A DNA stretch of 64,000 nt from positions 1-64,000 of the IMG/VR virus record IMGVR_UViG_3300003155_000005. One strand, written 5' to 3'. The notes under the pieces are model-generated. The model was not told where the DNA came from. It did not search any database and worked only from the letters and a program-made list of their open reading frames with translations. Positions 1 to 64,000 of this stretch are shown in pieces (positions within the stretch are counted from its first letter, which is position 1; every line of letters begins with the position of its first letter). The stretch comes from a virus. Position numbers and translations under genes: made by a program.

Positions 1-525
1 GTCCATTATTATTTTTGTGGCTTGTTCGTCGTCGATATTGTCCGCCTTTTCGATTTTCCACGAATAGGCGAAACGCTCGTCGTAGTCGTCTGTATAGGCT
101 TTCGCCGTTTGGTCGTATTTATGCACTTTGACCGTTTTAGTATCCGCAACCGTTAGGAATTTCCCCGCGCAAAGTTGGTCAATAATTGTATTTTTGACCC
201 CTGCGCGGTGGATTTTGGTATTTACCATATCGGTAAATGCTAATTTTCCCTGTTTTCGCTTTTCTACCGTCGTCCCCTCCTCATCAATTCGCGCAATTTG
301 TGTTAAGTACATAGAACGCGCGAAAGGTGCGGCGGGGTCGGTAAAATCCACCATAAACAACCGTTGTTTTATTTCCGTCCCATATTGGCTAACGGTCGCA
401 ATCCAGATAGGTTTTTTGGTGATATAAAGCCGTGCGCCTTTTTCTAATGTAGGAACCGAAACAATATCATTTTGCATAAATCTAACCGTTTCACCCGTTC
501 GCGGGTCTACCATTAAATGTATCAT
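1..525 (-). CDS. hypothetical protein, N-terminal part (gene runs off the window start)
   Basis: Minus-strand ORF from ATG at 523-525 (MIHLMVDPRTGETVRFMQND...) stays open to position 1. It is absent from the track because it is truncated. The + ORF 128..427 is its antisense shadow. Composition is ~45% GC and CG-rich, unlike the rest of the window. Confidence 0.6.
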   Translation of the reverse strand, partial: MIHLMVDPRTGETVRFMQNDIVSVPTLEKGARLYITKKPIWIATVSQYGTEIKQRLFMVDFTDPAAPFARSMYLTQIARIDEEGTTVEKRKQGKLAFTDMVNTKIHRAGVKNTIIDQLCAGKFLTVADTKTVKVHKYDQTAKAYTDDYDERFAYSWKIEKADNIDDEQATKIIMD

Positions 526-543
526 TGTCGTAAAATTTAGGGG

Positions 544-714
544 TTATTTAATGAGGTTAAGGGCTTTTGCTTGCTCCTTTGTAAATTTGTAGGTTGGCAG
601 TGTTTCAGTGTCATAGTCGAAGCAATTAGCCTCTATTTCCTGCCAATTCTGCAAATTGATAATCCCATTTTCGACAATCTTAATTTTACTGTCGGTTGCA
701 ATAATAGTTACCAT
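544..714 (-). CDS. small hypothetical protein (56 aa)
   Basis: Minus-strand ATG at 712-714 and TAA at 544-546 (MVTIIATDSKIKIVENGIINLQNWQEIE...ALNLIK). Same higher-GC composition as 1..525. Confidence 0.5.
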   Translation of the reverse strand: MVTIIATDSKIKIVENGIINLQNWQEIEANCFDYDTETLPTYKFTKEQAKALNLIK

Positions 715-1015
715 AATGTAAAGTGATTAAAAGGTTTGTAAAAAATTTTATTAAAGGCTCAAACATTTCAAAGACCGTGCGCGGCTATCGTTGTTCCCTA
801 ACCGCATTACAAAGATAGCGAAAAAAGATAAAACGCCAAAAAAATCCCGAAAAAATCGCATATTTCGCATAAATGTTTAATAATTGAACCCCCACCCCGC
901 CGATTATTTCCATTTGTTAAAAAATTGAACCAAAAAAATTAAATGATTTTCCAAACGAAACGGGAGGGGGCGAAAAAAGCTAACTGTCCTCTCGTTCACA
1001 ATACCTACACAATTT

Positions 1016-1047
1016 CTTGTATTTTCCCAAAAAATTTTCTAACTTTG
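1016..1047 (+). promoter_or_regulatory. candidate Bacteroidota-type promoter (-7 box TAACTTTG 1040..1047)
   Basis: Matches TAnnTTTG 18 nt upstream of ATG 1065. The -33 element is only CTTG, so this one is weaker than the others. Confidence 0.35.
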
Positions 1048-1064
1048 CAAAAACATAAAACACT

Positions 1065-1469
1065 ATGATAAAACAAATCATTTTTCAAAATTTAGGGGGG
1101 GGGATTATTTTAAGATTTAATACAGATGCAGGAAAATTATTAGAAGAATCTTCTTATAATGGAAATCGTTTTCTTCCCGATAAAAAATTAAAGTCTATAT
1201 ATCTTTATGGAGATAAAAATTTAACAATAAATGATTTTGAACCTACTAAAAATTTGTTAGAAATTAAGTTTCCAATAGAAGATTTATCTTTAATATTTGA
1301 TAAGTTATCAACAGATATATACGGAAATGAGATTGAAATAGGATGTACATATGAAGATGATTCTGAACCACTCACCTATATTAATGTCACTCCAAATATT
1401 ATCGAAAATATGGAAGATTATGTAATATACATATCACCTGGTACTTGATATTATATAAATATAACTTAG
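1065..1469 (+). CDS. poly-G family paralog A (small protein, N-terminal QNLGGGIILR motif), G tract in frame
   Basis: ATG 1065. G9 at 1095..1103 encodes GGG in frame. Shares the LEIKFP motif with the other paralogs. The track ORF stops at TGA 1446-1448; under code 4 it runs to TAG 1467-1469. Confidence 0.6.
1095..1103 (+). repeat. G9 homopolymer inside paralog A (in frame)
   Basis: tta ggg ggg ggg att, counted directly. Such a tract is very unusual in ~30% GC DNA. Confidence 0.9.
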
Positions 1470-1471
1470 TA

Positions 1472-2923
1472 ATGCAAGCAAACAAGTATTTTCAAGTAAA
1501 AGAATTAGTATCATCAAATATCTACAAAGAATATGGAGATGATGCTATAAAATTTTTAGATCCAAAAGCACTTAAAGCTTTAGAGAACGTTAGAGAGATT
1601 TTAGGAGTTCCTCTGATTTGTAATAACTGAGCAGCAGGTGGATCTAGAAATTATAGTGGTTATAGAGAGCCAGGATGTGGAGTTGGAGTTAAAAATAGTT
1701 ACCATTGTATAGATATAAATACTGAAATACTTACAAACCATGGTTGAAAAACTTATAATACAATAGATATCCAAAATGACAAAGTATATAGTTATAATAT
1801 AGATAAGAATGGAATAGAAATAGTGCCAATTCAACAATATTTCTTTCAAAAATATGACGGAGAAATAATTCAAATACAAAATAAGTTAATTGATATTTTT
1901 GTAACAGATCAGCATAGACTTTTAACTAAGGCGAAGAATAATTATAAAGACCGTGAGTTTTATAGATTTGAACTAGCAAAAGATTCATTTGGCAAACGTA
2001 GAGAAATAATGAATGCTGCTAATAACTTAAGTGTTAGTGAAGATTTTGATTTAAATATTTGGCGATTAGCAATGGCAGTTATTGCTGATGGTTCAATTTC
2101 TAAAAAAAATATTAGAAAATATAATAATTTTGTATTTAAGTTGGTTAAAGAAAGAGATATTAATGAATTGGAAAACATTCTATATAATCTTAATCTATCT
2201 TATAGTAAAACTAAAGTTATTAGTTATTATTTATCAAATGGCGATCCTTATTATTGTTGGCAATATATACTTCCAGTAACGAAAGTCACAAAGTCGGTTT
2301 TAGATATAATTGGAAAGAATAAGAAAATACCTAATACTGTATTAGAACTTCCCTCTTATATATTGAAGGAATTATTAATTACATATGCTAAATTTGATGG
2401 AACAATTGATAAACGAACTAATTGTAACTGCATGACCATATACTCTACAGACGAACATAATATCGATATGCTGCAAAAAATGAGTATACTTGCAGGAATG
2501 CGATGTATTAAAAGATCGTTTACAAATCAGAAAGTAATATGTAATAATATTGAAACTACAATTCGTGAAATACATCATTTATATATCCACTTAAATAGGT
2601 CTGAAACTAGAATTAACGAAAAGGATTGATCTAAAAAACAATTTTCTGGATATGTTTGATGTGTTAGTAACCGTAATGAGACTATTATAACTCGAAGAAA
2701 TGGCAAAATCGCAATTATTGGAAATTGCAAAGGACAAGCTTTTGATTTAATATCAAGTAAAATGACAGCTAAAGAGATGAGAGATAAGTTAGAACAAAAT
2801 CAAGATAAACTTATCTATCCAATTCGTGTTGAGAAATGAGAGGGTAACAAAGAAATAGGTTGACTTCATATCGATATTTCTCCTAATACACATGGACAAA
2901 AATTATATTTTTTTAAAGCATAA
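1472..2923 (+). CDS. M15-family zinc peptidase (endolysin-like L-Ala-D-Glu / D-Ala-D-Ala peptidase fold) interrupted by an intein
   Basis: Single frame joins track ORFs 1445..1630 and 1823..2629 through in-frame TGAs and ends at TAA 2921-2923. Spliced exteins give ...NSYH|CKGQAFD..., restoring the S-x-H-x-x-G-x-A-x-D zinc motif. A later GWLHID histidine is also present. ATG 1472 is preferred over TTG 1445. Confidence 0.75.
1706..2725 (+). mobile_element. intein with LAGLIDADG homing endonuclease domain (340 aa)
   Basis: Starts with Cys1 (CIDINTEILT). Block B is VTDQHRLL. LAGLIDADG motifs are LAMAVIADGSI and LLITYAKFDGTI. Ends ...AIIGN followed by +1 Cys. Contains in-frame TGA codons. Confidence 0.75.
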
Positions 2924-2930
2924 AACAATT

Positions 2931-3347
2931 ATGACACAATCATTTATATCACAAAACTTAGCGGGGGGGGGCGTAAAAATTTATAGATTAATAACAGAGC
3001 CTGTCACATTTACTATAAAAGACAATGCCCAAAAACTACATCTTCCTATGGAATTAAAATCAACAGATTCTTTACTTATGGAGTATACTATAGGTAAGGT
3101 GAGTTTAAATAATGTGAATGGCCTTACTTGTTATACAACACAAAGAAATACAGCAATTTTGCCATTACAGGGCGTAGATGTACTGAAGAATATGGGGAAA
3201 CTAATAATTCCTATGTTTAGTGGTACTGAGAAAAAATTTATAGGAATACAGTACTATCCTCATGATTTTGATTTTGTCTTTATGCAATACGGTTCAGACT
3301 CAACTGGCATTCCATTTATTATACATGAATTATATCTTCTTAGATAA
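2931..3347 (+). CDS. poly-G family paralog C (MTQSFISQNLAGGGVKIYRL...), G tract in frame
   Basis: ATG 2931 lies just after the stop of the peptidase gene. G9 at 2963..2971 is in frame. Ends at TAA 3345-3347. Confidence 0.6.
   Translation: MTQSFISQNLAGGGVKIYRLITEPVTFTIKDNAQKLHLPMELKSTDSLLMEYTIGKVSLNNVNGLTCYTTQRNTAILPLQGVDVLKNMGKLIIPMFSGTEKKFIGIQYYPHDFDFVFMQYGSDSTGIPFIIHELYLLR
2963..2971 (+). repeat. G9 homopolymer inside paralog C (in frame)
   Basis: gcG GGG GGG GGc, counted directly. Confidence 0.9.
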
Positions 3348-3387
3348 CAAAACTTTAAACAATTTTTTAAAAATGATTTCTCTCTTT

Positions 3388-3721
3388 ATGGCACAAAACA
3401 TCACTAATAGGGGGGGGGTTATTTATTCGTAAGACAGTAAATACCTTTAGTACCTCCACAGTAATTGCACAGAATGGATATTTTTATAAAAATAATTCAT
3501 TTGAGGGTTTTAAATTTAACACATCCCGTTTAAATAATGGAGATAGTTTTATAATTTACCAATCAGAGGATAATGGAGGTCCTTATACATTTACTGACCC
3601 AATTGCTTCAAATACTATTATACAAAGTGGTGCAACTGAAAAGCGCAATATCGAAATTAGTTATATATTTAAATGAGATGATGAATTAAATAAATTAACA
3701 TTTATTATGCAGAACGAGTAG
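3388..3721 (+). pseudogene. poly-G family paralog D, reading frame broken at the G tract (phase-OFF state or homopolymer miscall)
   Basis: ATG 3388 reads MAQNITNRGGVIYS then stops at 3430. Removing one G (G9 to G8) opens a 110-codon frame to TAG 3719-3721 (MAQNITNRGGLFIRKTVNTF...KWDDELNKLTFIMQNE) with the family motif GG-hydrophobic-I-R. Confidence 0.5.
3410..3418 (+). repeat. G9 homopolymer in paralog D (out of frame by +1)
   Basis: Counted directly. The downstream ORF is in the frame reached by deleting 1 G or adding 2 G. Confidence 0.9.
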
Positions 3722-3755
3722 ATATACTATTATATTTTTGAAGTAATTGTCTTTT

Positions 3756-3795
3756 AAAACCGCTCTTTTATTAGGAGCGGTTTTATTTTGTTTTT
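3756..3795 (+). terminator. rho-independent terminator
   Basis: Perfect 10-bp stem AAAACCGCTC / GAGCGGTTTT followed by a T-rich run. Confidence 0.65.
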
Positions 3796-3817
3796 ACTAA
3801 AACAATAATTATATTTG
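3787..3817 (+). promoter_or_regulatory. Bacteroidota-type promoter (-33 TTTG 3787..3790, -7 TATATTTG 3810..3817)
   Basis: Both boxes present with a 19-nt spacer, 22 nt upstream of ATG 3839. The sequence TTATATTTG-N-A-N-N-GA-N-CAAATA recurs at 9109 and 37396. Confidence 0.55.
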
Positions 3818-3838
3818 TAGTGATCAAATAATGTAATT

Positions 3839-6097
3839 ATGAAAACATGGTATAGGAAAATTTCAAGAGGGCCAGATGAGCTTCAAGGTTATTTACCCAG
3901 ATTCAACACTGAAGAAAGGGAAGAACCAAGGCCTCAAACTGTTGCCTCCCCTATAATTGATAGTATTGAAACTTCAGAAGAAGAACCTAGAGCCGAGAAA
4001 GAATCAAAACCTACATATACAACTAGTGCAGATACTACTTCATCTTCATTTAAAAGTAAGAATGAATTTAAGGCTACTATGTTACCTATTTATGAGAGAA
4101 TCCTTTCTCAAATGGGTTTAAATACAGCCTATGCCAAAGCACTAGTTGCACAAGATGGACTTGAATCTGCCTGAGGAACTAAGCCTTCTGGTAAATTTAA
4201 TTTTGGAGGTATTAAAGGAAAAGGCTCTGTAAAAAGAACAAGAGAAGTTATTAATGGGAAAGATGTTTATATTAATGATAGTTTTAGAGATTTTGATTCT
4301 TTAGAAGACTATGCAAAATATAAAATTTCTCTACTTAATAATAATAGATATAAAGCTTTTACTGGAGATATATCTGGATTTGCAGATAGGGTTTTTAGAG
4401 GAGGATATGCAACTGATCCAAATTATGCAGAAACATTAAAAAGAGTAATAGCTTCTGCAAAACACGGAGGTATACTCAAATTTCAAGCAGGAGGAACTGG
4501 AGAAATTAGACCAGATAATAGATCTTGACTTAGAAGAAAGTGAGATAATGTTATTACTGCATATAATTCAAGTAGTTGGGCAAATTCTGCTCCCGCTAGT
4601 GTTATAGCAGGATTTACTCCTTATGGTTTATTTCATTATTCTGCATCAGGAGATGAAGATTCAGCTAGATTAGCTGTATTACCTGGTGCTGTGGGAACAA
4701 AAGAAGTTGCTAAAAATGCGGTAAAAGCTGCAGAAGAAGGTGTAAACTTAGTTTATAGGCATTATGGGAATGATATTTCTAAATACTTTCAAGGTGCTTT
4801 AAAATGGTTACGGAATGCTCGTAAAGGTAGTATTCCAGCTGCCGAAAGATTAGAAGTACCTAAACAAATTTCTAAAATTAGATTAGGAAATCCAAAACAT
4901 GACTATGCATTCTTTAAAGATGCAAAGACTGGAGAAACAATTTTAGAAATAAGTCAAACTGCACAAAATCCTTTACGTTCGGGAGAGAAGGCTGCATCAA
5001 AGCAGCTTCTTCAAGAATTAGTTGGAACTAAAGATGATTTTGGATTAAGAGGATTATCTTATACAGAGAAGGAATTATTTCCAAAGAAATTCTTATCTGC
5101 AATGACTCAGGAAAATAGTGCTAAAGATATCTATTCCAAAATTATGAGTTACAAAGCAGAAGCTGGAATTAGATCCTCTTTTACAGAATTAACTGAAGCA
5201 GAAGCTAGAAAAATCTTTGATATAGGTTGGGATGCTAATATGTTTTATCCAACTACAAGCTCTAATGCTTTACAAACTAAAGAAACCTTCTGGAAAGAGA
5301 ATAAGGATATCATTTTGAAACTATTTAGAAGAGTCCCTGCGATACTTGGAGCAGGTGTTCTTGGAAATGAGGTAGTATCAGAACGTAATAGAGGAATTAT
5401 TAAAGCTCAAGATGGTGCAGATACTCGAAAATGAGTTGATAATTGGCTTTCACAGAGGAAGGATAAACTTAAAAATAATTCTGTTTATTCAGGATGATTG
5501 GCAATACCTGGATTAATAGAAAATCCTTATTTTAGACAATCTGCATCTATGAGTAAATACTCTTTTAAAAGAGGAAAACTCCCAGGTAAAATTACAGGAC
5601 AGACTAATCATAAAGAGAAAACTATAACTACTTCTGATGATAGTAAGAGTACAGAAGTTCATGAATGGACCCATGCAGCCAGACCTTATGAACAAATAGC
5701 TAAGGTTAAAGAAATTATTGATAGATGAGGATTAAAGCCTGGTGTAATACGAGATGATTATTGGGATGATCCTGCAGAAATTTATTCCAGAGTAATGGAA
5801 TTTAGATATAACAATAACTTAGATCCAAATCATGACTATACTTTAGAAGAGGTACAAGAACTTAGAAATAAGAACCATACAGGCGATTATTTAATTAGAA
5901 CAGAGAATCAGTTCTATAAAAGTAATATAAACAATCCAACTATTCCTAAGAAAATTGAACCCATAGAAAAAGCTATAGATATGAATCTTTATAAAGGGCC
6001 TGAAGAACTTTTCGAAAGGCTTGATGATTCTACTATACAGAGATTACTAAATGATGTAGCATGAGTTCCTAAAAAGAACTCTACGTTACATACCTAG
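3839..6097 (+). CDS. large multidomain cell-wall hydrolase: GH73 N-acetylglucosaminidase domain plus a downstream HExxH motif region (752 aa)
   Basis: Track ORFs 3839, 4691, 5498 and 5795 are all in one frame, joined by in-frame TGAs. Ends at TAG 6095-6097. The GH73-like stretch is LVAQDGLESA-W(TGA)-GTKPSGKFNFGGIKG...YATDPNYAETLKRVI. A HEWTH motif lies near 5660. Confidence 0.8.
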
Positions 6098-6126
6098 TTT
6101 AAAATAATTTATAAATATATACATTT

Positions 6127-6375
6127 ATGTTTGCATTAAGAAAAATTACAAATGACGGTTTAGAAATGAATTTTAGTTTAGGAGACTCTTATACTTTAGT
6201 TACAAAAGATCGTTCTCCGAAAGAATTTGAAGATAAAATGAAAGACCATCCTTTTTATGATAAAGCCTATGCTTTTATTTATTGTAAGGATGAGATATTA
6301 CCGTTATATAAAACTCAGAAAAATTATATTGTTTCTGAAAACGGAACAACTTATAGTAACTTAACATATAAATAA
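6127..6375 (+). CDS. hypothetical protein (82 aa)
   Basis: Complete ATG..TAA ORF, tightly packed with neighbouring genes. Confidence 0.5.
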   Translation: MFALRKITNDGLEMNFSLGDSYTLVTKDRSPKEFEDKMKDHPFYDKAYAFIYCKDEILPLYKTQKNYIVSENGTTYSNLTYK

Positions 6376-6376
6376 T

Positions 6377-6562
6377 ATGAAACTTTCTCTTAAACACAAA
6401 TTAATCATTGCTGCAATTATACTTGGTGTATTAATTGGAGGCATTGGTATTTTCCAAGCTTTAGGCTTCTGGAAAACACTATTAATGGCCATATCATTTA
6501 TTGGCGGAGTAGCTACTGGATGGTATGCAAAATTTATTAAAGATAAATATTTTAATATATAA
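6377..6562 (+). CDS. small membrane protein, two predicted TM helices (holin-like by size and topology only)
   Basis: MKLSLKHKLIIAAIILGVLIGGIGIFQALGFWKTLLMAISFIGGVATGWYAKFIKDKYFNI has two hydrophobic segments and a charged C-terminus. Confidence 0.5.
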   Translation: MKLSLKHKLIIAAIILGVLIGGIGIFQALGFWKTLLMAISFIGGVATGWYAKFIKDKYFNI

Positions 6563-6567
6563 TCAAA

Positions 6568-6890
6568 ATGGCAAATTATAGATTTCTTAATGGGGGGGAG
6601 TTGTTATAAGACTCCTTAATATTTCCAATCCTTATACAAGATTGGAAGTTCAAGATTTAATAAGTGGTGACACAATAATAGATCAGACATTTACTAAAAC
6701 ACAAGAAAAATTAGAAATTAAGGTGCCAATAACAGAGATGCAATATGACACGGAACATTTTCGTAATTATGCTCTAGGAATATGACTATATGACGGGTCT
6801 ATTAAAAACTATGAAATTGATGAATATGTAATGGAAGATATCCCTAAAAATGGGGATAGTACTTGACATTATTACACAATTGATGAATAA
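6568..6890 (+). pseudogene. poly-G family paralog H, frame broken at the G tract
   Basis: ATG 6568 reads MANYRFLNGGELL then stops at 6607. Adding one G (G7 to G8) gives MANYRFLNGGGVVIRLLNISNPYTRLEVQD...LEIKVPITEM...WHYYTIDE, ending at TAA 6888-6890. Confidence 0.5.
6592..6598 (+). repeat. G7 homopolymer in paralog H (out of frame by -1)
   Basis: Counted directly. Confidence 0.9.
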
Positions 6891-6908
6891 AATAAATAAA
6901 GTAAATAA

Positions 6909-7311
6909 ATGGCAGAAATTATATCTAAACAGGGGGGGGCTACTAATTAGAATTGATGTAAAACAACTACTGGCCCGAATAAATAACATATCAACTTTTT
7001 CTGATATTAAATGAATCAGCATTTTATCAGGAACTACAAATTCCTTTACACAAGAATTTGATTCTGCAATGACATCAGGAATAATTGAAATAAAAATACC
7101 TAGAACAGAGTTGTTAGAAGATAACTTTATAGATCCTGATGGAATTGAAATTGAATTAGGGGCAGGTTCAAGTAAATTATCACCTGAAGAAATAGATGGA
7201 TACTATATTTATTGTTATTATACAATAACAAACGATTCTAATACAAAATATAGTTCTTTTGTAGTGCCAGTTCCAAATGGAGCATGAGCACTAGCAATAC
7301 CTCAGTATTAA
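6909..7311 (+). pseudogene. poly-G family paralog I, frame broken at the G tract
   Basis: ATG 6909 reads MAEIISKQGGATN then stops at 6948. Deleting one G (G8 to G7) gives MAEIISKQGGLLIRIDVKQLL..., continuous with track ORF 7069..7287 (IEIKIPRTEL) and on through a TGA to TAA 7309-7311. Confidence 0.5.
6932..6939 (+). repeat. G8 homopolymer in paralog I (out of frame by +1)
   Basis: Counted directly. Confidence 0.9.
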
Positions 7312-7312
7312 T

Positions 7313-7702
7313 ATGAAATGATATATTAAACTGTTAAGATGGATCTGGGAGTTCCCGCAGTGTCTCCTAGGTCTTATCTTAACTAAATGTTATAATGTCG
7401 AACGTAAAGAGACATTTAAAGAAATTCCGATTTATGCAGGAGATTTTCCTGGAGGTATTTCATTAGGATTATACATCTTAATGGGGGAATCCAGCTGGAA
7501 ATATAATAGAAATTATATTAAACAACATGAATGGGGACATACTAGACAATCTCTATATTTAGGTCCTCTTTATTTACTAATTATTGGACTTCCAAGTATT
7601 ATTTGGGCTATGATTCATACTCCAAATTCTAAGAAATCATATTATTTTTTCTACACAGAGAGATGAGCGGATAAACTTGGAGGTATACCTAAAAGATATT
7701 AA
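7313..7702 (+). CDS. membrane protein with HEWGH (HExxH) motif
   Basis: ATG 7313, second codon region contains TGA (MKW...). Same frame as track ORF 7481..7666, continuing through a TGA to TAA 7700-7702. Has hydrophobic segments and QHEWGHTRQS. Confidence 0.55.
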
Positions 7703-7873
7703 TATATGGGAAACCTTTTATATCGCAAATATTACATTAGCAACAGGAGGATTTACCTATGAAAATGGTATATTAACTCCTGCAGAAGCAAAAACTATTT
7801 ATAATCTTAATGTACCATCAAATGTATTAGTATCTGCTAACGGACTATTATGAATTAAACTAAATAATACTAA

Positions 7874-8260
7874 AACTGCCGCTCAGATTGTCATCTCTAT
7901 AATGCTACTTCTGATGAATTTGTAGATTGATCTGAGGTTAAATCTAATCTATGAGGTGGAGGCATTAAAAACGCTCCTTATTTAACCTTAAGTACTCCTG
8001 ATCGAGATATTAACACCGCTTTTACAATGATAACAGCTGATAATCAATCATTAATGTTTTTTATAGATCCAGCAGTATATACACAAATAAATTCAACTAC
8101 AGCTGTAACATTTATAGATAAAACTCAAGGATATAGACTACAATGTAACTTAGATGGTTCTTATTGAATTCCTGAATTAAAAACTAATGGAGTGTTTTTA
8201 GGTTTTAATTCTGGAAATAGTTTAGTAGAAATGCCGTTTAGAGGATTATATAAAATATAA
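7874..8260 (+). CDS. divergent member of the poly-G family with the Gly triplet encoded by non-repetitive codons (start codon unresolved)
   Basis: Open frame from 7874 to TAA 8258-8260. Contains ...SNL-W(TGA)-GGGIKNAPYL, with GGG written ggt gga ggc at 7955..7963. There is no in-frame ATG near the expected start. The upstream frame 7704..7925 (ANITLATGGFTYENG...) looks like another decayed copy. Confidence 0.35.
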
Positions 8261-8263
8261 ATA

Positions 8264-8301
8264 AAAAGGGAACCCTATTAAGGTTCCCTTTTCTATTTTT
8301 T
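8264..8301. terminator. bidirectional rho-independent terminator between convergent gene sets
   Basis: 11-bp stem AAAAGGGAACC / GGTTCCCTTTT flanked by A-rich and T-rich runs. + genes end at 8260 and minus genes end at 8373. Confidence 0.65.
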
Positions 8302-8372
8302 AGTCCACAGGAGCTACATTAAATAATAGATGTATATATGCTCTACATTTTGAAAGATAAATTGTTTTATCT

Positions 8373-8516
8373 TTATTCTTTATAATATTTTGCACTAATT
8401 AAAAAACATATTAGGCTTATTAAGACATATAATGGAGTTCCTGTAGATAATGTACTAAGGAAGAATAATCCCATAAATAACAAACCTAATACGTATCATA
8501 TCTTATATGTTTTCAT
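8373..8516 (-). CDS. small membrane protein (47 aa)
   Basis: Minus-strand MKTYKI-W(TGA)-YVLGLLFMGLFFLSTLSTGTPLYVLISLICFLISAKYYKE. Its ATG overlaps the stop of the upstream gene (TAATG). Confidence 0.45.
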
Positions 8517-8737
8517 TATTTATTTATGTTTTTATGCCAGATTCCTGTAATACTATCTATTCCTAATAAAGATGTGCTGCATATGAATAATAATTCTACA
8601 ACTTCTGGAGCTGGAATTACCATAATAGTGCAATAAATACAAATAAATAGACAAACTAGTCATCCAAAAAATCCACATACTCTTTTACTGCTTAGTCCTG
8701 AGTGTGCAGTAAACATCTTTAGGAAGAACTCTTTCAT
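8516..8737 (-). CDS. small membrane protein (73 aa), holin-like
   Basis: Minus-strand MKEFFLKMFTAHSGLSSKRVCGFFG-W(TGA)-LVCLFICIYCTIMVIPAPEVVELLFICSTSLLGIDSITGIWHKNINK. The call rests on two or three hydrophobic segments only. Confidence 0.5.
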
Positions 8738-8749
8738 TACTATTTGTTT

Positions 8750-9046
8750 TTATTTCTTATGCCATTTTTTGGCCTGTATAGCAAAATTAGCTCTTTTCTT
8801 TTGCAATGTTGTAGCGTTCGGATCATTCATTACTTTATGAGCATGCTCTTGAACACCTTCTCCTGCCCGTTTTGCACTAGCACTAAATTTTCCTCTATTT
8901 TCTTTTTTGATGTGGATCTTAGCTCCTTTCTTCATCATTAATACATACTCATCCTTACTTTCCTTAAGACTTAGAGTGTTTTCGTTATTGAATTTAGAGT
9001 ATCTCTCGTAGATACTATCTAAAATCTCGTTGTTATACTTACTCAT
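8750..9046 (-). CDS. basic small protein (98 aa)
   Basis: Complete ORF in the track. First gene of the minus-strand three-gene cassette. Confidence 0.6.
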   Translation of the reverse strand: MSKYNNEILDSIYERYSKFNNENTLSLKESKDEYVLMMKKGAKIHIKKENRGKFSASAKRAGEGVQEHAHKVMNDPNATTLQKKRANFAIQAKKWHKK

Positions 9047-9086
9047 TTTATTCTAAATGTATTTATAGTTAAATATATATCTTTGT

Positions 9087-9117
9087 TTTGCTTTTACAAA
9101 AATAATAATTATATTTG
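9087..9117 (+). promoter_or_regulatory. Bacteroidota-type promoter (-33 TTTG 9087..9090, -7 TATATTTG 9110..9117)
   Basis: 19-nt spacer. Near-identical to the promoter at 3787..3817. Confidence 0.55.
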
Positions 9118-9161
9118 CAACGAACAAATAGTTTCACATAAAATATATTATTCAATAAATT

Positions 9162-9902
9162 ATGGAAAATTTCCTTCAATGGATTGAGAAAATTCTGGAG
9201 TTTTTGAAGAACTATGGGTTTTTAAATATTATTAAGTCATGTATTTTAATAATTTTATTTGCATTTACTGTGAACATTGCCTTCAATCCAAAAGAAACTA
9301 TTAAAAACATTATTGAATGGGTTCATGCAATTGAGAAGGAAAAGCATGCTACAAGCGAAGAAATTCGCAGGCATGTTAATCCTGTTATTAATGAATTATT
9401 AGATAATTCTATACGGGATATAGGATGTGATAGGGCTTTTATTATGGAAGGGCACAATGGAAAAGCAAATGATAGCGGATTAGGTTTTTATTACGTAGAT
9501 ATGACTTATGAAAGATGTAGAAAACCCTCATTAGATCAAGCAGTATATTGGCAATACAAAGATATGCCAACCAGTATTTTCCCTTTCTTCAATTATTTGG
9601 ACAAACGCAGATATTTTTATGGGGGTTCAGATGAATTATCCCAAATAGATTCTAAGTTAGCTCAAATGATTAATATCAACGGCACACATTTCTTAGTAGC
9701 TGTTGAAATTCCAGGAAAAAATTCTGCTAATCAATTTATGGGAATACTTGGTTATTCTTTTGAAAATTCCCCCAAACTTACTCAAGAACAAATAAAAGAT
9801 TATATGCTTGAGGTGAGAAGAAGGGTTCAAATACTATTATCGTTAACTTCTTTGAAAGAAGTTGACATCAATCAATTTCGAGAAGCAATATGCCTAAATT
9901 AA
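9162..9902 (+). CDS. hypothetical protein with N-terminal TM segment (246 aa)
   Basis: Complete ATG..TAA ORF. No TGA; its Trp codons are all TGG. Confidence 0.65.
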   Translation: MENFLQWIEKILEFLKNYGFLNIIKSCILIILFAFTVNIAFNPKETIKNIIEWVHAIEKEKHATSEEIRRHVNPVINELLDNSIRDIGCDRAFIMEGHNGKANDSGLGFYYVDMTYERCRKPSLDQAVYWQYKDMPTSIFPFFNYLDKRRYFYGGSDELSQIDSKLAQMININGTHFLVAVEIPGKNSANQFMGILGYSFENSPKLTQEQIKDYMLEVRRRVQILLSLTSLKEVDINQFREAICLN

Positions 9903-11818
9903 AAAATGTTAAGGAAAAATATGTAAATGGCCTTAAAGTAGACAAAGAGACAAAGGATGTAGTATACTCTGATGAAGCTCATGTATATATAGACAAAACA
10001 GATCAACAAAAATATATTTCTGTTACTACTTTAATTGGCAAATATGAGAATCCTTTTGATGTATTTTTTTGGTCTTCCTATAAAACTTGCGAGAAGTTAA
10101 TGTCGGAAGAAACTTTTCATGTACTTAAAGAAACTTTATTAGCTACAAAGAGGTGGACAGATGATATGATTGAAAAGCTTCATCTTGATCCAATTATCTT
10201 TGATAAAACAAGAAAAGAAATACAAAAAGGATATGATGATGAGAGAAATAAATCTTGTGAAAGAGGTACAAAAATACATTCTAATTTTGAAGAGATGTAT
10301 TATACTTCAGAGAAGCAAGATTTAAAAAAGTTTGGTTTAGGAGGAGTTTTTACTTGTAAAAAAGGATATTACGAACTTGATTTAGAAAAAGGAGTATACC
10401 CAGAATTTTTGGTTAGCTTAAAATCTTCCGATGGAATATTACGAGTTGCTGGACAGATAGATTTACTAATTAAAGATGGAAATGACATCTATATTTATGA
10501 TTACAAAGGACTTCCATTAGATACTAAAATCCCTACTAAAACAGGATGGACTACAATTAGAGATATAAAGGAGGGAGAAGAAATATTTGATAAAAATGGA
10601 AACCTTACTAAGGTACTTCATAAATCAGATATTCATTATAATCCTTGCTTTAAAATTACATTTGATAATGGAGAGTCTATAATTGCGGACCATGAACATA
10701 GATGGCTAATATCTTTTAGAAATCCAGATAAAACATTTAGAGAAACTGTATTAACTACAGAAGAGTTGGCAAAATGAATAATTGAAAAGCCAAGAACTTC
10801 ATATAATATCCCAAAAATAAAAAATGCACAGCCTTTAAATCTTCCAGATATAGATTTACCTATAGATCCTTATGTTTTAGGTTGCTGGTTAGGAGATGGC
10901 AGTAAATCTAGTGGGATTATTACTAATATCAATGATAAGATATGGGAAGAAATTCAAAATAGAGGCTATTCTGTGGGAAATAATCTTTCTGGAGAGAATC
11001 ATGCAGAAATGCGAACTGTCTACAATATTAGAGGAATATTAGATGAGCTAGGAATATTACATACTAAGTTTATTCCTGATCTCTATATGAGAGCTTCTTA
11101 CCAACAAAGGTTAGACTTACTACGTGGATTAATGGATACAGATGGTTATTATCATGAATCTAGAAAAAGATTTGTGATGGGAACAACTCAAAAATGGCAA
11201 GCAGAAGATCTGTTTAAATTAGTAAGTACATTAGGTATAAAAGCCACTATTTTTGAAGTAGATAAAAAATGTAATGGAAAAATATTTAAAGGTTGGGATG
11301 TATGCTTTTCAACAAATGGTTTAAATCCATTTTTAGTTAGAAATCAAAATATTGACTTTCCAAAAACTGACAAAAATTCTTTCAGAAATATTATTTCTGT
11401 AGAAAGAGTGGATACTATAGCAACACAGTGTTTAGAAGTAGATAGTCCTTCTCATACGTTTTTGTTTGGGGATTCTATGATAGTTACACATAATACAAAT
11501 AAGGAAATAAAGAAGCGTTCTTACTACGATCAAACTAAATGATCTAATGTAATGATGAAATACCCATTAAATAATATAATGGATTGTAATTATTATCATT
11601 ACACATTACAACTATCTTTATATGCTTATTTGTTACAACAAATTAAACCTGAGCTAAATATCAAGAAATTAACATTAATACATATAGATCATAATGATAA
11701 AATTACAGAATATTCTGTAGATTATCTTAAAAATGATGTAGAAAGAATGTTAAAACACTATAAAAAGCTTTTAAAACAGACGACTATACTTGATAGAGAT
11801 CGTCCTATTATATTTTAA
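9890..11818 (+). CDS. PD-(D/E)XK (RecB/Cas4-like) exonuclease interrupted by an intein
   Basis: Track ORFs 9890, 10973 and 11552 share one frame through TGAs at 10775 and 11540. Exteins carry ERGTKIH, GQIDLLIKDGNDIYIYDYK|TNKE and QLSLYAYLL nuclease motifs. Confidence 0.8.
10508..11494 (+). mobile_element. intein (329 aa) with LAGLIDADG endonuclease domain; class 3-like W-C-T signature, Gly at position 1
   Basis: Begins GLPLDTKIPTKTGW. Block B is GESIIADHEHRW (His B10, Trp B12). LAGLIDADG motifs are LGCWLGDGSKSSG and LRGLMDTDGYYH. Block F is TQCLEVDSPSHTF (Cys F4). Block G is MIVTHN followed by +1 Thr (Thr G5). Confidence 0.7.
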
Positions 11819-11820
11819 AT

Positions 11821-12090
11821 ATGGGAAGTATATTTGATATTATAGATGGACATGTAAATGAGATGTTTAATGCTAATGAGGAGTTATATGAAAAGAGAAT
11901 GAAAGTATGTAAAGAATGTCCATTATATAAAGAAACTCCTGTTGGCCCAATATGTAATCCCAAGCTTTATATAAATAAAGAAGGTGATGTAGCAACATAT
12001 AAAAAAGATGGTTATGTCCGTGGATGTTCTTGTCGTTTATCTGCGAAGACAAGATTAAATCATGGAAAATGTATTATAGGAAAATGGTAA
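11821..12090 (+). CDS. Cys-rich small protein (putative zinc-binding)
   Basis: Complete ORF. CKECP...PICNP...GCSCR...HGKC cysteine pattern. Confidence 0.55.
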   Translation: MGSIFDIIDGHVNEMFNANEELYEKRMKVCKECPLYKETPVGPICNPKLYINKEGDVATYKKDGYVRGCSCRLSAKTRLNHGKCIIGKW

Positions 12091-12587
12091 AAAGTATGAG
12101 CAATTTAATTTTAAATGATCCCACTGGGGCAAGTGGTTACGGTGCACAATTAAGTAAAAATCTTTCTGGACTTAGTTCAACTGAAGTTAAAGAACGAATA
12201 GAAATAGAAAAATTAGCTGCTGCCTCTGCAGAATTAGAAGCAAATAAAGGGTGGAAATCTGCAGAGAATAAAAAAGTTCAGGCAACAGGATATACAGTTA
12301 TATTTACAAAATATAAACGTAATCCTTATCGAAAATATAAGTCAGGGGCAGGACTAATTATGGATGTAGATTCCTTCCATGTAAATGAAGCTGGAGAAAT
12401 GGAACAAGATGAAATGGGAGTTATCTGTTGTCATGTAGTATCTGTTGGACCAGAGTGTAAATATGTTAAGGAAGGTGATGACATTTATATAAGAAATGTT
12501 GGAGCTGCTCCTGTTCCCTTTGACTATAGAGGTTATTGGGCAATTAGTGAACAAAATGTGATATGTAGAATTGTAGACAATGATTAG
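12084..12587 (+). CDS. GroES-like (Cpn10-fold) co-chaperonin candidate with N-terminal extension
   Basis: The C-terminal ~95 aa follow the GroES pattern (ATGYTVIF..SGAGLIM..GVICCHVVSVGPECKYVKEGDDIYI..YWAISEQNVICRI). ATG 12084 overlaps the upstream stop. Assignment is by motif resemblance only. Confidence 0.45.
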   Translation: MVKSMSNLILNDPTGASGYGAQLSKNLSGLSSTEVKERIEIEKLAAASAELEANKGWKSAENKKVQATGYTVIFTKYKRNPYRKYKSGAGLIMDVDSFHVNEAGEMEQDEMGVICCHVVSVGPECKYVKEGDDIYIRNVGAAPVPFDYRGYWAISEQNVICRIVDND

Positions 12588-12813
12588 TGAAATTGAAAAA
12601 ATATTTTATAATCCTGGAGACTTAGTTAGAGTTAGACATCATAAACTAAGTAATATTCCAGTGATGTATGTTGTGGAAAAGGTAACAAGATCCTATAAAC
12701 ACAATGATGAAACAGTGAATTCCTTTAAGGGAATTAAGTGCAGATGGTTTAATGTAAATGGTGATCTTTGTGAAGAAATTTTCTCTTCTAAAGATCTTGA
12801 AAGAGTAAAATAA
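12580..12813 (+). CDS. hypothetical protein (77 aa)
   Basis: Complete ORF, overlapping start/stop with neighbours. Confidence 0.5.
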   Translation: MISEIEKIFYNPGDLVRVRHHKLSNIPVMYVVEKVTRSYKHNDETVNSFKGIKCRWFNVNGDLCEEIFSSKDLERVK

Positions 12814-13091
12814 TGAAGGTATATTTTAATAGACTAGGAAATATAGACCATGTAGATTGTACTTCTGCTGAATTTATTGAACTGCAAGATGGAAATAATC
12901 TTTTGACATGGGTTGATTTAGCTGATATCCCTAAGTGTTTAGGAGAAACCATAGAAAAACGTGTTGAACTGTGGTTAGAACTTAAAAAGAGGGGAATTAT
13001 TGTAGAAAATACTAAAAGACATCATGGACGAAACTCAATTAATGGAATTCATAAAGTGAATTCCAACGCGCATAAAAACATTGCAAAATAA
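12813..13091 (+). CDS. hypothetical protein (92 aa)
   Basis: Complete ORF with ATGA-type coupling to the upstream gene. Confidence 0.5.
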   Translation: MKVYFNRLGNIDHVDCTSAEFIELQDGNNLLTWVDLADIPKCLGETIEKRVELWLELKKRGIIVENTKRHHGRNSINGIHKVNSNAHKNIAK

Positions 13092-13110
13092 ATCTCCAGA
13101 AGAGATCGCA

Positions 13111-13737
13111 ATGACTTTAAATAAGCTTTCTAAAACTCCAGAAGGACAAAAGCAATTAGAAGCACTTATTCAGGAATTTAAATCTGAAAATGCTGCAATT
13201 CAACCAGAGGAAACTGGAATGTTTAAGAAGGGAGGAAAGCTTAACTACTTAGTTACTAAGTTTAAAAATGGAGGAAAGAAAACTATAAATACCCCTAAAG
13301 GTCCAATTCATAGTGATGGAGAAGGAGGATACAAAGACATTGATGGACGGGATGCTGGATATAGAGAAGGTTATTTTAAAGAGAGGGCTGCTCAAAGAGC
13401 CTCTGATAGATTAGCTGAACAAGAATTCAGATCTGATTCAACATATCATGCTTTACCTGGAGGTCCTATCTATACAAGAAGTACATTTTATCCTTTCTCT
13501 ACAGATACTTTAGTATCTAAAAATGGGAAATTTTACAGTAATTCTTTAGGAAGATCTATTAGAAAGTTTGTTACGGGAACTTCTCCATTTGATCAGATTA
13601 ATAGAGCTATTGATAGTATAGCTGGATACAGTACCCCAAGATATAATAATGGTGGTGAGGTTCAAGAGAAAAAACCTTTAAAATGGGAGGAACTAAGAAA
13701 AGCTACTATTATAGATAAATTCAAGAAAGTGAAATAA
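13111..13737 (+). CDS. hypothetical protein carrying K-x-G-G-K motifs
   Basis: ATG 13111 is preferred over TTG 13081. Contains MFKKGGKL, KFKNGGKK and YNNGGEV. Confidence 0.55.
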   Translation: MTLNKLSKTPEGQKQLEALIQEFKSENAAIQPEETGMFKKGGKLNYLVTKFKNGGKKTINTPKGPIHSDGEGGYKDIDGRDAGYREGYFKERAAQRASDRLAEQEFRSDSTYHALPGGPIYTRSTFYPFSTDTLVSKNGKFYSNSLGRSIRKFVTGTSPFDQINRAIDSIAGYSTPRYNNGGEVQEKKPLKWEELRKATIIDKFKKVK

Positions 13738-14315
13738 TGGTTGATTTTTTCCTTTATGATAACTCTACAGGAGCAATTACTCTAAATGAGTATGAGATAC
13801 TGTTAGTTAAGGAATTTGCAACACTCTATGATACCAGTAGGAATAAATGTAAAGAAGATCCTACTGGTATTCATAGATTAAGGGCATGGAGAGAATTTAA
13901 ATATATATTCTTAATGTTGGATTTTAAATCTCCTTATTTGGAATATATAGAGCAAGAAAGGCATGAGCAAGCTATGAAGGATAGTGAACTGACTGATAAA
14001 GAATGGGAAGATCCTGATTTTAGAGCAGCATGTCGGAAATACATGGAGATTAAAGATTCATCCAGAATTCTTAGTTTAATTAAAACTGCATTTAGAACAT
14101 TGGAAAAAATGAGGGTTTTCTTAGACAATATTGAATTCACTGATATGGATGGAAATGGAAAATACTTAAATGATCCTAAAAAGGTTCTTGAAAGTATTGG
14201 ACAGATTAAAAAGATGAATGATTACTTACGTGAATTGGAGAATGACTACAAGAAAGATCAGGAATCTACAAATACTCGTTATAGAGGAGATGTAGAGATC
14301 GGACTTGATGATTAA
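13737..14315 (+). CDS. hypothetical protein (192 aa); small-terminase candidate by position only
   Basis: Complete ORF immediately upstream of the large terminase. No motif was recognised. Confidence 0.55.
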   Translation: MVDFFLYDNSTGAITLNEYEILLVKEFATLYDTSRNKCKEDPTGIHRLRAWREFKYIFLMLDFKSPYLEYIEQERHEQAMKDSELTDKEWEDPDFRAACRKYMEIKDSSRILSLIKTAFRTLEKMRVFLDNIEFTDMDGNGKYLNDPKKVLESIGQIKKMNDYLRELENDYKKDQESTNTRYRGDVEIGLDD

Positions 14316-14333
14316 ATCCTTAATAAATAAAGT

Positions 14334-17300
14334 ATGGCTGAACTAAGATCAAAGAAAAAGAAAGACGAATTACGTAAGAGAGTTGACAGACTTCCGACCT
14401 TCACAGAAAAAACTGAGGAAGAGTTAAGGAAGGAGTTGCTTGCTTCAACTATAGATGAAGAAACTGAAGAGTCCCCATATTATTATGAAGATAAAGTAGA
14501 AGTACATAAGAAAAGGACTGAAGGGTTATGAGATGTAATATTAGAAGATGAGATTCATTATTTTGATCCAGAATTGTCTTATGAAATAACAGGATATAGA
14601 CCTATTAATGAGACTGAAGGATTAGATTTTGATCCCACTCCTTTTATAGAAGTTGGGCAGGTATATCAGAGAACTGGAAGATACACTGCACATAAAAAAG
14701 GAGGCAAACCTTATGTGGACTTTTGAAGAGAACAGATAAGGCGTTGTGTTGAAGGTTATACAGTAGGGAAATATAGGGTTACAGGAGATCATTATTTCTT
14801 CTTAAACTTCTATAGAATGGGTATTGTAGATGATAAGAAAAAAGCAGGAGCTGGCTCAGAAGAATCTTTTCCATTTTTCACATCAAAGCAATACGAGTTT
14901 TTTCATTATGTAGAAATGTGCGAATATCTTAAAAAAGATGTAGTAGCATTAAAATCTCGAGCGGTAAACTAACCTGCCGCCTTATATAGTAATATGTAAG
15001 TAAAAATTCCGCAAAATCGGTAGAAGCTACGATAACTAAATATGTGATTTTATTACGATGACAAAACAAGAACAAATTAAATTTATAGAGGATAACTATC
15101 CCGAATATACAAATCATTTTAGCAAACGCTCTATTAGACATGATTTCTTTTCTGAAATTAAAACTGAGTTACAAGCATATTTATTAGGATTTTATGCTGC
15201 TGATGGTAGTATAAATGAAAAACGAAAAACTTTACGCATTCATTTATGTGATGTGGATTCTGATATAGTAAATATGTACAAAACATATATCAGCCAGGAT
15301 GCAAGAACCTTTATTCTACAAGAACATATTACAACTGGAAGAAATGGGATGAAAGTACAAGCACATAAATCATATGGCATTGATATAACCAGTACAAAAT
15401 TATGTGAGTCCCTAGTTAATCTAGGATTTGGATATAATAAAACATATGTGGAGCATAGTTTTCCAAAAATGGACCCCTCTCTTTTTAGGCACTTTATTAG
15501 GGGTTATTTTGATGGGGATGGTTCTATTACTGGAAGCTATCGTAAAGCTCAAGAAAATAGAAAAGAGAGAATGACTATGAATTTTACAATAGATTTTAAA
15601 AAGGCTCAATTAGCATTAGAATTCCAAAAAGAGTTTGCAAGAAGAGACATAAAATCCAGTGTAATATATTTAAAAAGAGATGATATGTATAGATTAACTA
15701 CAGCATCTATTCCCAACATTAAAAAGTTATTTCATTTCTTATATGATGATTGTAATTTTTATGGTAATAGAAAATATAAAAAATTTAGTTATTATGTTAA
15801 TACCGAGGTAAGTCAGTTGATTGCTGACCACCGTAACGCGTAGGAGATGATCGCTAGAAACAGAAATAATTCTCCCAAGAGTGCGGAACATCCATTTGGA
15901 TGAAAATGTACGCTGAACTTATAGGAAACTATAAGAACTATAGGATAAAAAGCCTATAGGATAACAAAAATTGAGGATTCTCAGAAATAGGAGCCTGTTT
16001 AGGAGTTAGACCTTTTATTACTACTAGAAAATTTAGAACAGTTTACACTGCCTATTCTGACACATATGTTGATGCTGTACTAGATAAATGTTGGTACCAG
16101 CTTAACTGATTAAGTAATAATACTGACGGAGGTATGAAACGTGTTCGACAGAAGATCGATAATATTAAACAAAAACGAGCTTCTAAAGTTGATAAAGACG
16201 GAGTAGAATCTGGACGTATGGCAGAAATAGAAGGAATTCCAGCAGATAATCCTAGAAAAGTTCGTGGTGATCGTTGTGATAGGCTGATGTTCGAAGAGTT
16301 TGGTTCTAATCCAGTATCTAGAACATCTTGAACCCAAGGAACTGCCCTTGTTGAAATTGGTGGTGTACGTAGAGGCATTAAGATTGGTTGGGGAACTGGT
16401 AGGGAATTAATTTAATTTATTATATTACAAGTAATTTTTATTAGTCAATGAAAAGAGAAAGTAAACAAACTGTTATAAATATTGCTATTCAAGAGTATTT
16501 GAACATCCCTGAAAGCGATAGAAGCTTAACTCAAATAGGAAGAAAATATGGAATTAAGCGTCAAACATTATCTAAATATTTAAAATTAAGAGGCTATGAA
16601 GTTATTAATTACCAAAATATTCATAGGCTAAATGAAACAATTTTTGATACAATAGATACTGAAGAAAAAGCATACTGATTAGGATTTTTATATGCTGATG
16701 GAAATATTAGTTCTGAAGGATTTAGATTAGAGATTAATTTATCAATAACAGATTTAAATCATATGAAAAAATTAGCTACTTTTTTAAACCTTACAAATGA
16801 TATTAGATTATCGGCAAATGGAGAAATTTGCAGGATTTCTGCAAGAAGTAAGCATTTATGGGAGCAGCTAAATATTAAGGGATGTACTCCTTGTAAAAGT
16901 CTAACTTTAAAATTTCCTAATGCTGCAATTTTTTCAAATTCACAATTAATCTATGATTTTATTCGAGGTTATTGTGATGGTGATGGATGTTTAACTGTCT
17001 ACAAAAAGAATAATTCTGTAGTAACAGAATTAAATTTTGTGGGAACCGAAAATTTTTTACTTGAGGTTGAAAAAAAATTAAATATTAAAGGATATATTAG
17101 GAATAAGAGTTCTATGAAATATATTAATAGAGCCTATTCTTTGAAATATTCTGGAGTTGCAGCAAGAAGGGTTGCAAGATTATTGTATGAAAAAGCTTCA
17201 ATATATTTAGATCGAAAATATAATAAATATAAATTATTCTGCCTCCTAGAAGAGGGATCTTCTAGAAGAAAATCGAGCAAAATCGGTGAAGGCTGAGATG

Positions 17301-18622
17301 CTAATACCGAGATAACTAATTAGATTGCAAAAGGCTAATTAGTATTGTAACGCGTAGATACTGAATAAATATAATGTATCCAAGAGTGTTCGACATCCAG
17401 AACGGATGAAAATGTACGCTGAACTTATGAGAATCAAATCATAAGAACTGCAGATAAAAAACTGCAGGATAACAAATTGGGAGACCAAGGCCCTTCATTA
17501 ACAGGATTATCTGAGATATTTAGTGATCCTAAAGCTAATAATGTCTTACCTTATAAGAACTTCTACTCCTCAGATGGAACTGTTCAATATACAGGATTTT
17601 TTATTCCTGCCTATACATTTATGTTGGGATCTGAATATACAGATCATCGGGGAGTTACAAATACAGAGAAAGCAAAAAAATATTATGAAGAGCAAAGAGC
17701 TGCTAAAAGTGGCAAAAGTCTTCTTGAATATTGTTCAGAATATTGTTTTACTCCAGCTGAAGCCTTATTAAGGCAGGGTGATAATATTTTTGATGCTATT
17801 GCTATTTCAGATAGAATTACCCAAATTAGAATACACAAAATGGGAATTAAACCTAGACGTGTAGCACTTCTTTGGGACAAAAGCGAAGGGGATGAAAGTT
17901 TAAACAAAGTAAAGGTTTATGATAAGGTGGATAGTAATATTCTTATCTATGAAGAGCCCATGTTAGATGATAAAGACCCTTATAAAAATTTATATGTAGC
18001 TGGGATAGACTCTATTGACCAAGGTACAGAAGATTCTGCAACTCAAAAAGATGTATCAGATTTTTGTATTGTAATAAAAAGAAGAGCCTATGGTTTAAAA
18101 GAGCCTAAGTATGTAGCTGTATATAAAGAAAGACCAAGAGATATTAGATTGGCGTATGACAATGCAATGAAATTATTAACTTGATATAATTGCAAAGCAT
18201 TACTGGAACACACCAAAATTAGTATCTTAACCTACTTTAAAAGCAAGAAAAAAGATAATCTTTTTATGAAACGTCCAAAATCTAGTCTTAGTGATATTAA
18301 GAGAGGTAATTCACAAATGATTGGAGTCCCTGCTACAGAAACTATTATAAAGCATGGATTGGAACTTATTAATACTTATATAAATGATTATTGTTATACA
18401 ATAGATTCTGATATGATTCTGGAACAATTATTAAATTATTCTTATGAAAATAAAAGAAAATATGATATTGTTGCAGCTATGAGTATGGCAGAAATCGCTG
18501 ATGAAGAGTTAATGGGATTTAATCCAAAACCTGCGCATAGTGTAGAAAAAGAATGGAAAGATTTTGGATGATTTACTAATTCAAAAGGTTATAAACAGTT
18601 TGGAGTTATTGGTGATGAATAA
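14334..18622 (+). CDS. terL: terminase large subunit, three exons: 14334..14965, 15974..16400, 17480..18622 (733 aa after splicing)
   Basis: Spliced product reads ...FPFFTSKQYEFFHYVEMCEYLKKDVVALKSRAV|GFSEIGACLG...DRLMFEEFG...IGWGTG|GDQGPSLTGL...YVAGIDSIDQG.... Exon lengths 632+427+1143 sum to 2202 nt (3 x 734). In-frame TGAs lie in exons 1-3. Ends at TAA 18620-18622. Confidence 0.85.
14966..15973 (+). mobile_element. group I intron 1 in terL (1008 nt)
   Basis: The 5' exon ends in U. GCGGU can pair with the intron's GCCGC (14975..14979) as a P1 helix with a U-G wobble. The intron ends ...AAAAATTG (terminal G). The 3' ~130 nt are closely similar to intron 2. Confidence 0.7.
15058..15843 (+). 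CDS. LAGLIDADG homing endonuclease (intron 1 encoded)
   Basis: Two motifs, LLGFYAADGSI and IRGYFDGDGSI. The ORF runs into the conserved intron core. Confidence 0.85.
   Translation: MTKQEQIKFIEDNYPEYTNHFSKRSIRHDFFSEIKTELQAYLLGFYAADGSINEKRKTLRIHLCDVDSDIVNMYKTYISQDARTFILQEHITTGRNGMKVQAHKSYGIDITSTKLCESLVNLGFGYNKTYVEHSFPKMDPSLFRHFIRGYFDGDGSITGSYRKAQENRKERMTMNFTIDFKKAQLALEFQKEFARRDIKSSVIYLKRDDMYRLTTASIPNIKKLFHFLYDDCNFYGNRKYKKFSYYVNTEVSQLIADHRNA
16401..17479 (+). mobile_element. group I intron 2 in terL (1079 nt)
   Basis: Splits W-G-T-G|G-D. The 5' exon ends in U and the intron ends ...ACAAATTG. Shares AATACCGAG, GTAACGCGTAG, CCAAGAGTG, GGATGAAAATGTACGCTGAACTTA and a hairpin plus GATAACAAA with intron 1. 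Confidence 0.7.
16448..17323 (+). CDS. LAGLIDADG homing endonuclease with N-terminal HTH (intron 2 encoded)
   Basis: Track ORFs 16448 and 16763 are joined by in-frame TGA 16676. Motifs are LGFLYADGNI and IRGYCDGDGCL. Read through TGA 17294 to TAG 17321-17323. Confidence 0.8.
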
Positions 18623-18920
18623 TTTAGAAGATAAAATACGAAATGTGATAAAAGAAGCTTTATGCTCAGAATATATTGGTAATTTAGATATATTGCATGA
18701 TGAGGATTCTTATACTTTAAAACTGGATTTAAATCAACATGAAGCTCCAATGTATTTTTCTTATCAAGGAAGTGAAGAAGGTTTTCTTGATTACTTATTA
18801 AGAGATTTAAGACAACGACAAATCGATCGTGCTAAGTATTATAAAGGAATAATGACAGATACTGGTAACGATGATATTTATTATATTGTACTAGAATGAA
18901 CAAAACAGAAATCCAATTAA
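18615..18920 (+). CDS. hypothetical protein (~100 aa)
   Basis: ATG 18615 overlaps the terL stop. The track ORF ends at TGA 18897-18899; under code 4 it ends at TAA 18918-18920. Confidence 0.45.
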
Positions 18921-21100
18921 TAGATGATGCTATTAATGAATTAGTATATGAAAAAGTAAGGCTCAGAAAGGCTTATCAGTACTATCATTGTCATCGAGAT
19001 GCTGATCAATTTAAAAGTCTTGAATTTAATTATGGAATAGGAACTCCAACAGCAGTAAACTTCACTCCATTAATTAAAAAACATATTGATGTTTTAGTTG
19101 GAAAGTATCTTGAACTAGAGCCAGATTTAAAAATTTCTTGCAAAGATTCATTAACTGTGACTAATATAATGCGAGAAAAACAATTAAAGATAGATCAAGC
19201 ATTATATGAAAAACTACATCAATATTTACAGAATAATATAATTTCTGTATTATTGGATAATAAGGAAGTAGTTAATGATCCTTTTATAGAAAAAGAATTA
19301 AAAACTATTCAAGATAATTTAGATAGAACGTTTATTTCAGATTATGAAATAGCAGCCCAGAATATATTACGGTATTTAAAGCAATCTAGAAATATTGATA
19401 TGAAAAATAAGATGCGACTCTTATTTACAGATTTACTTATTAGTGGAACTTGCTATTATAGAACAAGACCTACTGAAAGTGGAGAGAATATCAATTTTGA
19501 GGCTTTAAATACGTTAAACACATTTATAGAAAGAAATCCCAATTCCCCTTATTTAGCAGATTCTAGACGTGTTGTTATTCGCAAAATGATGACAAGAGAA
19601 ATGATTTTGAACGAATACCGTAGTGAGTTAACTGCAGAGGCCGTTGCTAAACTAAAAGAAGCTCCTAAAATGGGGGATGTTAGAACAACCACATATTTAG
19701 TAAGAACTTCTGCTATTCCTCCTGATGGTTTACCTAGACCTGATTTAACTCCAGGTATTTTAGGGGGACTTGAAGCTTATCCTGCAATGCCAGGAGATGA
19801 AGCTTTGTTATCTAATTATAATCCTCATTTAATTACTGTTTATGAAGTAGAATGGCTTGAAGTAGATGAAAAGACAGGATACTTAACAAGACATGAAGGA
19901 GTCAAAATTGGGAATGAAATCTATATTACTAGAGGAGAAGTAGAGAATGTTGTAAGATCTACAGATTATCCAAGTAAATGTAGATTATCTGTAAATGGAA
20001 TGTTTTTCTTAGATCATAATGGAGATCCTTTTAGTTTAGTATTAAACACTATGAATCTCCAAGATAAATATGACTTATTACTCTTTTACAGGGATAATTT
20101 AATTGCATCTTCTGGAACAGTAGGAGATTGGTTAGATTTAGCTAATCTTCCAACAGCTCTTGGAGTTACTATGCCAGAAAGAATTCAAAAATGATTAGCC
20201 TACAAAAAGAATGGTGTCGGAATTCTTGATTCATCTCAAGATGGACAACCATTAAATACAATATTCAATGGATTTGATGATACAGTCAAAGCACAAAGTA
20301 TTCAAGCTATACAATTAGCTATTCAATCTATTGAACAGCAAGCCTCCTCTATTACAGGAGTACTTCCAGAAATGCTTGCACAGTATGAACAACGTGATGC
20401 TGTTAGTAATGTTAAGTTAGGAGTAACTACTTCTGGACTTTTAACCAAACAATACTTTGATTGTATGGATACAATTTATAAAGAAGTTAATTATGATTTA
20501 CTAAATCTTGCTAAATTAGTTTATCCAGACGGTCTTCAAGGAGTTATTATTTTGGGAGATAGATATTCTCAGATATTTTCAGCCCTTCCTGAGCATTATA
20601 CAGTAACAGATTTTGATGTTCATATTGAGGATAGTACAGCAACATTTAAGGATAGGGAAACTATAAAAGCTTTGAGTACTGAGCTAGTTAAAGCTGGTTA
20701 TTCTGATCCTGAAATGATTGTTAATATTGTAGCTGCAAAAAATATGACTGAACTCAAACGTTATGTTGAACAGTCAATGAAAATGAAGAAAGAAGAAGAA
20801 TCTATTGTTCAACAACTTCAACAACAGTTACAACAAACAGAACAACAAGCACAAGAGCTATTGAAACAGAATAAAGAATTACAATCTCAGTTGGCTCAAT
20901 TACAAAGTCAAGCTAGTCAAATGGAACAAGCTAAGATTGAAATTGAACAACAGAGGATTGCACTGGATCACGAAAAGATTAAGAATGATAAAGATTATCA
21001 GGATCAATCTATTGAAGTCAAAAAGCAACAATTACAAGCTCAAGTTGCACAAATGTTCGATAATAATCCTTATAATGATAAAATTAAACAAGTTGAATAA
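18896..21100 (+). CDS. portal protein candidate (734 aa) with Gln-rich coiled-coil C-terminus
   Basis: Track ORFs 18896 and 20372 share a frame through TGA 20192. The call rests on size and position directly after the terminase. No portal motif was checked beyond that. Confidence 0.65.
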
Positions 21101-21879
21101 TGGATAACAGATTAATTATTCAGACGATTGTTGAACCAAATTGCAAACTGGTTGCAGTTGATAACAGTAATTATGATTTAGGAGATGATATAAAATATTT
21201 CGTTTTTGTGGATTTCTTAAGTTATAACGAAGATAAAGTTCCTATTGATAAGACAATTAAAATTCACCATGAACAAATTAGTAGGTGACATTTATTAGGA
21301 AAGCATGTTTCTGAATTTACACTGGATAAAGATGGAACATATTACTACTATAAATTAATTATTCCAACTTTAGATTGATTTGCTAAGGAGGTTAGCTCAG
21401 GAAATTATAAAGGACTTAGTGAGGAGCTCTTTTTTGATGGAGATTCTTTATATTTTTGTAATTTAAAAGACGATGAGGAACATTCCTATAAAGAAGTTTT
21501 AGATAACAGTAGTTTAATTGATAATTATCTACTTGCATATAAAGCAGTTCAAAATAACTTAGCTTCTCAAACTTTTTATTGCCCAGCAAAAAAAGTATTT
21601 AGTGTTTGTAAGTTGCAAAGATGTTTAGTATATTTACAACGAAAATTATTGCTTACTAACTGTAAACATTGTGGATATGATAATTGCGATACAGACGCCA
21701 CTTTAAGAAGTAGAAGAGATTTTCTTTTAAGTGCAATGTATGTTTTCGACTATCTTAAAGATACAGGAAATTTTACAGAAGCTCAAAGAATTTTAGACAA
21801 CCTATCTTCTTGTGATTCTGTATGTGGAGATATGTTAGATAATTTTAATAATGATTGTGGCTGTGGAAATTCTATATAA
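21100..21879 (+). CDS. hypothetical protein with Cys-rich C-terminus (259 aa)
   Basis: Track ORFs 21100 and 21613 are joined in frame through TGAs at 21286 and 21376. Confidence 0.55.
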
Positions 21880-22073
21880 TACTTTATATCGGCTGTTTTC
21901 TAAGGAATTAGTAAATTTGAATATAGGTTACAACTTTAATTCTAACACTTTGTGCACAATGAATGAGATAGTAAATGCAATTGATTACATTAAGCATGGT
22001 TGTCCTCATAGTGAGGAAGTGATTAAACTTATACAGTACTATGAAGAACTGTAATAATTAAAAACTATTAAGC

Positions 22074-23819
22074 ATGAAAAGAAATAATATACTTCCAGAT
22101 GTTGATTTGCAAACTTCTCGTGAATGCTATGGAGCAACTAATTCCAGAGATTTTTATAAAGGAAAATCTTTCAATTTTGCTAAAGCTTGAGCTCCTGGAG
22201 TTGCCTATTATAACAGTAGCTACATTCAAGATTTTGTAGCTTATAATGGCGCTCTTTTAGCTTGTCATAGAAGCCATGTCTCAAACAATGATCTGGAACC
22301 TGTATTACTTTATACGGATCTTGAACATCCAGAAATACCTACAGGTGTAGACTCTCCTCTTTGGGAATTTGTATTTGCAGGTACTCCAGGTGCAGCTGGG
22401 GATGAAGGTAAACCTGGCCAGGTGTACGTACCTAAATACAATGAGTCTACAGGATATGTTACTTGAACTTTAGAATCAGGTGCTTCTCAAATTTCTCCAA
22501 TGTATATCAAGGGTGATAAAGGAGAAAAAGGTGATCCTGGTGCAACAGGATCAAAAGGAGAAAAAGGTGATCCTGGTTCTAGAGGAGAAAGAGGACCTCA
22601 AGGAGAACAAGGACTTAGAGGACTTCAAGGGGAGCAAGGACCCAGAGGACTTCAAGGTATTCAGGGAGAAAAAGGAAATAAAGGTGATAAGGGAGATCGA
22701 GGTGATAGAGGACCTGCTGGAACTGCGGCAACTATCAGAGTAGATTCTGTTATTACTGGAGATCCTGGTTCTCAAGCTTCTATCGTAAATGTCGGAACCG
22801 CTTCTGAAGCTGCTTTCAGATTTACTATTCCAAGAGGCCAACAAGGAGTTCAAGGTATTCAGGGAGAAAAAGGAGACAAAGGAGATAAAGGAGAACAAGG
22901 TCCTAAAGGTAAACAATTAAAGTTGTATCGAGACTTTACTGATGATACAATTAAATGAGGATATGATGGGGAACTGCCTAGTCAATGGACAGTTCTTTGT
23001 TATATGGACTATCTACGAGGAGTCAGTATTGATGATGTTGATATTACCGACGATGCTCATCTTAAAGTGACATTATCTTCTGGACATTATACATGAACCC
23101 CAGATGAAGATGGAAACCCAATTAAAGATGAAAATGGAAATATTATATATGATCGCTGAATCCCATCAACTATAATTACTAAGGGCAAAGCAGCAGCTAC
23201 ACTTACTGCTGGTAAAGTAGAAATGCTACGCCCAGGAGAAGATCCTAAAATTGAAAATGTGGGTACAATCAAAGATCCTATTTGAGATTTTTATATACCC
23301 AGAGGATTTACTGGGAATCATGCTGTACATGTTGGCCCAGAAGATCCTGTTACTTTTAGGAACTCCCATTTAGATGATGCTGACATTCAAGAAGCCTATA
23401 AGAATGCAGAGCAAATGATTTGGGTTGATACCAAAGATAAAGCAGAATTTGATCATTTAAATGCTGTATATCATGCATATAAAGAAGCTGGAGGAACTGC
23501 TTTAGATCAATCTAAGTTTGCTGAGGCTTTTGCTAATTTAACTAATGCTTCTGGATTCTCTATACAGATTGTTGAGAGCTTTGAAGCACTTGGGGAACCT
23601 ACAAAAGATAAACAAAACATAATTTGGTTAGTTCCTGCTTCTCAAACTGAAGTTAATAATCTATATGATGAATATATAGTGGTTAAATCTTCAAATACTA
23701 TGCTTGATACCTATTTTTGGGAAAAATGAGGTAATGGCACTATAACTGTAGATTTATCTAACTACTATACCAAAGCTGAAGTAGATACTATTATGATGTG
23801 AAATGATGTTACTAATTAA
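22074..23819 (+). CDS. collagen-like repeat tail fibre protein (581 aa)
   Basis: ATG 22074. Same frame as track ORFs 22500 and 23415 through about 8 in-frame TGAs. G-X-Y runs lie at ~22512..22719 and ~22833..22911. C-terminal LSNYYTKAEVD motif is shared with the other fibres. Confidence 0.7.
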
Positions 23820-23829
23820 ATATTAAACA

Positions 23830-24948
23830 ATGGCAAGTGTTATAAAATTTTATAGAGGACTTAGTTCCGCTTATAATGCTGTAACTCATGCTGATGGCAT
23901 TTTCTTTACAACAGATACACATAAAATTATGCTGAATGGCTTCGAATATGGAGGTGATTCTAGTAAAAAAGTAGCTAATGTAACTTTAAATAAGAATGCT
24001 AATGGTATTGTGATTACATACACAGATTCAACCATTACGATTTTAGACTTTGCAAAGGCAACTGCTGAAGTTGACGGTTTAATGTCGAAAGAGGATAAAG
24101 CTAAACTTGATAGTTTAGATCCTCAAGCAAGTGGTTCTTATGAGTCTTCATTAGATTCTACTGTAGCAACAGTAGAAAAATTAGGTGGTATTGCTGCTGG
24201 GACAACAGTTGCACAACTTACAGGTAAGAGCTATAATGAAATTTTTGATACTCTTATTTTCCCAACTGTTAACCCTACATTTACAGCTCCTACCGCAAGT
24301 ATTTCTTTAAAAGGTTATTCTAATATTCAAGAGATCGGAGCTACTGCCCCCACTACAGCAAACTTTACTGTAGGATTTAATGCAGGTGCAATTACTTTAG
24401 CAGGAGTTAAACAAAATAATAGAGCAGGAGCACAAGATGTAGAAGCTTCTAAGATCTTATATAGCTCAAGTAAAGTAGAAGATCTTCCAGAAAAGGTTAC
24501 TTCAGGGGCAATGGATTATTACTATCGTGCTGCTTATGCTGAAGGTCCTCAACCTAAAGATTCGAAAGGAAATAATTATTCAACTCCACTTGCTGCTGGA
24601 ACTGTAGATTCTAGTAAAGTAACAGTTACTGGTTATCGTGCAGCTTATTCAGGTTTAGTTTCTACAAATGCAATTACAGAAGAGGTTATTAAAGGAATGA
24701 CTAAAACAGTTTCTGCAAAGAAAACTATTAAAGTTTCTGGTCCTATTTCTGAACAATACATCTGTTTTGCAGCTCCTGCAGGATGGACAGTTTCAAATAT
24801 TAAAGACAGTAATAATTTTGATGTAACTAGTTCTTATACAACTAGTACAGTTTCAGTTACTGGTTTAGATGGTCAAGCTGTTGATTACACAGTATACTTA
24901 TCTGGTAAGATGACGCAACCTAATACTTACTATGTAAACTTTAACTAA
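23830..24948 (+). CDS. tail fibre / receptor-binding-type structural protein (372 aa)
   Basis: Ser/Thr/Ala/Gly-rich composition, position inside the fibre array, and no TGA. Assignment is compositional and positional. Confidence 0.65.
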   Translation: MASVIKFYRGLSSAYNAVTHADGIFFTTDTHKIMLNGFEYGGDSSKKVANVTLNKNANGIVITYTDSTITILDFAKATAEVDGLMSKEDKAKLDSLDPQASGSYESSLDSTVATVEKLGGIAAGTTVAQLTGKSYNEIFDTLIFPTVNPTFTAPTASISLKGYSNIQEIGATAPTTANFTVGFNAGAITLAGVKQNNRAGAQDVEASKILYSSSKVEDLPEKVTSGAMDYYYRAAYAEGPQPKDSKGNNYSTPLAAGTVDSSKVTVTGYRAAYSGLVSTNAITEEVIKGMTKTVSAKKTIKVSGPISEQYICFAAPAGWTVSNIKDSNNFDVTSSYTTSTVSVTGLDGQAVDYTVYLSGKMTQPNTYYVNFN

Positions 24949-24950
24949 TT

Positions 24951-26111
24951 ATGGCAGAATTTTTTGGTAAAGGTATTTCGGTAGGTTCAGGTTTTGACTT
25001 AGGTGCGAATCTACCATTAGATAATAGAACGATCCAGGCTACAGTATCGGATCGTGATGCAATGCCTACTATTCAGCTAGTAGAAGGTCTTATAGTATAT
25101 GTAAAAGAGAATAAAACTCTTTATGTACTAAAAAGCTTTGATGCTGATGGTTCTAACCGAGTTTGGGAACCTCTTGCAGTAGGTGCAGTTATAGAAATTA
25201 TTAATACACTTGAAAGTGATAGAACTGATGCTGCTCTTTCTGCAGCTCAGGGTAAAGCCTTAAAGACTCTTGTAGATGATTTGCGAGCTTCTGTGGCAGC
25301 AGCTCTTGATTATAAAGGTACTAAAGATACTTACGAAGATCTTCCTTCAGAGGATAATAAAAAAGGTGACGTTTGGAACGTAGTAGCTGCTCATGGAAGT
25401 ACTCCTGCAGGTACAAACTATGCCTGGGATGGAACTCAATGGGATCCTCTGGGAGGTACTGTAGATCTTTCAGGATATTATACTAAGTCACAAGTTGATA
25501 GTGCTATTTCTACAGCAAAGTCGGAGTTAGAAGCTGCAGATACTGCTTTAGAAGGACAAATTACTACTGTTACTAATCAACTTACAAATAAGGTTGATAA
25601 AGTTAAGGGTTCTGGTTTAATCTCTGATACTGATTTAAATCAAATCAGAACTAATAAAGCAGACATTGAAAGCTTAACTACTTCTGTTGGAGAAAAACAA
25701 GAGATTCTTACAGAAGGTAAAGCAATTTCAATTTCAGAAGAAAATGTAATTGATGTTAAACTAGATCCAGCATCCGATCCTGCACTCTCTAAATCAGCTG
25801 AGGGTCTTAAATTAGATCTGAGTGGTGTCAAAGGTTCTACTGTTAAAGTTGGAACTGCCATCACTGGAGGTGTAGAAATTGGTGCAGAGCAAACTATTGC
25901 TGCTGGAATGCAAGCTCTTAGCGATAGTATCCAGACTGCCGTTTCAGGAGGTATTACATCATTAACAAGTCCTGATAAAACTGTTACAGTAACAGGTACA
26001 GGTACTTCTAGAGGTTTAGCTGTAAATGTATCCAAATTAGTATCAACAGGTTCTGCTATCCAGGTTGGAGAAGATGGCAAACTTGATATGTTTTGGATGG
26101 AAATTGAGTAA
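24951..26111 (+). CDS. tail fibre protein (386 aa)
   Basis: Contains DLSGYYTKSQVD and coiled-coil-like segments shared with neighbouring fibre genes. Confidence 0.65.
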   Translation: MAEFFGKGISVGSGFDLGANLPLDNRTIQATVSDRDAMPTIQLVEGLIVYVKENKTLYVLKSFDADGSNRVWEPLAVGAVIEIINTLESDRTDAALSAAQGKALKTLVDDLRASVAAALDYKGTKDTYEDLPSEDNKKGDVWNVVAAHGSTPAGTNYAWDGTQWDPLGGTVDLSGYYTKSQVDSAISTAKSELEAADTALEGQITTVTNQLTNKVDKVKGSGLISDTDLNQIRTNKADIESLTTSVGEKQEILTEGKAISISEENVIDVKLDPASDPALSKSAEGLKLDLSGVKGSTVKVGTAITGGVEIGAEQTIAAGMQALSDSIQTAVSGGITSLTSPDKTVTVTGTGTSRGLAVNVSKLVSTGSAIQVGEDGKLDMFWMEIE

Positions 26112-26136
26112 ATAATTCTTCTCCCTCCCTGAAAAT

Positions 26137-26145
26137 GGGGGGGGG
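26137..26145 (+). repeat. G9 homopolymer at the 5' end of a fibre gene
   Basis: atG GGG GGG GGa. Preceded by the complementary CTCCCTCCC (26121..26129), which can form a 9-bp hairpin. Confidence 0.9.
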
Positions 26146-26161
26146 AGTTAATTTAAAAAGA

Positions 26162-27796
26162 ATGCAATTAAGTTTTCAAAAAATCGCTACAGTTCCTGAA
26201 AGTGGTCTTGTAGCTGGTAGAATATATTTTGAAACATCAACTGGAATGATTAAAGTAGCTACAAGTGCTACCGCAGTTGATAAATTTGGTGATGGCGTTA
26301 AATCTGCAAGTTGGGATGAGGGAGCCAAAACCCTTAAAATTATTAATGAAAGCGGAGAAGAGATTTCTCTAAATCTATCAGATGTAGCCTCAGCTTCTGC
26401 AGTTACTACAGAGCTAGCAAAGAAGTTAAATATTGGAGCATCTGGAGATGCCTCAACTGTACAGAGTTATTATGGACTGAAGAAATATACAGATGAAGCA
26501 AAATCATCTGCAATTAGTTCAGCTAAATCATATACAGACACCGAGATTGGCAAAATTCCTGCCGCTATTGTTTATAAGGGAGATGGCACAACAGTTACTC
26601 AGTCTGGAACTAGTACTGTTACATTTGCTGTAGGAGAAATTCCTCAAAGTAAAGTAACTAGTCTAACTACAGACTTAGCTGCTAAAGCTACTACAACTGC
26701 TCTTAATGCAGTTAAAGCTACGGCTGAAGCAGCAGCTCCTCAAGCTACTACATACACTAAAATAGAAGTTGACAATAAAGTAGCTTCTGCTGTTGGTAGT
26801 GTGTACAAGATGAAGGGTTCTGTAGATGACGCCACAGCTCTTCAAGCTTTAACAGGAGTAGCTATTGGTGATACATATAATGTAATTGCTGCAGGCTCTT
26901 TAAATGGAGAACCTTTTGAAGCAGGCTCAAATTTTGTAGCTATTAAAGCTGGTGCAGGTAATCAAGAAGGAATGTGGGATAAGCTAGGCGGAACCATTGA
27001 CTTATCTGCTTATGCTAGAAGCGCAGATGTGGCTAATACTTACGCTACTAAAACTGCAGTAACTTCTGAAATTGCTACTAAGATCGGAACTTTAGACAAA
27101 GCTGATACTGCTGTCGAAGGTCAGGTTGTTTCTGCAGTTTCTGAAACGGATGGTATTATTACTGTCTCTCGTAGAGCACTTGTAGAAACGGATATTCCAA
27201 CTATTGGAATGACTAAGATTTCTGGATTATCTACTGCACTTTCTGGAAAGGTTGGAACTTCTACAACAGTTAATGGTAAAGCTCTTAGTCAAAATATTAC
27301 TTTAGCTGGAGAAGATATTTTAGTAGGAGGAACAGGAACATATAAAGATGATGATCTCCAAGCTGCTATTGAAGCAATGGATAGCAGAATAACTTCTGCT
27401 GCAGCTGCAGGTGTTCAGTCATTTGGAGGAAAAACAGGAGCCATTACATTAAAAGCAACAGCCTCAGCTAATGGTTCAGTTAATTTAACAATGAGTAATA
27501 ATGAGCTCCAAGCGGCTATTGTTGGTTTAGGTTCTGCTGCATATACTGCATCTACTGCTTATGCAACTGCTGCTCAAGGAGCAAAAGCTGATTCTGCCCT
27601 TCAAAAAGCAAATATTGTTTCTGGCTCTGCTAATGGTACAATCTCTGTTAGTGGTACAGATGTTGCTGTCAAAGGTCTAGGTTCTGCTGCGTATGTTGCA
27701 ACTTCAGCATTTGATGCTGCTGGTTCTGCAAACAGTGCTCTTACCTCTGCTAAGTCTTATGCCGATGGCTTAATGGCTTGGGCTGAGTTTGAATAA
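26162..27796 (+). CDS. tail fibre protein (544 aa from ATG 26162; 553 aa if ATG 26135 is used)
   Basis: Long Ala/Thr/Ser-rich ORF. MQLSFQKIATV at 26162 resembles the other fibre N-termini. The alternative start at 26135 gives MGGGVNLKR through the G9 tract. Confidence 0.7.
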   Translation: MQLSFQKIATVPESGLVAGRIYFETSTGMIKVATSATAVDKFGDGVKSASWDEGAKTLKIINESGEEISLNLSDVASASAVTTELAKKLNIGASGDASTVQSYYGLKKYTDEAKSSAISSAKSYTDTEIGKIPAAIVYKGDGTTVTQSGTSTVTFAVGEIPQSKVTSLTTDLAAKATTTALNAVKATAEAAAPQATTYTKIEVDNKVASAVGSVYKMKGSVDDATALQALTGVAIGDTYNVIAAGSLNGEPFEAGSNFVAIKAGAGNQEGMWDKLGGTIDLSAYARSADVANTYATKTAVTSEIATKIGTLDKADTAVEGQVVSAVSETDGIITVSRRALVETDIPTIGMTKISGLSTALSGKVGTSTTVNGKALSQNITLAGEDILVGGTGTYKDDDLQAAIEAMDSRITSAAAAGVQSFGGKTGAITLKATASANGSVNLTMSNNELQAAIVGLGSAAYTASTAYATAAQGAKADSALQKANIVSGSANGTISVSGTDVAVKGLGSAAYVATSAFDAAGSANSALTSAKSYADGLMAWAEFE

Positions 27797-27804
27797 TATA
27801 TTTA

Positions 27805-27838
27805 GAGGAGGTGGGAGAAATCCCATCTCCTTATTTTT
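27805..27838 (+). terminator. rho-independent terminator
   Basis: Stem GGAGGTGGGA / TCCCATCTCC with one G-T pair, followed by TTATTTTT. Confidence 0.6.
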
Positions 27839-27859
27839 AATTTTTTAAATAAGGTTAAA

Positions 27860-30067
27860 ATGGCAAAAATTACAAATAGATTCGTTCATTTTAAGACGAA
27901 AGCCAGTTTCACTTCACGATTGGAAGCTGGTGATATCCAGGAATCAAGTGTTGTGTTCATCCAGGATGCAAATGAAATTTGGACACACGGAACATATTAT
28001 AAATGTAATATTAGTAGAGCTGAAGTTGAAGCTTTAATAATTTCTAAAGGTTATATTACTGAAGCAGATATTCCTTCATTAACAGGAGGGGCGGCTGCAA
28101 CTTCAGGTCAATATGTATCAGGAGTTACAGTATCAGGACATACTGTAACTGTCACTAAGGCTGCTTTACCTAGTGCGGCCACAGTTGCTCCTAAAGCATC
28201 TGGAACAGCGGACGTTGGTACCTCAACTAAATATGCAAGAGAAGATCACGTTCATCCTTCACAAACTACAATAAGTGGAAATGCAGGAACTGCAACAAAA
28301 TTAGCTACACCAAGAGTTATAGCAATAGCTGGAGCAGTATCTGGTAGTGCTACTTTTGATGGTTCTGACAATGTATCTATTAATAGTACATTAAATAATT
28401 TTGATGCTTCAAAGATTACTTCTGGCACTCTTAGTGCTGATAGACTTCCAGAAATTCCCATTTCTAAAATTCCTGCAGCTGCATTAGAGAGATTATATGT
28501 AGTAGAATCTGAATCCGCTGCAGTTGCTTTGAAGATACAAGAAGGTGATGTAGTTCAAATTGGCTCAGGAGGACCTATGTACTTCTGTATATCAGAATCT
28601 GCATCTACTTTTGCAACTAAATTTAAAGTATTTACAGCTGGAGCTGCAACAAGTGTACCCTGGTCTGGTGTAACTGGAGCACCTACAAAATTAAGTCAGT
28701 TTACTAATGACTCTGGTTTTATAACAAGTGTACCTGCTCAGACATGGGATAGTATTACAGGAAAACCTTCTACCTTTACTCCAAGCGCGCATACTCAAGC
28801 ATATACAACATTAACTGGTTCAACAACAACTGCAAATCAGGCTATTGTATCTAGTGGTACAGCTAATGGTTGAACATTGAAAACTCTTGGCAGTCTTGCT
28901 TTTAGTAGTGCAACAATACCTACAAAGACTTCACAATTAACTAATGATAGTGGATTTTTAACATCTGTGCCTGCGCAATCTTGGTCTTCAATTACAGGTA
29001 AACCTACTACATTAGATGGATATGGAATAACAGATGCTATTAAAAATACTACAACAGCTACAGCTACTACATTAGCAGCTGGAGCATCAGCAACTGCTGT
29101 TTATGACAAGGCTACTAATAAATTTACTTTTGGTATTCCAAAAGGAGCAACTGGTGCAACAGGAAGTACTGGTGCACAAGGTCCTAAAGGAGACAAAGGC
29201 GATACAGGGGCCACTGGAGCAACGGGTCCTAAAGGTGATACAGGAGCAAAAGGAGCAGATGGTATTACTCCAACTATTGGAACTAATGGTAACTGGTATT
29301 TAGGATCTACTGATACTGGAAAACCTTCTCGTGGTGCAACAGGTGCTACTGGAGCTAAAGGAGATAAAGGTGATACTGGATCTCAAGGCCCAACTGGACC
29401 TACTGGTCCTGCAGGAGCAGCAGCTGGATTTGGTACACCTACCGTAGATAATTCTGCAGCTGGAAATGTTGGAACTCCAAGTGTAACTGTTACAGCTTCA
29501 GGAGCTAATACTAGTAAAGTATTTAACTTTAAATTTAGTAACTTAAAAGGAGCTACGGGTGCGCAAGGACCGAAAGGTGATAAAGGAGACAAGGGTGATA
29601 CTGGAGCAACGGGTCCTGCTGGAACTTATACAGCTGGTTCAGGAATATCAATTAGTGGTAATACTATTTCTGCAGATATTCCAGTTGCATTACCTAATCC
29701 TTATGCGTTAACAATTAATGGACAGTCATATACTGGTTCTTCTTCAGTATCTATAAATACTGAATTAGATCCTACTATATTATCGTCTGCTCTTATAGAT
29801 GCTGGCAATAGTTATTCATTCTCGGCCAGTAATAAACAAACTTTACGTCTTAGAAATTTTTCAGCTAACAACAGTACCGCAATATTATATAGTATGGCAA
29901 CTTATGACCATACATTTACAGTCTATTCTGGAGCTAGTATTCCTATCTATGAACAGCAATTAGGTAGCTATTCAGCAGAAAGTATTATAAAATATACTAT
30001 TATTTATCATCCTTATGCAAAATCTACAGGAGCCTTCTTTATTGAAAAGACTGTTCTAAATCCTTAG
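27860..30067 (+). CDS. collagen-like repeat tail fibre protein (735 aa)
   Basis: Track ORFs 27860 and 28877 are joined through TGA 28871 (TANG-W-TLKTLG). Three G-X-Y blocks lie at ~29138..29267, ~29330..29429 and ~29546..29621. Contains an internal duplicated TNDSGF(I/L)TSVPAQ(T/S)W module. Confidence 0.75.
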
Positions 30068-30128
30068 ATTTAAAATAATACAATAAATACACGAAAATAT
30101 TGTGCATAATTTTAAATTTAAAAATAAT

Positions 30129-32357
30129 ATGACTACATACTCAAAAAAATATTTCAATAAAGAGACTGGTAAATGGGAGCCTTTGTATTCAACAGAAGGA
30201 ATGTCTGCATATGAAACTGCAAAGTTAAATGGATATACAGGAACAGAAGAGGAGTTTAATAAAGTATTATCTAAAATACCAGTAATAATCTCATCAATTG
30301 AAAACTATCCTACTGAAGGAAGCAAAAATTTAATTACTTCTGGAGGAGTATATCAGGCATTAAAGGATTCAGAAACCTCTGCTGAGGAAACTCATCAAGA
30401 GCTCCTAAATGAAATTTCTAATGTAAATAGTACACTATCTACTGAAATTTCAACTGTAAACACTAATCTTACTACTAAGATTACTCAGATAGAAACAACT
30501 ACCATTCCTAATGCAATTAAGGCTGCAATTGTAGATAATTTAGACACAGAAGATTCAAATAAAGCTTTATCTGCAACTCAAGGAAAAATTTTAAAAACTA
30601 TGATTAGTAATTTAGCTAATCTTAGGATTGAAGTTGTGTCAGAACTTCCTGAAACTGGGGAAACTAATATAATTTACCTTGTTAAGAAGAGTGGAACAAA
30701 TCCTGATACGCACGACGAATATGTTTATGTAGAAGGAAGTTGGGAAAAAATAGGAAATACAGAAATAGATCTTTCTAATTATTATACAAAAGATCAAGTA
30801 TATTCTAAATCTGAAACCTATAACCAAAATGAAGTAAATGCTTTAATTACAGAAATTGAGGGAAATATTCCAACTATTCCTAATGTAGAAACCAGTATGT
30901 CTGGGTCTGGAAATGTTATTACTTCCATCGAAGTAGATGCTACTAATAAACATAAGATGAATGCAGTAAAAGGAATCTCTGTATATTCTAAAACTGAAGT
31001 AGATGAAAAATTATCTGATGAAAGTTTAGGAGATGTTATTGCAGAAGCTCCTTTTACGACAGCTGATAGAGTAATTATATCTGGAAGCGCAGGGAAAACT
31101 GTTAAAGATTCAGGAATTTTATTAACTAATCTTGCTACAAAGGAATTTGTAAATCAATTTGAGCCTGAGTGGAATAAAATAGCTAATAAACCTGAAACTT
31201 TTGTGCCTTCCGCACATACTCATACAATATCTCAAATAACGGATTTCCCAAAACTTGGGACACTGGCTTCTAAAGACAAAATTGATGAATCAGATCTTAA
31301 TTTTGATATACCTGAAGAAGTTACAATTGACTCTTCATTAAGTACATCTTCTGTTAATCCCGTTCAGAATAAAGTAATTACAGCAGCTTTGAATAATAAA
31401 GCCGAAGCTTCGAGTTTAAATAATTACTATACTAAATCTGAAGTTGATGAGAAGATTGGTTCAGCAGGAGATGTAATGGCTAGTGGAGATCTTGTTACTG
31501 ATTATATTATAGTCGGAGCAGGAACTAAATCTATCAAAAACTCAGGACAAACACTTTCTAATTTAGCATTAAAAAATGAAATTCCATCTTTAGAAGGTTA
31601 TGCTACTCAAAGTTGGGTTACAAATCAAGGATATTTAACAACTATACCTGCAGCTACCAGTAGTTCATATGGAGGAATTCAAATTGGATACTCGACAAGT
31701 GGTAAAAACTACGCAGTACAATTAAGTAATGGTAAAGCATATGTTAATGTTCCTTGGACTGATACCAATACTACATATAGTGCTGGTACTAATATTAGTA
31801 TTAGTGGTACTACAATTAATTGTACATATGCTTATACTTTGCCAGCCGCAACTAGCTCCTCATTGGGTGGAGTTAAAATTGGAAGTAATATTACAGTAGC
31901 TTCTGGAACTATATCATTAACTAGCGGAAATGTGACTTCAGCTTTAGGTTACACACCTGCAAAAACTAGTGATATCCCAGAAATTCCTATTGCATTACCT
32001 AATCCTTATGCATTAAGTATTATTGCGGGAGGATCAACTACTAAGTATACAGGATCTTCTGCATCTAATCTTAATTTAGATAACATTTTTGCTAAAACCT
32101 TATCAAGTGTAGATACCCCAGGTAAAGTGGGTATATTTTATGGGGATGCATCAGCATATTCAGTAAATAATGTATATGTAACAAGTAATAATCCTGATGC
32201 AGTTATTGTAGTTCCTACAGCTACAACTGTAACATTTGGAAGTAATTATGTAATAATGGATGGATTAGATGTGTTATCTGGAGGAAGTTATAAATGTTAT
32301 TGTATAACCTATATTAAGGTTGGATTAGTTCTAGTTAATGGTGCCATTTATGGCTAA
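30129..32357 (+). CDS. tail fibre protein (742 aa)
   Basis: ATG 30129 is preferred over GTG 30102. Shares the YYTK(D/S)(Q/E)V, PSAHTH and IALPNPYAL modules with the other fibres. Confidence 0.7.
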   Translation: MTTYSKKYFNKETGKWEPLYSTEGMSAYETAKLNGYTGTEEEFNKVLSKIPVIISSIENYPTEGSKNLITSGGVYQALKDSETSAEETHQELLNEISNVNSTLSTEISTVNTNLTTKITQIETTTIPNAIKAAIVDNLDTEDSNKALSATQGKILKTMISNLANLRIEVVSELPETGETNIIYLVKKSGTNPDTHDEYVYVEGSWEKIGNTEIDLSNYYTKDQVYSKSETYNQNEVNALITEIEGNIPTIPNVETSMSGSGNVITSIEVDATNKHKMNAVKGISVYSKTEVDEKLSDESLGDVIAEAPFTTADRVIISGSAGKTVKDSGILLTNLATKEFVNQFEPEWNKIANKPETFVPSAHTHTISQITDFPKLGTLASKDKIDESDLNFDIPEEVTIDSSLSTSSVNPVQNKVITAALNNKAEASSLNNYYTKSEVDEKIGSAGDVMASGDLVTDYIIVGAGTKSIKNSGQTLSNLALKNEIPSLEGYATQSWVTNQGYLTTIPAATSSSYGGIQIGYSTSGKNYAVQLSNGKAYVNVPWTDTNTTYSAGTNISISGTTINCTYAYTLPAATSSSLGGVKIGSNITVASGTISLTSGNVTSALGYTPAKTSDIPEIPIALPNPYALSIIAGGSTTKYTGSSASNLNLDNIFAKTLSSVDTPGKVGIFYGDASAYSVNNVYVTSNNPDAVIVVPTATTVTFGSNYVIMDGLDVLSGGSYKCYCITYIKVGLVLVNGAIYG

Positions 32358-32364
32358 TGAATCA

Positions 32365-32414
32365 AAAATTTTTTGGTGCAAGAATTTTAGTATTTTTTGC
32401 ACCAAAAAATTTTG
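32365..32414 (+). terminator. long hairpin terminator after the fibre array
   Basis: AAAAATTTTTTGGTGCA ... TGCACCAAAAAATTTT forms a ~16-bp stem. Confidence 0.6.
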
Positions 32415-32441
32415 ATATTATAAATATATTTTCTACTTTTG
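32411..32441 (+). promoter_or_regulatory. Bacteroidota-type promoter (-33 TTTG, -7 TACTTTTG 32434..32441)
   Basis: Both boxes present with a 19-nt spacer, upstream of ATG 32467. Confidence 0.5.
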
Positions 32442-32466
32442 TAGAGATAGAAAAAATGAAATTTTA

Positions 32467-32775
32467 ATGGTTATGAAAATGAATGTTGCAACCAGATTAG
32501 CTATTTTAACTAATCTGCCAGAACAAGGAAGTGTTCTTGAGATGATTTCTTCTAGAAATATCCGCAAGAAAATAGACTTTTCAAGTGAAGAAATTACTGC
32601 TCTAAACTTGAAAGAGGCTGATGGAAAAATTTCATGGACTCCAAACGTAGAGGACATTGAAGTTGAGTTTAATGATTCTGAGACAGAGTTCTTACGAACT
32701 GTTATAAATATAATGGATCAGAAGCATGTCATTACAGATAATATTCTTGATTTTGTAGAGTTGATTCAAAATTAA
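32467..32775 (+). CDS. hypothetical protein (102 aa)
   Basis: Complete ATG..TAA ORF. Confidence 0.55.
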   Translation: MVMKMNVATRLAILTNLPEQGSVLEMISSRNIRKKIDFSSEEITALNLKEADGKISWTPNVEDIEVEFNDSETEFLRTVINIMDQKHVITDNILDFVELIQN

Positions 32776-32982
32776 GTTTATTCTACTACATATTTAATTT
32801 TAAAGTTATATCATATAACGCAAAACAAGTTCTTTGAGGGTTTATACATACAAGGATTCGAGAATATGTTTTGTAGTGATATAGTATCAGACTGAGGGAA
32901 GATTTTAACGAAAATTCGTAATTAGACAAGGTGAGTTCCCAAAATGTCCATGTATGATGTTATAAAACGTGTTATTTGATAA

Positions 32983-33011
32983 CTATACTGAATTCAGTAT
33001 AGGATTTTTTT
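32983..33011 (+). terminator. palindromic hairpin plus T-run
   Basis: CTATACTGAATTCAGTATAG is a perfect palindrome, followed by GATTTTTTT. It lies 26 nt before ATG 33037. Confidence 0.55.
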
Positions 33012-33036
33012 CATTAACTTTAAAATTAAACAAATT

Positions 33037-34694
33037 ATGGACGTAGTAGAAAAACAGATTGTACATGAGTACGACGAAAATCACAAGGAGTATGCATCAA
33101 AAGGTGTTGCTGGTACTGGATTAGGCTTAATATACTAGGTCCTTATAATAGTAATATTATATGCAAAACTCCCTTAATTGCTGGAACCTCCAGAAATGGA
33201 CAATCAGCAGCTAAGCTTTATGTTCCCACAATACTTGTTTGTTCCAATTATTCTTTATATCTTTGTATATTAATAATTTAAATTTTTATTATGATAAGAG
33301 GTATAATTTATAAATATACATCACCTTCAGGTAAAGTGTATATTGGGCAAACAATTAATGAAAAGGATAGAAGAAAACACTTTTTAATTCAGAAACTTAG
33401 CTATGGCGGTATTAAAATTGATACTGCACGTGCAAAGTACAATCCAGAAAATTTTAAATATGAAATTTTGGAAACAAGATTTTATATGACGAAGAAAGCT
33501 GCTGCTAAAGAGTTAGATATATTAGAATCGTATTATATTGGCTTATATGATAGTTATAAATATGGTTATAATATGACACTTGGTGGCGGAACAACAACTG
33601 GATTAAAATTTACTGAAGAACAAAAAGAAAAATGTCGAAAGAGAATGTTAGAACATAATCCATTTAAAGGAAAACGACATACTCAACAGACAAAGAATAC
33701 TATCTCTAATGCTAATAGTATCCCTGTAATACAGATAGATCCAATAACAAATGAAGTAATTAAAGAATTTAAATCTGCAAGAGAAGCAGCAAGATCTTTT
33801 GGTAAAGAACGATCAAATTCTGAAATTATAAAAGTTTGTAAAGGATATATCTCTCCATCAGGAAGACATTATAATACAGCATTAGGTTTTAAATGGAAAT
33901 ATAAAGAAAGTTCAACGACTATCTCGGAAGAGAGTAGCACTAAGTAGTGCGAAATGGGGAGCATCCAAATTGGATGAAGATATAGTCTTAACTACATGTA
34001 TATATAAAGATGTAGAAGTTCATAAGAGAACTGCATAAGATTAACGACCTTATGTGAAAATATTGTAGGTATCGCTGGAACTGCTCTTGGACTTTTAGCT
34101 CTTAGTGGAAGAGGCTTATTTGGCCTTGGAAATGCAGGCAGTGCTGCAGCAGGTGCATTAGCAGCTGAAGCTATTACTGGAGGCCCTACGGCTTTCCAAG
34201 CTTGGCAACATTCTTGCAATGCTAAGTTAGCAGATCAAAAAGCACTTTATGATTTTGCTTTGTTATCAGCAAATGCTCGTTTTAATGATCGTCAAACGAT
34301 CAATTCAGAGATGTTTGGTTTATACAAAAGCCAAATTGATGCAGATTTCGGACTGTACAAAAATCAGAGAGACCAATTCGACGTATTAGCCGATCGTATT
34401 GGAAAACTTGAGACTGCTGCTGCTGTACAAGCTGCTGTAGAACCTTGGAGAAGTAAAGTAACTAAGATGGAGATTGCTAATGTAGCTGGCATGGTAGGAC
34501 TTGAAGCTGAGCGCAGAATGTGTGCTGACAATAAGATAGTAAATTATGCAAATAATACATTCTATCCTATTCGTATAGCTGCTGTTGAAGTAGGTACAGA
34601 TACAGTACAGCGTTCACTGTATAATCCACTTTGCCCTTGCTCAGGATACTCAAATAGCATCTTATTTGAGCCTACAACAACTCCTGCAGCTTAG
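33037..34694 (+). CDS. Gly/Ala-rich membrane-associated protein, two exons (about 33037..33127 and 34066..34694; ~239 aa)
   Basis: Exon 1 is MDVVEKQIVHEYDENHKEYASKGVAGTGLGL. Exon 2 is GIAGTALGLLALSGRGLFGLGNAGSAAAG...QAWQHSCNAKL..., continuous with track ORF 34260..34694. 91+629 = 720 nt. A junction 6 nt upstream (ending 33121) is also in frame. Confidence 0.6.
33128..34065 (+). mobile_element. group I intron 3 (~938 nt) carrying a GIY-YIG endonuclease
   Basis: Interrupts an otherwise continuous Gly-rich reading frame. Ends ...AAAATATTG like the terL introns. The 3' segment CATCCAAATTGGATGAAGAT...ATAAGAGAACTGCATAAG resembles their 3' cores, and the 5' CCTTATAATAGTAATAT resembles intron 1. Confidence 0.6.
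33291..33947 (+). CDS. GIY-YIG homing endonuclease (intron 3 encoded)
   Basis: MIRGIIYKYTSPSGKVYIGQT...YGYN has the GIY..YIG motifs plus a C-terminal NUMOD/IENR-like DNA-binding repeat (EFKSAREAARSFG). Confidence 0.8.
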   Translation: MIRGIIYKYTSPSGKVYIGQTINEKDRRKHFLIQKLSYGGIKIDTARAKYNPENFKYEILETRFYMTKKAAAKELDILESYYIGLYDSYKYGYNMTLGGGTTTGLKFTEEQKEKCRKRMLEHNPFKGKRHTQQTKNTISNANSIPVIQIDPITNEVIKEFKSAREAARSFGKERSNSEIIKVCKGYISPSGRHYNTALGFKWKYKESSTTISEESSTK

Positions 34695-34712
34695 TTAAAA
34701 TCTTAGTTTAAG

Positions 34713-35177
34713 ATGTATCCTGTAAATCAAGTTTTCCTAGGTAATCCAGATCCATTATTGGCTTCTGATATTACCGATCAACTTCAAAGGGTAAAGGCCT
34801 ATGAATCTCAATTAATGCAATTACAGAAAACAGCTACAAAAGAGCTTATTTGAGATTCTATTGATAATGAAATGAACACTTTAACCGAAAGTCAAAAGAA
34901 TCGATTCTTTGAAGATAAAGAATATAGTGAAATCACTACCTCTCTTCAAAAGATGGTTCAAATAGAGCTTTTAAACTTAGTTAAAGCTAAAATTGAGAAT
35001 ACACAAGAAGGTAAAGAGTTATTACAAAAACAGTTATCAATTGTTAAGAAGTTGAAGACTAAGATCGTCCAAGAGACTGACAATGAGATGGCTATCTTTA
35101 ATAAATTCCGCGAATTTTCTAAGGATAACCCAAGTCTAACCTATGAAGAATTCTGTAAGCAATGGCGCAACATGTAG
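34713..35177 (+). CDS. hypothetical coiled-coil protein (154 aa)
   Basis: ATG 34713 is joined to track ORF 34872 through TGA 34851. Confidence 0.5.
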
Positions 35178-35539
35178 ACGTTATAATGAATAATTTGCGA
35201 AATTTTGTGAGTGTTAAATTAACCTCGTTATCGCAAAACAATCCTATGATGGCTTTAATAAAGCCCTTAGCATCTAGAGTGATTGATAATAACATGTACA
35301 AAGTTGAAACTTTGCTAAAACAGATTTCAGATAAAGATGGATTAGTTGATATTGAAGGTATCTTAACAGAAATGTCAGATAATATTATCAATACCAAACC
35401 ATTTAAAGTGGAAACTGGATTACTTGGGCAACTTGAAATAGGTGCAGGAAAAATAAAGATGGATATCCCAATGGTTAATAAATCTTTGGTTTTGAATCAA
35501 CAAGATCTAAATGAATTAAAAGACATGCTATCGCATTAG
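35162..35539 (+). CDS. hypothetical protein (125 aa)
   Basis: Complete ATG..TAG ORF. Confidence 0.55.
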   Translation: MAQHVDVIMNNLRNFVSVKLTSLSQNNPMMALIKPLASRVIDNNMYKVETLLKQISDKDGLVDIEGILTEMSDNIINTKPFKVETGLLGQLEIGAGKIKMDIPMVNKSLVLNQQDLNELKDMLSH

Positions 35540-35551
35540 AAATCAGAAGAT

Positions 35552-35592
35552 GGAAAGGAATGGTATTTTTTATATCATTCCTTTCTTTTTTA
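35552..35592 (+). terminator. rho-independent terminator
   Basis: Stem GGAAAGGAATG / CATTCCTTTC followed by TTTTTTAT. Confidence 0.65.
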
Positions 35593-35613
35593 TAAGATAT
35601 ATAAAGTTATATA

Positions 35614-37353
35614 ATGTCTGACCCAATATATAAAAATTCAGTAAGTCTTGGAAATAGTAAATCGGATGTAATTATAAATACAGCAGGAAAAGTAATTATT
35701 AAAGTTAAGGATAGGTATTATACTTTGAACTATAATACTGATTCTGGAAAAACAGAAGAAAAAGAAACAGAAATTTTAACTGACTTAATTATTCTTAAAA
35801 CTGACAGTGAAGTTGAAGAAGTAATTAATACACTAACTAAAGATAGTGTAATTATTACTGCTGAAAACACTATGTATTTATATTTAGACAGTGCCATTTA
35901 TCCATTTGATTTTAATAATACAGGCAGTACGGTCTTTAATGACCTTACAGTTAATAATAAGCTTTCTATAAATGGAACTCTTGAAATAAAAAGTTCTAGT
36001 TTAGTTCAAAATTTAAATGCACAATATTTAAATGGAAATACAGCTGATGTTTTTGTTAGAGTAAATTTACCTCAAACAATATCTGAGACATGAACTTTTG
36101 TTAGTAATATATTCTTTAATAAGGGTATCAGTGACCCTGCACAAAAAACATTATTAGATTTTGAAACCAGCAGTTTAGTTATTGATAATATAACTGTCAA
36201 AAATTTAACTGTCACATCTGAAGAAAATTCTGAAGATAATGAGGCAGATGATAATAGTATAGAAATTGATTATATAAAAGCACAAACTTTTTTAGGCGAA
36301 GGTTCAAAAATTCTCTCTTCTGAGGAATCTTTAAAAGAAGAGGTTAGTTGAAATGAAAACTGGGCTAATGGTGGAGATGCTATTATTGAACTTATAATTA
36401 ATGCTATTAACGAGGAACAATTGGAAGAGCATTACACAAATGAAGAAGATGATAGTTACTCCTATTATGTAAATAGACTTTTAGATGTTAGTACAAATTC
36501 CTCGTTTTCAGATTTAATATCTGCAACAGAAGATATGTTTTATGAAAATGATGAAACAGAAGATATTCCATATCAATCCTATTATTATAGACCTAAAAAT
36601 ATAGATTCTGTGTGAGTAAATACACCTTATGGAGATTCTTCAAATGCTAAAATAGGAATATATGATAATTGGTTTGATAAAAATAATTATACAACAGAAT
36701 TAGCTACATTTACAGGATTAATATGAAACATAGAGCTTTCAGGTAATCCATATAAAATTGGGGAAGAAGTAAAGTATGAAACTGATTTTGGAACAATATA
36801 TGGATTAGTTACTAAATCTTCGGAAAAAAGAGTTGTGATTATTACAGATGGAGAAGATTGTGATGCATTATATGAACAAGATAGTAATGAATATGAAACT
36901 TGTTATACTAATTATACACCAATTACAAATTCAGTATTGCTGCCAGCTAAATCTGGACAATCTGTTATAGGTAATATTTCAGGTATAGAAAATTCTATCT
37001 TTGGAACTTTAGAAGGCTATGGTTTAACATCTGAAGGTAATTGTTACTTTGTAAATCCTGGAATTGCATTAGTTAATACTGAGGGGTTAAATTACTTAAA
37101 GTTATATAATAAAGAACAATCCTTTATTGGTATTAATAAAAAAAATGAAAAGTGAATTACTATTGAAACAAATGGAGGATGTGATTTACAGAGGGATAAG
37201 ATGTATAATATTAATAATCACATTTCATTTTGTAATTTTGGACCATTAGTAGTTCAAGAGGATGGTTCTGCAACAATTGGCAGCGGAGAAACTCAAATTA
37301 CTATTACTGCAGATGGCAAAGTTCAAATTCCAGAAGCATGTATTCTGAAATAA
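35614..37353 (+). CDS. structural protein (579 aa)
   Basis: Track ORFs 35614, 36421 and 36835 share one frame through about 6 TGAs. Ends at TAA 37351-37353. Confidence 0.6.
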
Positions 37354-37372
37354 AAAATATTCCATTATTTTA

Positions 37373-37404
37373 TTTGGACATTTAAATAAATGTGGTTATA
37401 TTTG
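37373..37404 (+). promoter_or_regulatory. Bacteroidota-type promoter (-33 TTTG 37373..37376, -7 TATATTTG 37397..37404)
   Basis: 20-nt spacer. Same extended sequence as the promoters at 3810 and 9110. Confidence 0.55.
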
Positions 37405-37447
37405 CAGCGAATAGATAATCTATAACTAATAAGGAAAAATAGGAAAT

Positions 37448-38512
37448 ATGCAATTTGAACACAATCAATTTGATAATTTGCTGGATGACGAAGTCGTTGA
37501 AGGAGTAAATACAGAAACTCAAGAAGAGATTATTGAACCAGCACTTAATTCTACTGAAGGAGAGGAAGAAGAACCTTCCACTTCTGAGGGAGAACAAGAA
37601 GAAACAGAAGAAGAAAATGATCTGGATGCATTTTCGACTTTCTTAAAGAATAGGGGAATTCGAGATGGGAAAACTATCATTTATGAAAATGAAGAGACTG
37701 GAGAAACTGAAGAGGTAGACTTTGAAACTCTAAGTAAGGAAGAACAGCTTTCAATTCTTGAATCTCTAACTGATCCAGGTCTTTCAGAAGATGAAATTGA
37801 GACTATCAATCTACTTCGTAAGACAAATTCATCATTTCAAGATATAATTGCTTATTATCAACAACAGGCTATTGATGAGTATAAAGCCAAAAATAGTGGA
37901 CAAGAAACTTATACTGTTGATAGTTATTCTGATGATGAGCTATATTTGGCCGATCAAAAAGCCAAATTTCCAGAAATGACTGAAGAAGAATTAAAAATTG
38001 AATTAGATGTAGCTAAATCTAATGAAGATCTCTTTAAAAAGAAAGTAGATTTAATTAGAAAACAATATAAGGAACAAGAAGAAAATCATATCAAGGAGCA
38101 AGAAGAAGCTGAGAAAAAGCAACAGGAGGCCTACCAAAATATGTTTGTAGATACATTAAATGGATTTAATTATATTTCTTTGGATTATAAAGATCCTAAG
38201 AGTGATAGTTTAATTCTTGAAGAAAAAGATAAGAATCGGATCTACGACTATGTATTTAAACAAACTCCAGAGGGAATGACTAAATTTGTTGAGGATTTAT
38301 CAAAACCCGAGGTAATAGTTGAGCTAGCTTGGTATAGATTATTTGGCAAAGATGCAATTTCAGACATTAGTAATTATTGGAAAGAAGAGCTGAAGAAAAC
38401 TCGTAAATCAACTCCAGCAAAACCAAAATCTAATGTTACTGTTAAAAAAGACACTAAATCCCAATCACAACAGGGGACCTCTCTTAGTTCCAAATGGGAC
38501 GAACTATTATAA
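37448..38512 (+). CDS. highly acidic protein (354 aa), scaffolding-protein candidate
   Basis: Glu/Asp-rich with coiled-coil character, directly upstream of the putative capsid gene. The functional call is positional. Confidence 0.55.
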   Translation: MQFEHNQFDNLLDDEVVEGVNTETQEEIIEPALNSTEGEEEEPSTSEGEQEETEEENDLDAFSTFLKNRGIRDGKTIIYENEETGETEEVDFETLSKEEQLSILESLTDPGLSEDEIETINLLRKTNSSFQDIIAYYQQQAIDEYKAKNSGQETYTVDSYSDDELYLADQKAKFPEMTEEELKIELDVAKSNEDLFKKKVDLIRKQYKEQEENHIKEQEEAEKKQQEAYQNMFVDTLNGFNYISLDYKDPKSDSLILEEKDKNRIYDYVFKQTPEGMTKFVEDLSKPEVIVELAWYRLFGKDAISDISNYWKEELKKTRKSTPAKPKSNVTVKKDTKSQSQQGTSLSSKWDELL

Positions 38513-38538
38513 ATAAAATAAAATAAATAATTTAGTAT

Positions 38539-39954
38539 ATGAGAATTACAGGTTTTACTACCATACGCCCTGAAATGGCTTCTACAAGAACGTATGAAGA
38601 CTTTTCGAAGTTCTTAGGCGCTAATCCTGCCAGACTAGGTATTGTATCGTCATTATATGATCAGTATACAGCATCTTATCTTACAGAGTCGCTGATGAAC
38701 ATTTATACGATGGAGAAAGATCGTAAGAATGCATTCCAATCAGTTAACTCATTCATGGTTGAGTGGGATATTGATGTGAATTTTATCAAACGTGTTCCTT
38801 TCTTATCTGTACCAGAAGGCGATGGTGCACAGGGAACAGACATCGTAGTTCATTTCCCTGAGAACTACTATCAAAAAAATGACGTGTTTATTATCGAAGG
38901 TTCACGTCAGCAATTAATCGTTCTTAGCCGTCCAGTTCGCAGAAGCGATGCTGACTTTGAGCTGATTTGTAAGATTCAGGATTCTGACTATTCTGCAACG
39001 CTAGATCTCTCAGCTTGCCAGCCTGGTATGAATACCCGTTTCTTAACAAACTATCAGCCTGAGCTGCATGAGGAAGGTTATACGAAATATCAGAGCAATA
39101 CTGAGAAACATAGAACTTTCATCTCAATGCACCGTTGTGATGTTTCCTACTCAGCTAAATATGCTGCAATGGAAGATCAGTTTATCACAATTGGTAAGGG
39201 TGATGGAAAAGATGATGTAACATATAAGATGAATCCTGCTGCTAAGGATTGTTTGGATACTTTCATGTTAGCTCGTAACAACTCATTACTTTGGGGTAAA
39301 ACTAACGTAGATAAGTATGGCAAAGCTAAGATTTTTGATCCAGAAACTGGTCAGCCTATTATCTCTGGTGATGGTATTATTCCTCAGATTGAGCGTTTTG
39401 CAGGTAAATATATCTTTACAAAACTGAATATGCGTGTCTTTGAGACTGCTCTGCAGGCAATGGTTGCTAAGTCAGAGAAGCCTACTGGAAATCAGTACAT
39501 CTTCATTTGCAATACTGCAATGTGGAATGACGTTCAAAGAGTAATGTCAAATTGGATTCGTGACTACAAGACTAATGGTGCATTTATTTATTCAAAGGCT
39601 ACTAATGGTTACATTAATCTTGGTGCAACCTACAATGCATATGAATTTGCAGGTAACACTATTGCATTCAAGATTGACCGTTCCTTTGATATTGAGTTCC
39701 CATCTCCTCGTAGATTTGGTATCTTCCTTGACTTAACAGCTGACGGAAAAACTGGACGTCCTGCACTTTCTATGTTCACATTCAAAGGTCTGCAGATTGT
39801 TCATAACTGGTTAACTGGTCCTGGTGGACGCGATGGTAAGTCAGGTGGAGAGGTTTCAACTCCTGTTGCAGGAGCTAAACTCATCAACTGGGGATATGCT
39901 GGAGTAGGTGTATTCAATCCTTACAGATCGTTCATCCTGATGTCAGAGAACTAA
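38539..39954 (+). CDS. major capsid protein candidate (471 aa)
   Basis: Locally higher GC and distinct codon usage (CTG, CGT, ATC). No TGA; all six Trp are TGG. Follows the scaffold-like gene and is followed by a strong hairpin. Not verified by homology. Confidence 0.6.
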   Translation: MRITGFTTIRPEMASTRTYEDFSKFLGANPARLGIVSSLYDQYTASYLTESLMNIYTMEKDRKNAFQSVNSFMVEWDIDVNFIKRVPFLSVPEGDGAQGTDIVVHFPENYYQKNDVFIIEGSRQQLIVLSRPVRRSDADFELICKIQDSDYSATLDLSACQPGMNTRFLTNYQPELHEEGYTKYQSNTEKHRTFISMHRCDVSYSAKYAAMEDQFITIGKGDGKDDVTYKMNPAAKDCLDTFMLARNNSLLWGKTNVDKYGKAKIFDPETGQPIISGDGIIPQIERFAGKYIFTKLNMRVFETALQAMVAKSEKPTGNQYIFICNTAMWNDVQRVMSNWIRDYKTNGAFIYSKATNGYINLGATYNAYEFAGNTIAFKIDRSFDIEFPSPRRFGIFLDLTADGKTGRPALSMFTFKGLQIVHNWLTGPGGRDGKSGGEVSTPVAGAKLINWGYAGVGVFNPYRSFILMSEN

Positions 39955-39968
39955 AAAGAAATGTGTGA

Positions 39969-39996
39969 AAGATTCCCCTTGTAATAGGGGAATCTT
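39969..39996 (+). terminator. hairpin downstream of the capsid gene
   Basis: Stem AAGATTCCCCT / AGGGGAATCTT. There is no clear T-run, so terminator function is uncertain. Confidence 0.4.
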
Positions 39997-40049
39997 ATCA
40001 CCATTAAATAGATTATATGATGTATAGATAAATTTGAATAAGACAAAAT

Positions 40050-40904
40050 ATGAATAATATGAATAATAATGATCCCAGTAATATTATAACACTTAGAAGT
40101 GTATATGGAAAAGTAAAAACATACTACTTTAACCCAATGAGGGGAAAAAATGGAACATATCCTCCTTTTGTAAAGAGGGTTAGAGTAAGTGCAGATGGTC
40201 GTGATACAGAAATGATTTTGAGTGAACAAGAATTAAATAGTGATCAAAGAGACTTTTTTATTCCAGAGGATCTCGAAATTATTGTAACTGATGGAACGAC
40301 ATTTGATTTAAGTAATCAATATCAAAAAAATATCTGGGAGTGCATTAAAGATTCTCATTTAATTGCTCCAGAAAGAGGTGCAAAAGATGAACATGGCAAT
40401 CTTCTTATTGATGGAGACATTAGACGTTATGGATTAGCAGAATTATATGTTGAACGTCCTGGAGTTGAATCCAAGAAACGTGTATCCCGTATTAAGTTAG
40501 TAACAAAGGCTTACACATTTATTGAACAAGATACCTCAGAACACAGAAAGGTTATTTGTAAACTTCTGGGAAAATCAATGAGAAATGCTCCTGATACTGA
40601 CATTCAGGATTATCTATATCAAAAAGCAGAGAAAGACCCAAATCTCATTATTGATATTTATACCAGTGCAGATCAGGCTTTGAAATTATTGCTAATTGAT
40701 GGCAAACAAAAAAATATTATTAGAACACAAAGTGGTGTTTTAATGTATTCCGATACGGCTCTTGGAGTTACTGATGAAGCCGCAATTTTATTCTTAAAAG
40801 ATCCGAAGAATAAGGCTATTTATGATTCAATTGTTTACGAGGTTTTTGGAGACATGAAAACAGATGATCTCGAAACGAAGCCCAGAGAGTCTAAAAAGAA
40901 ATAA
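40050..40904 (+). CDS. hypothetical structural-module protein (284 aa)
   Basis: Complete ORF with no TGA. Confidence 0.6.
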   Translation: MNNMNNNDPSNIITLRSVYGKVKTYYFNPMRGKNGTYPPFVKRVRVSADGRDTEMILSEQELNSDQRDFFIPEDLEIIVTDGTTFDLSNQYQKNIWECIKDSHLIAPERGAKDEHGNLLIDGDIRRYGLAELYVERPGVESKKRVSRIKLVTKAYTFIEQDTSEHRKVICKLLGKSMRNAPDTDIQDYLYQKAEKDPNLIIDIYTSADQALKLLLIDGKQKNIIRTQSGVLMYSDTALGVTDEAAILFLKDPKNKAIYDSIVYEVFGDMKTDDLETKPRESKKK

Positions 40905-40918
40905 TAAATTAGAATATT

Positions 40919-41806
40919 ATGACCGCTAGAGATTTATATGAATATGGTTTGATAGAACTTAATAAGTTAGAAGCGCCAAGTCTCTTAACTGAAGACTATG
41001 TTTATTTTTTAAATAAAGCGGTTCAACAATACATAAATTTAACATATAATAGATATGATATTAATCAGCAATCTACTGACGATTTAAGAGTTCTAAAAGC
41101 CACAGCGTTGTTTAAAGACGAAGATATTAAAAAGTTAAAAAGTGCTGATAATTTGGTATCTATTCAAGACAAAATAAACTATGGGATTTTATCATCAACT
41201 TATTATGTAGATCTTCCAAAAGACTATATGCATATGCTTAATTGTATTGTAGGCTTTGCAAGAACCGAAAATCCTAATAAGAAAACTCATTGTGATAGTG
41301 AGGTAGGAACCAAAGTTTATTTTACTGCTAAACGACTTACTGCAGACATGTATGGAGGGGTAATTAATAATTACTACCAAAAACCTTCATATAAAAGGCC
41401 TTATTACTATTTAAATACTATTAATACAAGTAATGAAATAGTTACCAATAAGGAACAAGATGATTCTATATTAAATTATATAGCAGATATAGAATCTTTA
41501 AGAGATTCTGAAGCCAAAGAAGGTGAGCGTATAGCAAACCCCTCTAATGTACGACTGGAATTAAGATTCGGAGATGATACTTTATATACTCCATCTGAAG
41601 TATATATTGAATATATTAAAGCTCCTATGTACATTAGATTGAGTCAGACTGATATTGATAATTCAATTAATGACTCATCTCAAATTTTAGAATTCCCAGA
41701 TTATGTATGCTACGAAATCTTGAATATTTTTGTTAGATTAATTATGGAAAATGCAAGTGATCCTCGATTACAAACAAATATTCCACTTAATCAGACCATT
41801 CCTTAA
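40919..41806 (+). CDS. hypothetical structural-module protein (295 aa)
   Basis: Complete ORF with no TGA. Confidence 0.6.
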   Translation: MTARDLYEYGLIELNKLEAPSLLTEDYVYFLNKAVQQYINLTYNRYDINQQSTDDLRVLKATALFKDEDIKKLKSADNLVSIQDKINYGILSSTYYVDLPKDYMHMLNCIVGFARTENPNKKTHCDSEVGTKVYFTAKRLTADMYGGVINNYYQKPSYKRPYYYLNTINTSNEIVTNKEQDDSILNYIADIESLRDSEAKEGERIANPSNVRLELRFGDDTLYTPSEVYIEYIKAPMYIRLSQTDIDNSINDSSQILEFPDYVCYEILNIFVRLIMENASDPRLQTNIPLNQTIP

Positions 41807-41853
41807 GCACAATCTAGGAATTAATAGTATTAATTTTAAATAAATACACAAGT

Positions 41854-43113
41854 ATGTTTGATTTTTTTAAAGAGGTAATAATCAACTCAGATATTCTTCC
41901 TAGAGAGGAAGGTATTGATGCTGCTGGCAATCCTTTCAAACGTTTCTATGCATTAACTCCTACAACTTCTGCAGAAACTATTGGAGCTGATCCAGCTAGT
42001 TATCGTGCTCCTAAAGAAGGTATTCTTCGTGTTCTTCGTTGTGCAGATTATGTTAAATCTGGCATTAAAGATGCAAAAGTTTATAAAACAGTAGGTCGTA
42101 GAGGAAAAGTTGCTGAAGTTGAGTTTAACTTAGCTCCTCTTGCAGATAGTGTAACTGAACCTGTACAATATCGTATTTTAGTCGATATTAGCTTACAGAA
42201 CCGTTACTACAGCGATTATAAATATCCCTGGTCAGAGTTCCACAAGCCAATTATAGCAGAATTTGAGGTAACTCCTGGAATGGATGCAAATGCTATTGCA
42301 GAGGCTGCTAAGAATGTATTAAAATTATATATTCCTTCAGACTATAAATATGCAGTTGCAACACTTCCAGCAGAGGCAGGAAAAGTTGTTCTTCGCTGCT
42401 CAGATCCTTACCAGGTTATTAAAGCTGCTAAGGTTCAGTATTTATCAGAGGAAGGTTGTATGCATGGATGCGCTAATCCTGTTTACTATGATAAAAATAT
42501 TGACATAGAGATTACAGAGAACATTGCTCCTTTTGGAACTGGTGAATGGCTGGTTGAGAATTTACGCTTCCCAACATATCCTAATTTACGTTATGCAGGA
42601 GTTAATGATGATGAGAAACCTATTAATGGAGCTTTATATACACAGTTTGCATTTGAGTATGTATCTCCTCGTAGAGGTCTACATGGTCAAGGAACAGTTG
42701 GACAAGCTCTGGTTTCTGTAACTCATCATGTTTTCTATGTATTAGATTCATTAGCTAGTGCATTTGAGAAAGCTATCACAGATGCTTTTGGAGCTGATGT
42801 AGACGTAATTCCTATGGATGCTAAACTTACAATCCTAAATGCAAGTAAGGAGTTTGCAGGTCCTATGGTTGTTTCTGCAGATCCTGTAAATAAGGGAGTG
42901 GAAGGAAATAGTGTAGCTCTACAGGCAACTTTTAGTGGAGAGTCTGGCAATGTTACTCCAGAATGGTCTGTAACTGGACCTTTCAAAATTGGAAAGCTTG
43001 ATGAACAGCCTATCTTAACTAAGCTTGATAGAGATGTTGTGGCTGGAGATGTTGGCACATTAACCGCTTCCTATAAAGGAATTTCAACAACTGTACAGGT
43101 AGTTGTTAAGTAA
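41854..43113 (+). CDS. virion protein with C-terminal Ig-like (Big_2-type) domain (419 aa)
   Basis: The C-terminal ~80 aa (VALQATFSGESGNVTPEWSVTGPF...GTLTASYKGISTTVQVVVK) fit the bacterial Ig-like pattern. Capsid-like codon usage and no TGA. Confidence 0.6.
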   Translation: MFDFFKEVIINSDILPREEGIDAAGNPFKRFYALTPTTSAETIGADPASYRAPKEGILRVLRCADYVKSGIKDAKVYKTVGRRGKVAEVEFNLAPLADSVTEPVQYRILVDISLQNRYYSDYKYPWSEFHKPIIAEFEVTPGMDANAIAEAAKNVLKLYIPSDYKYAVATLPAEAGKVVLRCSDPYQVIKAAKVQYLSEEGCMHGCANPVYYDKNIDIEITENIAPFGTGEWLVENLRFPTYPNLRYAGVNDDEKPINGALYTQFAFEYVSPRRGLHGQGTVGQALVSVTHHVFYVLDSLASAFEKAITDAFGADVDVIPMDAKLTILNASKEFAGPMVVSADPVNKGVEGNSVALQATFSGESGNVTPEWSVTGPFKIGKLDEQPILTKLDRDVVAGDVGTLTASYKGISTTVQVVVK

Positions 43114-43131
43114 ATATATAATTTACACAGT

Positions 43132-43172
43132 AATGGCAGGTGGGAGTCTTTTCCTGCCTGCCATTAATTTTA
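43132..43172 (+). terminator. rho-independent terminator
   Basis: Stem AATGGCAGG ... CCTGCCATT followed by AATTTTAAT. Confidence 0.5.
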
Positions 43173-43184
43173 ATATTACAACCT

Positions 43185-43853
43185 ATGACAATAGAAGCCA
43201 TAGCTAGTGCCGTGTGGAACAATGTCTACGACGGCCTAAAAGGAACTGTAAGTAACCCAGCAATGTCATTAGAACAATTAACTGATGAGGTTGTTGCAGA
43301 AAGAAATAATATTGCAAAAGAATATCTTTTAAAAGGAGTTATGACTTTACAAGAACTTTATAATGCAGTAAATTGTGTTGAAGTTAATTGTGATTTTATG
43401 TCAAAGTGTTGTGATCTTCCAGTTGGAAAGAAAGCTTTGCACTTTGAAATTCCTCCTATTCTTCTTATGAATGGAGTTTCCACAATTCAATTTGTAGGAA
43501 GTATAGATAGACAAGAACAATATAGTGTTTATACTGATGTAAGTTATAAATTTCATTTCTTTAGAAAGAGAGGAGCTGATAAACCATTTGTTTATATAGA
43601 TCCTACAATAAACTCTAATGGCAACATTGATGGTTATATCTTTAATGTTCCTTTTGTAAAATATATTTCAGTAATTGCAATTTTTTTAGATCCAAGAAAA
43701 CTATTAGAATTTGATTGCTGTAATGATTCTGAAACTATAACAGAATGTGGAATTATCTCTAATGATATTATTCATAGACTTACTGAGAAAAAGATTAGAT
43801 ATTACAGAACTGCGATGTTACCTGCACAACCAAATACTCAAACACCTTTATAA
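43185..43853 (+). CDS. hypothetical structural-module protein (222 aa)
   Basis: ATG 43185 lies downstream of the terminator and is preferred over GTG 43140. Confidence 0.55.
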   Translation: MTIEAIASAVWNNVYDGLKGTVSNPAMSLEQLTDEVVAERNNIAKEYLLKGVMTLQELYNAVNCVEVNCDFMSKCCDLPVGKKALHFEIPPILLMNGVSTIQFVGSIDRQEQYSVYTDVSYKFHFFRKRGADKPFVYIDPTINSNGNIDGYIFNVPFVKYISVIAIFLDPRKLLEFDCCNDSETITECGIISNDIIHRLTEKKIRYYRTAMLPAQPNTQTPL

Positions 43854-44689
43854 TGATTAGGGGTATTATTTACAAATATACATCTCCTTCTGGAAAAGTA
43901 TATATAGGACAAACTTTAAATGAGAAGAAAAGACGCCAAAGTTGATTTAATTTAAATCGCCCATATGCGGGCCCAAAAATTAATGCTGCGAGAAAGAAAT
44001 ATTTATCTGAAAATTTTGAGTATGAAGTAATATTTAGAATAGAGTCCTTAATTAAAGAAGAGGTAATTGAGATGTTAAATAATAAAGAAAGACAATATAT
44101 TCAATTGTTTGATTCTATCTATAACGGATATAATATTTCAATAGGTGGAGATTCAACTCTTCATATCTATTCCTCAGAAACCAAGAAAAAAATTTCAGAG
44201 CGTGCAAAACTGAGATATAAAGATTCTCGTAATAGACATATAACTTCGGAAGCAATAAAAGAATATTATACTACACATAAGAGTGTTGTTAGAAAACCTG
44301 TACTACAATTTTCTATTGAAGGTATATTTATTAGAGAATGGGAGTCTGCGAAGGCAGCTGGAGAAGCATTAGGAATACATGCAAATAGAATAACCACTTG
44401 TTGCAAAGGGCATAGAAACTATGCAGGGAGTTCTATATGAAAATATAAAACAGATTTCATAGAAATCCCATTAAAGATCTCTATAGGAGTTCAAAAAGGA
44501 TCCACACTTCCTGTATATCAATATAATTCAGATGGAATTTTATTAAAACAATGAACTTCTATTACAGAGGCAGCTAAGGAATTAGGATATAGTTTAAGTA
44601 ATTTTAGTACCTACTGTAATGGGAGAAATAATCATGAATATAAAGGGTTTTATTACTTTAGAGGACAACACAAATATGAAACTACATAA
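43853..44689 (+). CDS. free-standing GIY-YIG homing endonuclease (278 aa)
   Basis: ATG overlaps the upstream TAA. The N-terminus MIRGIIYKYTSPSGKVYIGQT is identical in protein to the intron 3 enzyme. Three in-frame TGAs (43942, 44438, 44552). NUMOD-like repeats are present. Ends at TAA 44687-44689. Confidence 0.75.
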
Positions 44690-45365
44690 TTTTAACTCAG
44701 TTTATTCCATGGCAAGTACTGTTTATGGGATTACTGTAGATCCTACCAACTTTGAGGATGTTGCAATGTTAGGATGGGAATTAATCGGAAATAGACACAC
44801 AAAATTATATAGATACGTTACCAATACAATAAATAAACGTATTAAACTACCTTGTAATTTAGTGGAAATAGAATCAGTCACAATTCCTTATATGGATGCT
44901 CAAATGACATCCAATCAAACCACTTATCCTCAAGTATATAATCAATATGTTGAAAAATATATTGAAGCTTGAAAGTGAGATGAGTCCACTTTATATGAAG
45001 CTGGAAAAATGATTAAATATAGAGAGGAAGGGGACGAGATTGTTTTTGATAGGGATTTTTCAGAAGTAATTATTCTTTATCACGGAATTATTGCTGATGA
45101 AGAAGGGTTGCCACTTTTGAATGATAAAGAAGTTCGAGCTTTAGCAGCTTATATTGTGTACTCCGATACTTATAAACAAGCATTAATGAGAAAAGATGGA
45201 AATCTTGTACAACTTGCACAAGTAGCTAAAGCAGATTGATTAAAAGCCTGCACCGCAGCTAGAATTCCAGATGTATTTACGCAAAATGATATGGATGCTA
45301 TTCTCGATGTGAAAACTCGTTGAGATCGTAAACAATATGGAAAAAGTTATCATCCAGTATTATAA
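44676..45365 (+). CDS. hypothetical structural-module protein (~229 aa)
   Basis: Track ORFs 44619 and 45009 are joined through TGAs. The start is ambiguous (44619, 44634 or 44676). Ends at TAA 45363-45365. Confidence 0.5.
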
Positions 45366-45366
45366 T

Positions 45367-46326
45367 ATGATAGGATATGTTTATTTAAGTACCTGTATAG
45401 TAACTCAGAAAGTTTATATCGGAATAACTATTCAAGATTATACAAAGAGATGAAAAGATCACATAAAATATTCATTTAATCCTAATTCTAATACTTATAA
45501 TCATCATTTTCATAGAGCTATTCGAAAATACGGAAAAGATAATTTTGTATGAACTATAATAGAAACCGTGCAATCTGAATCTAAAGAAGAATTGATAAAT
45601 TTATTAAAAGAATTAGAAATTAAATATATTAAGCATTATAATTCATATAATAAAGGATATAATTCTACAAAAGGAGGAGACACTTCAAGAAAAGAATGTA
45701 AGGGAATAGATGTCTACAATGAAGAAGGCATTTTATTAACCTCATTTTCTAATGCTAAGGAAGCCTCTGATTATTATGGTATTTCTAAATCCACAATTTA
45801 CCAATGTTGTGGAAGATTCACTACATATAACCTTTGAAAAGATTCTAGACTTATATTTAGATATAACACTGATATAGTTACAGAACAAGATCTAAGAGAT
45901 CTTTCACAAAATCACTATGATGCTACTGTAAATATGTATGATAGGAATGGGAAGCTGTTATATACATTTACAACTATTACAGAAGCAGCTAAAATATTAA
46001 AGCTCTCTCGTATTAGAATTACTGACAATTGCTCGAAACGAACTTCTTTTGTATTAGTAAATGGAGTTAGATATTTATTTAGATATTTTAATGAAGTACC
46101 TACTAAAGCAGAACTTCAAAAACTTAATAAAATAAAATCAGACCCAAAAATAAAAGTAAGAGCTATAGATGCTGTTACAAATAAAATACTTGGTGATTTT
46201 GAATCACAACAAGTTGCAGGAAAATATTTTAAAGTTAGACCTAATAATATTAGTGAAGTATGTTCAGGAAAGCGTAAAAGTGCGGGTAAATATAATGGAC
46301 ATGCTATCTTATGAATAAAAATATAA
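45367..46326 (+). CDS. free-standing GIY-YIG homing endonuclease (319 aa)
   Basis: MIGYVYLSTCIVTQKVYIGIT...YNKGYN plus three NUMOD-like repeats. Track ORFs 45568 and 45934 are joined by 4 in-frame TGAs. Confidence 0.75.
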
Positions 46327-46330
46327 ATAA

Positions 46331-46774
46331 ATGCGATATTTTACTAATCATTGTATAACTTCTACTGAATTATTTAGAAAATTTAAGAAGGATAAAATAA
46401 AGCTTTCAAAAAAACAATACTTAAAAGAATATAAAGCAGATACAAGGCAAGAATTAGCTGCTAAGGTTCTTAATTATTGTTTATATTTAGTACTATTGGA
46501 TATTATAAATAATAATATTATTTTTGCATTACCTGATACATTTGGATTTGATTCTGAGATCTCTATGAAAACATTCCAGGGAGATGAGTTCAAAGAAATG
46601 TGAAGAAAAGGTAAATTTAGAGACATTGATTTTGTATTATCTGGATTTAGAGGACATCAAATATTCTACACTTTTGAAACTAAATCTGGAGTGAAAGAAA
46701 AACCCATCTATGTCAATAAGAAGCTAAAAGATATTATTAGTGATAATACGAATGCAGGAAAAAATTACTTCTAA
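46331..46774 (+). CDS. hypothetical protein (147 aa)
   Basis: Track ORF 46331 extended through TGA 46601 to TAA 46772-46774. Confidence 0.5.
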
Positions 46775-47322
46775 TGGATATTATTAAATACTATACAGAT
46801 TATATTGATGAAGTGAATGAGAAGTTTCCTTCTTTGAGTAAACATGAGATAAAGCAAATATTAAATTATGGATTAAAAATGTTTAATACCTGTCACAGAA
46901 ATGGTTTGGATACTATTAATATAACATCCTACTATACTATGTATACGGGTAAATTGTTTAATGATGATTTTACACATTATCATTATTGAAGAGTGAAGTA
47001 TAAGAAGAAGTTGAGATTTCTTTATAAAAGGCAAAAAACAATCTATGATGGCCATTATTATTTTGGGATGACAGAAAAAGAATTTGAATATTATCAATCT
47101 CAAAAGAAAAATAGAGGTACTCGACGTCAAGTTTTCCATTATCCATATATGTTTGCTTATAAAATAAAAGAAGAGGCTTTTTCTGATCGCGGTCGTAAAT
47201 ATTTCTTTATAGTAGATTATCCAGAAGATGTAGGATGGATGTTTTACAAAGAAAATTGAACCACTCGAAGAGCAAGATATTTTGCTTATAGAGATGATTA
47301 CGGAAATATACAAATGATTTAA
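46774..47322 (+). CDS. hypothetical protein (182 aa)
   Basis: Track ORFs 46774 and 46993 are joined in frame and extended through TGA 47257 to TAA 47320-47322. Confidence 0.5.
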
Positions 47323-47324
47323 GT

Positions 47325-50300
47325 ATGGCAAATAATACTAAACAACAAGCGATAAATACTTTTACAGGTGGTTTGAATACTGATTTACATCCATTAACAA
47401 CACCTAATAATATTTTAACTGACTGCATTAATGGCACAATTATAACATATAATGGCAATGAATATATTCTCCAAAATGATATGGGTAATTATCAATTGCA
47501 AAATGCAGTCTTAACCCCAAACTATATACCAATTGGAGTAAAGGAATATGCAGGAGTAATATATATAGTCTCTTATAATCCTATTGAAAAACTAACAGAA
47601 ATTGGTTCATATCCATCTCCACAAACTATATTTGACTCTGAACATAATAATGAAAGAGAAGCAAAATACATTGAGTTAAAAGAAGAATACAGTAAATATA
47701 CTGTATTATCAAAGCAGCAAGCAATTCAATTATATTCTACAGAAGAGACATTTATATTAAATCCTGGAGATAAATATTACCTATATTTACAATTAGAACA
47801 AAATAAGGTATATCAAACTATTGAATTTTATGTACTAAGTCAGGAAAAAAACTTATTCCCATTAGAAGATGAACAAGTAAAAAAACATACAGTAAATAAT
47901 CCTGATAGAGATGATTATTCTCCTGTAACCTGAGAAATACCTGGATGATTAGCATATAAATTCAGACTTGCTACAATTGATCAATTTAATTTATATTTAA
48001 CTAAGTTAAACCAACCTGGATTCACCAAAGGGGCTGAAAATATTGACTTAGATTATTCTGTTACAGCTCAAGCAATAACTTCTGATCTACTATTTGATAA
48101 CAGCAACTTATTAGAAAAGCTGAAAGTGTGGCTAGCTGTTGGATATATTGATGATACAGGTACTAAAAATTATATATTTGATTCTAAGATAAAAAGGGTT
48201 GTAAAAACTGACGATTTTGCATCAAAAGTTGACTATGGCCTAATATGTGATATATCAGATATTAAGTATACTTCTGTTAATAAATTTTTGTTTACAAAAG
48301 ATATAGACCCCTCAATAAATGAGGAATTTTTTAAATTAAATATACCTGTTAATTCAAGTACCAAAACTGTTTTTATTGAAGCTATTCCATTAATACAAGA
48401 GGCTGAAGTAGGACAGCATATTATTTATGATAATTTTGAAACGACATTAACAATTGATTTAGATAATATTAAAGATGTTACAGATATTACAGTTTTTGAT
48501 ACATATAAATATCTAGTATCAACTGAAGATGTAACATTAAATTATACTATTACAAGTCCGTTAACAGCTGTATCTAATTTACTTACAGAATTAAGAATAT
48601 ATAAAATAACAAAAGGAACGGGAGATAATTATGATTTAAAGCTTGCTTGGGCTCAAGAGCTAAATGAAATTAATTATTTAGGCCAAAATATCACAACTTG
48701 TAACTTTAATGATAACTCAGCAATAATAGATGAAGAACAAGAACCTTTATTAGAAAAGTTTGAGAAAGAGGAAATTTATTTATTACAGCTAAGGATATAT
48801 ATTGATGGAGAAAAGAAGACACAATATCAAAATTGGCATAAATTATTAATTACAAGTGAGTTAATGAATCCATTTTATAATACAATACAAGATTTTTCTA
48901 CAATTGAGCTTTTAAATTGAATGAATCAATTAAAAAATTATGTAGATTTACCTGATGTTGTATTAGATGATAAAAATGATATTAATGATAATATGTCAAT
49001 TTATAGAAATTCAGGTCCAGATACTAGAATTTATAGATTGGCAAAAGAAACAAATGGGGAAACTTGACAAAGTAAGTATAAAGTTGAGACAGATATATTA
49101 TTAGAGTCAAATGTTTTCCCAGCAATTGGAGTAGATTCTTCAGATACTTTGGAAGTTAAGAATTACGAAGTGTCTATTTTAAATAAGGATGGCATTTGAA
49201 AAAATGATATTGATTGAAACTTTTCATTTGATGTAAAAACAAATAAAGGAACATTAAATTTTAATAAGGATCACTTAGAAAACTATATTACTTTATATAA
49301 ACGATATAGATTAGATTTAATGCAACAAGCTCGAGAAGAGAAAAATTGAGATAGAGTTTATATATATGATTATAGTCAATGTACAAAGAGGCCCGAACGA
49401 ACTAAATTAATTGGAAATATGATCAATGAATATTATTATTGAGGATGGCAAACATATGACTATGCAAGTGGAGGTTCTAGAGAGAATCACTTAGAACGTA
49501 GAAAAATATCTAATGCTGATAGCAACCCCCCAACATTATCTAACAATTATTGAAAAAAGAGTGATCCAAACGGACAAGGTAGTAGAGACGGACATTATAA
49601 TTGATGGACAAATGAACAAACTATAGTAAGTCCATATATGTTTATTTGATTTGATGCTATAGGTAGTAAACAATGGTGAAGAATGCAATCCTATTTTGAT
49701 CATACAGATCAAATCATGGGCCTCAGAATTGGAACAAAAATATCTACAGATATGGCATGGTGCATTGTTCCAATGAATGGAGGTAAAATGGATGTTGCTG
49801 GATCATATAGTAGTGAGGAAGTAAAAAAACAACTTCTTGGTATAGCCAATCAGTTTTCTGTACATATTTTTACATATGCTCCTCCAACTAGCTCATTAAC
49901 ATCAAGATATTATTTACTTATTCCAAATTATATAATAACTGATGAAAAACTGTCAGAAACAATAACCACAGGCAATTACACATGGAAATTTTATAATGTA
50001 AAATGGAATGGCAAAAACATAACAGAAAATACGGTAAATAAAAATACATTACGTTTAAATAATTTACAAATTATTAGTGATTCTGAAAATGTAGATTTCA
50101 GTAATTTAAAACCCACAACACTTAATGTAGAAAAAAGCAAATTTAAAAATATTAATCTTCTAATTTCAAGTGAATTAACAAATTCTTTTAACTACAAAGA
50201 TTATGATACAGATACAATAAGAGAAACTAATATTGATTCAATTAAATTAGATATTGATAATTTTCTATATACACTAAAAGACTTAAGTGCAAAACGTCAA

Positions 50301-50636
50301 GAAGTAACAGATAAATTAAATTCTATTAGTGCATATACAGTAGCTCATGATTTAGATGAATTAACAATTAATATTAGATCAGAGCTTAAAACATCTTATG
50401 ATACATTTGTATCATCATTACGAGCTGAAAAAACAACATCTAATAGTATTCGTTTTTATTCAATCTATGCAAACAATATTGATGTAGTACATGCATTAAA
50501 AATTGGTTCTGGAGGAGGAAATAAGGGCGAAACTGATCATGGATATTATTTACCTCCCACATCATCTTTTCAATTACCAATATATGAAGAACAATTGTGA
50601 AATAATGTTAGCGAAAATTTTATAAAAAATAAATAA
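47325..50636 (+). CDS. large virion/tail structural protein (1103 aa)
   Basis: Track ORFs 47325, 48126 and 49683 share a frame. At least 13 in-frame TGAs and no TAA/TAG until 50634-50636. Confidence 0.7.
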
Positions 50637-50638
50637 TT

Positions 50639-53600
50639 ATGGCAGATCAAAACAATACAAATTTGTATGTTCTGAAATATCAAACTAAAGGAGATATCGC
50701 TCATGAGTATCAACCATTACAAACAATGGTTAGTACTCAGGGCGAAATCATACCATTTAGAACAGATAAGATACAATCTAGTTTAAATAACCCTGTTGAT
50801 ATTCAATGTCAGCCTTCATATGATGGAACTGTTAATTTAATTATAAATGATGATTTAAATCCTCCAAGAATAATTAATAACAGATTTACTAAAATTGAAA
50901 ACAATAGATATGAGATAAAAACTAGAGATCAGTTTATGCAAACAAATTTATATTCAGAAGAGAAAGTTGATGCACAAACTAGATTATTTAGGAACATAAA
51001 TAAAATACCAAAAATTGATCTATATAATGTAACGTACTATGGACAGTTAGAAGGTGGAAACTATACGTTTTATCTTAAATTGGCAGACAATGATTATAAT
51101 AAAACAGATGTAGTTGCAGAATCTAGTCTAATTAGTATTTTTAATGGCACAATAACAGATATTCCTTCTATTTCTGGAACTTTAGTAGATCAACGAACAG
51201 ATAAGGCCATTATTCTAAATTTAAAAAACCTAGATACAAGTTTCTCATATGCATATTTATATTACAAAAGAGAAACAAGTGACTTAAATGGAGTATTAGT
51301 TTCTAAAACATATGCTGTAAATCAACCATATAAACTTAAATCCTCAACATTATCTATTTGTTTTAATGGTTATGAAGAAGTAACAGAAATAAATCAAGAA
51401 GATCTTAATATTAAATATAATATTTGTACAGCTGTAAAAACACAAGCTCAAGTACAAAATATGCTATTTTTTGGTAATGTACAGCAAACAATAGTAGATA
51501 ATAAAAATTTACAAAACCTTTCATATTACATTGAAGTATCCTGTGGGCGAAAAGAGGATAGCATTGGTTATATTGACTCTACATATAAGAAAAAATTAAA
51601 TGATGATGTTGATCAAACAGAATACTATAATCCATTACAGATATATTATTCATTGGGTTATTGGCCAGATGAAATATATCGTTTAGGTGTAGTATATATA
51701 TTTAATGATGATTCATTAAGTCCTGTATATAATTTAAGAGGATGTAGATTTGAAAATCTTAATACACCAAATTTTGAATATAAAGGACAAATAAAACCTG
51801 AAGATGAAACAACAAACCTATATAATTATCTAAAATTATCTGAGTCTGAATATAATTATCTTCCAAAAGAAACATTTGTTGGTACAGAATATTTACTAAA
51901 TACAAAAGGTGTTTTTAAAATGCCTGATTATGATGTATGTAATATTAAAGATGAAGAATTTAAGGAGATTCATCCTATCTTTCTTAAGTTTAAGTTGCCA
52001 ATTGATGTAAAAAATGAATTAAATAAGTATAATATAAAAGGATTATTTTTTGTTAGGCAAAAAAGAATACCTATTACATTAGCACAGGGATTTACAGTTG
52101 GAATTGATCCAAATAGTTATTGTCCAATGCTATATGAAAATAATGAAAATTATATATTTGAATCATTTATATCTAAAGATGGAATCTTAACAACCAACTA
52201 TAAAGACAGAAAGCGAACAACTTCGTTAAGTCAATCAAGTGGGTTACTTTGTTTAGATGCAAATGTAAATTCACAAATGCAATCATTATTTGATAATAGT
52301 AAATTTATATTGGAGCTTAAAGCTAGATATAAGACTGTAGCATCTAAATCAGATTTAAGACATTATATATGTGAATATGATAAGGAATTAAATACAGGGT
52401 TACAAAATTATGGGGGAATAAGTTCAAACTTATTGTACATTCCAAGTGATATACCTTTAAAATATGTTAACAAATATGGATTTTCAACTCGTGTTGGATC
52501 TGCCGAAGATGTTAAGCAATTTGGTTTTATCGGACAAAAAGATTACTCTAAGGATTATAAAAATATAATTCGAGGAATATTTTGCCCATTTGTTGGAACA
52601 CAAAGTATATTAAATGATTCCGCAATTTATTCTATTAAAATAAGTAATTATTCTTCAATTTATTTTGATAAATATTTTGAAATTAGGGGCAATGATTTAT
52701 CTCCATTTATGAGTATCTCTAACCGTTATGAATTATTAAATGATTCAGAAACTACAACAGATGATAAATATATAATTTTTCCTGATATTTATCGAGGAGA
52801 TTGCTATACAAATACGGTAACAATTAGGATACATACAAACTTTATTGATTCAGAGGTGCCCACAAATCAAATTATTGTTAATCCAAATACTTGAAAAAAT
52901 GGATATAAAGGGTATAAAGAAACAACAATGGATGAATGGAAAGATATAAATAGAGCCGATATCAATAGTGTTCCAATTGGCACCTGAATAACATATAAAT
53001 GTTTGTCTAACTATAATCTAGGTTTAAGAGCGGAAAATAGACAAAATGTGGAAGAAATGGCATTAATGGGAAATCCAAGAAGTTTCTATCCACTATCAGG
53101 TTTATTAACAGCGCCTTCAGGAAAAATAGAAGAATCCTGACTTTTAAACGCAGGTTATAGTGTTACATTGCCATTCAAAAAGTATTTTACTGCTCCAGAT
53201 GTACCATATGTAAAAGATATATTTGATAATCGAATTATGTTTAGCAATGTGCAGATTAATGATGATTTTAAAAATGCATATCGCGTATTCCAAGGATTGG
53301 CTTATAAAGATATAGAAAGACAATATGGTGCAATTGTTAAATTAATTCCATTAGGGGTTAATTTATTCTGTGTATTTGAGCATGGTTGTGCAATTATTCC
53401 TATTAATGAAAAAGCCTTAATATCTACCAATACAGGACAAGCCATTCATATGTATGGAGCAGGAGTATTACAAAATCAAGTTACTCCCATATCTCCAGAC
53501 TATGGTAGTATTTGGCAAGAATCAATTATTCGTACACCAAACGGTATTTATGGGGTTGATACTTATGCTAAGAAAATATGACGATTTAATGAAAAAGAAG

Positions 53601-55120
53601 GTTTCGTATTAATATCAGATACTAAGGTCCAAAGATTTTTAAATGATAATATAGAATTATCGGAGCTTGATAAATATCCAATTGTTGCAGCTAAAAATGT
53701 AAAAGCTCACTATAATAATTATAAAGGGGATGTAATGTTCACATTTTATAATAAGGACAGAATATGGAATCTTTGTTTTAATGAACGTATGGGAACATGA
53801 ATTACAAAATACTCATGAACACCATTATGTTCAGAAAATATTGATAATATATTTTATTCATTAGATCAAAATAGGGCTAGTTTGCTTGGAATATTATGAA
53901 ATAATCAAAACACAGAAAAAGGTTTACGAATTGATAATCATAAAATACCTGCAGAAAAACCATTAAATTTTTCAGAGTGTGGTAATGTTTGAAATAATGA
54001 ATCAATAGACTATGAAGGCACTATTTCATATGTAGGATATAACTTATCAGATAAATTTAAAATACAACTAAAAAAGGTTACAACATCTTATATTAAAGAT
54101 TCAATAGAGGTATTCGAGGAATGGGTCAATTATAATAATCCAGATGAATATCAAAGTATAATTGTAGATGACGTTACTGGAACTTGAGTAGCCAAAGGCA
54201 TTAGTAATGATTCTCGCACAAATATTTTACAGTTAAATAAAGATATATTTAAAAACCGCTATTACATTAAGATAGATGTAAAAATAACTTCAGAAGTTGT
54301 AATTACTGATGAGTATGGTTATACTGATATTAATGCAAATGCTTTCTCTGCATCTATAGTAATTGTTAAAAACAGAGAACAACTTTCAGATGCAGATAAA
54401 CAAGCCTATGATGAACTGCTGCAAAATGGATTTTATGTACATGGTCGTGCTGGGATATTTGATGAGTTAGATTATTCGGATCTGAATCAAGCTAATAATA
54501 TATTACCTACTAAATGGTATAATAAACAAGAACCTTTTGAATTTGAATTTGTCGTAAATACTCCAGCTGGAATTCATAAAATTTTTGATAATTTAGTTAT
54601 GATTTCTAATAATGTAGAGCCAGAATCTTTGGAATTTGAAATTATTGGAGATGTATATGATTTTAATAAAGCAGGACTATATAAATCAGAACATGTTAAT
54701 GTAGATGATTTTTGAAATGCTGATGGCAGCTTTGATAATAAAGGATATATTGCTAAAAAAATTGATCTTGAGAAGGAAACTGCAAAAGAAGGCAAATATT
54801 CTCAAATTTTTGAGAAGCAACAAGTAGAAATTGAAAAAGACCATATCTTAAATCAATATATATTAAAAGTCAAACAACCAATTAAGAATATAAAAACTTA
54901 TGGAAGAAGACTAGGTAATATTGAATATAAAGAAGACAGATGGTTTACCACAATTACTCCCATTTATTATAAAGATAGAATTGTAGGTACTAACAATTTT
55001 ACTGATTTAAAAAGTACAAGAATTAGAGACAAATGGATTAAAATTAGGATTAAATATACTGGAGAAAAACTAGTAGTAATTAATGCTATTCAATCATTAT
55101 TACGATTAAGCTATGCATAA
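50639..55120 (+). CDS. giant virion/tail structural protein (1493 aa)
   Basis: Track ORFs 50639 and 53168 share a frame. It stays open through at least 10 TGAs to TAA 55118-55120, including 53581..55113 where the standard-code track shows no + strand ORF. Confidence 0.7.
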
Positions 55121-56249
55121 TATAAATTATTTACAACCTGGAGGCGCATTTGATATGAAAGCTCTTAACAAAGACATGAATAAAGTGTTTAAACAAGGGC
55201 AAAAGGAAATAAAACAAGCTTCTAATCTTGCATCTACAGGTAATAAGATGGGAATGTCTGGAGGATTACAGGCAGGTTTAGGTGCAGCAAGTTCTATACT
55301 TGGAGGCCTATCGACTTCAGGACTATCTCAAGAACAAGCTTCAACAAGAGAAGGCCTCCGCAGTGCAATCAGCTCTGCGGGCCCTATTGGAGCTATTATT
55401 GGAGCTGCTTCAGGAGTAGTAGATGCTATTGGTTCTGCTACAGGTTTAAACTTAGACAATATTGATGCAGATGCTGCAAAAAGAGCAGGGATTGGAGGAA
55501 AAGCCGCTGCTCAAGGATTTATTAATAGTCTTCCTGGTGTATCAATGCTAGTTGGTATGTTTGGAGGAAAAACTGCAAAATCTTATAAATCTGCAGAAAT
55601 TGATCAAATGACTACTGCCTATGGGGGATCAGTTGCGGATATTAATGCAGCTCAGGCATTAAGTGGCAAAAGAATGTTAGGAACTGGCAAAGCTAATAAA
55701 TTTATTAGAGAACAGAACAGAGTTAATGGTTTAATAACAGATATTAGTTTAGAAAGCAAACTTAGAAAATCTAATTCTATTGCAGACACTTATATTTCTC
55801 AGAATCAAAATATGTATTCTGGTTATACTCCACAACTACTTCTATCTCGTAAAGGTATGAAATTTCCAGAACTTGATAATGCAAGATTATTGCTGCAAAA
55901 GTTGTCTAAGCCTATTCAAGAGCCTCCAAAATTTAAAGATGGAGGTAAACTAAATGTTATTGCAGAAGGATCTTTGCATGCAAGAAAGCATGATTTAGAA
56001 AAAACTAATCCAGAATTGAAAGGAGTTATTACTCATAAAGGAATTCCAGTAATTTCTCACAGTGAAGGAGGGGAAATTATTCAACATGCTGAAATTGAAG
56101 GAGGAGAATTAATTTTGAATAAAGATTTAACTGTAAAGCTTGAAGAATTATTTAAAGATGGTTCTGAAGAAGCAATGATTAAAGCTGGAAAATTATTAAC
56201 AACAGCTATCTTACGAGATACTGAAGATCGCACTAAATCAATTATATAA
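55113..56249 (+). CDS. virion-associated protein (378 aa) with N-terminal YLQPGG and internal KFKDGGK motifs
   Basis: Complete ORF with a Gly/Ala/Ser-rich N-terminal half. Confidence 0.6.
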   Translation: MHNINYLQPGGAFDMKALNKDMNKVFKQGQKEIKQASNLASTGNKMGMSGGLQAGLGAASSILGGLSTSGLSQEQASTREGLRSAISSAGPIGAIIGAASGVVDAIGSATGLNLDNIDADAAKRAGIGGKAAAQGFINSLPGVSMLVGMFGGKTAKSYKSAEIDQMTTAYGGSVADINAAQALSGKRMLGTGKANKFIREQNRVNGLITDISLESKLRKSNSIADTYISQNQNMYSGYTPQLLLSRKGMKFPELDNARLLLQKLSKPIQEPPKFKDGGKLNVIAEGSLHARKHDLEKTNPELKGVITHKGIPVISHSEGGEIIQHAEIEGGELILNKDLTVKLEELFKDGSEEAMIKAGKLLTTAILRDTEDRTKSII

Positions 56250-56827
56250 TGGATATTTTAGTAGGAAATAAGAAATACGATGTAGAGGTTGCAGAAAATG
56301 AAGAGGAAAGAATGAAAGGTCTTCAAGAAGTTATTGAAATGGATGACGATGAGGGAATGTTATTTATATTTCCTGAACCTCAACATGTAGACTTTTGAAT
56401 GAAAGATACTGAGATACCATTGGATATAATTTTTATAAATTCAGATCTGGAGGTAATTTCAGTAAAACAAGGAGAGCCTATGTCCGAAGATTTTATAAGT
56501 GAAGATAATGTACAATATGTTTTAGAAGTAAATCAAAACTCTGGAATTGAGGAAGGGGATGATGTTATCTTAGATTATGAAGAAGATGACGAAGAGGATG
56601 AAGCTGCTAAAATGTATGTGTTAGGGAGTGATGGGCAGGCACAATATGAGCTTGTTGGAGGAGAACGAATCTTTAGCCGACCTAACACAAAAGTTCTTGT
56701 ATCTAAAGCCAAAAAAGCATACAAAACAAAATCGGACTCAGATTATAAAGCTTTGGGAAGACAGGTTTTTAAATATTTAGAGAAGCAAAACTCAAACGAA
56801 CCAGAATATGTAGAATCTCCAAATTAA
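56249..56827 (+). CDS. DUF192-domain protein with acidic linker (192 aa)
   Basis: ATG overlaps the upstream TAA. GMLFIFPEPQHVDF-W(TGA)-MKDTEIPLDIIFI matches the DUF192 GMLF...FWM(K/R)NT..PLD pattern. Confidence 0.65.
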
Positions 56828-56837
56828 ATTTAAATTA

Positions 56838-56869
56838 TTTGGATTATTTAAATAATATATGTAATTTTG
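56838..56869 (+). promoter_or_regulatory. Bacteroidota-type promoter (-33 TTTG 56838..56841, -7 TAATTTTG 56862..56869)
   Basis: Both boxes present with a 20-nt spacer. Confidence 0.45.
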
Positions 56870-56947
56870 GGAAGTAAAAGAGTATACGACAATATGTCTT
56901 TATAAAGAGTAAAACTAAATTATATTAATAAAATAACAATAAGTAAT

Positions 56948-57274
56948 ATGGCTTATATTAAGAAATTCCAAGAAGGTGGAGCCGCTCCTGCAGCTGCTCC
57001 CGCTGGTGCTCCTGCAGGTGATGAGCAAGATCCTATTCAGATGTTAGCAGAAATGGCAATGCAAGCCTTACAAGGACAGGACTGCCAAATGGCTATGCAG
57101 GTTTGTGAAGGTTTCGTTGCTTTGATTCAGCAAGCTATGGGAGGTGGACAAGCTCCAGTTGGACAAGCTCCAGAAGGAGAACCTGTATTTAAGAAAGGTG
57201 GAAAAATTGCTGGACGTAAGAAATGCGGAAAGAAAGAGAAAGGCGGAGACTTAAATATCATTAAGAAGAAATAA
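56948..57274 (+). CDS. low-complexity Ala/Pro/Gly/Gln-rich small protein (108 aa) with N-terminal KKFQEGG
   Basis: Complete ORF with higher local GC, followed by a terminator. Confidence 0.6.
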   Translation: MAYIKKFQEGGAAPAAAPAGAPAGDEQDPIQMLAEMAMQALQGQDCQMAMQVCEGFVALIQQAMGGGQAPVGQAPEGEPVFKKGGKIAGRKKCGKKEKGGDLNIIKKK

Positions 57275-57301
57275 ATCTAACTAATGATTAATAAAGATAG
57301 A

Positions 57302-57334
57302 AGGGAGATTGTAAGTAGTCAATCTCCCTTTTTA
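57302..57334 (+). terminator. rho-independent terminator
   Basis: Stem AGGGAGATTG / CAATCTCCCT followed by TTTT. Confidence 0.65.
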
Positions 57335-57353
57335 AGTATAACACATTGATAAA

Positions 57354-60300
57354 ATGGCACAGGTAAATATACAAAAACTCCAAGAGGGAGGGTCTGTAAA
57401 AAAATATGGGACCTTCACTAAGGATGGTGTGACATATCAAGTTGACGACGACTTTCTACAGGCTATGGCGGCACACGGTAGTTCAATCACGGATGATAGA
57501 GCTAGAGCTGATTATGGAGCTATTGTTAATGCTCTTAGATCTGGTGCCGATTTATCATATGATTCTAACACTAATGAGTTAAGAGGAGATGTAACGTTTG
57601 ACAACATGAATGCCCGCCAAAGAAGACGTGCTGCAAGACGTACCTCAAAAACTGGAGAAGCATTAGATAGTACTTTTAATGGAAGAGTAAATCAAGTTAA
57701 AAATGCAACAAACGCTTTACGTGGGTTTAATTATAACCGAGTTACTCCTCAGAAAAATAAAAATAAATCTGTAGATTTTTCTAAGGCATTATATCTTTCT
57801 TATAGTAGAGATAAGGACGGAAAACTACTACTTGATGATAAAGGACGTAGAATTTATAATAATGACGCAGATAACGCACGTATTCTTAATAGATTAGATT
57901 TTTTCAGAAATCTTGAAAATGAAGAAAATATAGTTGATTGGAAAGGTTATAACGGACTCACAAAAGAAGGTGCACTAAGGTTTGTTAAAGAGTATACGGA
58001 TTGAGATGGTTTGTATCAAAGATTCAAAGATGGAAGTATTACAGATAGTGATATTAATACATTATCTAAATTAGGCATTCTTGATAAAAAAACCTCTGAA
58101 GAAGGCGGTACTCAGTCAAATCAGGATAAATGGGATAAAGATAATAACTTTACTACTGATTTTAGAAATCAATTTAAAATTTCCTATGGGCCAAAAGGAG
58201 AACTATTAACTGAAGGATTTGGATTAGAAGGCTACGGAAAGGATTGAAGAAATGCATATTTCGGAGAAAACTTTGTCACTATTCACCCAGAATTAAAAAG
58301 ATTCAAAGACTATATTCTTTATAATGGCAGATTATATAGTAAAAATGAGTGGGCTAATCCAGAATCAGAAATTAATCAGATTTTGAATTCTCCGAATGTT
58401 GACATTTTTAATAAGATGCGTCAAAATTTATTTGATCCTGTTAAGAATGGGCAGTGGCAAGTATTATGGACAAATAATCCCTTTCAGAGATATAATTCAC
58501 AACTTCAATACAATCCATACTTCAATAAAACATATAAAAATGATGATAATGTATTATATACTTACACATCACCTTTATATGAGAATCTTCCTAAAGGAGT
58601 TACAGTAATGGATATTATTGATAATAATACTCCTAGAAATGAGTTCGGAGTACCTACTTCTATCTCTTCTATAGGGTTAGATGAGAATGGGAATGTTGTT
58701 GATATTTCTAAATATATTAGGGCTGCAGGATATAATGGAGAAGCTACAGGGAATGCTTTTTATTCAAGAATTGATCCAACAGATAAAATTTTAGGTGGTT
58801 ATATTTGGGATGATTTTGATCCTTCTGGAAGATATAGTTTTGCGTATAATCCAGAGGATGAGACTCAAGGATTCTTTTATGATACCGAAAGTAAAAAATT
58901 ACATCCTTTTAATAGAAACTGATTCAAATCTCTACTTAATGATAATTATTTAAGTGCAGATGAAATAAATGCTATTAAACATAGGGAATGGTCTGGATTT
59001 AGAAGATGGTTGAATACAGGATTTTTTAATGATGAATACGCTGGGAAAAGAGTTCCAGCCATTCATTACAATCGTCAAGTTCCAAAACAACAAACTGGAG
59101 GATTAATTAATTGGATTTCTAAGGATACTGAGAAAACAACCCCAAAGGTAGAGACTCGTGATGAAAAAAAGGCTGCGACTACATCTCAAATAAAAAGTGG
59201 AGATTTAACTGCTGCTGATAAATGACAACTTGGAGCATTAGCAGCTGATTTAGGAGCACTAGTAGCTGCTATACCAACGGGAGGAAATCCTGTAGCAGCA
59301 GCTTTGGGAGTAGGCTCTACTGCAACTCAGTTTATTTCTGATGTTAAAAGAGATGGTTTTGATTTAGGTGATTTAGGAAATGCAGCTTTGGGGCTTGGAC
59401 TAGATGTTGTTTCATTCCTACCAGGTGTTGGAATAGCTGGAAAAGCAGCTAAAACCGCTAGGATAATTAAACGAATTAAACCACTACTAACAGCAGGATT
59501 CTCTGCTTTAGGTCTATCAGCAGCTCTAAACTCTATTAATAAAGAAGGAGAATGGACTCTTGATGATTATAGAAATATATTAATGGGTGTTCAAGGATTA
59601 ATAGGTGGAAAGAGAGCTTTAGATAGAACAATAGGATATAAGAAAACTGGAAGAACAGCAGATATTTCTGGAAAAGCCACTCCTGAAAAATTAATAGATA
59701 TTCAAAAAAGAGCATTAAATGATGCTGTTTCACAAAATCCAGGTCAATTTAAGGGAAAGGCTTGGTATGATGCAAAAACTGGCAATATTAATTATGAAGA
59801 TGCTTTAAAGGATGCCGATGTACTATCTAATCTGCCAAAGAACAAGCTTTATCAGGAAGGACTGTCTAAGATTAAGACGGCAACAAAGAATCTAAACTCT
59901 TCTATTACTGATAGATTAACAGGGGATAGAAAAGAATTAAGAGCCAGAACTGAAGATGAACTTCCTTGGTTCTTACAAAACAGATTTGGTCGTAGTTGGA
60001 TGAGAGGGGCTCAAAATAGAGAATTTGGAAATGTAGTTGAAAGATTAGAAAATAGAGCTGATTTTAGAAAAGAATTTGATGCTCCTAGTGTTAGAGGTCT
60101 TAATATCTTTGAAAGAGGTTATAGAACTACAGGAGAACTTATTAATGGAGATCAAGCTTACTTTAATCCCTACTGGTTTCCTAATCCTATTCCAGCTAAG
60201 CCTATTAAAATTCGCACCGCCAAACCTAGATTAATGTTACCAAAAACTGCAGGTTCTTGAGTACAGTTACCTAATGATGGGGGAATGGTTTATAGACCTC

Positions 60301-61649
60301 AGAGTTTATATAAAAAAGGAGGCAAAATTCTTAAAGCTCAAGGTGGATCAAAATTCTTTGGTAAATCTATGGATAATCAAGGAGCTTATGGTTCCTTCGA
60401 GGTTGATCCTGTAAGTGTAGTGGCAAAAAGTACTTTTACAAGACCTACTATAAATCTTGGAAATAAGGTAGCTGGAGTTCAAAGAGATTCTAATCTGGAA
60501 GCTCAGATAAAAGCTTCAACACAACCTGCCATGGAGGCTCAGAAGGAAAAGGCTCTTAAAAACATAAAAGCCAATACAGTAGTTTCTACTGGAAGTGCCT
60601 CTAATGGAAGAGGCTTTTCGTTCAACCCTAAAAATCTATTAGATTTAGGTTCATTAGCAGGAGGATTAATTTCAAATGCTCGTCAGAGACGTGAGTTAGC
60701 AAGAGGAATCAGAGCAGCAGCTCAAGGTCAATTAAGATCTATGCCAACAGAAATCTATGCTCCATACACAGATATGGGAATTGCTCGTATGTATGGGGAT
60801 AGAATAAAGGATATTCGCCAGTTTAAAACTGTCACAAGTGATCCTAATCAGGTAATGGCTGAAAGACTTATGAGAGATCAGCAAGCTGATCAATTGGCTA
60901 ATGAAAGAGATACTAGATTATCTCAAACTATTAGTGAATTTAATGATAAGGATCTTGCTGCAAGAAGAGAATATGCTAATCAACGTACTCAAATAGCAGA
61001 TTATAATAAGGCAGTTCTTGGCCAAATGGAAAATATGTTAGCTCAAAACAAAGCAGCTAAACAATTTACAGCTTGGAATCAGATCATAAATCCTTTCATT
61101 GATCAAAAGAGAATGGAGTTAGTAAGAGACCAGCAGGATGAACAATTGGCTAATACAGCTAAAGAAAATATTATTGCTCAACAAGATTACCAAAAATCAA
61201 TTCACGATTTATTTAATTCTCAAGAGGCGCAAGATGCATGAGAAAATGAGCAAAATACTAATACAAATTGGAAAACTGAACATGGAGAAGGGGATGCAGG
61301 GAAAATGGCCTTCTTACAAAAATATTATCAAGGTACACTTCAGAATTTACAAAATGATTTAATTAGTAGACAACTTTTAAATTCTTACATAACTGGGTAT
61401 AGTAGATTTACAGGAAGGCGTAGACATATAGATATACCTAGAAGTAACTTACAAAATTATTATGTACCCCATTCTACATATGATTTAAATTACATAAATT
61501 TGAATAAAAAAGGAGGAACTATAACTAAAACTCAGCGATATCGTGATTTTGATGAGCAGGCAATCTTAGATAAAGCAAAGGATTATAGAAAAGCTGTTCA
61601 GAAAATGGATGATAATTTAATAAAGTTATTATTAAAAATGCTTTCGTAA
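57354..61649 (+). CDS. giant virion (cargo/ejection-type) protein candidate (1431 aa)
   Basis: Seven track ORFs (57354, 58011, 58383, 59010, 59304, 60285, 61305) are all in one frame, separated only by single TGAs. Ends at TAA 61647-61649. N-terminus is MAQVNIQKLQEGG. Confidence 0.7.
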
Positions 61650-63523
61650 TGAAAATTCAAAAATATCAATATGGAGCTTCATATACTCCAATTTCAAGAG
61701 AAGTAATGGGACAGTCGCAGGGAGAACCTGCGACTTCTCCTTCTTCTGAAAAGAAAGACGATAAACTAATAGAACAAGAGATCATTAAAGTATTAGGAGA
61801 GAATGGAATTCCTACTGATGTTGATTATTTTCTAAGCCAAGCACAATCTTTCTTGCAAGATTCAACTAATATCTTCTCTGGAAAAAAGACAAATACAATG
61901 AGTCAATTAATTAGACTCAGATCATTAGCAAATAGATTACAACATAATAATGCACTATATAAAAATGCAATAGATAGAATTAAGGTAGAAAATACTGGTT
62001 CTGATGTTGCTATTTCCAATGATGGAAATTTATATGTATATGATGGGGAATCAGTAAAAAAGGTAACTCCAACAGATTATAGTAAGAATCCAGAAGAGTA
62101 TCAAGTTTTAACTAATGCAGAACTAATACATCTAAGGGAAAGAGATCCTAATTTAAAATTTGATGAATCTATCCTACATGATTTATCAAATTCAATAGGA
62201 ATGAAAACTATTATAGACCAAGTAATAGGTACTATTAAAAAATTTGGAACCACTTCCCAAAAAGGTTATACCATTAAGGCTGGAGGCCAAGTTCAAAGGG
62301 GGTTAGAAGCGTTGATGGGTTTAGGTCCTGATGGACTTTATGAAATAGAGGGTTCAGATTCAAAAGCTGCTCAGGATATAAATGCAGCTATTATATACCT
62401 TTATAAGAATTTAAATAATAATGCTAAACATGTATTACGTGCAACTACAGCTGCTGAGGGGTTAAACCCAGAGAGTATGGAGGATGTTACAAGTATTCTA
62501 AAAGCTGCCTTATTTGAACATACAGACACTTCAAGAAAAGTAGGATATGTTAAAGATCCACTAGGAAAAGGTAGTAAAAGTGGTTCAGGAGAAGGTTCAG
62601 GTCCAGGAGATAAAGAAGGTTATGGACAAAGTCTTATTAGTGGCTTTGGTGCTAGTAGAACTCGTAGGGTTAGAACTCGGGATGGAATTGCAGATTTTAC
62701 AGTAGAAGTTAAGCATAATCCAATAAGGGATAAGAATAATGAAATAGTAACTGGCATAGCTACTTTAGATGAGGTTTTTAATGATCTCGCTAAAAATGGA
62801 GTAGTTATGGATAGGGATAAAATGTATTTCGGAGGCATGTACAATGCAAAGGGTTCTAATGGAAGTGTTATTGGAGATAATCAAGATACTTTATTCATTG
62901 ACCCGAATAAAGCTAGAGAAGTTATTGTAGATGCTTCAGATGGTGTAGAAACTATAGATGTTCCTGTTGATTATACTGGAAAGCCTGATTTTGGAGCTAT
63001 TAATAGATATCAGATGGCTGTTGATGAAATAGCTAAAAATAAAATTACTGATCCAAGAGAAATTTTTGAAATATATAAGAAATATGCTTTAGATAATAAT
63101 TTAGATCAGGATGGAAATTTAATGACTGGACGTTTTCTTGCTGTACATGCTAAAATGTCAGAAGATGAAGGAGCAGTTGCTGGATATACCTCGGACAATC
63201 CTACTATTGATAGACTTACAGGTCAAGATAGAGATAAATTTATGAATGATGTAAATTATGCTAATCAGAATAGAGAAAAGAAGAATAAAATTAAAATTAA
63301 TTATGGTTGGATTTGAAATAGAGGAATCTTAAGCGGTACAGTATTCATTCCTTTATATGTTAATCAAGCATCTCAGGCAATATCTGATGAACGAGCAAGA
63401 ACAGATAAGAGAACTGGCTCAGAATATCAAATGATGCAAGAAGCTTATGTTGATCCAAGATATAATAATGGAACATATAATCCAAGACAAACTAGGCTAC
63501 AAACCTCATTTGGAGATTTATAA
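61649..63523 (+). CDS. large virion protein (624 aa), N-terminus MKIQKYQYGA
   Basis: Track ORF 61649..63316 extended through TGA 63314 to TAA 63521-63523. Confidence 0.65.
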
Positions 63524-63528
63524 AAAAT

Positions 63529-64000
63529 ATGGATAATAACGTTAAACAAAATGATTGGGTTGCTATAAATCTGTTAAATACAGATGTTACAATTGACAAA
63601 TTAGCAGCAGATGGTATAAACTCTTTAAATACAAGTATCCGTCCGAAAGAAGATTATCTTAAATCGGACAAAGTACAAGAGTTTTTTAAAGATGATAGTG
63701 GAAAATTTAATGAGGCTTTATTTGATCAATTTTATACAAAAGCATTACAGGACTATACTAGTTTTTCAGCTTTAGATACAGAAAAGTGGTTAAAAGATAC
63801 ATATGAATATGATGCCTTTGATATAAATAGAGATGCCAAAAGTAATATCAAAAAAGGACCTACTTTTGAAATTAGAAAAGTATCCAATCCTTTTGAAACA
63901 ACTTCATATTTCCATGAGGGAACTGAGGGACCTAGAGCCTTGAGTATTGCTGAGCTTGCACAAAAAAACAAATACTTTGATACAGAGAGTGGAACATGGT
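63529..64000 (+). CDS. hypothetical protein, N-terminal part (continues beyond window end)
   Basis: ATG 63529 (MDNNVKQNDWVAINLLNTDV...) stays open to the end of the window. Confidence 0.55.
   Translation, partial: MDNNVKQNDWVAINLLNTDVTIDKLAADGINSLNTSIRPKEDYLKSDKVQEFFKDDSGKFNEALFDQFYTKALQDYTSFSALDTEKWLKDTYEYDAFDINRDAKSNIKKGPTFEIRKVSNPFETTSYFHEGTEGPRALSIAELAQKNKYFDTESGTW

Follow-up and report, generated by a model that had tools for sequence, protein, structure and literature searches.

The locus at positions 33037 to 34694 of the window (the whole 64,000-nucleotide stretch of viral DNA analyzed here) raises two questions: whether a short open reading frame (ORF), a downstream Gly-rich frame and the endonuclease gene between them are separate genes or one gene interrupted by an intron, and, in the latter case, whether that intron is a further copy of the two introns found in the terL gene of the same genome. 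A preliminary description of the sequence had proposed an intron whose junction was uncertain (33127 or 33121) and had assigned it to the same family as the terL introns.

Results and Discussion

The interrupted gene and its splice junction

In a large crAss-like gut phage, the segment 33128..34065 splits a conserved gene within the virion module that is homologous to gp61 ("putative tail protein") of p-crAssphage. Exon 1 (33037..33127, plus strand) was delimited by the ORF list, the uninterrupted homologues P0001-P0024 and crAssphage gp61, and DNA alignment to the relatives L004 and L005. Its product is MDVV...KGVAGTGLG followed by the first base of a Leu codon, and its final base, U33127, is the 5' splice-site U; the frame opened at 33037 ends at a TAG at 33136-33138, where the preliminary description had placed its stop. 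As that description had also noted, the Gly-rich frame resumes downstream, after 34065, and continues to 34694 as exon 2 (34066..34694, plus strand), which is supported by the ORF list and by intron-less alleles. Exon 2 opens with the TA that completes the Leu codon, continues with GIAGTALGLLALSGRGLFG and ends with TTTPAA and a stop.

The uncertainty over the junction was settled by the intron-less alleles. The option 33121/34066, which an ungapped alignment with gp61 of p-crAssphage and with Dulem virus 41 had seemed to favor, would delete the residues GL, whereas intron-less relatives that are 92-99% identical carry the unbroken sequence ...KGVAGTGLGLGIAGTALG... The alleles P0004 (99% amino acid identity) and P0001 (92%) read GLGLGIAG, which only 33127/34066 reproduces, and the 33121 option was therefore rejected. 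At the DNA level, exactly 33128-34065 is absent from L004 (99% amino acid identity), where the intron-less target sequence is GGCACTGGCTTAGGTCTTGGTATCGC, and from L005 (92%). With the exon 1 end ...GGATTAGGCT joined to the exon 2 start TAGGTATCGC, the insertion point lies one base into a Leu codon, within the N-terminal Gly-rich motif GLGL/GIAGTALG, and the joined exons predict a protein of 239 amino acids. The continuous coding sequence left after intron removal is matched by L004, L005 and 17 further homologues.

The same homologues bear on the reading in which two independent small genes flank a free-standing GIY-YIG gene and no intron exists. Free-standing GIY-YIG genes are common in phages, and the GenBank records of Dulem virus 41 and cr128_1 annotate "hypothetical protein" and "endonuclease" as distinct genes. 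However, in dozens of homologues a single protein is encoded straight through the junction, which shows 33037..33127 and 34066..34694 to be one gene, and the flanks of the endonuclease ORF form a complete group I ribozyme. The intron-less alleles refute this reading, and we regard it as extremely unlikely.

Structure and group I identity of the intron

The assignment of 33128..34065 (938 nt, plus strand) as an IA2-like group I intron draws on the intron-less alleles, partial Rfam hits, similarity to phage introns, a covariance model designated R1, and folding. All core helices from P1 to P10, including P7.1, P7.2, P9.1 and P9.2, could be drawn, and an ORF-deleted intron construct gave a fold z of -3.99. 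P1 (33124..33141, plus strand), recovered in the minimum free energy (MFE) fold, pairs the exon/intron sequence GGCU/UA (33124-33129) with the internal guide UAGGUC (33136-33141). It is short, comprising four exon pairs, two of which are wobbles, and two intron pairs, and it shows a compensatory change in L019, where exon GGAU pairs with guide GUCC. A U33127.G33138 wobble lies at the splice site, the terminal G is G34065, and a P10 is possible between CUA at 33135-33137 and the exon-2 UAG at 34066-34068. P2 (33144..33161, plus strand) is directly readable as the hairpin UAUAAUA-GUAA-UAUUAUA, and also occurs in the intron of Bacillus phage AR9 and in L019.

The next segment (33169..33221, plus strand) contains the P3 5' strand (33169-33174), P4 (33178-33184 / 33204-33210), P5 (33189-33200, with a GAAA loop) and the 5' strands of P6 and P6a (33210-33221). 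It was identified by Rfam alignment, which covers model positions 60-140, by the MFE fold, and by the motif AATTGCTGG..AATCAGCAGC, which occurs in over 120 viral contigs. The 3' catalytic core, from P6a' to J8/7 (33901..33987, plus strand), was placed by R1 and covariation; here P6a' (33901-33906) is followed by J6/7, P7 (33917-33922 / 33982-33987), P7.1 (33923-33925 / 33930-33932), P7.2 (33937-33941 / 33946-33950), P3' (33956-33961), P8 (33962-33966 / 33972-33976) and the J8/7 sequence AAGAU. P9 (33992-33997 / 34010-34015), P9.1 (34018-34021 / 34028-34031), P9.2 (34033-34039 / 34049-34055) and the 3' tail complete the intron (33992..34065, plus strand), on the basis of the MFE fold, covariation in P9, and alignment with Staphylococcus phage and AR9 introns.

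The window intron scored 115 bits against R1. In the R1 alignment, 94.6% of cells were paired and 19 of 25 pairs showed compensatory changes, with none of 500 shuffles reaching the observed pairing; this alignment was fitted to the model, and the pairing counts are therefore inflated. R1 covers P7-P9 only, so that formal covariation is limited to P7, P7.1, P7.2, P8 and P9. The IA2-like subgroup is defined by an additional pair of helices, P7.1 and P7.2, that separate P7 from P3'; both are present in the window intron (33923-33932 and 33937-33950), with compensatory changes in all eight of their pairs across 15 sequences.

At the Rfam gathering threshold no match was obtained anywhere in the window. 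An E-value search with Intron_gpI (RF00028) detected both halves of the intron on the plus strand, P4-P6 at 17.7 bits and P7-P9 at 25.4 bits (E=3.6e-4 in the local search), neither reaching the gathering score of 50 bits. This shortfall arises because a 680-nt ORF-bearing loop splits the model, and does not reflect a missing feature. We conclude that 33128..34065 is, very probably, a mobile IA2-like group I intron (td/nrdB/Twort type) that carries a GIY-YIG gene within the gp61-like gene and is predicted to splice.

The intron-encoded endonuclease

The GIY-YIG gene that had been described at 33291..33947 (plus strand) is present as a 218-aa homing-endonuclease ORF in the P6a loop and belongs to an I-TevI-like family, as indicated by Pfam, PHROG and a profile match to I-TevI. 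Its last approximately 15 codons overlap P6a', P6', J6/7, P7, P7.1 and P7.2. PHROG homing-endonuclease families matched the protein with E=7e-24. Taken as a single protein, it scored 15.9 bits against Pfam GIY-YIG (PF01541), under the cut-off of 22.6, and a single-sequence phmmer search of the PDB returned nothing. The family to which it belongs was more informative: PF01541 matched three of the seven ORF-family members at E<=0.01 (best 3e-9), and a profile of the seven sequences matched the I-TevI catalytic domain in the PDB (1LN0/1MK0, E=1e-8). This match extends over I-TevI residues 2-93 and spans the GIY, YIG, Arg, Glu and Asn positions, which in the 218-aa protein are IIY 5-7, YIG 17-19, RR 27-28, E79 and N94. 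Additionally, residues 144-175 matched Pfam NUMOD1 with 23.7 bits against a cut-off of 22.8. The predicted protein combines an I-TevI-like GIY-YIG nuclease at its N terminus with a NUMOD1 DNA-binding module at its C terminus, and would act as a homing endonuclease.

Decayed and unusual relatives

Damaged copies in some relatives show that the intron decays in this lineage. L012-L014 have lost the 3' ribozyme along with ~97 nt from the start of exon 2, the endonucleases of L021, L025 and cr128_1 are truncated, and that of L018 is frameshifted. Such copies make it conceivable that the window intron is itself a decayed relic that no longer splices, which would leave the host gene a pseudogene in this phage. 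Against this stand the intact core helices of the window intron and the L018 ribozyme, which is 96% identical to it and differs in P7.2 by a compensated change. Both exons also keep an open frame, 90-99% identical to intron-less homologues, and the endonuclease ORF is untruncated and keeps every catalytic position. A relic is accordingly very improbable, and an intron predicted to splice is the reading that we retain.

Three further sequences considered as intron-bearing alleles proved to be an inversion (P0027), a frameshift (P0011) and a deleted intron remnant (P0042). In cr128_1, exon 1 and the 5' intron half are present and exon 2 is not nearby. Trans-splicing or a very long intron was considered for this phage and dismissed, since the 3' ribozyme half ~2.2 kb downstream belongs to an intron of the major capsid gene.

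Closest phage introns and known systems

The 3' core matched introns in 327 phage records. These include T-even nrdB, matched by blastn at that locus, the gene for DNA polymerase in T7-like Yersinia phages, introns of Staphylococcus phages that are annotated as Intron_gpI, and the spliced RNA polymerase beta gene of AR9. Members of the R1 training set scored 77-115 bits, including three Staphylococcus-phage introns at 95-112; outside it, three AR9 introns and L053 scored 55-71 bits and a fourth Staphylococcus-phage intron, St1, scored 37. The closest ribozymes in annotated phage records, at 72-78% identity, are those of Staphylococcus Twort/K-like phages and of the RNA-polymerase beta introns of Bacillus phages AR9 and PBS1. 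Both halves of the window ribozyme are matched by the AR9 intron, which has the same P2 hairpin (CCCTTATAATAGAAATATTATAAG). Unlike the window intron, the Staphylococcus and AR9 introns are mostly ORF-less or encode HNH enzymes (AR9_g190), and they reside in other host genes and phage families. The endonuclease thus varies on this ribozyme lineage in other phages, with HNH or no ORF at the P6 position, and variation of this kind on such a lineage is long established.

The T4 td intron, which encodes I-TevI, and the T-even nrdB introns share with the window intron P7.1/P7.2 between P7 and P3', P9.1/P9.2, an endonuclease ORF in the P6a loop, and the combination of a GIY-YIG nuclease with a separate DNA-binding module; the 3' tail presumably resembles that of td as well. 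The window intron differs from them in its host, a crAss virion-module gene and not one of nucleotide metabolism, and its endonuclease differs from I-TevI in having a NUMOD1-type DNA-binding module and an ORF whose 3' end extends into the core, covering P6a' to P7.2.

No close relative was returned from phage records by megablast with 24 kb of the window. Zeta-group crAss-like phages have been described as having genomes of 145-192 kb, using TGA as a sense codon and carrying as many as 14 group I introns each, recognized by endonuclease domains (Yutin et al. 2021, PMC7886860). The passages searched there name the MCP, PolB, primase, TerL and RNAP genes, and no mention of the gp61-like gene was seen in them. 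The window phage fits the group as described there, with relatives on contigs of 170-178 kb, TGA codons in frame within terL and three introns across the 64 kb, and we infer that it belongs to the Zeta group. A scan for a tRNA suppressing TGA found none within the 64-kb window.

Relation to the terL introns

Intron A of terL (14966..15973, plus strand) carries a LAGLIDADG ORF (15058-15843) in the P5 loop and is supported by an uninterrupted spliced terL, Pfam LAGLIDADG_3, an R1 score of 30.3 bits and alignment. In intron B (16401..17479, plus strand; R1 25.7 bits), the LAGLIDADG ORF lies between P1 and P3 (16448 to ~17323) and contains two TGA codons in frame. The preliminary description regarded the gp61-like gene intron as a third copy of these, in which a GIY-YIG gene had replaced the LAGLIDADG gene on a single scaffold within this genome, and took this as direct evidence of endonuclease module swapping.

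The resemblance between the intron ends on which that view was built is real and above chance. The 5' motif CCTTATAATAGTAATAT at 33141-33157 has a terL counterpart at 14980-14995, and the 3' motif CATCCAAATTGGATGAAGAT at 33962-33981 has one at 15889-15907. The former corresponds to the 3' end of the internal guide plus P2, whose hairpin is the 5' motif singled out earlier, and the latter to P8 plus J8/7. Blastn aligned the window intron with the terL introns over 73 nt (E=4e-4), and the terL introns were the sole other R1 matches above noise in the window, the remainder scoring 17.6 bits or less. The order of core elements is the same, P8 is near-identical (CAUCC..GGAUG), the J8/7, J6/7 (AAC) and P9 layouts are similar, and the differences in P7 and P3 are compensated ones, in keeping with a homologous architecture.

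This resemblance is nevertheless weaker than that to introns of unrelated phages. For the 3' catalytic domain, z was 12-22 with the introns of Staphylococcus phages, AR9 and Dulem virus 41, compared with 4.1 and 2.6 for the terL introns, which score 16.5 against each other. The R1 scores of AR9, L053 and St1, all outside training, likewise exceed those of the terL introns, that of St1 by a smaller margin, and the P2 and P8 motifs recur in AR9 and L019. The P3, P7 and P4-P6 sequences differ, those of P4-P6 being unrelated; the terL type has P7 GCGUAC and P3 UUCCGC. The terL introns have a single helix between P7 and P3' and lack P9.2, and Rfam Intron_gpI did not match them even at E<=5. Blastn with the core of a terL intron brought up phage introns of another set, most of them in terminase genes, the closest being those of Staphylococcus, Clostridioides and other crAss-like phages.

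Judged by sequence, the terL introns belong to group I and have a recognizably similar core but are of a different lineage from the window intron, and the claim of a common scaffold is not supported. Their endonucleases are LAGLIDADG enzymes where the window intron has a GIY-YIG enzyme, and the three ORFs lie in three different places: that of the window intron in L6a, that of intron A in L5 and that of intron B between P1 and P3. Endonucleases in three loops of separate intron lineages indicate independent invasions and not a swap on one scaffold, which we consider very improbable. Independent invasion of group I intron loops by endonucleases is an established process.

Proposed splicing and homing

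In the proposed mechanism, exon GGCU would pair with guide GGUC to form P1, in which the U33127.G33138 wobble would mark the 5' splice site. The attack after U33127 would come from a P7-bound free guanosine, the guide would hold exon 2 through P10 (UAG/CUA), and the exon-1 3'-OH would then attack after the terminal G34065, joining the exons for the 239-aa protein. The endonuclease would cut intron-less alleles near the insertion site in co-infecting phages, and repair would copy the intron together with ~14 nt of upstream exon.

The same intron occupies the same site in L018 (on a 171-kb contig), L019 and L020, and its presence or absence is polymorphic among near-identical phages. Around the junction, 5 of 16 bases differ from L004, compared with 18 of ~1155 outside it. 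A second genetic background, L012, carries an identical intron-plus flank (GGTACTGGATTAGGCT), and L005, the intron-less sister of L012, differs. The changes clustered at the junction are synonymous and travel with the intron, a linkage that suggests homing.

Two types of insertion occur in the Gly-rich motif. In the window, L018 and L019, the intron is inserted at T/TA GGT and has the P2 hairpin; in Dulem virus 41 and cr128_1, it is inserted after CTG GGT, lacks P2 and has the guide GCUCAG. The internal guide matches its own exon context in both types, and the intron-linked exon flank occurs in two genetic backgrounds. These observations could mean that the motif is a homing hot-spot in which two sister intron/GIY-YIG lineages inserted 5 nt apart, a tentative reading to which we give slightly less than an even chance. 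If true, it would be a case from nature in which an intron, together with its endonuclease, was retargeted inside a single motif, and in which homing continues among the crAss-like phages of the gut.

For the intron of the gp61-like gene, the present analysis defines where the exons join, how the ribozyme is built and which alleles lack the intron. Intron-dense Zeta crAss-like genomes have already been described (PMC7886860), and the window intron is an ordinary element for such phages that leaves the understanding of introns and homing endonucleases unchanged. Its value for annotation is practical: public records split the gp61-like gene into two to three "hypothetical protein" or "endonuclease" genes (Dulem virus 41, cr128_1), as do gene callers in metagenome assemblies, and because the exact junction is known, the full 239-aa product can be predicted. 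Additionally, the presence or absence of the intron, combined with its linked exon flank, provides a strain-level marker, and the pattern of intron and flank hints at DNA exchange by homing among co-infecting gut phages.

Identification of the interrupted gene and its junction

Exon 1 of the gp61-like gene starts at 33037, and its unspliced reading ends at a TAG at 33136-33138, while the Gly-rich frame is picked up again right after 34065 and extends to 34694. A protein query with the joined exons returned about 2000 homologues, many of them single uninterrupted proteins with 100% query coverage, including p-crAssphage KP06_gp61 ('putative tail protein'), which confirmed the preliminary description of the two ORFs as one interrupted gene. 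Of the two junctions proposed there, 33127/34066 and 33121/34066, only the former was retained. The nearest uninterrupted homologues, P0004 (99% identity) and P0001 (92%), both read ...ASKGVAGTGLGLGIAGTALGLLAL..., a reading reproduced only by the 33127-34066 join with the junction codon T|TA (Leu). The 33121 junction was ruled out, as 'GL' would be lost relative to these proteins. The result was corroborated by DNA alignment to the window of the intron-less contigs L004 and L005, which lack exactly 33128-34065 (938 nt). The base before the intron is U, and the last intron base is G.

Two apparent structural variants of the gene were also observed. The 99%-identical intron-less allele (L004:1031) lacks 78 nt (26 codons; window 34346-34423) in the repeated FGLYK(S/N)Q..D region of exon 2, reflecting either repeat-mediated length variation or assembly collapse. 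In a 134-kb Logan contig (L015:3070-3560), from a phage otherwise near-identical, the interior of the gene runs in the opposite orientation to its ends, owing either to a genuine inversion or to an artefact of assembly.

Evidence for a group I ribozyme

The intron at 33128-34065 is a group I ribozyme, supported by partial Rfam matches, similarity to phage introns, its fold and a covariance model. Rfam Intron_gpI gave no match to the element at the gathering score; + strand matches were obtained to the 5' half (P4-P5-P6, 33179-33225, 17.7 bits) and, in a local search, to the 3' half (P7-P3'-P8-P7'-P9, 33860-34008, 25.4 bits, E=3.6e-4). Searches with blastn retrieved introns of many phages, including Staphylococcus phage introns annotated as Intron_gpI, and in Bacillus phage AR9, whose RNA-polymerase beta gene is spliced, introns of that gene matched both halves. 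The 3' core alone matched 327 phage records, amongst them the T-even nrdB locus and the DNA-polymerase region of T7-like Yersinia phages.

An RNA in which a tetraloop stood in for the ORF loop folded at -71.7 kcal/mol (z=-3.99) and contained P1, P2 (partly, as a longer helix), P3, P4, P5, P6a, P7.1, P7.2, P8, P9, P9.1 and P9.2. P7 (GACUAU 33917-33922 / AUAGUC 33982-33987, + strand) forms the expected pseudoknot with P3. P1 pairs GGCU|UA with UAGGUC and includes the wobble U33127.G33138, P10 pairs UAG with CUA, and P6a pairs 33216-33221 with 33901-33906. L019 has the intron at this site too, with GGAU in its exon and GUCC in its guide, so that the change in P1 is compensated.

A covariance model (R1) spanning P7 to P9, trained on seven family members but not on the terL introns, scored the window intron at 115 bits. 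Amongst introns outside training, AR9 and L053 scored 55-71 bits and a fourth Staphylococcus-phage intron 37. In a 15-sequence alignment fitted to R1, which favours pairing, 94.6% of cells were paired and 19/25 pairs carried both-side changes, a level of pairing approached by 0/500 shuffles and by no slid register.

The intron-encoded endonuclease

The GIY-YIG gene previously noted within the intron (33291-33947, 218 aa) was verified by its assignment to homing-endonuclease families in PHROGs (E=7e-24) and by a profile of seven relatives matching the I-TevI catalytic domain (1LN0, 1MK0; E=1e-8, residues 2-93) across the GIY, YIG, Arg, Glu and Asn positions. In Pfam, NUMOD1 was over threshold and GIY-YIG under it. 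The ORF starts within the P6a loop, and its final ~15 codons traverse P6a', J6/7, P7 and P7.1 and reach into P7.2. Conservation of the C-terminal peptide ...KWKYKESSTTI in Dulem virus 41 and L018, which extends to the DNA sequence, is probably due to this overlap with the ribozyme core.

The HNH enzymes of related introns in L070 and in the Lactococcus-phage-like IMG/VR contigs L053 and L048 share this C-terminal NUMOD1 / ...GFKWKYKE module, so that their DNA-binding module is homologous to that of the GIY-YIG enzyme and their nuclease domain different.

Comparison with the terL introns

The terL gene is continuous, with TGA read as Trp, when spliced at 14965|15974 and 16400|17480, which establishes both insertions as real introns; each has a LAGLIDADG ORF. 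The motif pairs said to be common with a terL intron were found at 33141-33157 / 14980-14995 and 33962-33981 / 15889-15907. An R1 scan of the 64-kb window scored the terL introns at 30.3 and 25.7 bits against noise of up to 17.6 bits, and they resemble the gp61-like-gene intron in general core layout, in a near-identical P8 and in that the differences in P7 (GCGUAC in terL) and P3 are compensated.

The further claim of one ribozyme scaffold from the same family was not upheld. The 3' domain of the gp61-like-gene intron gave z = 12-22 against the Staphylococcus phage, AR9 and Dulem introns and only 4.1 and 2.6 against the terL introns, which gave 16.5 against each other. Neither terL intron matched Rfam, and their blastn relatives were a different set, mainly terminase-gene introns. 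The P2 motif common to the terL and gp61-like-gene introns also occurs in AR9 and L019.

Nor did the proposed endonuclease module swap stand, given two intron lineages and ORFs in three different places. The ORF of the gp61-like-gene intron is in L6a; in terL, that of intron A lies in L5 (in alignment with intron B, the 5' and 3' parts of A fall on opposite sides of B's P5 loop) and that of intron B between P1 and P3. Such a pattern is consistent with endonuclease genes having invaded the two lineages independently on three occasions, and not with a swap.

The terL introns A (14966-15973) and B (16401-17479) are sister ribozymes (81% identity, 3' domain), and their LAGLIDADG genes, in the P5 loop and between P1 and P3, share 26% identity. 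The usual pair at the group I 5' splice site is U.G; the best drawable P1 of intron B has U-A there (ACUGGU/AUUAGU).

Endonuclease variation on one group I ribozyme lineage is long-established, and it does exist on that of the gp61-like-gene intron, in other phages. In 80 IMG/VR loci sharing its P4-P5 signature, 87 matches were obtained; 43 of them were ORF-less and nine had a P6-P7 insert. Most of the inserts checked against Pfam encode HNH_3 or HNH enzymes, and NUMOD1, as in the GIY-YIG enzyme, is present in some. AR9 carries an HNH gene at the P6-P7 position.

Signs of mobility and decay among relatives

The same intron occupies the same site in L018 (a 171-kb contig) and L019/L020. Between the window and intron-less L004, 5/16 junction-flanking bases differ, all synonymously (GGT/GGC, GGA/GGC, GGC/GGT, TTA/CTT), against 18/~1155 away from the junction. 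L012, which carries an intron remnant in the P0001 genetic background, has the same exon-1 flank as the window (GGTACTGGATTAGGCT), while that of its intron-less sister L005 is GGTACTGGTCTTGGACTT; thus, the flank moves together with the intron. Such linkage is expected because of co-conversion in homing and the need for P1 pairing, and we infer that it reflects homing.

Several relatives carried degraded copies. L012:2880-3040, and likewise L013 and L014 (ENA contigs, three samples), retains the intron-linked flank and the 5' intron half with a short ORF-less P6 hairpin, and lacks the stretch that begins just past P7 and takes in the opening ~97 nt of exon 2 (window ~33927-34162), a deletion that would yield an N-terminally truncated gp61-like gene. 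This allele is probably real, as it is present on eight contigs. Exon 1, the 5' intron half and a truncated GIY-YIG gene were found in cr128_1 (Steigviridae; L009:2365-3002) and in L021 and L025 (IMG/VR); neither a 3' ribozyme nor exon 2 was found close by. In cr128_1 the genes following are unrelated, and tblastn found no exon-2 homologue in its genome; these copies look like relics of the element. In the nearest intron-bearing relative (89% identity), the GIY-YIG gene is frameshifted close to its 5' end (L018:2501-2600), and the ribozyme is intact with a compensated change in P7.2, so that the endonuclease may be starting to decay within a still-functional intron.

Dulem virus 41 (L001:1834/2848) and cr128_1 (L009:~2478) carry a sister intron/GIY-YIG lineage 5 nt downstream of window 33127/34066, in the Gly-rich motif after CTG GGT|, with the window lineage at T|TA GGT. 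The sister lineage has its own guide (P1 CUGGGU/GCUCAG, P10 AUAGU/ACUAU) and is without the P2 hairpin; the endonucleases of the two lineages share 44-48% identity. This lineage, 5 nt away with a guide matched to its own exon, is the most interesting residue of the analysis.

Phage group and genetic code

Several in-frame TGAs in terL (window 14540-18900) and two in the intron B LAGLIDADG gene (16448-17323) are apparently read as Trp. No in-frame TGA occurs in the gp61-like gene, the GIY-YIG gene or the remaining LAGLIDADG gene (15058-15843), and no suppressor tRNA was found within the 64-kb window. According to Yutin et al. 2021 (PMC7886860; see also PMC12386605), Zeta-group crAss-like phages have reassigned stop codons, genomes of 145-192 kb and as many as 14 group I introns in a genome. 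On these sequence features the window appears to match that group, with relatives on 170-178 kb contigs, sense TGA in terL and one LAGLIDADG gene, and three introns in 64 kb. Altogether, the evolutionary claim of the preliminary description is an over-reach; its intron detection is correct, and the element, now mapped precisely, is an ordinary one for this phage group.
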